Source: a virus (taxonomy: Duplodnaviria; Heunggongvirae; Uroviricota; Caudoviricetes). Taken from it: a DNA stretch of 9,242 bases. The stretch lies in the IMG/VR virus record IMGVR_UViG_2700989544_000006; one strand, given 5' to 3'. The translations under genes were made by a program, and so were the position numbers. Below the pieces are notes generated by a model. That model was not told the origin of the DNA, did no database searches, and saw only the letters and a program-made list of their open reading frames with translations. Shown here one piece after another: positions 1 through 9,242 of this stretch (the first letter of the stretch is position 1; each line of letters opens with the position of its first letter).

Positions 1-52
1 ACAAACTCCCCGCAAACCAGACAACAGTCAACCGCCTGAATTGTGAGACATT

Positions 53-79
53 TAAAAAAAAGGCCCGCAAAAGCGAGCC
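53..79 (-). terminator. Rho-independent terminator downstream of the tRNA-like gene
   Basis: Hairpin ggcccgc(62-68)/gcgagcc(73-79) with 4-nt loop; on the minus strand the stem pairs fully with one G-U wobble and is followed by a run of 8 T (plus-strand A run 53-60). Confidence 0.55.
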
Positions 80-93
80 AGGGAAAATAAGTG

Positions 94-169
94 TGGCGCG
101 TTGTACTGGATTCGAACCAGCGACCTGGCGATTATGCGTCGCTCGCTCTCACCACTGAGCTAAAGGGCC
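94..169 (-). tRNA. tRNA-like gene resembling tRNA-Ile2/Met (CAU anticodon), probably a pseudo-tRNA
   Basis: Minus-strand read GGCCCTT-TA-GCTCAGTGGTGAGAGC-G-AGCGA-CGCATAA-TCGCC-AGGTC-GCTGG-TTCGAAT-CCAGT-ACAACGC-G-CCA. D-arm, anticodon arm (CAT at 34-36) and T-arm (GGTTCGAATCC) are canonical. The 3' acceptor strand ACAACGC pairs with 5' GGCCCTT at only 2 of 7 positions, and position 33 is G rather than the near-universal U. Confidence 0.5.
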
Positions 170-204
170 GGGAGCAGAATAATAACGGTCCGTAATTAAT
201 TCCG

Positions 205-230
205 AAATAAAAAACCCGCTCAGTGGCGGG
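205..230 (-). terminator. Rho-independent terminator after the lipoprotein gene
   Basis: Hairpin cccgc(215-219)/gcggg(226-230) with loop tcagtg; on the minus strand it is followed by a T-rich run (plus-strand aaataaaaaa, 205-214). Confidence 0.6.
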
Positions 231-309
231 TTGCTATCACAGCTATATATTTACTTATTATGCCGTTACTAACATTTATCTTCGGCATATAATCGAAAAC
301 AAGGTTTGC

Positions 310-735
310 TTAAAACTCTGCTTTCATTTTATCCGGGAATTTTTTATTTGCAGCATAATAACTACCAAGTATATAAGCGTTCATTTGCTGCTCTACATCA
401 ACCCGACATGCAGCACTAGAACAAGCACCACTGATAAGCCCAAAAGAACTCCCTTTAGCAGAGAGATCAGCTTTAATTTCCTCTACAGTGTTTTTCCCCA
501 TAGCAACTACACACCCTGTAACAATATATCTAGCCTTCACATCATCCATGCTAAGGATAGTGGTTTTCGCAATTTTGCTGTATCCATCATTTTTATAAAC
601 ATCCATGGCAAACGCACGGCAATCTGTATAATACGGACTTGCTTTAACTTGCGAATACTCAGGTAATTTCATACCTGCACAACCAACTAAACAAAAACCT
701 ATCGCTGCTATTAATACCTTTTTCATTACACTCAT
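310..735 (-). CDS. Secreted lipoprotein of unknown function (moron-like cargo gene)
   Basis: N-terminus MSVMKKVLIAAIGFCLVGCAG has a basic n-region, hydrophobic core and lipobox L-V-G-C; the mature part contains 5 further Cys. The true start may be the second ATG (MKKVL, 726). The gene is visibly AT-rich against its neighbours and is bracketed by terminator hairpins. Confidence 0.7.
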   Translation of the reverse strand: MSVMKKVLIAAIGFCLVGCAGMKLPEYSQVKASPYYTDCRAFAMDVYKNDGYSKIAKTTILSMDDVKARYIVTGCVVAMGKNTVEEIKADLSAKGSSFGLISGACSSAACRVDVEQQMNAYILGSYYAANKKFPDKMKAEF

Positions 736-883
736 AACCTAGAAGCATCATTGAACTAATTTATTAAATATTCATCGAGTTTCTGGAATACAGACGTTAC
801 CCATCTCTCCAAAATCTAAAAGATAATAAGAAAAAATGTTTAACGTACCAATCCATTTCATAGTTTCATGAGACATCAGGCAC

Positions 884-906
884 AAAAAAACCCGCTCAGC
901 GGCGGG
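884..906 (-). terminator. Rho-independent terminator (tR'-like) downstream of the Q gene
   Basis: Hairpin cccgc(891-895)/gcggg(902-906) with loop tcagcg; followed on the minus strand by 7 T (plus-strand A run 884-890). Nearly identical to the hairpin at 215-230. Confidence 0.6.
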
Positions 907-954
907 TTCTTAAATCTTATCAACGGTAGACATACAAAGCCCATCGTTGGGAAA

Positions 955-983
955 ATCTTATCCATATTTTTTGAAAAATGCAA
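955..983 (-). promoter_or_regulatory. Candidate late promoter (pR'-like) between Q and the tR'-like terminator
   Basis: Minus-strand TTGCAT (978-983), 17-nt spacer, TAAGAT (955-960). It sits about 30 nt downstream of the Q stop and about 50 nt upstream of the terminator at 884-906, matching the pR'/qut/tR' layout of lambdoid phages. Confidence 0.3.
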
Positions 984-1014
984 GCATCATGTCGCCATCT
1001 TCGGCGAAAATCAT

Positions 1015-1767
1015 TTATCTTGTCACTTTTCTCAATTGTGTCTCTGCATATGCTTCTTCCTGCCAGCACTTTGTAACCAGTTTATCAATGATATCTGCAT
1101 ATCCTTTGTACCACTGATAATCCGTCAGGGCAGGTACCAGCTTCTGGACATGATGCCGCGCCAGTGTGGTTGGTAAACGGCTAAACCGGTTACCATTGCA
1201 ACGCCCACAAATCTTATAAACAGGCGTACCATGAAGCCGGGTTCTTTTTTCATCCAGGACAATACCTTTACCCTTACACCCTCTGCACGCTGTGCTGACT
1301 TCTCCCTTACCATGACAATGCTGACATAGTTCCTTCACCCACTCTTCCTTGATAACAGATTCCCCGCTTCTGGAGTGTTTCACCACCTCGCGCAATACAT
1401 TATGAAATCCAGTACCAGCACAATGCTCACAGCGAGCCTTACTTGCCGCAGACCTGGAATAATCAGCAAAGGCAAAATTCACAAGGTAAGGGATGATCTG
1501 TAACCGGGTTTCTTCACTCAATTTATTCAATGTCGGGTTATCCAGTGCCATCGCGTAATTGAGCAGACCTTCAATCGCAAACTGAGGATCCTGAACACCA
1601 ACTTTTGCCAGGAATAAGGCAAAACCCAGTGGTGCTTTCGACTGCACCATCCCCTGCGCAGCAATTACATCCGTAATTGTTAAACCACCAGAGCCTGTCG
1701 CCGGTGCGTCATCACTCAGTTTTGGAGATTTTGGGGAGTAATATTTTGGTAAGGCTTCAAGGTTCAT
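1015..1767 (-). CDS. Late-gene antitermination protein Q (Q82/QuuQ-like, zinc-binding)
   Basis: 250 aa. Four CxxCxGxG-type repeats (CEHCAGTG, CQHCHGKG, CRGCKGKG, CGRCNGN) form a DnaJ-like zinc-finger cluster. It is the last early gene before the late region. RBS GGAG 7 nt upstream of the ATG. Confidence 0.7.
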   Translation of the reverse strand: MNLEALPKYYSPKSPKLSDDAPATGSGGLTITDVIAAQGMVQSKAPLGFALFLAKVGVQDPQFAIEGLLNYAMALDNPTLNKLSEETRLQIIPYLVNFAFADYSRSAASKARCEHCAGTGFHNVLREVVKHSRSGESVIKEEWVKELCQHCHGKGEVSTACRGCKGKGIVLDEKRTRLHGTPVYKICGRCNGNRFSRLPTTLARHHVQKLVPALTDYQWYKGYADIIDKLVTKCWQEEAYAETQLRKVTR

Positions 1768-1780
1768 GCTCGTTCTCCAC

Positions 1781-2776
1781 TTACGCCAGTACGCCTATTG
1801 CCAGCGCACGATCGATAAAACGAAATATCAGCTCCAGCTGGGAGCCATACTTCTCTTCAAATGCCACGGTATCCGCATGCAGCTCGTCGTGATGCTTTCT
1901 GCACAAAGGCAACACAAAAAGGTCATGCGCTTTTGTTCCCATTCCACCCTGACCGTGACCTATCAGGTGGTGGGGATCATCAGCGGGCTTTCCACAACAT
2001 GCACACGGCTGTGTCTTAACCCAGCGCGTGTACTTTTCATTAACCCAGCGGCGACGTTTTGGGCGTAACATAAAAGACTCCGGCGACTCCGGATCCACTT
2101 TCAGCGCCAGCACCTTTTTCGCCTTATCCTGGATGATGCTGGTGGCAGGAACCGAAGGCACAAGGTCACTTTCCCGGGTAACAGACGGCACAACAGGCTT
2201 CGGTAATCTCAGTGCCTTACGGGCTGCACTTTCCGGTAAGGCATCCGCCAGATCATTACGAATCAGCCACCAGCACAGTTCCGGCATTGTCACAACGTGA
2301 CTGTCATCAAAACCGAGATCCCGACGCACAACAGACAACACCCAGCGGGCACAGTTATCCGTTGCCATTGATTCCAGCCGTTCCGTGAACTGATCGCGCA
2401 GCTGGTTATCGCAGTGCCAGCACAGACGGATTGCACCCGGAGCGTGTCGCATTGTGGTCATGTTCTCGCTGTGCCAGTCGGAATGAGGCCACTGGCAGCC
2501 TTTTTCACGAAGTAACCAGCTTTCAAGACATTCCACGCCACCAGCACGACGGATCACTGCCTCATTGCGGAACACGGCCCGAACGGCAGGATCATCCGCC
2601 AGCGGTTGTGATGCCGCCGGAACGGCACCACTGGCGAAAGATGAATAACGCTCCGGCTCAGGCTCCAGCAGGACACGCCCCTGCATAAACAGGGGCATCA
2701 GCTCTGAACCTGGCCTGAACAATACGATCCCCATACGCGGGGCAATTTCAGGGGTCAGTAGTGCTCTCACGGTCAC
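1781..2776 (-). CDS. DUF968/YdfU-like protein with HNH-like Cys/His C-terminal motif (possible NinG/Rap-like nuclease)
   Basis: 331 aa; C-terminal CACCGKPADDPHHLIGHGQ...CRKHHDELH. GTG start one nucleotide after the upstream stop. Sits immediately upstream of Q, as ydfU does next to quuQ in Qin-like prophages. Confidence 0.6.
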   Translation of the reverse strand: MTVRALLTPEIAPRMGIVLFRPGSELMPLFMQGRVLLEPEPERYSSFASGAVPAASQPLADDPAVRAVFRNEAVIRRAGGVECLESWLLREKGCQWPHSDWHSENMTTMRHAPGAIRLCWHCDNQLRDQFTERLESMATDNCARWVLSVVRRDLGFDDSHVVTMPELCWWLIRNDLADALPESAARKALRLPKPVVPSVTRESDLVPSVPATSIIQDKAKKVLALKVDPESPESFMLRPKRRRWVNEKYTRWVKTQPCACCGKPADDPHHLIGHGQGGMGTKAHDLFVLPLCRKHHDELHADTVAFEEKYGSQLELIFRFIDRALAIGVLA

Positions 2777-2777
2777 C

Positions 2778-3587
2778 TCAATGAACGGTATCGAGCAGCT
2801 TTAACAGCTCAGGGAATCGGGATTCGAAGAAATGCGGCTGCGTCTCGCGCGGATTTGCGGGACTGGTGATGTTCTTGCCGAACATGCAGCCTTTCGCCGT
2901 CAGCGACCAGAATTTTTTGATGTTGTTAATCGCGGTACGACTGTATCGTTCGCGCTGCTCGACGATCCCCAGTTTCACCATCTGGTGATATGCCTGATTA
3001 GCCGTCAGGCGTATACCATACTGTTTCAGCAGTGCACTCAGTGACAGTGTCGGGCGACTTGAGCCATCGTGTGCATCAGCAGGAGCATCAATGGCATAGC
3101 GCGGTGCCAGATTCGGTAAGCCAACAGCCTCCTGGAGTTTCTGACAGGCACCAAGCACAGATGAGTTAGACAGGTTTAACTCCCGACGCATAAAGTCCAG
3201 CAGAATCACACCAGCCTGCATCTTGTCAGCAGCCTGTCCGGATAATTTTTCCGGTGCGCTGGTTACCATGTCGAAAGTACGGATCACCTTAAGATGGAAT
3301 GACGGGCTTATCCACATTGCATAGGCATACACCAGTTCTTTGCAGACATACGTTCCCCGTTCATTTCCCCCATGAATCACACTCACCGGGTCAACACCCA
3401 AATTCTGGGTGTTGGTCAATTCATGAACAAGTTCAACAGTTTGTTGGCTGGAAAGAAACTTTCCTGGCTCCTTGGTTCTGGCATTTGCACCAGATGCTAC
3501 TGCTGCGCGATGTAGATCGTTCAGGCTGTAACGCCCATAAACATCACGACGAACTTCAATACCATCAATGACCATCAGATTATTCAT
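2778..3587 (-). CDS. KilA-N domain protein (antirepressor-like)
   Basis: N-terminal region (...YSLNDLHRAA...GGNERGTYVCKELVYAYAMWISPSFHLKVIRTFD) matches the KilA-N DNA-binding domain. Start taken at MNNLMVIDG (ATG 3585-3587), which has a GAGGAG RBS; the longer ORF start at 3620 would overlap rusA. Confidence 0.7.
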   Translation of the reverse strand: MNNLMVIDGIEVRRDVYGRYSLNDLHRAAVASGANARTKEPGKFLSSQQTVELVHELTNTQNLGVDPVSVIHGGNERGTYVCKELVYAYAMWISPSFHLKVIRTFDMVTSAPEKLSGQAADKMQAGVILLDFMRRELNLSNSSVLGACQKLQEAVGLPNLAPRYAIDAPADAHDGSSRPTLSLSALLKQYGIRLTANQAYHQMVKLGIVEQRERYSRTAINNIKKFWSLTAKGCMFGKNITSPANPRETQPHFFESRFPELLKLLDTVH

Positions 3588-3606
3588 ACTTCGTTTCTCC
3601 TCTTGA

Positions 3607-3996
3607 TCAGGCGGCTGCACCCGCCGTTTTCTCGTACTTACTGATAGTGATCTCGACCTTCCCTTTCGGGATAACCGGTCCCCACTCCACCAGCATTCTT
3701 TTCACCTGACTGTCGTCTTCCCACACACCCGCGTGGGTCAGGGCGTCAAACAGCGCCTTGTTATAGTTGTCCAGATCGCGGATCCTGTTATCCGGAGGAA
3801 ACAACACGATCTCCACTGAAGCAGGTGCCGACGTTGGTTTCGGCAGACGACGTAACTGCTCAATGATGGCGGCACACGCCGCGCTCTGAAATTTTCGCCC
3901 CGCCTCGCTTATCAGGCTCTTACCAGCAAATGCCCCTTTGTTGGGGTGTCGCCAGTACGTGTTCACGCTGGGCGGAAAAGGCAGTATTAGCTTCAT
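3607..3996 (-). CDS. rusA: Holliday junction resolvase RusA
   Basis: 129 aa with RusA hallmarks: LPFPPSVNTYWR N-terminus, catalytic acidic cluster RIRDLDNYNKALFDALT and WEDDSQV. Its start overlaps the upstream stop (ATGA). Confidence 0.85.
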   Translation of the reverse strand: MKLILPFPPSVNTYWRHPNKGAFAGKSLISEAGRKFQSAACAAIIEQLRRLPKPTSAPASVEIVLFPPDNRIRDLDNYNKALFDALTHAGVWEDDSQVKRMLVEWGPVIPKGKVEITISKYEKTAGAAA

Positions 3997-4646
3997 GCCA
4001 CCATCTCCCTGACCAGTTTTTCCGCCTGCTGGCGAACCTGCGCCAGAAACGCCTCACCACATGCCTCAAGTTCATCGCGCCCGATGTAGCTGATTGCCGG
4101 TCCCTTCCAGGTCTTATCGAAAACAGCAATAGCACCAGCGAAGAAAGCGCCTGTCGGCACCTGCTTCTCATCCTTCGGGATAAACCAGGCAGGCAGTTCA
4201 AAACCAATACGCCCGCGAATAAAAGTAATATGGTCCGCATCTTCCGGCCACCACACTTCGCTGGTGGCAGCTTTGATCAGGAAAACATAGCGCCCACCCT
4301 TATCACGCATGGCACTGGCATGTTTCATGATGTAACGCATGCCGGTGATGTATTGCCCCTCATGCTGACTGGCGCGGCTGTATGGGGGATTACCAAAGGC
4401 AGCACCTTTAAGCTCCGCAAGACGTTCTGACCAGTCATGCGCCAGCGCGTTATCTTCCGCCGTGTAATACGCGGCACATTTGGCGTTATCACCGTCAGTA
4501 AACAGATCCAGAACAAACGGGCCAAACAGGGTGTTAATTCCCCAGAAAATGTTGTCCGGCGTGCGCCACTGATCGCCCACTTCCTTCAGTTCATGGGCTG
4601 GTTTGTTCCGCAGTTCTACCAGCGCCTGGCAATATTTATTATTCAT
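3993..4646 (-). CDS. Phage-type DNA N6-adenine methyltransferase (Dam family)
   Basis: Contains the NPPY catalytic motif (FGNPPYS) and the conserved DQWRTPDNIFW N-terminal block. Start chosen at MNNKYCQ (ATG 4644-4646) with a GGGGG RBS; the ORF track start at 4691 lacks an RBS. Confidence 0.8.
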   Translation of the reverse strand: MNNKYCQALVELRNKPAHELKEVGDQWRTPDNIFWGINTLFGPFVLDLFTDGDNAKCAAYYTAEDNALAHDWSERLAELKGAAFGNPPYSRASQHEGQYITGMRYIMKHASAMRDKGGRYVFLIKAATSEVWWPEDADHITFIRGRIGFELPAWFIPKDEKQVPTGAFFAGAIAVFDKTWKGPAISYIGRDELEACGEAFLAQVRQQAEKLVREMVA

Positions 4647-4740
4647 TAAGCCCCCACGTAAAAAGCATCCGCAATGTCTCCGGAAGTACACCCCGGATGG
4701 GCTTCAATGAATTTCTGAACTTCATTCAAAAGACTCATGA

Positions 4741-5559
4741 TCACCCCCTGAATCCTTCCGGGATCTGGCTGTAGTCCACGTTGTCGTAACTGGCTTTGAA
4801 GTACGGGTCCTCGCGTCTGACTGCAGATACCGCAGGAACTTCCCAGGATTCTTCGAAATGACGATCCGGGCCAAAGAACGTGACAGCCTGTTTCACAAAT
4901 TGTGTGCCGCTGTTACCCATCGCAGATACCCAGCCCGCGTAGCGTTTCACACCTTCCAGCATGGTTTCGGGGTTTACCCCCTCATTCAAACGGGCTTTCC
5001 AGGCTTTGAAGGCTGCAGATTTTGAATTGCCACCAGCACGTTTTGGATAGGCCAGCCATGCCTGCTCAAACTCCGGAGAGTATTCCGGTCGGTTTGAACG
5101 AACTCGCACAGACTCATCAGCAGATGCACCAACAGCTATTGGTTCATTGACTGGTTCTTTGACTGGTTCAAAAGAGTGACTGGTTCTGGGTGAATCTCCT
5201 GCACTACCCCCTGGTGCAACTCCTGCACTACCTGGTGAATTTGCTGCACCAGATAGTGAATTATTTGCACTACCCCCTAGTGAATCTCCTGCACCATCAA
5301 GATGAAGGAGATAGATATTACTTGAGTTACCTTTTTCACCTTTCCGGGTGACTTTTTTTACCAGCCCGGAATCACAAAGGGCCGCAATATGATTCATCAC
5401 AGAACGTTTGCTAATCTCGCACTGGTCAGCAATATGCTGGTAGCTGGGCCAGCACTCACCCTGATCGCTGGCATTATCAGCCAGCTTGATCAGAACCAGT
5501 TTTCGCAATGGATTACCCACTCGAATTTTCATCGCTTTAACCATCAGCTCCATACTCAT
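4741..5559 (-). CDS. Replication initiation protein (lambda O-like; N-terminal HTH replisome-organiser domain)
   Basis: N-terminus (KIRVGNPLRKLVLIKLADNASDQGECWPSYQHIADQCEISKRSVMNHIAAL) is a winged-helix replication-initiator domain, followed by a low-complexity linker encoded by iterons and a conserved C-terminal domain (EFEQAWLAYPKRAGGNSKSAAFKAWKARL). Strong RBS GGAGGT 4 nt upstream. Confidence 0.75.
   Translation of the reverse strand: MSMELMVKAMKIRVGNPLRKLVLIKLADNASDQGECWPSYQHIADQCEISKRSVMNHIAALCDSGLVKKVTRKGEKGNSSNIYLLHLDGAGDSLGGSANNSLSGAANSPGSAGVAPGGSAGDSPRTSHSFEPVKEPVNEPIAVGASADESVRVRSNRPEYSPEFEQAWLAYPKRAGGNSKSAAFKAWKARLNEGVNPETMLEGVKRYAGWVSAMGNSGTQFVKQAVTFFGPDRHFEESWEVPAVSAVRREDPYFKASYDNVDYSQIPEGFRG
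5148..5298. repeat. Iteron array (candidate replication origin) inside the O-like gene
   Basis: Three perfect TGACTGGTTC direct repeats (5148, 5160, 5177), then five 21-22 bp repeats of consensus GGTGAATCTCCTGCACTACC (5189-5298). An AT-rich stretch follows at 5299-5360. Confidence 0.6.
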
Positions 5560-5780
5560 GCTGCACCTCCGAGATGCTTCATGTTTTTTCCGGAGCGAAA
5601 GGCTATAAGCGGCATACTGACGCGGTAATTACGGCCCAGCGGTTCACAAATCACCTTCTGACATTCACGGTCAACCAGGCTAACACGTAGAACATGCCCT
5701 GCAGGCGTGGTGTACCACTGACCGGGGCGAGGACAACGGAAAGTCTGATTGGTAAATCGTTTGAAAATATTCCGGATCAT
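5556..5780 (-). CDS. Hypothetical small protein (74 aa)
   Basis: ATGA start/stop overlaps with both neighbours (5777-5780 and 5556-5559) and an AAGGGGG RBS; no recognisable motif. Confidence 0.5.
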
Positions 5781-6970
5781 TTGCGCCCCCTTACCTCTGA
5801 AGAGTTCAGCGACGAATGAATAAGACGGGCAAGAAATGCCGCATCGTTAATTCGGTCATACAGACTTACAGCCAGCGGTGATTCAGCTTTTTCCAGCATG
5901 GGATAAAGCTGCTGCAACCAGACCTGATGAATTGATGAAATGTAGGAATAGAGAACGCTGGCGTTATGTGCAACGTCGCTCGGTACAGAGGGCTTTGAAA
6001 GCTGTTTCTCCATCTGGTTAAAGGCATTGATGTATGCCTCTTTGAACTGGGCAGCACGTTTGCCAGTGAAGCCCATTGCCAGGAACGCGAAGCCGTCGCG
6101 GGTGATGTGGTAGCAAGGAAGTTTGCGAGTACCGCCGTTGGGCTGGTGTACCAAAATTGATGTCTCCGCAAAATTGCGGGCACAAAACTCTGGAGAACAA
6201 TCCAAAATGCGGATCTTTTTCAGAACATCGTCATGACGTTTAGAGAAGAAGTCAGCAACAGCCAAAGAAGATGTAACAGCCTGACCATCAACGATGGCAA
6301 TTTCAGGTTGAGAGAGGGTTGGGAGAGTAGTCATGGTGACAGCCCCGGTAGTCAGTTTTTCAGAAAACTCACCACATGGGACGCCAATCACAGAGGTGGT
6401 GAGACGTACAGGGTTGGCGTTACCGGAGACTACCGAACCCGGCCCGACCGAAGTCGGCCCTGTACGCCCCACCATAATTTGGGCGTAGCAATGCTCATGA
6501 CACGAAAAAACCGCATGAGCGCGGTTATGCTCAGTAATCAATTTCAGGACGCCAATCCCGGCACCCGCTTTATAAGGTGCCTGAACAGTGTAACGTCCCG
6601 GAATGGCAGAATCAATGTGCTGGTGGTCCTTCACACTCAACAAAATCACGCCTGAATTTCCACAAAGGACTAAAGCACTCATGCGGGTAGTCTTTGCGAA
6701 GATAGATAACGCGCTGTGTTTCTGGCTCCCAACGAATGACTCTGACGGGCACTCCGTAGTGATCTTTGAACCAGCGGTTAACTTGTCGCAAAGGACTGTC
6801 TCCTTCTGCCGGTTGAAATCACCCACAGCCCACTCTGCAAAGCTGTGGGTTACAATTTCCCTGTCACCTGGTACATTCACTGCATAGCAATACTCCACCT
6901 TCGCTTTTCCACCCGGTACAGGAAGCGCAATCAGTTGCGAGCGACGGTAGTGTGTTGTTAAACTGTTCAT
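5777..6970 (-). CDS. Composite protein: uncharacterised N-terminal region (about 210 aa) fused to a Rha-family phage regulatory domain
   Basis: Residues about 215-320 ([33 protein letters not shown]...[31 protein letters not shown]) match the Rha domain. The upstream 212 codons are in the same frame with no stop, and the ATG at 6970 overlaps the upstream gene's stop (ATGA). Confidence 0.6.
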
Positions 6971-7551
6971 GCGTTAGTTTCTCCACAACCAGAAGCAATC
7001 GACGCCACGACGCCCGGAGCTGCACACTCGCGGGCGTTACTCTTTTCCGGCGCACAAAAAACACGAAATAACAGTGTTAAATGCTCCTGCCACTTCGCCA
7101 TTACTTGGTAGCTGTTCTCTTCGATTTGCTCACGCTCAGCCTGGTCAATAACTCCATCAGCAGTTGCCTTGCGTAAGTACTGGGAATGCTTGCCAATCCA
7201 TTCTATTGACTCCATCAGCCGCTGATTAATGTCACCATTGTCAATGTCATCAATGACCACCAGCGGCACAAACACCCCATTACTACGACGGGCTATTGCA
7301 TCTGTTACATGCCTGGTACCACTGGCATCCTGTAAAACCATGGCCCACTCAAGTGGAAAAATTTGATCCCCACCGCTACGCAGTCTGTTATGCAATTGAT
7401 CTTTTGCTGGGGTGATATCATCAGATTTATACAAACCAAGAATTTCTGCTGCTTCCTCATAGCCATGAGGTAAATCAGCAATCGTTCTTCGTATTGCTGC
7501 CACCAGCCATGCTGGTTGTTTATCAACTTTCCATTCAGGTTCTTTACCCAC
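6967..7551 (-). CDS. YdaT/CII-like early regulatory protein
   Basis: 194 aa, immediately downstream of the Cro/YdaS-like gene, in the position held by cII or ydaT in lambdoid and Rac-like prophages. AGGA RBS 8 nt upstream. Family assignment is from position and general resemblance, not a confirmed domain hit. Confidence 0.45.
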
Positions 7552-7578
7552 GGTTAATTCCTCATTTCTGTGGTGTTT

Positions 7579-7776
7579 TTATGCCGCAGCACTGTTAGTC
7601 TTTTGATATAAAGACACGTCAACTTTCAGTTTCCCGTTAGTAATTTTTTCTAACTGGTACGCTCGGCCTTCAGGAATAATCTCAGGCCACTCTGAAACAG
7701 ACGGATGCTTAATACCTAGGGCTTCGGCGGTTTTACAAACTCCGCCGAAATAATTAATCACGTCGGATTTCCGCAT
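7579..7776 (-). CDS. Cro/YdaS-family HTH transcriptional regulator
   Basis: 65 aa; FGGVCKTAEALGIKHPSVSEWPE...IPEGRAYQLEKITNGKL fits the YdaS/Cro pattern. Divergent from the cI-like gene across the operator region. RBS GGGAGA 5 nt upstream. Confidence 0.7.
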   Translation of the reverse strand: MRKSDVINYFGGVCKTAEALGIKHPSVSEWPEIIPEGRAYQLEKITNGKLKVDVSLYQKTNSAAA

Positions 7777-7807
7777 TTCTGTCTCCCGTTAAATTACGTT
7801 AAGCAGA

Positions 7808-7873
7808 AATGTAGGATATCCAACATGCCAATGTCAAGAATCCTACATGGGCATGTGGTAGGATTGCCTACAT
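7808..7873. promoter_or_regulatory. Right operator region (OR) with pR-like promoter for the cro-like gene
   Basis: 18-bp near-palindromic operator ATGTAGGATATCCAACAT (7809-7826), plus related palindromic elements TCCTACATGGGCATGTGGTAGGA (7841-7863) and GTAGGATTGCCTAC (7858-7871), the last overlapping the cI start. Minus-strand promoter: -35 TTGACA (7832-7837), 18-nt spacer, -10 TACATT (7808-7813). Confidence 0.6.
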
Positions 7874-8525
7874 GATGAACATGAGTGATCGTATTCGCCA
7901 AAGGCGAAAAGAACTGAACCTGACACAACAAGCACTGGCTGATTTGACTGGTGTGAACCGTGTCACGGTTACTGGATGGGAAAAGGACGACTACCAACCA
8001 AATGGAGCCAACCTTCAAGCCCTAGCCAACGCACTTAAATGCGATCCTCTGTGGCTTGTTAGCGGAAAAGGCTCGCCTGAACCAAAGATAAATCTAAAAC
8101 CTGAAATATTCGCAGTTAAAAAAGTCCCCCTCATCTCGTGGGTTCAGGCGGGTTCATGGACAATGACGGAGCCTGGTGTCAGGAAAGAAGATGCTGAAGA
8201 GTGGGTTTATACTACCGCCCTTGTATCAGAAATGGCATTTGCACTACGGGTCCGTGGTGATTCAATGACCAATCCCCTCGGCTCACCATCGATACCAGAA
8301 GGTTCTATCGTTATCGTAGAGCCAGATATTATTGATACAGAGTGTATTAACGGAAAAATCGTTGTTGCCCATATCAATGGTGGGCAAGAAGCGACACTCA
8401 AAAAATTTGTTGAGGACTGGCCGAACAGGTATCTCGTCCCACTAAATCCTAACTATAAAACTATTGAATGCGGTGAAAACTGCAGAATAGTTGGTCTTGT
8501 CAAACAAGTAATAATGGATTTTTGA
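7872..8525 (+). CDS. CI-like prophage repressor (HTH plus S24 LexA-like autopeptidase domain)
   Basis: N-terminal XRE-type HTH (LTQQALADLTGVNRVTVTGWEKDD), candidate Ala-Gly cleavage site (VQAGSW), Ser nucleophile in RGDSM and Lys in TLKKF, the CI/LexA architecture. Start could be 7872 or 7881. Confidence 0.85.
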   Translation: MMNMSDRIRQRRKELNLTQQALADLTGVNRVTVTGWEKDDYQPNGANLQALANALKCDPLWLVSGKGSPEPKINLKPEIFAVKKVPLISWVQAGSWTMTEPGVRKEDAEEWVYTTALVSEMAFALRVRGDSMTNPLGSPSIPEGSIVIVEPDIIDTECINGKIVVAHINGGQEATLKKFVEDWPNRYLVPLNPNYKTIECGENCRIVGLVKQVIMDF

Positions 8526-8545
8526 CACATCTTCCTCACTATCGC

Positions 8546-8571
8546 AAAACCGGGGTATCCCCGGTTTTTTT
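8546..8571 (+). terminator. Rho-independent terminator downstream of cI
   Basis: aaaaCCGGGG-tat-CCCCGGttttttt: GC-rich stem followed by 7 T, and A-rich on the 5' side (potentially bidirectional). Confidence 0.7.
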
Positions 8572-8587
8572 ATGAGCCTATCTTTTT

Positions 8588-8641
8588 ATGTAGGATAACC
8601 AACATAAACTCTTGACACTTACATGTTGGATATCCTACATT
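8588..8641 (+). promoter_or_regulatory. Left operator region (OL) with pL-like promoter reading rightward
   Basis: ATGTAGGATAACCAACAT (8588-8605, one mismatch to the OR operator) and ATGTTGGATATCCTACAT (8623-8640, exact reverse complement of the OR operator). -35 TTGACA (8612-8617), 18-nt spacer, -10 TACATT (8636-8641). The promoter core is almost identical to the pR-like promoter. Confidence 0.6.
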
Positions 8642-8799
8642 TGTTTTTAGAGTTGTGGTGAATGCGCAGGCTGATGCGCGAAAGACATTGCAGCTATTGC
8701 GGAAAAGAGCTGTTCGGCGGGGCAATTAAACGCCCGTGAGAGTCTGAAATAACCGCAAGCCGGAGATCAGCACCGGTCACCACAACAGCCACTGCTTTG

Positions 8800-8845
8800 G
8801 CGGTACCAGTTTGTACACTTGCTTCCGGCTGGTACCGCTCTTTTT
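8800..8845 (+). terminator. Hairpin plus U-tract in the pL leader (candidate terminator/attenuator; overlaps a boxA-like CGCTCTTTTTA)
   Basis: Perfect 10-bp stem GCGGTACCAG (8800-8809)/CTGGTACCGC (8829-8838) with a 19-nt loop, followed by TCTTTTT (8839-8845). The sequence CGCTCTTTTTACAA (8836-8849) resembles the boxA consensus of nut/rrn antitermination sites. Confidence 0.3.
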
Positions 8846-8934
8846 ACAAAACAGAGAAGAGCATCACCGGACGACGGGCTCATAACCCAATCCATCCGGG
8901 CGGCTGCCACCGCAGGTGTTCTTCTCTGTTTTGT
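8846..8934 (+). repeat. Perfect 15-bp inverted repeat enclosing a 59-bp GC-rich core in the pL leader
   Basis: ACAAAACAGAGAAGA (8846-8860) and its exact reverse complement TCTTCTCTGTTTTGT (8920-8934), about 35 nt upstream of the RBS of the first pL-operon gene. Confidence 0.5.
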
Positions 8935-8982
8935 GGAGAAACCAACCGGCCTTGCAGGGTCGATATGATGAGGAGCAGCAAA

Positions 8983-9242
8983 ATGGCTAGCGAACGCAGT
9001 ACTGATGTGCAGGCATTTATCGGGGAGCTGGACGGCGGCGTATTTGAAACCAAAATCGGCGCAGTTCTCAGTGAAGTCGCTTCCGGTGTGATGAACACGA
9101 AAACCAAAGGTAAGGTCTCGCTCAACCTGGAAATCGAACCGTTTGATGAGAACCGTGTGAAAATCAAACACAAACTCTCATATGTTCGCCCGACTAACCG
9201 CGGGAAAATTTCCGAAGAAGACACCACCGAAACGCCGATGTA
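8983..9242 (+). CDS. Hypothetical protein, first gene of the pL-like operon (3' end outside the window)
   Basis: ATG at 8983 preceded by GAGGAG 7 nt upstream; open through the window end (MASERSTDVQAFIGELDGGVFETKIGAVLSEV...). Not in the ORF track because it has no stop in the window. It is not Arg-rich, so it does not look like lambda N. Confidence 0.55.
   Translation, partial: MASERSTDVQAFIGELDGGVFETKIGAVLSEVASGVMNTKTKGKVSLNLEIEPFDENRVKIKHKLSYVRPTNRGKISEEDTTETPM

Follow-up and report, generated by a model that had tools for sequence, protein, structure and literature searches.

The window analysed here, a stretch of 9,242 nucleotides from a tailed virus of the Caudoviricetes (IMG/VR record IMGVR_UViG_2700989544_000006), shared 99.9% identity with a prophage found in E. 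coli O157:H7 NE122 and in related STEC strains, and the element hosting the cassette described below is a lambda-like (lambdoid) E. coli prophage. Read from right to left, the window begins with cI, followed by cro, a cII-like gene, an ORF for an Ash/Rha antirepressor, a replication gene, Dam, RusA, KilA-N, DUF968 and the antiterminator gene Q, whose product matched the solved lambda Q structures 7UBM and 4MO1. The order beyond Q is the late promoter PR', a leader, a terminator hairpin (tR' copy 1), approximately 150 nt of upstream sequence, the lipoprotein gene and a second copy of the hairpin (tR' copy 2). The features on which the analysis is based are the following:

7872-8525: cI, first gene in the right-to-left reading of the window
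1015-1767: antiterminator gene Q
943-983, minus strand: predicted late promoter PR', with -35 TTGCAT at 983-978, a 17-nt spacer and -10 TAAGAT at 960-955, located by alignment with lambda
948-943, minus strand: putative pause element AACGAT, downstream of the PR' -10
884-908, minus strand: repeat copy 1, confidently assigned to tR', a hairpin followed by U7; marked as a terminator by the annotators of SfV and Ayreon; SfV and E. coli PV15-279 each have this sequence once
823-851, minus strand: predicted sigma70 promoter of the lipoprotein gene, TTGGTA-17-TATTAT, 9/12 in a consensus scan
310-735, minus strand: lipoprotein ORF, 141 aa, likely start ATG at 726
209-232, minus strand: repeat copy 2 (23/24), confidently assigned as a duplicate of tR', a hairpin with a U-run
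94-164, minus strand: chimeric pseudo-tRNA, with a 5' part like the ileZ tRNA(CAT) and a 3' part, from the T-loop on, of tRNA-Arg(TCT)
62-79, minus strand: third terminator-like hairpin of the late leader, from consensus scan and fold

Two observations concern the right half of the window. The 397-aa ORF merging the Ash and Rha domains contains sequences matching the C4 antisense RNA (82 bits) and IsrK (59 bits) at window positions 6392-6593 (minus strand), together with a weak match to the c4 target (a1b1) in the same interval, and this arrangement resembles an antirepressor immunity module in the style of P1/P7, carried by a lambdoid prophage. Immediately past cI lies the region of sRNA-17, an ArcA-modulated sRNA of 193 nt from E. 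coli K1 RS218, reported from the "1-kb intergenic region" of an mEp460-like prophage, a region defined after hypothetical genes were taken out (PMC7719688). This sRNA was considered as a possible piece of the lipoprotein mRNA and rejected, since it maps beside cI, to window positions 8652-8844 (minus strand), with an exact 61-nt match at 8778-8838 and primer sequences bounding the rest; the region overlaps mechanically listed ORFs at 8767-9171.

The late promoter and the two hairpins

PR' is located directly after the stop codon of Q on the minus strand, and its -10 element TAAGAT is followed by TTTTCC-CAACGATGGG. When the Q end and PR' were aligned with those of lambda, TAAGAT fell on the lambda -10 TAAATT, and CAACGATGGG, which is the initially transcribed sequence of lambda, was the same in both. 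The AACGAT motif is what we take to be the sigma70-dependent pause element of lambda, where Q loads. The first hairpin is situated approximately 45-63 nt past the predicted lambda-like PR' start, with the end of its U7 tract at approximately 63 nt; given this distance, the hairpin at 908-885 would terminate a short PR' leader that is made constitutively. An intrinsic terminator was thus found shortly after a pause-bearing PR' and beside the Q gene, at a site where the annotators of SfV and Ayreon also placed terminators, and from this arrangement the upstream hairpin is confidently assigned to tR', the intrinsic terminator targeted by Q antitermination. The predicted leader from PR' to tR' (window 884-948, minus strand; approximately 63 nt) should be constitutive in lysogens. 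Short PR' leaders have been described before, including the StxS sRNA of Stx phages (PMC7547250), and the leader predicted here is the counterpart of StxS and of the lambda 6S RNA.

The same hairpin recurs on the other side of the lipoprotein gene. The copies AAAAAACCCGCTCAGTGGCGGGTT at 209-232 and AAAAAACCCGCTCAGCGGCGGGTT at 885-908 shared 23 of their 24 bases, the sole difference being a loop base; when up to three mismatches were allowed, just these two 24-nt copies matched in the window, with 0 matches expected from 200 shuffles, in agreement with the original prediction that near-identical hairpins surround the gene. Each copy folds on the minus strand as AACCCGC-loop-GCGGGTT, with a G+C-rich stem of 7 bp, a loop of 6 nt and a run of U6-U7 behind it (folding energies of -15.8 and -14.1 kcal/mol; z = -3.2 and -2.7). 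The terminator consensus scan picked up only the copy at 232-213; the copy at 885-908 may have been missed because the A-run preceding it can pair with the U-run, consuming the tail that the scan rule requires. Copy 2 (209-232) is a predicted terminator of the lipoprotein transcription unit and, at the same time, a putative second terminator of the late leader.

The lipoprotein and its gene

The composition of the lipoprotein ORF differed from that of its surroundings. Its G+C content was 37.8%, and that of the cassette between the hairpins (233-884) 35.7%, with respect to 49.8% in the rest of the window, where the lowest value of any 426-nt stretch was 40.1%; likewise, GC3 was 27% in this ORF and 39-65% across the 11 other ORFs of the window. 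The windowed G+C and GC3 values therefore confirmed that the gene is compositionally distinct, and, of the earlier description of it as roughly one-third G+C, the AT-richness stood while the exact level was a slight overstatement. The ORF is under strong purifying selection (dN/dS 0.05-0.17).

Regarding its own promoter, the number of sites reaching 9/12 of the sigma70 consensus in the region equalled the chance expectation. Boxes of the form (T/C)TGGT(A/G) and TATNAT-like boxes are kept upstream of the gene in Salmonella and Hafnia cassettes, and some 150-160 nt 5' of the start codon, including the predicted -35 and -10 boxes, are homologous among the E. coli, Salmonella and Hafnia cassettes. 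Expression data for the gene were looked for and none were found; in the lysogen the gene may plausibly be transcribed from this predicted promoter.

The deduced protein has the N-terminus MKK-VLIAAIGFC-LVG-C, that is, a basic N-terminal region, a hydrophobic core and a lipobox LVGC (L16-V17-G18-C19, encoded at 690-679) ending in Cys. The lipobox Cys was invariant in the family alignment, even in a relative sharing 29-30% identity (P0015), and the lipoprotein call of the original prediction thus rests on a conserved lipobox with Cys19; we confidently assign the gene as encoding a lipoprotein precursor. In this allele, Cys15 at position -4 presumably breaks the strict PROSITE lipobox pattern; most homologues carry Ser at this position. 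The mature protein, of 122 aa, contains four further cysteines (C39, C75, C105 and C110), all of them conserved, instead of the five first counted, as C15 belongs to the signal peptide. The residue at +2 is Ala, from which the +2 (Lol sorting) rule predicts the outer membrane. The mature part, modelled with AlphaFold2 (pLDDT 87, pTM 0.83), consisted of five helices, and structure comparison showed resemblance to generic bundles only. Taken together, these features make it quite likely that the protein is lipidated at Cys19 and sorted by Lol to the outer membrane, where it would face the periplasm as a compact helical bundle with two disulfides.

The protein belongs to phrog_4748, a PHROG lacking an assigned function, and the members of its family were confined to Enterobacterales. 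Sequence and profile searches of Pfam, NCBIfam, PADLOC and PDB found no relative, the PADLOC defence models yielding 0 families at E<=1. Outside the family, neither an exhaustive profile search of 1.84 billion representatives nor a second, word-index search using a broader profile produced a match. No similarity to Bor/Iss, Cor, Llp or Ltp was detected in sequence or fold, as anticipated in the original prediction, which had not recognised the protein as Bor, Cor or Llp.

Insertion of the cassette at tR'

Comparison with related phages located the boundaries of the inserted segment. SfV has the same Q end and PR', with a single hairpin and no insert, and GTGCCTTGATGTTGGCAGTACGGTAAACACGCTGG comes next. 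In Ayreon, mEp460 and phiSTEC1575-Stx2k the cassette stands after the first hairpin, and GTACCTGTAAACTTGGTGCAGTACAGTAAACACGCTGG, closely similar to the SfV sequence, follows the second one. In the window the second hairpin is joined to another downstream module, the tRNA region, so that the hairpin also behaves as a module junction. Among complete E. coli genomes, 1,384 places with the Q-end/PR'/tR' module were found, and the cassette was present in 220 of them (~16%). The possibility that every phage with this Q inherited the segment from a common ancestor was tested and rejected. Duplication of tR' as a general trait of the site was also rejected, given that E. coli PV15-279, which has Q-PR'-tR' and other cargo in place of the cassette, carries one hairpin. 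The downstream hairpin is confidently assigned as a copy of tR'. The two hairpins had originally been described as near-identical modules bracketing the gene; they do not form a matched pair owned by the cargo, the upstream one being assigned to the phage's own tR' and the downstream one to its copy.

The segment containing the lipoprotein gene is confidently classified as a moron, namely a self-contained, horizontally mobile transcription unit of ~676 bp (209-884) located directly after tR', with tR' duplicated by the insertion. It lies between features that are adjacent in related phages (SfV and PV15-279), has a foreign composition and ends in its own predicted terminator (232-209). The moron reading proposed at the outset was therefore upheld by the absence of the segment from the SfV site and from many E. 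coli prophages sharing this Q, by its composition, by the terminator-like hairpin at its end and by the ~160 nt of upstream sequence travelling with the gene. The location had been given as between Q and a tRNA, and of this the Q side was correct and the tRNA side was not: positions 94-164 are annotated as tRNA-Met in RefSeq (PGAP), ARAGORN found no tRNA in the window, and the Rfam match covered tRNA positions 7-64 only. Aligned to the three-tRNA array of phiSTEC1575-Stx2k, the element corresponds to the first tRNA of the Stx-phage array fused to the third; its acceptor halves GGCCCTT and ACAACGC cannot pair, position 33 is G, and it is a remnant that looks non-functional. In sum, the moron and lipoprotein parts of the original prediction stand, its account of the hairpins and of the tRNA needs refinement, and the role in exclusion or virulence that it suggested is a candidate one. 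Beyond the remnant, the hairpin at 62-79 has a conserved counterpart in phiSTEC1575-Stx2k (locus L002, 3655-5601), located between the tRNA array and stx2; the window's prophage lacks stx and continues past this hairpin into a DUF6645 gene.

A duplicated terminator was also found in another genus. In a Hafnia alvei prophage (locus L017) two copies of an 80-nt sequence (3718-3797 and 4548-4627; 94% identical) stand as direct repeats on either side of the cassette. They consist of the late leader and tR'-type hairpin of the Hafnia phage itself and are an independent recurrence of the terminator duplication. Since the Hafnia repeat derives from the leader and tR' of its own phage, the repeats represent target sequence that was duplicated and not the ends of an element, and mobile-element ends or REP-like repeats were discarded as explanations of the hairpins. 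The left end of the Hafnia cassette keeps a degenerate U-run of the E. coli/Salmonella type with a GTACCTGAAAC tail; this remnant indicates that the cassette came from a phage of that type and that the terminator of the recipient was duplicated anew. The E. coli duplication of tR' spans 24-33 nt, the Hafnia one 80 nt. Integration by a single crossover of a circle carrying one repeat would fit spread among phages with the same tR', and would not fit the first capture in a new one.

These results suggest how the cassette could be expressed. In the lysogen, PR' transcripts would end at copy 1 while the gene would be read from its own promoter at 851-823, ending at copy 2, with no read-through from the moron promoter into the late genes; on balance we lean slightly towards this arrangement. 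Upon induction, Q-modified polymerase should very probably pass both copies, and the gene, as the first ORF of the late transcript, would be strongly expressed. The duplicate tR' would in this way block transcription from the cargo promoter short of the late genes (the lysis cassette lies further downstream), yet be transparent to Q-modified polymerase. The explanation as a whole, a moron that duplicates tR', is expressed from its own promoter and encodes a lipidated product protecting the envelope, is given a probability of about 0.5. An extended version of it, to which we attach little credence, would have the cassette as a unit mobilised by recombination, inserting again and again at the tR' of Q systems that are unrelated and doubling this terminator each time. 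The duplicate would insulate the lysis genes from the cargo promoter and offer direct repeats for excision and re-insertion, and the lipoprotein would found a new family of Enterobacterales proteins defending the envelope against phages or other invaders.

Homologues, possible functions and comparison with known systems

The gene was present in 215 of 5,426 complete E. coli genomes, and exact or near-identical proteins were encoded on more than 1,000 contigs in E. coli and likewise on more than 1,000 in Salmonella. In Salmonella the homologue is located directly after a lambda-type Q, of a Pfam family that differs from that of the window Q, and before the holin genes, the cassette having the same CCCGCCACTGAGCGGG hairpin in front and a diverged hairpin behind; in Hafnia it directly follows a third Q family, PF06323. 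Other locations were between the tape-measure and gpM genes in Enterobacter, beside VapBC in the early-left region of other Salmonella prophages, and, in Serratia and one other genome, an ordinary chromosomal neighbourhood free of phage genes. The homologue was also found on approximately 200 non-mobilisable plasmids of 100-120 kb, mostly from Klebsiella and also from Cronobacter, Citrobacter and Buttiauxella, which look like SSU5-type phage-plasmids. In Stx2k and some Stx2c phages the cassette is placed between Q and stx2. At all nine homologue loci examined the gene was more AT-rich than its flanks.

On these plasmids, as in examples of ~110 kb from Klebsiella and Buttiauxella, the homologue is followed 10 nt later by a second small lipoprotein gene (L005 4446-4745; L010 5434-5733), which encodes 99 aa with a lipobox LSGC and is not present in the window. 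Its product had no Pfam match and resembled the window family in the signal peptide alone.

The distribution of homologues bears on when the gene acts. A late-phase accessory gene, with no working promoter of its own, would be made only on Q antitermination and would act in lytic growth, either masking envelope components to prevent the loss of progeny on debris or influencing how the envelope breaks down. The position of the gene as first ORF past PR'/tR', the weak promoter prediction and the homologues directly behind three unrelated Q families, which suggest selection for position, are consistent with this alternative. We nevertheless consider it improbable, because homologues also occupy early-left, tail-module, plasmid and non-phage chromosomal sites with no Q-dependent transcription, because ~160 nt of upstream sequence are conserved with the gene across genera, and because the gap between Q and the lysis genes is a general cargo hot-spot, where stx, tRNAs and methylases are also found.

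With respect to what the protein does, the reading preferred here, protection of the envelope of the carrier, would have it bind an envelope component or an incoming protein exposed to the periplasm, most likely excluding phages or similar invaders. This step, the weakest of the chain, is tentative and drawn by analogy; phage exclusion is a best guess suggested by the precedents of Cor, Llp, Ltp and HK97 gp15 and by the moron-type locations of the gene. The gene was unlinked to any particular tail or receptor-binding module, which, together with its copies in non-phage chromosomal sites, weakens the case for receptor-specific exclusion of the Cor/Llp type. Less probable is an orphan immunity protein or inhibitor, a periplasmic lipoprotein that would neutralise an incoming enzyme able to degrade the envelope (for example a T6SS effector with amidase or lipase activity, a bacteriocin or a lysozyme). 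Such a role would suit a small, periplasm-facing protein with predicted disulfide bonds, encoded by a stand-alone gene that is dispersed among the phages, plasmids and chromosomal islets of weapon-carrying Enterobacterales, but none of the approximately 12 contexts inspected placed a homologue beside an effector or toxin gene, and no likeness to known immunity or inhibitor families was detected in sequence or fold. We hold it more doubtful still that the protein is a host-interaction factor of the Bor/Iss type, which would benefit the lysogen in animals through serum or stress resistance or through adhesion: the precedent of lambda Bor and the occurrence of the gene in elements of STEC, ExPEC, Salmonella and Klebsiella point in that direction, against which stand the lack of Bor/Iss similarity and the occurrence of the gene in environmental Serratia, Buttiauxella and Hafnia.

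Lipoproteins of the cell surface or periplasm are already known among prophage cargo; the protein family is one that has never been characterised, and the duplication of tR' is a modest curiosity. The gene is nonetheless common, yet annotated just as "hypothetical" and devoid of a family model. In Stx2k and some Stx2c phages, the cassette and its extra terminator stand in the path of the transcript from the late promoter to stx2, so that toxin expression could be influenced, besides the surface properties of the lysogen. Should the product prove an exclusion or immunity protein, a new family would be added, and a specific route of insertion behind the terminator duplication, if there is one, would inform how morons are acquired and kept harmless.

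Among known systems, lambda Bor and Iss are likewise small lipoprotein cargo of the prophage late region. They share no sequence or profile similarity with the protein described here, whose fold is predicted to be all-helical with two disulfides, and the site also differs, being after Q in this case and after Rz for Bor in lambda. Cor (phi80, N15 and T1) and the T5 Llp are also small outer-membrane lipoproteins of phages with disulfides, which makes a functional analogy plausible; no similarity was detected, however, and the genes for Cor and Llp are linked to receptor-binding genes, whereas the present gene lacks linkage to a tail type and also occurs outside phages. The superinfection-exclusion protein Ltp of Streptococcus phage is likewise a lipoprotein of ~140 aa; its mature part is helical, as is predicted for the present protein, and Ltp is expressed from the prophage. 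The cargo that Stx phages carry between Q/tR' and the lysis genes occupies the same slot and is read by the Q-modified polymerase; in contrast to stx, the product here is a lipoprotein and not a toxin, and the cassette brings a second tR'. Finally, the morons of lambdoid phages (HK97 and HK022, e.g. gp15) are likewise extra transcription units between features that are adjacent in a relative, and are alike in their atypical composition, the terminator at the end, the predicted promoter at the start and the several classic slots occupied among homologues. With respect to the gp15 moron of HK97, whose product we take to be an inner-membrane protein and not a lipoprotein, the proteins are unrelated, and the insert described here sits inside a leader under Q control, bordered by a duplicate of the phage's own tR'.

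What the first reader, a model, noticed from the sequence alone, without database searches (positions are those of the whole stretch)
5148..5360. Two families of iterons plus an AT-rich tract inside the O-like initiator gene: probable origin of replication
Three perfect 10-bp repeats (TGACTGGTTC) and five 21-22 bp repeats (consensus GGTGAATCTCCTGCACTACC) lie in the linker-coding part of the replication initiator, flanked by an AT-rich stretch of roughly one-third G+C at 5299-5360. This mirrors lambda ori, which sits inside gene O as iterons plus an AT-rich unwinding region. Here the AT-rich tract lies on the N-terminal-coding side of the iterons, and there are two distinct iteron families.
Basis: partly seen in the sequence, partly recalled or inferred. 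Interest (0 to 1): 0.5.

Follow-up and report, generated by a model that had tools for sequence, protein, structure and literature searches.

The report
Prophage replication origin inside initiator gene
The repeats are real and are very probably the replication origin of a lambda-like E. coli prophage, embedded in its own initiator gene as in phage lambda; the unexpected part is a neighbouring 30-base block conserved base for base across phages of many bacteria.

Summary
Both repeat families are confirmed at the stated coordinates, inside a minus-strand initiator gene (4741-5559) of an SfV/ST64B/Stx2c-type lambdoid prophage. They fall in the part that codes for a disordered linker.

The five 21-24 bp repeats behave as initiator-binding iterons:
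- Each has a 15-bp two-fold symmetric core, GTGCA-N5-TKCAC.
- About 80 relatives carry 3-8 such units at the same 21-24 bp spacing.
- In 17 of 42 non-redundant arrays, at least one unit sits in a different reading frame.
- The half-site sequence changes together with the predicted recognition helix, not with the C-terminal domain.

The 10-bp repeats belong to a second, different element. It is a 30-nt block (5160-5189) that always abuts the last iteron. Its synonymous sites are invariant from E. coli to Pseudomonas, Vibrio and Shewanella phages, and some relatives read it in other frames. It continues as GAAYC repeats spaced 17 and then 12 nt.

The AT-rich tract (33.9% G+C) is real but modest. 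It codes for the wing of the DNA-binding domain and is absent in high-G+C relatives, so it is probably not the unwinding site.

Verdict: a lambda-style origin inside the initiator gene, in an initiator family that is not lambda O. Origin function itself is untested. I found no prior description of these sequences in the open literature searched.

The parts
4741..5559 (-). Replication initiator gene (272 aa): N-terminal winged helix, disordered linker, helical C-terminal domain
   Evidence: ORF list. Pfam HTH_36 at residues 17-67, E=2.8e-11, with no Phage_rep_O hit. PHROG phrog_270 'replication initiation protein', E=4e-88. 98-99% identical to SfV orf39, ST64B sb42, cdtI orf46 and the Stx2c phage genes. 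AlphaFold2 model.
5296..5559 (-). Coding region of the N-terminal winged-helix DNA-binding domain (residues 1-88)
   Evidence: AlphaFold2 pLDDT 81-91 over helices 16-28, 39-46 and 50-62 plus a beta-hairpin wing at 66-84. Nearest solved folds are generic winged helices, including the DnaD N-domain; none is significant.
5374..5412 (-). Codons of the predicted recognition helix (about residues 50-62, SKRSVMNHIAALC)
   Evidence: Helix 50-62 in the model. Residues here change together with the iteron half-site across relatives.
5280..5294 (.). Iteron core 1, first in the coding direction: GTGCAGGAGATTCAC on the coding strand
5256..5270 (.). Iteron core 2: GTGCAAATAATTCAC on the coding strand
5235..5249 (.). 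Iteron core 3: GTGCAGCAAATTCAC on the coding strand
5214..5228 (.). Iteron core 4: GTGCAGGAGTTGCAC on the coding strand, a perfect 5+5 inverted repeat
5190..5204 (.). Iteron core 5, the last one: GTGCAGGAGATTCAC on the coding strand. It directly abuts the conserved block.
   Evidence: In every relative that has the block, the last core touches CCAGAACC and the last spacing is 24 nt in nearly all arrays.
5160..5189 (.). Family-wide conserved 30-nt block, CCAGAACCAGTCACTCTTTTGAACCAGTCA on the coding strand. It contains the 10-mers at 5160 and 5177.
   Evidence: Each of its 9 codons uses a single codon across 11 divergent relatives, against 1 of 30 invariant-residue columns in the N-domain (Fisher p=4.7e-8). 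Majority-base frequency is 0.95, against 0.82 for the best 30-nt stretch of the N-domain, in 42 non-redundant sequences. Shewanella, Aliivibrio and mEp044 relatives read it in other frames.
5136..5159 (.). Continuation of the GAAYC-repeat block: the third 10-mer (5148-5157) and a fourth, degenerate GAACCA (5140-5145)
   Evidence: GAAYC is 21-fold enriched in the 66 nt after the last iteron, with spacings of 17 and then 12 nt, in 42 non-redundant relatives. The 12-bp unit GAACCAGTCAAR varies from 1 to 4 copies among near-identical prophages.
5299..5360 (.). It codes for the wing of the winged helix (about residues 67-87) and is probably not a dedicated origin element.
   Evidence: 33.9% G+C, in the lowest 4.7% of windows. 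Not conserved as an AT-rich tract in relatives.
4741..5135 (-). Coding region of the rest of the linker and the C-terminal domain, presumed to recruit the helicase or its loader. This domain is exchangeable among relatives.
   Evidence: PHROG matches to C-terminal parts of replication, DnaD-like and primosomal proteins. No Pfam hit. Natural chimeras are joined at the conserved block. Different downstream helicase or loader genes go with different C-terminal domains.

Best explanation
Window 5136-5294 is the core of the prophage's replication origin. It lies inside the initiator gene, in the stretch that codes for a disordered linker, so the protein tolerates the DNA signals.

Proposed mechanism:
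- Dimers of the initiator's N-terminal winged-helix domain bind the five two-fold symmetric 15-bp cores (GTGCA-N5-TKCAC). The cores are spaced 21-24 bp, about two helical turns, so they lie on one face of the DNA. The result would resemble the lambda O-some.
- The last iteron directly abuts a block conserved across the family: CCAGAACCAGTCAC-TCTTTT-GAACCAGTCA, followed by further GAACC repeats at 12-nt steps.
- I infer that this block is where the assembled initiator opens the duplex or engages one strand. The exchangeable C-terminal domain would then bring in the helicase. In this prophage that would be the host DnaB, possibly with DnaC, because no loader or helicase gene follows the initiator.

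What is shown and what is inferred:
- Shown: the anatomy; DNA-level rather than protein-level constraint on both repeat families; co-variation of half-site with recognition helix; the exclusive link between the block and this initiator family.
- Inferred: actual binding, origin activity, and the role of the conserved block.
For: Context. The window is a lambdoid early-right operon on the minus strand: cI, cro, cII-like, Rha/Ash, the initiator, Dam, RusA, KilA-N, DUF968, Q. The repeats fall in residues 90-138, which AlphaFold2 leaves disordered, between a confident winged helix and a helical C-terminal domain.

Iterons:
- About 80 relatives from Enterobacterales, Vibrio, Aeromonas, Shewanella, Pseudomonas, Marinomonas and others have 3-8 units at 21-24 bp spacing. 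Consensus cores are symmetric at 8-10 of 10 arm positions in most classes, with different half-sites in different classes: GTGCA/TGCAC, GTGAC/GTCAC, GGGCA/TGCCC, TGCCA/TGGCA.
- 17 of 42 non-redundant arrays contain a unit in another reading frame (spacings 23 and 22). The same core then encodes SAGDAP in one unit and VVQEIHQ in the next.
- The half-site class follows the recognition helix. S[KR]RSV[MI]NHI goes with GTG[CA]A..T[GT]CAC. Helices with ..MR.. go with GTGAC..GTCAC in four groups of relatives (Erwinia/Izhakiella, Vibrio D186, Aliivibrio, mEp044). xRSTVKxHI goes with GGGCA..TGCCC. SKSAVRxHI goes with TGCCR..YGGCA.
- C-terminal domains are swapped independently. S137 and SI5 share a C-terminal domain but differ in N-domain and iterons. 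Chimeras P0067, P0069 and P0073 are joined exactly at the block.

Conserved block:
- Synonymous sites are invariant (Fisher p=4.7e-8), and it is the most conserved DNA stretch of the gene.
- It is conserved although read in different frames.
- It stays at 35-51% G+C in all hosts, so in Pseudomonas relatives it sits about 10-13 points below the gene mean.
- GAAYC is 21-fold enriched there, at stereotyped spacings of 17 and 12 nt.
- Distant family members keep the layout with diverged motifs.
- The coding strand is A+C-rich: 36 of 54 bases.

Precedent. Lambda, P22 and L carry iterons inside the initiator gene (PMC8022706). In lambda and Stx phages, iterons plus an adjacent tract form the origin, and O protein also binds single strands of that tract (PMC7466680). 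Plasmid Rep proteins bind one strand of the repeats in their unwinding element (title and abstract of PMC4081077).
Against: - There is no experiment. Binding, unwinding and replication are all inferred.
- There is no strongly AT-rich tract of the lambda kind. The conserved block is about 43-46% G+C, so an unwinding role is not obvious from composition.
- No DnaA-box or IHF consensus lies in the region.
- Near-identical proteins range from 242 to 302 aa, which corresponds to about 1 to 9 units. Some prophages therefore carry very few iterons, and these may be defective.
- The helix-to-half-site co-variation partly reflects shared ancestry and was not tested with a phylogenetically controlled statistic.
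- One class (Pseudomonas, DRSTVRKHI) has a core with little symmetry: 2 of 10 arm positions.
Confidence: 0.72

Rival explanations
1. The repeats are only a by-product of a low-complexity Gly/Ser/Ala/Pro protein linker that grows and shrinks by slippage. They have no function as DNA.
For: The repeats encode 7-8 residue peptide repeats (GGSAGDSP and similar) in a segment predicted to be disordered. In this window all five units are in frame, with spacings of 24, 21, 21 and 24 nt. Copy number varies among close relatives.
Against: - Cores are two-fold symmetric in several classes with unrelated sequences and unrelated encoded peptides.
- 17 of 42 arrays have out-of-frame units in which the DNA core is kept and the peptide changes completely.
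- Within a unit the outer 5+5 bases are conserved and the central 5 vary.
- The 10-mer occurs in two frames in this window and in three frames across the family.
- Synonymous sites in the block are invariant.
Confidence: 0.04
2. The symmetric repeats are true binding sites of the winged-helix protein, but they serve autoregulation, a transcriptional roadblock or exclusion of related phages. The origin lies elsewhere.
For: Winged-helix dimers on symmetric sites are typical of repressors. RefSeq calls the protein only a 'helix-turn-helix domain-containing protein'. Nothing here measures replication.
Against: - PHROG places the protein with replication initiators, at E=4e-88.
- The gene sits where O sits in a lambdoid operon. 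In relatives it is followed by DnaC/DnaB, helicase or primase-helicase genes.
- No other repeat array of four or more units exists in the window.
- 33-45 kb circular records of this phage type carry this gene, and no plasmid replicon is typed in the one inspected.
Confidence: 0.08
3. The conserved 30-nt block is not an origin component. It is a module-boundary sequence kept because homologous recombination there exchanges the N-domain-plus-iteron unit against C-terminal domains. Alternatively it is kept for a conserved peptide motif. The origin would then consist of the iterons plus the AT-rich tract on the N-terminal-coding side.
For: Natural chimeras are joined exactly at the block, and C-terminal domains of at least four kinds follow it. 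The stretch before the first iteron averages 7.4 G+C points below the gene mean across 42 relatives, and in this window it is the lowest in the gene.
Against: - A boundary kept only by recombination would not hold 10-mers in shifted frames and at altered spacings (15, 12 or 14 nt) in Shewanella, Aliivibrio and mEp044 relatives. Nor would it keep the GAACC periodicity in 42%-identical relatives.
- A peptide motif would not fix the synonymous sites while tolerating T-to-I and P-to-S changes.
- The AT-rich tract codes for the conserved wing and is 45-58% G+C in Pseudomonas relatives.
Confidence: 0.16

Closest known systems
oriLambda inside gene O of phage lambda, and the 6-iteron origins of Stx phages 933W and P27
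   Same: - The origin is embedded in the linker-coding middle of the initiator gene of a lambdoid early-right operon.
- It has several two-fold symmetric iterons of about 15-19 bp, phased at about two helical turns.
- The iterons are bound by the N-terminal domain. They are type-specific, while the adjacent segment on the C-terminal-coding side is shared.
(PMC7466680; the type-specific versus shared pattern is from general knowledge of lambda, 434, 82 and phi80 origins.)
   Different: - The initiator is not a Pfam Phage_rep_O protein. It matches HTH_36, with a weak DnaD_N-like hit.
- There are five iterons with a different sequence.
- There is no approximately 40-bp strongly AT-rich tract. In its place is a 43-46% G+C block of GAAYC direct repeats, conserved base for base across many host genera.
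- No P-like loader gene follows the initiator.
Origins inside gene 18 of Salmonella phages P22 and L
   Same: Iterons lie within the coding region of the origin-binding protein, and each phage has its own iteron sequence. P22 has four repeats of about 20 bp. L has six imprecise 11-bp repeats (PMC8022706).
   Different: The initiator sequences and the iterons are different. No family-wide conserved flanking block is described there. P22 and L encode their own DnaB-type helicase (gene 12), whereas this prophage encodes none.
Iteron plasmids (RK2 TrfA, F RepE, pPS10 RepA) with 13-mer repeats in the unwinding element
   Same: A winged-helix initiator binds tandem iterons. Next to them lies a block of short direct repeats where the duplex opens and where Rep binds one strand in a sequence-specific way (title and abstract of PMC4081077; PMC4980987).
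   Different: - Plasmid iterons are bound by Rep monomers through two winged-helix domains and are not internally symmetric.
- The plasmid origin lies outside the rep gene.
- The plasmid unwinding element is AT-rich, whereas this block is not.
DnaD-type proteins and phage initiators with a DnaD-like N-terminal winged helix (for example SPP1 G38P, whose oriL lies inside gene 38; from general knowledge)
   Same: There is a weak Pfam DnaD_N match (23.2 bits, below the cut-off of 27), and the DnaD N-domain is among the nearest folds. PHROG labels parts of the C-terminal region 'DnaD-like helicase loader'. The origin lies inside the gene.
   Different: No significant sequence or fold match (E of 7e-3 or worse). 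No match to any solved structure by sequence. The host range here is Gammaproteobacteria.

Membership tests
Lambda-type origin inside the initiator gene (oriLambda kind) | The origin signals lie inside the initiator's own coding region, between the DNA-binding N-domain and the C-terminal domain | tested here: met
   The repeats at 5136-5294 encode residues 90-138 of the 272-aa initiator. This lies between a confident winged helix (residues 1-88) and a helical C-domain, in a segment with pLDDT below 50.
Lambda-type origin inside the initiator gene (oriLambda kind) | Three or more tandem iterons with internal two-fold symmetry, phased at about two helical turns | tested here: met
   Five 15-bp cores, GTGCA-N5-TKCAC, with 4-5 of 5 arm positions complementary, spaced 24, 21, 21 and 24 bp. 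The same layout occurs in about 80 relatives.
Lambda-type origin inside the initiator gene (oriLambda kind) | Iteron sequence is type-specific and inherited with the N-terminal domain, not with the C-terminal domain | tested here: met
   Half-site classes follow the recognition-helix classes. S137 and SI5 share a C-domain but differ in N-domain and iterons. Chimeras are joined after the iterons. This was not controlled for phylogeny.
Lambda-type origin inside the initiator gene (oriLambda kind) | A strongly AT-rich unwinding tract next to the iterons on the C-terminal-coding side | tested here: not met
   The stretch after the last iteron is 43-46% G+C. The only AT-rich tract (33.9% G+C) is on the N-terminal-coding side, is modest, and is not conserved.
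Lambda-type origin inside the initiator gene (oriLambda kind) | The initiator binds the iterons, and the fragment supports initiator-dependent replication | not testable with these tools
   Needs EMSA or footprinting and a plasmid replication assay.
Lambda O protein family (Pfam PF04492, Phage_rep_O) | Significant match to the Phage_rep_O profile | tested here: not met
   A Pfam scan at E up to 0.01 returns HTH_36 (E=2.8e-11), DnaD_N (below its cut-off), B-block_TFIIIC and HTH_20, but not Phage_rep_O.
SfV orf39 / ST64B sb42 / YfdO-like 'HTH_36' phage initiator family (PHROG phrog_270) | Full-length match to the family profile, and position after cII/Rha in a lambdoid early operon | tested here: met
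   phrog_270, E=4.3e-88, over residues 3-271. 98-99% nucleotide identity to the SfV, ST64B, cdtI, mEp460 and Stx2c phage genes. Operon context.
Iteron-plasmid origins (Rep with WH1-WH2 domains) | Asymmetric iterons bound by Rep monomers, an origin outside rep, and an AT-rich unwinding element with 13-mers | tested here: not met
   Here the cores are symmetric, the origin is inside the gene, and there is a single winged helix. The adjacent direct-repeat block resembles the 13-mers only in its arrangement.

The most novel reading that the evidence does not exclude
The GAAYC-repeat block is a previously undescribed, universal origin-core element of a very large family of gammaproteobacterial phage initiators. 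A conserved surface of the N-domain, or a host factor shared across these bacteria, would read it, possibly on one strand. It would take the place of the AT-rich unwinding tract of lambda-type origins. On the same reading, the helix-to-half-site correspondence (for example Asn-to-Arg at helix position 7 going with GTGCA-to-GTGAC) is a usable recognition code that predicts origin specificity, and hence replication compatibility, among co-resident prophages, including Stx phages.
Probability: 0.3. Interest if true: 0.65.

Novelty: new member of a known kind. Interest (0 to 1): 0.42.

Why it matters
This initiator type is common. Matches to the gene occur in 2689 of 5426 complete E. coli genomes, and 897 of them hold at least 80% of it. 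It is also present in Stx2c and some Stx2a phages, cdtI, SfV and ST64B. Replication-module type has been linked to Shiga-toxin output (PMC4645166).

Public annotation calls the gene only an HTH protein and marks no origin. The anatomy worked out here gives a simple rule for locating the origin in thousands of prophages, and a concrete construct to test. It also offers a natural system, with type-specific symmetric sites next to one invariant block, for asking how a winged-helix initiator opens DNA without an AT-rich tract. The frame-independent conservation is a clean example of a DNA signal overriding codon choice inside a gene.

Tried and rejected
- Literature. Searches for SfV/ST64B/Stx2c origin descriptions, for 'Bacteriophage replication modules', and for the literal repeat sequences found nothing specific to this family. 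The SfV genome paper is not held in the library.
- Solved structures. No relative by sequence. The fold search gave only generic winged helices, at E of 7e-3 or worse.
- C-terminal domain. No Pfam family. NCBIfam gave only far-sub-threshold chance matches.
- RNA explanation. No Rfam family overlaps 5100-5400, and the block consists of direct repeats, not inverted ones.
- Promoter explanation. No sigma-70-like site in 4600-5900. One terminator-like hairpin, which is within chance expectation.
- Host-factor sites. No DnaA-box or IHF consensus in the origin region. The GATC-free stretch 4864-5462 is not significant.
- AT-rich tract as the unwinding element. Rejected as the leading idea because it is not conserved.
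- Other origin candidates in the window. The lowest-G+C places (710-871 and 245-387) lie beyond Q at the late end and have no repeat arrays.

Full report
**Context.** The window is the early-right region of a lambdoid E. coli prophage, read on the minus strand. The order is cI (7872-8525, plus strand), cro, a cII-like gene, an Ash/Rha regulator, a small gene of unknown function (phrog_1153), the initiator (4741-5559), Dam methylase, RusA, KilA-N, DUF968 and Q. The initiator gene is 100% identical to one in E. coli O111:H8 strain 99.1145. It is 98-99% identical to SfV orf39, ST64B sb42, cdtI orf46, mEp460 and the Stx2c phage genes. The protein matches Pfam HTH_36 and PHROG phrog_270 ('replication initiation protein', E=4e-88), but not Pfam Phage_rep_O, the lambda O family. 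No loader or helicase gene follows it.

- TGACTGGTTC occurs exactly three times, at 5148, 5160 and 5177, and nowhere else in the window.
- Five 21-24 bp units have 15-nt cores at 5190, 5214, 5235, 5256 and 5280.
- The tract 5299-5360 is 33.9% G+C. It is the lowest stretch in the gene, but about ten other places in the window are equally low or lower.
- In the coding direction the order is: wing of the winged helix (the AT-rich tract), five repeats, then the 10-mers.
- An AlphaFold2 model gives a confident winged helix for residues 1-88, with the recognition helix at about 50-62. The linker at 90-155 is disordered and the C-domain is helical. The repeats therefore lie where the protein sequence is least constrained.

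**The 21-24 bp units are DNA signals, not peptide repeats.** On the coding strand the cores read GTGCA-N5-T(T/G)CAC. The outer 5+5 bases are conserved and form an inverted repeat, perfect in the unit at 5214-5228, while the central five vary. I collected 14 annotated phages, 80 IMG/VR loci and 80 loci from species-representative genomes that encode a related N-domain.
- Almost all have 3-8 such units at 21-24 bp spacing, with the last spacing nearly always 24.
- The half-sites differ between groups (GTGCA/TGCAC, GTGAC/GTCAC, GGGCA/TGCCC, TGCCA/TGGCA), but in most groups the two-fold symmetry is kept. Protein-level selection on quite different peptides cannot explain that.
- In 17 of 42 non-redundant arrays one unit is out of frame, with spacings of 23 and 22. 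The same core then encodes SAGDAP in one unit and VVQEIHQ in the next.

**Iteron type goes with the recognition helix.**
- S[KR]RSV[MI]NHI goes with GTG[CA]A..T[GT]CAC.
- Helices with Met-Arg at the equivalent positions go with GTGAC..GTCAC. These are Erwinia/Izhakiella SKRSVMRHI, Vibrio D186 DKRTAMRHI, Aliivibrio DRRTAMRHI and mEp044 SKRTAMRAV.
- xRSTVKxHI goes with GGGCA..TGCCC, and SKSAVRxHI goes with TGCCR..YGGCA.
- C-terminal domains are exchanged independently. S137 and SI5 share a C-domain but differ in N-domain and iterons. Min27 and SI5 share N-domain and iterons but differ in C-domain. Natural chimeras carry a foreign N-domain with its own iterons on the window-type C-domain.
- This is the pattern known for lambda-type origins. 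I did not control the co-variation for shared ancestry.

**The 10-mers belong to a different element.** The copies at 5160 and 5177 sit in a 30-nt block, CCAGAACCAGTCACTCTTTTGAACCAGTCA (5160-5189), which directly abuts the last iteron in every relative that has it.
- Across 11 divergent relatives, each of its nine codons (R T S H S F E P V) uses a single codon. Only 1 of 30 invariant-residue columns of the N-domain does so; pairwise codon identity is 1.0 against 0.39, Fisher p=4.7e-8.
- In 42 non-redundant sequences, including Pseudomonas prophages in genes of about 60% G+C, majority-base frequency is 0.95 over the block. The best 30-nt stretch of the N-domain reaches 0.82, and its third codon positions 0.53.
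- The changes that do occur are non-synonymous (ACC to ATC, CCA to TCA). That is the opposite of what protein-level selection gives.
- The same DNA is read in other frames elsewhere: HPEPVTLEPV in Shewanella, RTSHRTSQLEPV in Aliivibrio, PNQSYITSK in mEp044. The spacing of the 10-mers changes as well.
- The block continues as GAAYC repeats: 3-4 copies in 66 nt in 38 of 42 sequences, 21-fold enriched over the rest of the gene, at spacings of 17 and then 12 nt.
- Relatives with only about 40% N-domain identity keep the layout with diverged motifs. LESphi3 has CCAGAACC followed by GAACC four times in all, at 12-13 nt steps. Vibrio phage 1.042.O has AACCATCA three times at 12-nt steps.
109 show the N-domain motif, and the others are cut by contig ends, carry slight motif variants, or (one case) appear disrupted upstream.
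- The third 10-mer in the window (5148) is part of a 12-bp tandem unit whose copy number varies from 1 to 4 among near-identical prophages.

**The AT-rich tract is a weak feature.** It codes for the conserved K/N/S/Y-rich wing. Across 42 relatives the equivalent stretch is only 7.4 G+C points below the gene mean, and it is 45-58% G+C in Pseudomonas relatives. By contrast, the conserved block stays at 35-51% G+C in every host, so in high-G+C relatives it sits about 10-13 points below the gene mean. In lambda the unwinding tract lies on the C-terminal-coding side of the iterons (PMC7466680). Here that position is held by the GAAYC block.

**Most likely mechanism.** Initiator dimers occupy the five phased, symmetric sites and form an O-some-like complex. 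The invariant neighbouring block is where the duplex opens or where one strand is engaged. This is by analogy with lambda O binding single strands of its AT-rich tract (PMC7466680) and plasmid Rep proteins binding the repeats of their unwinding elements (PMC4081077). The exchangeable C-terminal domain recruits the helicase, here presumably the host's. The first step rests on strong comparative evidence. The second and third steps are inference.

**Alternatives excluded or weakened.** No Rfam family, promoter-like site, DnaA box or IHF consensus lies in the region. No other array of four or more repeat units exists in the window. Several 33-45 kb circular 'plasmid' records in PLSDB carry this gene; the one inspected is a phage genome of this type with no plasmid replicon typed. 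This is weak support for autonomous replication driven by this module.

**Novelty.** Iterons inside the initiator gene are textbook for lambda and are noted for P22 and L (PMC8022706). I found no description of the origin of this initiator family or of these sequences in the searchable literature. The review most likely to cover it (Weigel and Seitz 2006) is not held. I file the finding as a new member of a known kind. The frame-independent, base-for-base conserved GAAYC block in place of an AT-rich tract is the part that could prove to be a real variant.

Noticed in passing
window 6392-6479 (-) and 6504-6580 (-): Rfam gathering-level hits to C4 antisense RNA (RF01695, 82 bits) and isrK (RF01394, 59 bits). 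Both lie inside the mechanically called ORF 5777-6970, which carries the Ash and Rha domains. The true antirepressor start is probably downstream of these RNAs, which suggests an antirepressor control module like P1 c4/ant or Gifsy isrK/anrP.
   Followed up: partly
window 3993-4740 (-) and loci L002, L004, L008-L012: No P, DnaC or helicase gene follows the initiator; Dam methylase comes next. Relatives with other C-terminal domains or tails are followed by DnaC plus a helicase (PhiR49_2), a DnaB-type helicase (phiV039C, ZF40, BUCT708) or a primase/helicase (S137, SI5). The C-terminal part therefore seems to co-vary with the helicase partner.
   Followed up: partly
proteins P0001-P0042 and loci L001, L024, L091: Near-identical initiators range from 242 to 302 aa because the iteron array varies from about 1 to 9 units. 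78 of 80 close IMG/VR relatives have five units, and cdtI has eight. Variants with 1 or 2 units may mark defective prophages.
   Followed up: partly
proteins P0067, P0069, P0073: Natural chimeras: Min27-type or Klebsiella-type N-domains, each with their own iterons, are fused to the window-type C-domain exactly at the conserved RTSHSFEPVKEPVNEP block. The block therefore also acts as a recombination joint.
   Followed up: yes
window 5336-5351 (+): A terminator-like hairpin (TCACCTTTCCGGGTGA followed by a T-run) runs antisense to the initiator gene, inside the AT-rich tract. One such site is within chance expectation (1.3 in shuffles).
   Followed up: no
window 104-163 (-): A tRNA-like Rfam hit (37 bits, model positions 7-64 of 71) lies downstream of the Q/late region. 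The matching O111:H8 prophage has an annotated tRNA-Met in the equivalent place.
   Followed up: no
PLSDB records NZ_CP148393.1 (L296), CP077666.1, NZ_CP019281.1, NZ_CP118695.1: Circular 'plasmid' records of 33-45 kb carry this initiator. The one inspected (NZ_CP148393.1, 44.6 kb) is a phage genome of this type with no plasmid replicon typed, probably an excised or replicating prophage assembled as a plasmid.
   Followed up: partly
window 4864-5462: About 600 nt without any GATC, covering the putative origin and lying next to a phage Dam methylase gene. About 2 sites would be expected, so this is not significant.
   Followed up: no

Follow-up and report, generated by a model that had tools for sequence, protein, structure and literature searches.

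What is encoded by the 212 codons that precede the Rha gene at this locus? In the window, by which we mean the whole 9,242-nucleotide stretch of a Caudoviricetes virus that was analyzed (IMG/VR record IMGVR_UViG_2700989544_000006), the ORF listing contains an ORF of 397 codons on the minus strand (5777-6970), which is supported by Pfam and PHROG profile matches; the features described below, both around and within this ORF, lie on the same strand. Codons 1-212, upstream of a nested start, are stop-free, and the ATG of the long ORF (6970-6968) overlaps the TGA of ymfL (6969-6967) as ATGA. The original prediction had described the ORF, its C-terminal Rha domain and this overlap, all of which were confirmed. 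It had also called the N-terminal ∼210 residues unrecognized, and this was wrong: the region matches Pfam Phage_ASH, phrog_1170, phrog_821 and Escherichia coli K-12 YmfM, and a DUF4222 gene, isrK and C4 lie on the same DNA. As set out below, the 397-codon ORF is probably a composite, eta-like read-through frame in a lambdoid early-right operon, with a nested gene of the P4 eta/kil type and no new N-terminal domain. We infer the eta mechanism from P4 eta/kil, P1 c4-ant and Gifsy-1 isrK-orf45-anrP, and the anatomy of the ORF is read directly from the sequence.

The long ORF, its operon and its protein-coding segments

A sigma-70 promoter of the PR type (TTGACA-18-TACATT, 7808-7837; 10 of 12 consensus positions in a promoter scan) lies upstream of cro (7579-7776; Pfam P22_Cro match), and it is presumed, from its inferred function, to be the source of a transcript with cro, ymfL and the long ORF. 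The ymfL gene (6967-7551) is assigned to a cII-like regulator by its match to NF041471 (E 8e-54). On the other side of the long ORF, a 74-aa ORF (5556-5780), annotated as a hypothetical protein in relatives, is ATGA-coupled to the long-ORF stop, and a replication gene (4741-5559) is itself ATGA-coupled to the 74-aa ORF. Elsewhere in the window, a partial tRNA-like Rfam match was obtained at 104-163, where ARAGORN called no tRNA.

Among PHROG profiles, phrog_1170 matched aa 1-108 of the long ORF and phrog_821 matched aa 76-397, and a search of NCBIfam with residues 1-220 returned no match. An AlphaFold2 model of the 397-aa protein, built on a 10-sequence alignment, had a mean pLDDT of 33.8 and a pTM of 0.21, with the Rha domain itself below 50; the model is uninformative and gives no structural argument for or against any reading.

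The first segment of the ORF, codons 1-58 (6797-6970), is the N-terminus of YmfM. Compared with E. coli K-12 YmfM, aa 1-82 of the long ORF are 100% identical, and over residues 1-99 the identity is 91%. Comparison with Klebsiella KpF5 and Citrobacter phiNP gave pN/pS values for codons 1-58 of 0.33-0.59 in the long-ORF frame versus 0.8-1.9 in the other frames, and in phiNP the same segment forms a stand-alone 65-aa ORF. Judged by this pattern of purifying selection, codons 1-58 are a real coding segment that is selected in the long frame. The ymfM gene of the K-12 element e14 resembles the long ORF in its position after ymfL and in its ATGA coupling; however, it terminates after 112 codons, with the replication gene oweE directly behind it, whereas the long ORF has no stop at codon 112, and e14 lacks isrK, C4 and Rha. 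We considered and rejected, as the sole reading, that e14 is a cassette-deletion derivative, because an equally cassette-less order of ymfL, ymfM/DUF4222 and replication genes is seen in SfII and KpF5, which are functional phages; as in e14, ymfM/DUF4222 is present and Rha absent in both.

Codons 60-120 overlap a DUF4222 gene of 59 aa (6612-6791) that is read in a frame other than that of the long ORF, from a TTG start 8 nt after AAGGAG. Its product matches PF13973 with E 1.9e-16 (59.8 bits, cut-off 27), and PGAP annotates it as a separate gene in relatives. Over this region pN/pS was 0.13-0.39 in the DUF4222 frame versus 1.1-1.9 in the long frame. On these substitution patterns, codons 60-120 of the long ORF are an off-frame reading of the DUF4222 gene, selection acting on the DUF4222 frame and not on the long one. 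The 18-residue peptide given as an example of the N-terminal region in the original prediction (nt 6664-6611) corresponds to the 3′ end of the DUF4222 gene read off-frame, together with the −35 box described below.

At the other end of the ORF, codon M213, with its ATG at 6334-6332, opens a nested gene for a 185-aa Rha-type, AnrP-like antirepressor (5777-6334). The Rha domain occupies aa 233-322 of the long ORF (nt 6274-6005), which are residues 21-110 of the 185-aa product, and it matches both PF09669 (E 1e-26, 93.7 bits versus 29.9) and TIGR02681 (90.2 bits versus 45.95). The Shine-Dalgarno-ATG arrangement of the nested gene is conserved in all 17 loci compared and is homologous to the start of P4 kil. 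In its own frame the Rha gene has a pN/pS of 0.27, a value from ungapped alignment with the ST64B pair only, other pairs having been discarded for their indels. When the 185-aa protein was searched against PDB sequences, only chance matches came up (E ≥ 0.28). By its profile matches and conserved start, the stretch of codons 213-397 is thus a conventional short Rha antirepressor, with the domain near the N-terminus of the nested product. The suggestion that the ATG at 6332-6334 could give such a protein is therefore well borne out: the start is conserved, its Shine-Dalgarno sequence is covered by the C4 target b2 (see below), it is homologous to that of P4 kil, and it is annotated as the start of a CDS in phage F004.

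An RNA immunity cassette within the frame

Between the DUF4222 gene and the nested ATG, the long ORF is occupied by RNA features. A putative internal promoter, PisrK, which would be the equivalent of P4 PLE, was read from the sequence as TTGATT-17-TACACT (6587-6615), 6 nt before the first base of IsrK. It scores 8 of 12 against the consensus and is missing from the automatic promoter-scan list; a −35/−10 pair stands at the same distance from isrK in 17/17 loci, P4 included. By position and consensus, the site is a candidate promoter for isrK. The IsrK/seqA-like RNA itself (6504-6580) was detected with Rfam RF01394 (59.3 bits, GA 50), and a terminator scan placed its intrinsic terminator at a stem of 6526-6509 followed by a T run ending at 6504. 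A C4/CI-type antisense immunity RNA (6392-6479) matched RF01695 with 82.3 bits (GA 45) over model positions 1-87 of 87. Both matches are on the strand of the ORF, under codons 131-193, and the order on the coding strand is isrK (6580-6504), C4 (6479-6392) and the C4 targets a2/b2 (6388-6346). Rfam scans found the isrK and C4 pair in 15/15 related loci and in P4. The 26-residue example peptide of the original prediction (nt 6505-6428) is the spacer after the IsrK terminator plus the 5′ half of C4.

C4 contains the loops b′ (CGGUAGUC, 6435-6428) and a′ (ACGCCAA, 6420-6414). These are complementary to the targets a1 (6556-6548) and b1 (6539-6532) within IsrK, and also to the targets a2 (AUUGGCGUC, 6388-6380) and b2 (GACUACCG, 6353-6346) within a seqC-like leader (6343-6388). 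The leader further includes the GGGG Shine-Dalgarno of the nested gene (6346-6343), which lies 8 nt before ATG 6334 and shares one base with b2. The predicted duplex of C4 with its targets in the leader has an energy of −28.6 kcal/mol. Across 17 loci all three copies co-vary, and the duplexes of C4 with the targets of its own locus (−34 and −35 kcal/mol) are predicted to be more stable than those with the targets of other loci (−23 and −22 kcal/mol). Because the C4 loops are complementary to both sets of targets, co-vary with them and favor their own energetically, the IsrK and C4 RNAs inside the long ORF look functional. The phage F004 record annotates isrK and C4 as well as the CDS that begins at the nested ATG.

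The same stretch accounts for the match to Phage_ASH. Residues 127-222 of the long ORF match PF10554 (E 9e-11, 42.6 bits, cut-off 26), and P4 Eta matches it over its full length (E 4.5e-23, profile positions 1-107 of 107), covering seqA-CI-seqC. We found no amino acid conservation in the Phage_ASH stretch, where pN/pS is ∼0.6-2 and codon periodicity is absent. Phage_ASH fails as a protein domain because isrK, C4 and the C4 targets occupy this very stretch and its pN/pS values are those just given; instead, it appears to be the protein shadow, that is, the translation, of the RNA immunity cassette.

In satellite P4, eta and kil are reportedly nested genes that go with the seqA-CI-seqC RNA immunity cassette, as Forti et al. 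are said to have described in 1999 (J Bacteriol 181:5225). The correspondence with the present locus extends over the whole cassette: the eta ATG overlaps the stop of ORF88 as ATGA, as the long ORF does that of ymfL; the eta ORF spans seqA (the isrK match) and CI (the C4 match); an internal promoter (putative here), seqA/IsrK, CI/C4 and a downstream target over the Shine-Dalgarno of the nested gene all lie in one frame; the kil start, MATTLTPSHPE, aligns with the M213 start, the first residues being homologous; and the same Phage_ASH match covers the cassette. The two differ in that the nested gene encodes a 65-aa Kil in P4 but a 185-aa Rha antirepressor here, that the 5′ extension is 40 codons in P4 but 130 here, with a YmfM-type segment and an overlapping DUF4222 gene, that the spacer between IsrK and C4 is 107 nt in P4 but 24 nt here, and that the upstream promoter is PLL in P4 but would be a repressor-controlled lambdoid PR here. 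The P4 eta/kil mechanism is summarized in PMC10111431.

The Salmonella Gifsy-1 isrK-orf45-anrP locus, for which IsrK was described as a structural homologue of seqA together with STnc1160 and orf45 (Hershko-Shalev et al. 2016, PMC4825925), likewise has IsrK and its terminator, then a C4-like stable RNA (STnc1160) and then an antirepressor, and its cassette is also conserved as nucleotides and not as amino acids. In both loci an AUG that is the first uORF start lies at C4 positions 5-7; here it is codon M166 (6473-6475), which corresponds to the first start of orf45 and is in frame with the Rha gene. However, the orf45 stop overlaps the anrP AUG (AUGA), whereas here the frame of AUG 6475 is stop-free into the Rha gene, the two ATGs being 141 nt apart; this frame also extends upstream through IsrK to ymfL, and the Gifsy-1 locus is downstream of antQ and not in the early-right operon. 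The third comparison is with the immI operon of P1/P7, c4 RNA-icd-ant (Citron and Schuster 1990; reviewed in PMC12197685), in which an antisense RNA of the C4 family likewise comes from the transcript it controls, the a′/b′ loops pair around the ribosome-binding site upstream of the antirepressor gene and immunity types are defined by co-variation of loop and target. Unlike in P1/P7, the RNA is within a long open frame here, and no separate icd gene was found between C4 and the Rha ATG, where the gap is 57 nt and gave no Icd-like NCBIfam match at E ≤ 1.

Openness of the long frame and alternative readings

We compared 13 loci of equal geometry for stops within the cassette and found 0 distinct stop positions in the frame of the nested gene versus 12 and 14 in the other two frames, counts that are of non-independent events because the loci share ancestry. 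Substitutions in the cassette show a pN/pS of ∼1 and neither codon periodicity nor third-position bias. Among 88 distinct IMG/VR cassettes, the nested-gene frame stays open across isrK and for at least 100 further codons downstream in 59, and the other frames never do so; a further 25 (28%) have a short uORF of the Gifsy-1 type. Three unrelated N-terminal variants (390, 354-360 and 228 nt) are each in frame from the stop of the upstream gene, and where the combined length of isrK and spacer varies, the differences are 84, 9 and −3 nt in 3/4 cases. Overall, the fused frame is the commonest design and, on these comparisons, looks selected and not a one-off accident. E. coli AR_0013 has three separate ORFs, one of 112 aa for YmfM, closed by a stop, one of 63 aa for DUF4222 and one of 284 aa for Rha, AH04 has DUF4222 and a 275-aa Rha ORF, and in both the eta-like ORF begins after DUF4222; in F004 and a Yersinia phage the long frame is broken. 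Because loci of the uORF type, with later starts and with broken frames exist, read-through from ymfL is dispensable in some phages. Over the conserved DUF4222 gene, the lack of stops in the long frame could also be a chance inheritance.

One alternative reading is that the long ORF is a pure annotation artefact, in which the frame is never translated whole, the products are YmfM-N (or nothing), DUF4222, IsrK, C4 and a 185-aa Rha from M213, perhaps with uORF help from AUG 6475, and openness is inherited by chance with conserved RNA and DUF4222 sequence. Codons ∼59-212 are without amino acid constraint, the genes are separate in relatives, more than a quarter of the cassettes are of the orf45 type, an intrinsic terminator lies within the ORF, and the route that experiments support for Gifsy-1 is one of uORF coupling from the isrK promoter (PMC4825925), all of which would suit an artefact. 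Set against this are the absence of stops from one frame only in segments that vary freely, the recurrence of the same fusion in two-thirds of the cassettes and in no other frame, the in-frame joining of all three unrelated 5′ modules to the stop of the upstream gene, the length differences of isrK plus spacer and the report that P4 eta is translated and functionally required (PMC10111431). On balance, we regard the artefact as unlikely.

That the ORF encodes a genuine multidomain regulator of 397 aa, with residues 1-212 folding into a new sensor or effector domain joined to Rha, is highly improbable. A frame open and conserved in hundreds of genomes, the Phage_ASH match and the ATGA coupling of the start to ymfL would fit such a protein, but residues 60-120 are the DUF4222 gene off-frame, with a pN/pS of 1.1-1.9, residues ∼131-212 are IsrK, C4 and the C4 targets, with a pN/pS of ∼1 and without third-position bias, the common 387-aa form has unrelated sequence in place of residues 1-75, and the Ash profile matches exactly the P4 RNA cassette. 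The new domain of the original prediction is thus unsupported, the DNA in question being an off-frame DUF4222 gene and an RNA cassette with neutral amino acid evolution. We give almost no credence to a recent, strain-specific stop loss or sequencing frameshift as the origin of the ymfM-Rha fusion. In AR_0013 the same YmfM N-terminus does run to a stop after 112 codons, as this reading would have it, but several independent assemblies encode exactly this 397-aa protein and forms 97-99% identical to it, 392- and 393-aa forms combine the same N-terminus with different cassettes, and hundreds of contigs carry the analogous 387-aa fusion. The original prediction had offered fusion by loss of a stop as an alternative, of which it can be retained that close relatives (AR_0013, AH04) keep the genes separate, but not that the fusion is exceptional. 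Homologues with separate genes and a profile match to the N-terminal region, the two findings it had named as evidence against itself, were each found in part.

A read-through model and its implications

If the long ORF is an eta-like read-through frame, PR would be off in a lysogen, and the internal promoter would give IsrK and read-through transcripts, with C4 produced from the latter. C4 would pair with a2/b2, so that the ribosome-binding site of the nested gene would be blocked and no antirepressor made. When PR is active, ribosomes ending ymfL would restart at ATG 6970 and translate through the cassette, and neither the IsrK terminator nor the C4-target duplexes would then be able to form; transcription could proceed to the replication genes, and a long polypeptide with the Rha domain at its C-terminus would be produced. 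Selection would act on the openness of the frame and not on the amino acids of codons ∼59-212.

More tentatively, ymfL-coupled translation on PR transcripts may act as a "ribosome conveyor" that takes RNA polymerase through the IsrK terminator and beyond the C4 block. If so, the same DNA would be silenced by immunity when transcribed from the internal promoter and insensitive to immunity when transcribed from PR, and the replication genes would rely for their expression on an ORF in which the middle 150 codons serve no function as protein. We hold, jointly and just as tentatively, that K-12 YmfM, annotated in e14 as an SOS-inducible cell division inhibitor (Ansari et al., bioRxiv 10.1101/2020.11.19.390815), may be a mere stub of an eta-like frame, and that filamentation may come from the conserved 58-residue N-terminus or from the DUF4222 gene that is complete in the second frame. 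This raises the question of which K-12 ymfM reading frame causes filamentation.

The principle is not new, the design having already been worked out for P4 and Gifsy-1. For annotation, the result concerns entries of 321-397 aa, labeled "Rha family regulator" or "peptidase", that are found in hundreds of genomes of E. coli, Shigella and Salmonella; their first 210 residues are unfit to be read as protein domains. For the biology of these phages, the present reading would place a P4/P1-style antisense-RNA immunity switch, with an antirepressor under its guard, in the early-right operon of lambdoid prophages that are common and include Stx-converting phages, where such a switch would bear on prophage induction and on cross-talk between co-resident prophages.

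Gene neighbourhood and make-up of the long ORF

ORF calling and profile searches show that the window carries early genes of a lambdoid prophage. The plus strand bears a cI-like S24 repressor gene (7872-8525), and a sequence scan puts a PR-like promoter (PR) at 7837-7808 on the minus strand, where the gene order is cro (7579-7776), ymfL (6967-7551), the 397-codon ORF (5777-6970), a 74-codon ORF (orf74), an HTH/DnaD-like replication gene and then Dam, RusA, a KilA-N protein, DUF968 and Q. As originally predicted, the long ORF contains a Rha domain (residues 233-322; PF09669, E 1e-26; TIGR02681), its start overlaps the ymfL stop as ATGA, and the internal ATG at 6334-6332 encodes M213. ATGA start/stop overlaps join ymfL, the 397-codon ORF, orf74 and the replication gene in series (4741-7551, minus strand), which suggests that the genes between PR and the replication functions form one chain of coupled translation. 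The KilA-N gene (2778-3620, minus strand; E 4.6e-22, 280 aa) is a second antirepressor-like gene downstream in the operon, and no RNA cassette was detected upstream of it. Downstream of the Q antiterminator region, a partial tRNA-like Rfam match (104-163, minus strand; 37.3 bits, model positions 7-64), at which ARAGORN calls no tRNA, may be what is left of a tRNA, or a tRNA gene whose acceptor stem has degenerated.

Residues 1-212 had been described as matching nothing known, but Phage_ASH, phrog_1170, phrog_821, YmfM, IsrK, C4 and DUF4222 all matched here. Pfam places Phage_ASH on residues 127-222, and PHROGs divides the protein into phrog_1170 (residues 1-108; a stand-alone family of 112 aa) and phrog_821 (residues 76-397; 324 aa). 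YmfM of the Escherichia coli K-12 element e14 is identical over residues 1-82; the e14 DNA matches window positions 7037-6667 at 96%, diverges beyond them and continues directly into its own replication gene. Codons 1-58 form a stand-alone 65-aa ORF in Citrobacter phage phiNP. A complete DUF4222 gene (6612-6791, minus strand, second frame; E 1.9e-16, 59 aa) begins with a TTG 8 nt after the Shine-Dalgarno sequence AAGGAG. The stop codon of this gene shares bases with the -35 hexamer of TTGATT-17-TACACT (minus strand), a promoter-like element that, as read from the sequence, is the putative IsrK promoter and whose 3' end lies 6 nt before IsrK. Both IsrK RNA (6580-6504; Rfam 59.3 bits, gathering score 50) and a full-length C4 antisense RNA (6479-6392; 82.3 bits, gathering score 45) lie on the ORF's own minus strand, and the a1b1 target family gives a below-threshold Rfam match inside the long ORF. 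The Pfam Ash stretch (nt 6592-6305) coincides with IsrK, C4, the a1b1-family match and the leader 3' of C4. As for the peptides offered as examples of unrecognized sequence, the one of 18 residues is DUF4222 read out of frame, and the one of 26 residues is the spacer after the IsrK terminator plus the 5' half of C4.

RNA pairing, selection and frame openness

We compared the window with 16 further loci containing an IsrK-C4 pair, namely E. coli prophages, 1720a-02, mEp460, ST64B, SfV, Stx1/Stx2 phages, ASU11, a P2-like phage, a Yersinia phage, F004 and P4. At every locus, the C4 pairing segment b' is the loop of the second hairpin and a' the single-stranded segment just after it, and together they are complementary to sites a1 and b1 in IsrK and to a2 and b2 downstream of C4. 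The pairing sequences vary from locus to locus, with loops and targets changing jointly (b' in C4 and b2 downstream, respectively: window, CGGUAGUC and GACUACCG; AH04, CUGUGGAA and UUCCACAG; ASU11, CCUUGAUC and GAUCAAGG; P4, CCUGUGAA and UUCACAGG). The mean predicted duplex energies are -34 and -35 kcal/mol for targets from the same locus and -23 and -22 for foreign ones. Judged from these sequences, the RNA cassette looks functional. In all loci b2 adjoins or overlaps the Shine-Dalgarno sequence of a conserved ATG (ATG 6334 in the window), and the record of phage F004, in which isrK and C4 are annotated, has a CDS starting exactly at the corresponding nested ATG. Therefore, a conventional 185-aa Rha antirepressor begins at M213; this is the short protein that the original prediction had allowed for, and its Rha domain occupies residues 21-110.

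Selection on each segment was measured as Nei-Gojobori pN/pS in all three frames using diverged pairs. Codons 1-58 gave 0.33-0.59 in the long-ORF frame and 0.8-1.9 in the other two. Across the DUF4222 segment, values were 0.13-0.39 in the DUF4222 frame and 1.1-1.9 in the long-ORF frame; the DUF4222 frame is the one under purifying selection at 6612-6791. The Rha gene gave 0.27 in its own frame against ST64B. From IsrK to the nested ATG, all three frames gave about 0.6-2, and substitutions are even across codon positions, in agreement with the published remark that in orf45 of Gifsy-1 the nucleotides are conserved and the amino acids are not (PMC4825925). The 397-codon ORF is real; the interpretation of its N-terminal part as a novel domain is unsupported because the stretch consists of DUF4222 read off frame and an RNA cassette with these near-neutral values, and a genuinely new domain there is very unlikely.

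In 13 loci that share the same geometry (12 distinct sequences), not one stop interrupts the nested-gene frame from IsrK +1 to the ATG, compared with 12 and 14 distinct stop positions in the remaining two frames. In 16 of 17 loci, 138 or 141 nt separate the C4 AUG from the nested ATG. Where IsrK plus spacer varies in length, the differences are 84, 9 and -3 nt in three of four cases, and three unrelated 5' modules (390, 354-360 and 228 nt) each run in frame from the upstream gene's stop. In an independent IMG/VR sample of 88 distinct cassettes (loci L022-L141), 59 keep the frame open across IsrK and over 100 or more codons downstream (P4 eta type), in 25 a short uORF, 14-45 codons long, starts at the C4 AUG (Gifsy-1 orf45 type), and 4 are intermediate between the fused and uORF designs; no other frame spans the cassette in any of the 88. 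These counts, which are phylogenetically non-independent, argue that the selected feature is the openness of the frame and not the amino acids.

In some prophages the cassette-plus-Rha unit is repeated in tandem, with two or three copies about 656 nt apart (the loci encoding proteins P0097 and P0098, and L038, L039, L052, L095, L114 and L121, the last with 869 nt). In some of them, such as those encoding the Salmonella proteins P0097 and P0098 (593-598 aa), the tandem copies yield Ash-Rha-Ash-Rha frames. Such units would be arrays of differing immunity specificities.

Comparison with P4 and a proposed mechanism

The P4 genome has the same design as the window, a nested gene around an RNA cassette. 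Its eta gene (ORF 8812-8168; three Met codons, giving 197-199 aa) starts on the ORF88 stop as the long ORF does on that of ymfL, crosses seqA (isrK match, 60.8 bits) and CI (C4 match, 74.9 bits) and ends as the 65-aa kil, whose start, MATTLTPSHPE, aligns with M213. In P4, transcripts from an internal constitutive promoter are terminated via CI-seqA interactions, yielding CI; Kil is translated only on read-through; and full-length Eta is made only from the upstream promoter, coupled to the upstream gene, and its translation blocks termination (Forti et al. 1999, summarised in PMC10111431). The Rfam C4 and isrK models also pick up CI and seqA relatives inside Bro-network genes (PMC10111431). Gifsy-1 isrK-orf45-anrP has the same cassette ahead of an antirepressor, but its uORF ends at the anrP AUG (PMC4825925), whereas the window frame stays open into Rha. 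The P1 c4-icd-ant operon, the founding case of a C4-controlled antirepressor (PMC12197685), contains icd, of which an NCBIfam search found none here.

The data show how the locus is built, that its RNAs are complementary to their targets and co-vary with them, and where selection acts. By analogy, we propose that in the lysogen the putative internal promoter would supply IsrK and C4, and C4 would cover the site at which ribosomes bind the nested Rha gene, preventing synthesis of the antirepressor. Upon derepression of PR, ribosomes coming off ymfL would start again at ATG 6970 and read across DUF4222 (off frame), IsrK, C4 and the targets, suppressing the IsrK terminator and C4 pairing. Transcription could in that case extend into orf74 and the replication gene, which are ATGA-coupled as well, and the Rha domain would be made within the long polypeptide.

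In the main alternative, the long frame stays unused and the short products are the only ones made. The separate genes in the relatives AR_0013 and AH04 favor it, as does the 28% of cassettes that are of the orf45 type; we consider it unlikely, if still a serious contender. The same separate genes accord with the fusion by loss of a stop codon raised originally, but a strain-specific event is excluded because 397-, 393-, 392- and 387-aa forms occur in many independent assemblies.

Phage_ASH, YmfM and existing annotations

The Phage_ASH profile spans exactly seqA/IsrK, CI/C4 and seqC, both in the window (6305-6592) and in P4 Eta, where the match is full length (8330-8704 of the P4 locus, L017). 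Because the profile equals the cassette exactly and pN/pS is about 1, Phage_ASH appears to be an RNA shadow, the product of translating a conserved RNA cassette, and not a protein domain that folds. E. coli K-12 ymfM (4823-5161 of the e14 locus, L003), annotated as a cell division inhibitor, also contains an intact DUF4222 ORF (Pfam E 8.6e-19), whose different reading frame ends 8 nt inside oweE, and is conserved at the protein level in about its first 58 codons only. The preprint assigned the filamentation phenotype from expression of the whole ymfM ORF, and frameshift or stop-codon controls did not turn up in a search of its text (bioRxiv 10.1101/2020.11.19.390815); the phenotype may thus stem from either frame. 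Among the E. coli genomes listed with the ymfM/DUF4222 module, which occurs in about 2000 genomes, the PGAP annotation is DUF4222 and not YmfM. By its sequence, K-12 ymfM appears to be the stub of an eta-like frame.

Overall, the long ORF adds to the P4 eta-type arrangements in which a gene is wrapped around an immunity RNA; it belongs to lambdoid prophages, and its nested gene encodes a Rha antirepressor. The arrangement is widespread, and its existing annotations as "Rha family regulator" or "peptidase" are misleading. The by-products concerning Phage_ASH, DUF4222 and ymfM will probably prove more useful than the question first asked.

Follow-up and report, generated by a model that had tools for sequence, protein, structure and literature searches.

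The large stem of the λ N-leader is an RNase III site that modulates translation of N. Cleavage of this leader by RNase III and its effect on N translation are said to have been described by Kameyama et al. in 1991 and by Wilson, Yu and Court in 2002–2004. For lambdoid phages that lack N, such as SfV, ST64B, mEp460, cdtI, and many Stx2c phages, we know of no account of how the early-left operon is controlled.

Nut sites of the λ type come with a boxB hairpin a few nt past boxA, a partner site in the pR operon, and an N protein that carries an arginine-rich motif. Their boxA (of the CGCTCTTA or TGCTCTTTAACA type) is conserved and bound by NusB/NusE (PMC4807359). STnc100, a prophage sRNA present in multiple copies, is transcribed in lysogens; Northern blotting has verified one of these copies (PMC5331693; PMC10794520). 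Its function has been described as unclear (PMC12370729). The Hfq-dependent PasD sRNAs are structurally related to STnc100 (PMC8550237; bioRxiv 10.64898/2026.05.13.724894). Finally, SfV-type phages are reported to employ a ncRNA for superinfection immunity, in a passage of PMC3475682 that cites Roberts et al. 2007.

Here, these systems are compared with a leader found in 9,242 nt of viral DNA (the window, meaning the whole of the stretch that was analysed). The window is a SfV/mEp460-type lambdoid prophage of E. coli without an N gene. The 743 nt surrounding the leader share 99% identity with Stx2c-converting phages and many E. coli prophages, and are partly common to mEp460, cdtI, SfIV, and others. 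Gene assignments follow an annotated twin locus that is 99.6% identical to the window (L001; PGAP annotation, coordinate offset 501). They include a Cro-like gene, a LexA/S24-type repressor gene at window positions 7872–8525, and an early-left operon that starts with yfdP, yfdQ, and yfdR and runs on to an exonuclease and a PrtN-type excisionase. An earlier note on this DNA, made from its letters, had seen no obvious N gene; this agrees with the ORFs of the window and the annotation of the twin locus, neither of which includes a N-like gene. A bona fide C4 RNA (RF01695; 82 bits with Rfam) occurs in the pR operon at 6392–6479 on the minus strand, and together with isrK it spans 6392–6580 on that strand.

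On either side of the repressor gene stands a promoter/operator block; the two blocks face outward, are near-identical, and constitute a 40-nt inverted repeat (7800–7839 and 8610–8649). A mirror copy of the pL-like promoter is found at 7837–7808 on the minus strand. The operator copies at 8588 and 8623 are mutually inverted (94%) and have 89–94% identity to the copy at 7809–7826. Homology to phages of other immunity types begins at 8649. The features of the promoter and leader, in window coordinates, are as follows.

8588–8605 and 8623–8640, plus strand: two 18-bp repressor operator copies that flank or overlap the promoter
8612–8641, plus strand: pL-like sigma-70 promoter (TTGACA at 8612, 18-nt spacer, TACATT at 8636–8641; 10 of 12 matches)
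Near A8649, plus strand: predicted +1; P1 of element A begins 3 nt later
8652–8786, plus strand: element A, a putative type-1 “kissing-loop cloverleaf” RNA
8652–8660 with 8778–8786, plus strand: closing helix P1 of A (9 bp)
8661–8663, plus strand: AAU junction of A
8664–8679, plus strand: hairpin P2 of A (GCGCA-GGCUGA-UGCGC; loop GGCUGA at 8669–8674)
8680–8756, plus strand: hypervariable insert of A
8757–8758, plus strand: dinucleotide AA of A, between the insert and P3
8759–8777, plus strand: hairpin P3 of A (GCCGG-AGAUCAGCA-CCGG; loop AGAUCAGCA at 8764–8772), abutting the 3′ strand of P1
8670–8674 with 8767–8771, plus strand: predicted loop–loop pairing of A (GCUGA with UCAGC)
8787–8798, plus strand: short, single-stranded linker from A to B
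8799–8845, plus strand: element B, a putative intrinsic terminator (stem 8799–8811 with 8827–8839, 15-nt loop, UCUUUUU at 8839–8845)
8846–8934, plus strand: element C, a predicted three-way junction
8846–8865 with 8915–8934, plus strand: closing helix of C
8867–8899, plus strand: hairpin H1 of C, with an apex that copies the anticodon stem-loop of initiator tRNA
8875–8888, plus strand: tRNA-like apex of C (loop CUCAUAA at 8879–8885, “anticodon” CAU at 8881–8883)
8900–8913, plus strand: hairpin H2 of C, short and variable
8935–8939, plus strand: GGAGA (GGAGAAAC in relatives), conserved after C in almost all
8947–8962, plus strand: small candidate hairpin CGGCC-UUGCAG-GGUCG, 5′ of the ribosome-binding site
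8970–8975, plus strand: Shine-Dalgarno sequence GAGGAG
8983–8985, plus strand: yfdP start codon ATG (PGAP annotation of L001)

The leader extends for ~334 nt from the predicted +1 region to the yfdP ATG at 8983, and a segment of 8648–8990 folds at −140.3 kcal/mol (z = −5.2), with 0 of 100 shuffles as good. The long, structured leader that the earlier note had described behind a pL-like promoter is real, and its features lie where they had been placed, far beyond chance. It is not unusually long, as had been claimed, since λ too has nutL and a large stem between pL and N. The perfect 10-bp hairpin with a U-tract is likewise present. Its arms (8800–8809, GCGGTACCAG; 8829–8838, CTGGTACCGC) are 100% complementary, lie 19 nt apart, and are followed by TCTTTTT at 8839–8845. 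So is the perfect 15-bp inverted repeat around 59 nt (8846–8860 and 8920–8934), which extends to 25 nt at 84%. Overlooked in the earlier note was the largest element of the leader, at 8652–8786, and what it called a “GC-rich core” holds the initiator-tRNA anticodon-arm copy.

Separate parts of 8642–8983 match separate sets of relatives. For instance, the sequence from 8798 onward is common to SfV (98.4% identity), and the core of 8846–8934 recurs in Salmonella, Klebsiella, and Pantoea phages. Elements A, B, and C are all absent from CPS-53 of K-12. Folding and covariation analysis, a check that had been proposed for this leader, indicated that paired arms are kept in relatives for each of the three elements. 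An Rfam search, also proposed, matched no family to A, B, or C of the window; the only matches were weak, chance-level ones to the rydB hairpin (13.7 bits), to Guanidine-I (17.6 bits against a threshold of 63), and, on the cI terminator, to Termite-leu. The leader is composed of three conserved RNA modules and is in all likelihood neither a nut nor a put site.

Helices P1, P2, and P3 of element A are all present in the minimum free energy (MFE) structure. When the insert is left out, 95.9% of cells across 78 relatives are paired as compared to 81.4% when shuffled, double changes occur in 17 of 24 pairs, none of 500 shuffles scored as high, and no slid register came close. P1 was also assessed in stem pairs that had not been selected for complementarity, where at least 7 of 9 positions are paired in 80 of 94 cases versus 22% for shuffled partners. 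The loop–loop pairing of GCUGA with UCAGC is invariant, and covariation is therefore silent for or against it. On this strong covariation, element A is a real RNA structure. Two small ORFs inside it (MRRLMRERHCSYCGKELFGGAIKRP; VVNAQADA...) were considered as coding sequences and rejected because, by eye, both frames break or stop early in relatives.

Element A belongs to a large family. Two scans of IMG/VR with 16- and 18-nt cores each yielded at least 120 loci, from which 93 distinct A elements of 66–222 nt were extracted. Since loci were found through exact core matches, the cores look more invariant than they really are, and variation in P2 was judged only in the set ascertained with P3, and vice versa. 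Complete elements that contain one exact 19-mer of the core occur in Alpha-, Beta-, and Gammaproteobacteria prophages and in those of Desulfobacterota and Bdellovibrionota; the identical 19-mer spans Rhizobium, Pseudomonas, and Desulfocarbo prophages. T1-like, N4-like, jumbo, and lambdoid phages carry the outer 30 nt of both sides of A at 95–100% identity around an unrelated middle. A 98.5% identical copy of 8652–8787 exists in the P1-type phage RCS47, 82 nt behind tRNA-Asn and tRNA-Thr. Such extreme conservation of two loops and the AAU junction across bacterial phyla suggests a specific partner that our preferred explanation does not name.

The insert, by comparison with the core, is hypervariable. 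Inserts range from 10 to 164 nt among the 93 elements, and 87 of them fall into 72 clusters. The shortest element (L205) is 66 nt long with an insert of 10 nt, and forms of 82 nt are cloverleaves. In another phage, the insert is a whole tRNA-Pro, and one further insert copies helix 11 of 16S rRNA (SSU model, 33–38 bits; E = 4e-8 to 7e-8), with 29 nt at 86% to rrsH positions 254–282. Mimicry of rRNA or tRNA was rejected as a general property of inserts, as the 87 include one clear 16S match and one tRNA. The insert of the window itself matches neither rRNA nor tRNA, and no 13-mer direct or reverse-complement matches were found between the 93 inserts and their own ±7 kb flanks.

The genomic contexts of A are varied. 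It often lies immediately 3′ of a −10-like box, has a terminator within 120 nt downstream in 24 of 93 cases, and is within 300 nt of a same-strand tRNA in 12 of 93. Several of the ORFs downstream of it encode N proteins of the λ, P22, and 21 types, and in N-carrying phages recognisable nutL boxB hairpins are located just 5′ of A. Stand-alone units of A plus a terminator also exist, on the strand opposite to neighbouring genes. Type-1 A of the window and its relatives has no match in Rfam 15 at gathering or permissive E-values, searches of the literature for A or C motif strings returned no publication, and neither motif is present in the Pas sRNA supplements. The A and C motifs are very common in phages and absent from Rfam.

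Element B follows A after a linker that is longer in most relatives and contains a conserved motif there (UUGCUGUGUGUAGUCUUGG). Folded alone, 8796–8846 gives a 13-bp stem of −21.2 kcal/mol (z = −4.5), a value that none of 200 shuffles equalled. A consensus terminator scanner with a loop limit of 8 nt missed it. Relatives maintain a hairpin and T-run with different stems, such as GTCGGCGTC/GACGCCGAC, GGCGGCATC/GATGCCGC, and GCCCATC/GGTGGGC; at least five unrelated stem sequences exist, each with a T-run at the same spot before C, and a T-run lies 5′ of C in 111 of 115 C elements that are not linked to tRNAs. The terminator/attenuator option of the earlier note is borne out by this whole-stem compensatory replacement, from which B appears to be a selected intrinsic terminator. 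Its loop is large (15–19 nt), so that termination efficiency is uncertain.

The identity of B as a terminator bears directly on the letters that had been likened to boxA. These (CGCTCTTTTTACAA) comprise the U-tract of the terminator and the 3′ shoulder of its stem. They are not conserved, as relatives read CGTCCTTTTTAC, CGCCCTTTTTAC, GCATTTTTTTAC, or GACCTTTTTAC at this position. The resemblance of CGCTCTT to boxA, along with the RNA-based superinfection immunity reported in PMC3475682 for SfV-type phages, is what could be said for a N-type nut site, or for an antisense immunity RNA of the P4/P1 type acting on the leader. We regard either as scarcely credible. Neither the window nor its twin has an N gene, the boxA-like letters are followed by the 15-bp helix of C and not by a boxB-type hairpin, and no site on the pR side matches. 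With respect to antisense immunity, the leader has no Rfam match to C4/CI antisense RNA (RF01695), the loops of which are complementary to targets within their own leader, and complementarity within it does not exceed chance; a true C4 RNA and isrK are instead found in the pR operon, where the C4 RNA may be a likelier seat of the reported immunity than the leader.

The position occupied by A in this phage is a slot for diverse cassettes. In 96 of 115 loci, a cassette bounded by GTTGTGR...YCACAAC lies upstream of B and C, and these cassettes form ten unrelated classes, of which the type-1 A of the window represents one. Another class is a pseudo-tRNA that uses the GTTGTGR/YCACAAC helix as its acceptor stem. 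Ten cassette classes and 72 insert clusters fit independent RNA genes with variable functional regions. A SfV-type sister cassette, with linker and B (L212), scores 49.1 bits to STnc100 (RF02076) over the full length of the model, for which the gathering threshold is 47 bits. The small-RNA option of the earlier note gains from this score and from the promoter-proximal ~197 nt, which are built like an sRNA.

The cassette slot is also informative for two other ways in which A might act on B. One is a put-like antiterminator, where nascent A would bind RNA polymerase and make it resist B and later terminators in place of N. The earlier note had offered “put-like or attenuator” as a plausible alternative to nut, and only the attenuator half has held up; for the put-like half, we see little probability. 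A phage without N must indeed pass B for expression of its excisionase, A is placed between promoter and terminator, and conservation of its sequence across phyla would suit a target as universal as RNA polymerase. Nonetheless, inspection of the pL–nun interval of HK022 revealed no motif common to putL and A, B, or C, nor any likeness of A to it in structure. As the earlier note had seen for the pR side, neither A nor C nor the motif recurs anywhere else in the window, including in the pR operon. Members of the A family also reside in leaders with nutL and N, in tRNA arrays, and in units with a strong terminator of their own, contexts that are unfit for antitermination in cis, and ten unrelated cassettes can replace A before the same B and C.

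The other is a riboswitch-like sensor, in which A would be an aptamer with the topology of purine riboswitches (a three-way junction whose loops dock) that responds to a ligand or protein and gates B in this phage or N translation in others. A closing helix and two hairpins in predicted loop–loop contact, with invariant junction and loop nucleotides, would be in keeping with such a device, as would its location immediately downstream of promoters and upstream of terminators or start codons, and the distribution of the exact 19-mer from Alphaproteobacteria to Bdellovibrionota. We nevertheless consider it quite improbable. No convincing antiterminator alternative to B was found in the leader, where the best candidate picked out by hand is 8 bp long and contains a bulge and two mismatches. 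J2/3 accommodates 10–164 nt and even a whole tRNA, only the 24 of 93 A copies mentioned above have a nearby terminator, B and C are unchanged behind unrelated cassettes, and Rfam returned no riboswitch match, the Guanidine-I score being far below threshold.

Element C is the module shared by all of these cassettes, and its core retrieved >120 IMG/VR loci. The segment from 8839 to 8945 folds at −51.2 kcal/mol (z = −8.0). RNAalifold of 22 relatives produced a consensus of 33 pairs, six with compensatory changes, in which the closing helix has 19 bp, H1 is long, and H2 is short and variable. The apex of H1 (GACGGGCUCAUAACCCAAUCCA) is invariant among relatives. In the window, 14 nt of this apex (8875–8888) are identical to the anticodon stem-loop of tRNA-fMet, the initiator tRNA of E. 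coli, encompassing three G-C pairs and the loop CUCAUAA; all 5426 complete E. coli genomes contain the tRNA-fMet reference sequence at 100% identity. Neither C of the window nor its relatives matched Rfam, ARAGORN called no tRNA, and there is no Rfam tRNA match in the leader at E ≤ 10. In Klebsiella-type phages, C directly follows tRNA-Asn and tRNA-Arg in the late leader downstream of Q, and such tRNA-linked copies have a 6-bp closing helix and then NCCA.

In the predicted fold, GGAGA (8935–8939) can pair with the U-tract at 8841–8845 to yield a C helix of 25 continuous bp. A reading of GGCGGTAC as the ops element of RfaH was rejected, as position 8 is C rather than the G of the ops consensus. 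Downstream of C, the hairpin at 8947–8962 has other stems in relatives (CGACC/GGTCG, GGCGG/CCGCC, GCCCC/GGGGC), and support for it is moderate because it falls outside the single-sequence MFE structure.

We propose, with moderate confidence, that the leader produces a ~197-nt STnc100-like RNA that starts at pL and ends at B, that B attenuates the operon, and that C is made upon read-through and engages a host factor. Transcription from the repressor-controlled pL-like promoter would start at ~8649, some 3 nt 5′ of A. Element A would then fold into a compact, tRNA-shaped RNA in which the closing helix is stacked on P3 and the P2 loop is paired to the P3 loop. Most pL transcripts would stop at B, 13 nt after A, to leave a ~197-nt structured RNA with a U-tail, which might act in trans or with Hfq. 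B would double as the terminator of this sRNA and the attenuator of the early-left operon; without a N protein, it would determine the share of transcription that gets through to yfdP, yfdQ, yfdR, and the genes beyond, as far as the excisionase. Read-through transcripts would carry C, whose 25-bp helix may serve as a processing site of the RNase III type, as in the λ N-leader, and cleavage there would free the mature yfdP mRNA. At the apex of C, the copied anticodon arm of the initiator tRNA would be presented to some host factor that binds tRNA, although we infer the role of C entirely. If so, N-less lambdoid phages would have a conserved solution that combines a terminator with an sRNA-like unit on one side and a structured RNA on the other.

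A rival reading is a purely cis-acting structural leader in the manner of the λ N-leader, with no trans-acting RNA. A and C would be folding or processing devices, such as those for 5′-end protection, RNase III or RNase P sites, or the approximation of flanks, which tune stability and translation of the first gene. P1 begins only 3 nt after the predicted +1, A takes the place of the λ N-leader stem in phages with homologous flanks, it precedes an ORF start by 17–45 nt in about 20 of 93 cases, its insert can shrink to the 10 nt of L205 and is thus dispensable, and C is able to form its 25-bp helix. Set against this are the conserved terminator between A and the gene, the stand-alone units that have no downstream gene on their strand, the presence of A and C in tRNA arrays, the ten unrelated cassette classes in one slot, and loops whose invariance across phyla exceeds the needs of simple processing sites. 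On balance, such a leader seems unlikely, if well worth keeping in mind.

A more speculative possibility, and a distinctly doubtful one, is that A and C are tRNA-mimicking decoys or effectors, which as the first transcripts after infection or induction would capture or neutralise host factors that act on tRNA or rRNA. C would present an exact initiator-tRNA anticodon arm, and the scaffold of A would show phage-specific cargo (elsewhere, tRNA-Pro and the copy of 16S helix 11). Targets could include, for example, an anticodon nuclease that cleaves initiator tRNA and belongs to a toxin-antitoxin or defence system, or a universally conserved enzyme that binds tRNA. The hypervariable cassette slot would in that case be a hotspot of RNA-level counter-defence. 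A and C supply defined sequences with which RNA-based lysis-lysogeny control or counter-defence can be studied.

The sRNA-attenuator explanation can be set beside the known systems as follows. The λ N-leader and the leader of the window occupy the same map place between pL and the first early-left gene. In λ/P22/21-like phages, A is situated between nutL and N, where λ has its large stem, and in λ-like relatives type-1 A is enclosed by flanks of that stem (GGCTTTGGGGTGTG...CACACCACCAAAGCT) that are homologous to both λ strands. The possible 25-bp helix of C is also of a size suited to RNase III, like the λ stem. In contrast, the window has neither nutL nor N, the interior of the λ stem is unrelated in sequence to A, and λ lacks a terminator before the first gene. 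The likeness to nut is confined to CGCTCTTTTT at 8836–8845, the stem end and U-tract of the terminator, where relatives have CGTCCTTTTT, CGCCCTTTTT, GCATTTTTTT, or GACCTTTTT. With HK022 put, the leader shares an RNA just 3′ of an early promoter and upstream of terminators in a N-less lambdoid phage, but put RNAs have two stem-loops, lie behind both early promoters, and promote read-through in cis that depends on the zinc-binding domain of RNA polymerase β′, whereas the element of the window is single-copy.

Similarity to tRNAs and tRNA-like RNAs (P4 CI, P1 C4, bacterial YrlA) lies in the closing helix of A, which is stacked on the terminal hairpin, and in a second hairpin predicted to dock on the loop of the latter, like the D-loop/T-loop elbow of tRNA. 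Unlike in tRNA, the elbow contact of A would be made of 4–5 Watson-Crick pairs, and no T-loop or D-loop consensus is present. Both A and C are found inside phage tRNA arrays, on the tRNA strand.

The comparison with STnc100 is the most extensive. A plus B has in common with it a P1 of UGGUG/CACCA, an AAU junction, a last hairpin stacked on P1′ and then a terminator, as well as a length of ~200 nt and a prophage location, and sister phages bear the STnc100-scoring unit directly upstream of C. Differences include the P2/P3 core with complementary loops, a different insert, and a type-1 core that is spread far wider than the Gammaproteobacteria. In addition, the unit of the window is driven by the repressor-controlled pL, and STnc100 by a promoter of its own; pL is repressed in the lysogen while STnc100 copies are expressed in lysogens, which counts against the sRNA-attenuator explanation, as do the large loop of B and the absence of complementarity of ≥13 nt between inserts and their flanks. 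The probable kinship of A plus B with STnc100 rests on position, a shared frame, and a shared terminator, and A plus B is treated as a new variant rather than a member because the STnc100 model does not detect it (no match at E ≤ 10 in 8400–9242 or 8625–8850). Three subjects that have hitherto been treated apart, namely the STnc100/PasD kind of prophage sRNA, the classical λ N-leader, and the tRNA arrays of phages, are joined by the motifs of the leader.

At positions 2538-2584 of locus L005 (Escherichia phage vB_Eco_CWW26), the variable insert that type-1 copies of element A carry between hairpins P2 and P3 is a copy of helix 11 of 16S rRNA, matched by the SSU rRNA model at 33-38 bits (E = 4e-8 to 7e-8). 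This unit is a stand-alone one, situated between tail genes of the opposite strand and ending in a strong terminator of its own. In the type-1 A element at 523-744 of another relative, L201, the insert is a complete tRNA-Pro(CGG), as identified with ARAGORN. In the window, element A contains a small open reading frame:

8663-8740, plus strand: small ORF MRRLMRERHCSYCGKELFGGAIKRP, inside element A

Since relatives do not keep the reading frame, the ORF is probably non-coding.

A single-stranded motif, UUGCUGUGUGUAGUCUUGG, is conserved 5′ of terminator B in most relatives (e.g., L003, L208, L213 and L217), and its version in the window is shortened to CACUGCUUUGG. Many of the relatives, as well as copies in tRNA arrays, have a boxA-like (A)GTGCTCTYTYCG ahead of A's closing helix; in the window, the promoter takes its place. 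SfV-type phages (L003, L208 and L293) possess a further conserved leader segment, ACAGGCAGGACGCCCACGAAGTAGCCGCCNGGGGCATAYGAA, within the first 70 nt past pL, which is found in SfV and Salmonella phage F1055. There, a moron follows this segment, so that the A-B-C unit lies ~750 nt from pL.

The two early promoters and their operators are mirror copies that point outward from the repressor gene; 7800-7839 and 8610-8649 form a 40-nt inverted repeat (85%). In the window's own sequence, directly past the terminator of the repressor gene, TTATGAGCC (8570-8578) is the exact complement of nine nucleotides, GGCUCAUAA, in the anticodon-like loop of element C; chance would yield ~0.07 such 9-nt matches in the window.

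The pR operon encodes two RNAs that are genuine matches to Rfam models:

6392-6479, minus strand: C4 antisense RNA (82.3 bits)
6504-6580, minus strand: isrK (59.3 bits)

The pair, also present in relative L215, is a P1/N15-type RNA module. Its target of control is probably an antirepressor. SfV has been reported to have "ncRNA-mediated immunity", which may correspond to this module.

Two features lie near the left end of the window:

~74-1248 (575-1749 of the annotated twin locus, L001), minus strand: scabin-related ADP-ribosyltransferase and subtilase-family AB5 toxin binding subunit
104-163, minus strand: partial tRNA-model match (37.3 bits, model positions 7-64)

The toxin-like gene pair is downstream of Q and looks like ArtAB-like toxin cargo of the late region. 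The tRNA-model match is within or adjoining the ADP-ribosyltransferase gene region, as annotated in the twin locus.

Hairpin P3 of element A was compared with an orphan sRNA of E. coli K-12:

L318 414-481, minus strand: RydB

P3 (8759-8776, GCCGGAGAUCAGCACCGG) scores 13.7 bits as a rydB match, far under threshold. It resembles the central hairpin of RydB (GCCGGAGAUAAGCGCCGG), and in both RNAs the hairpin abuts the 3′ strand of a closing helix that comes immediately after it. RydB could be a decayed relative.
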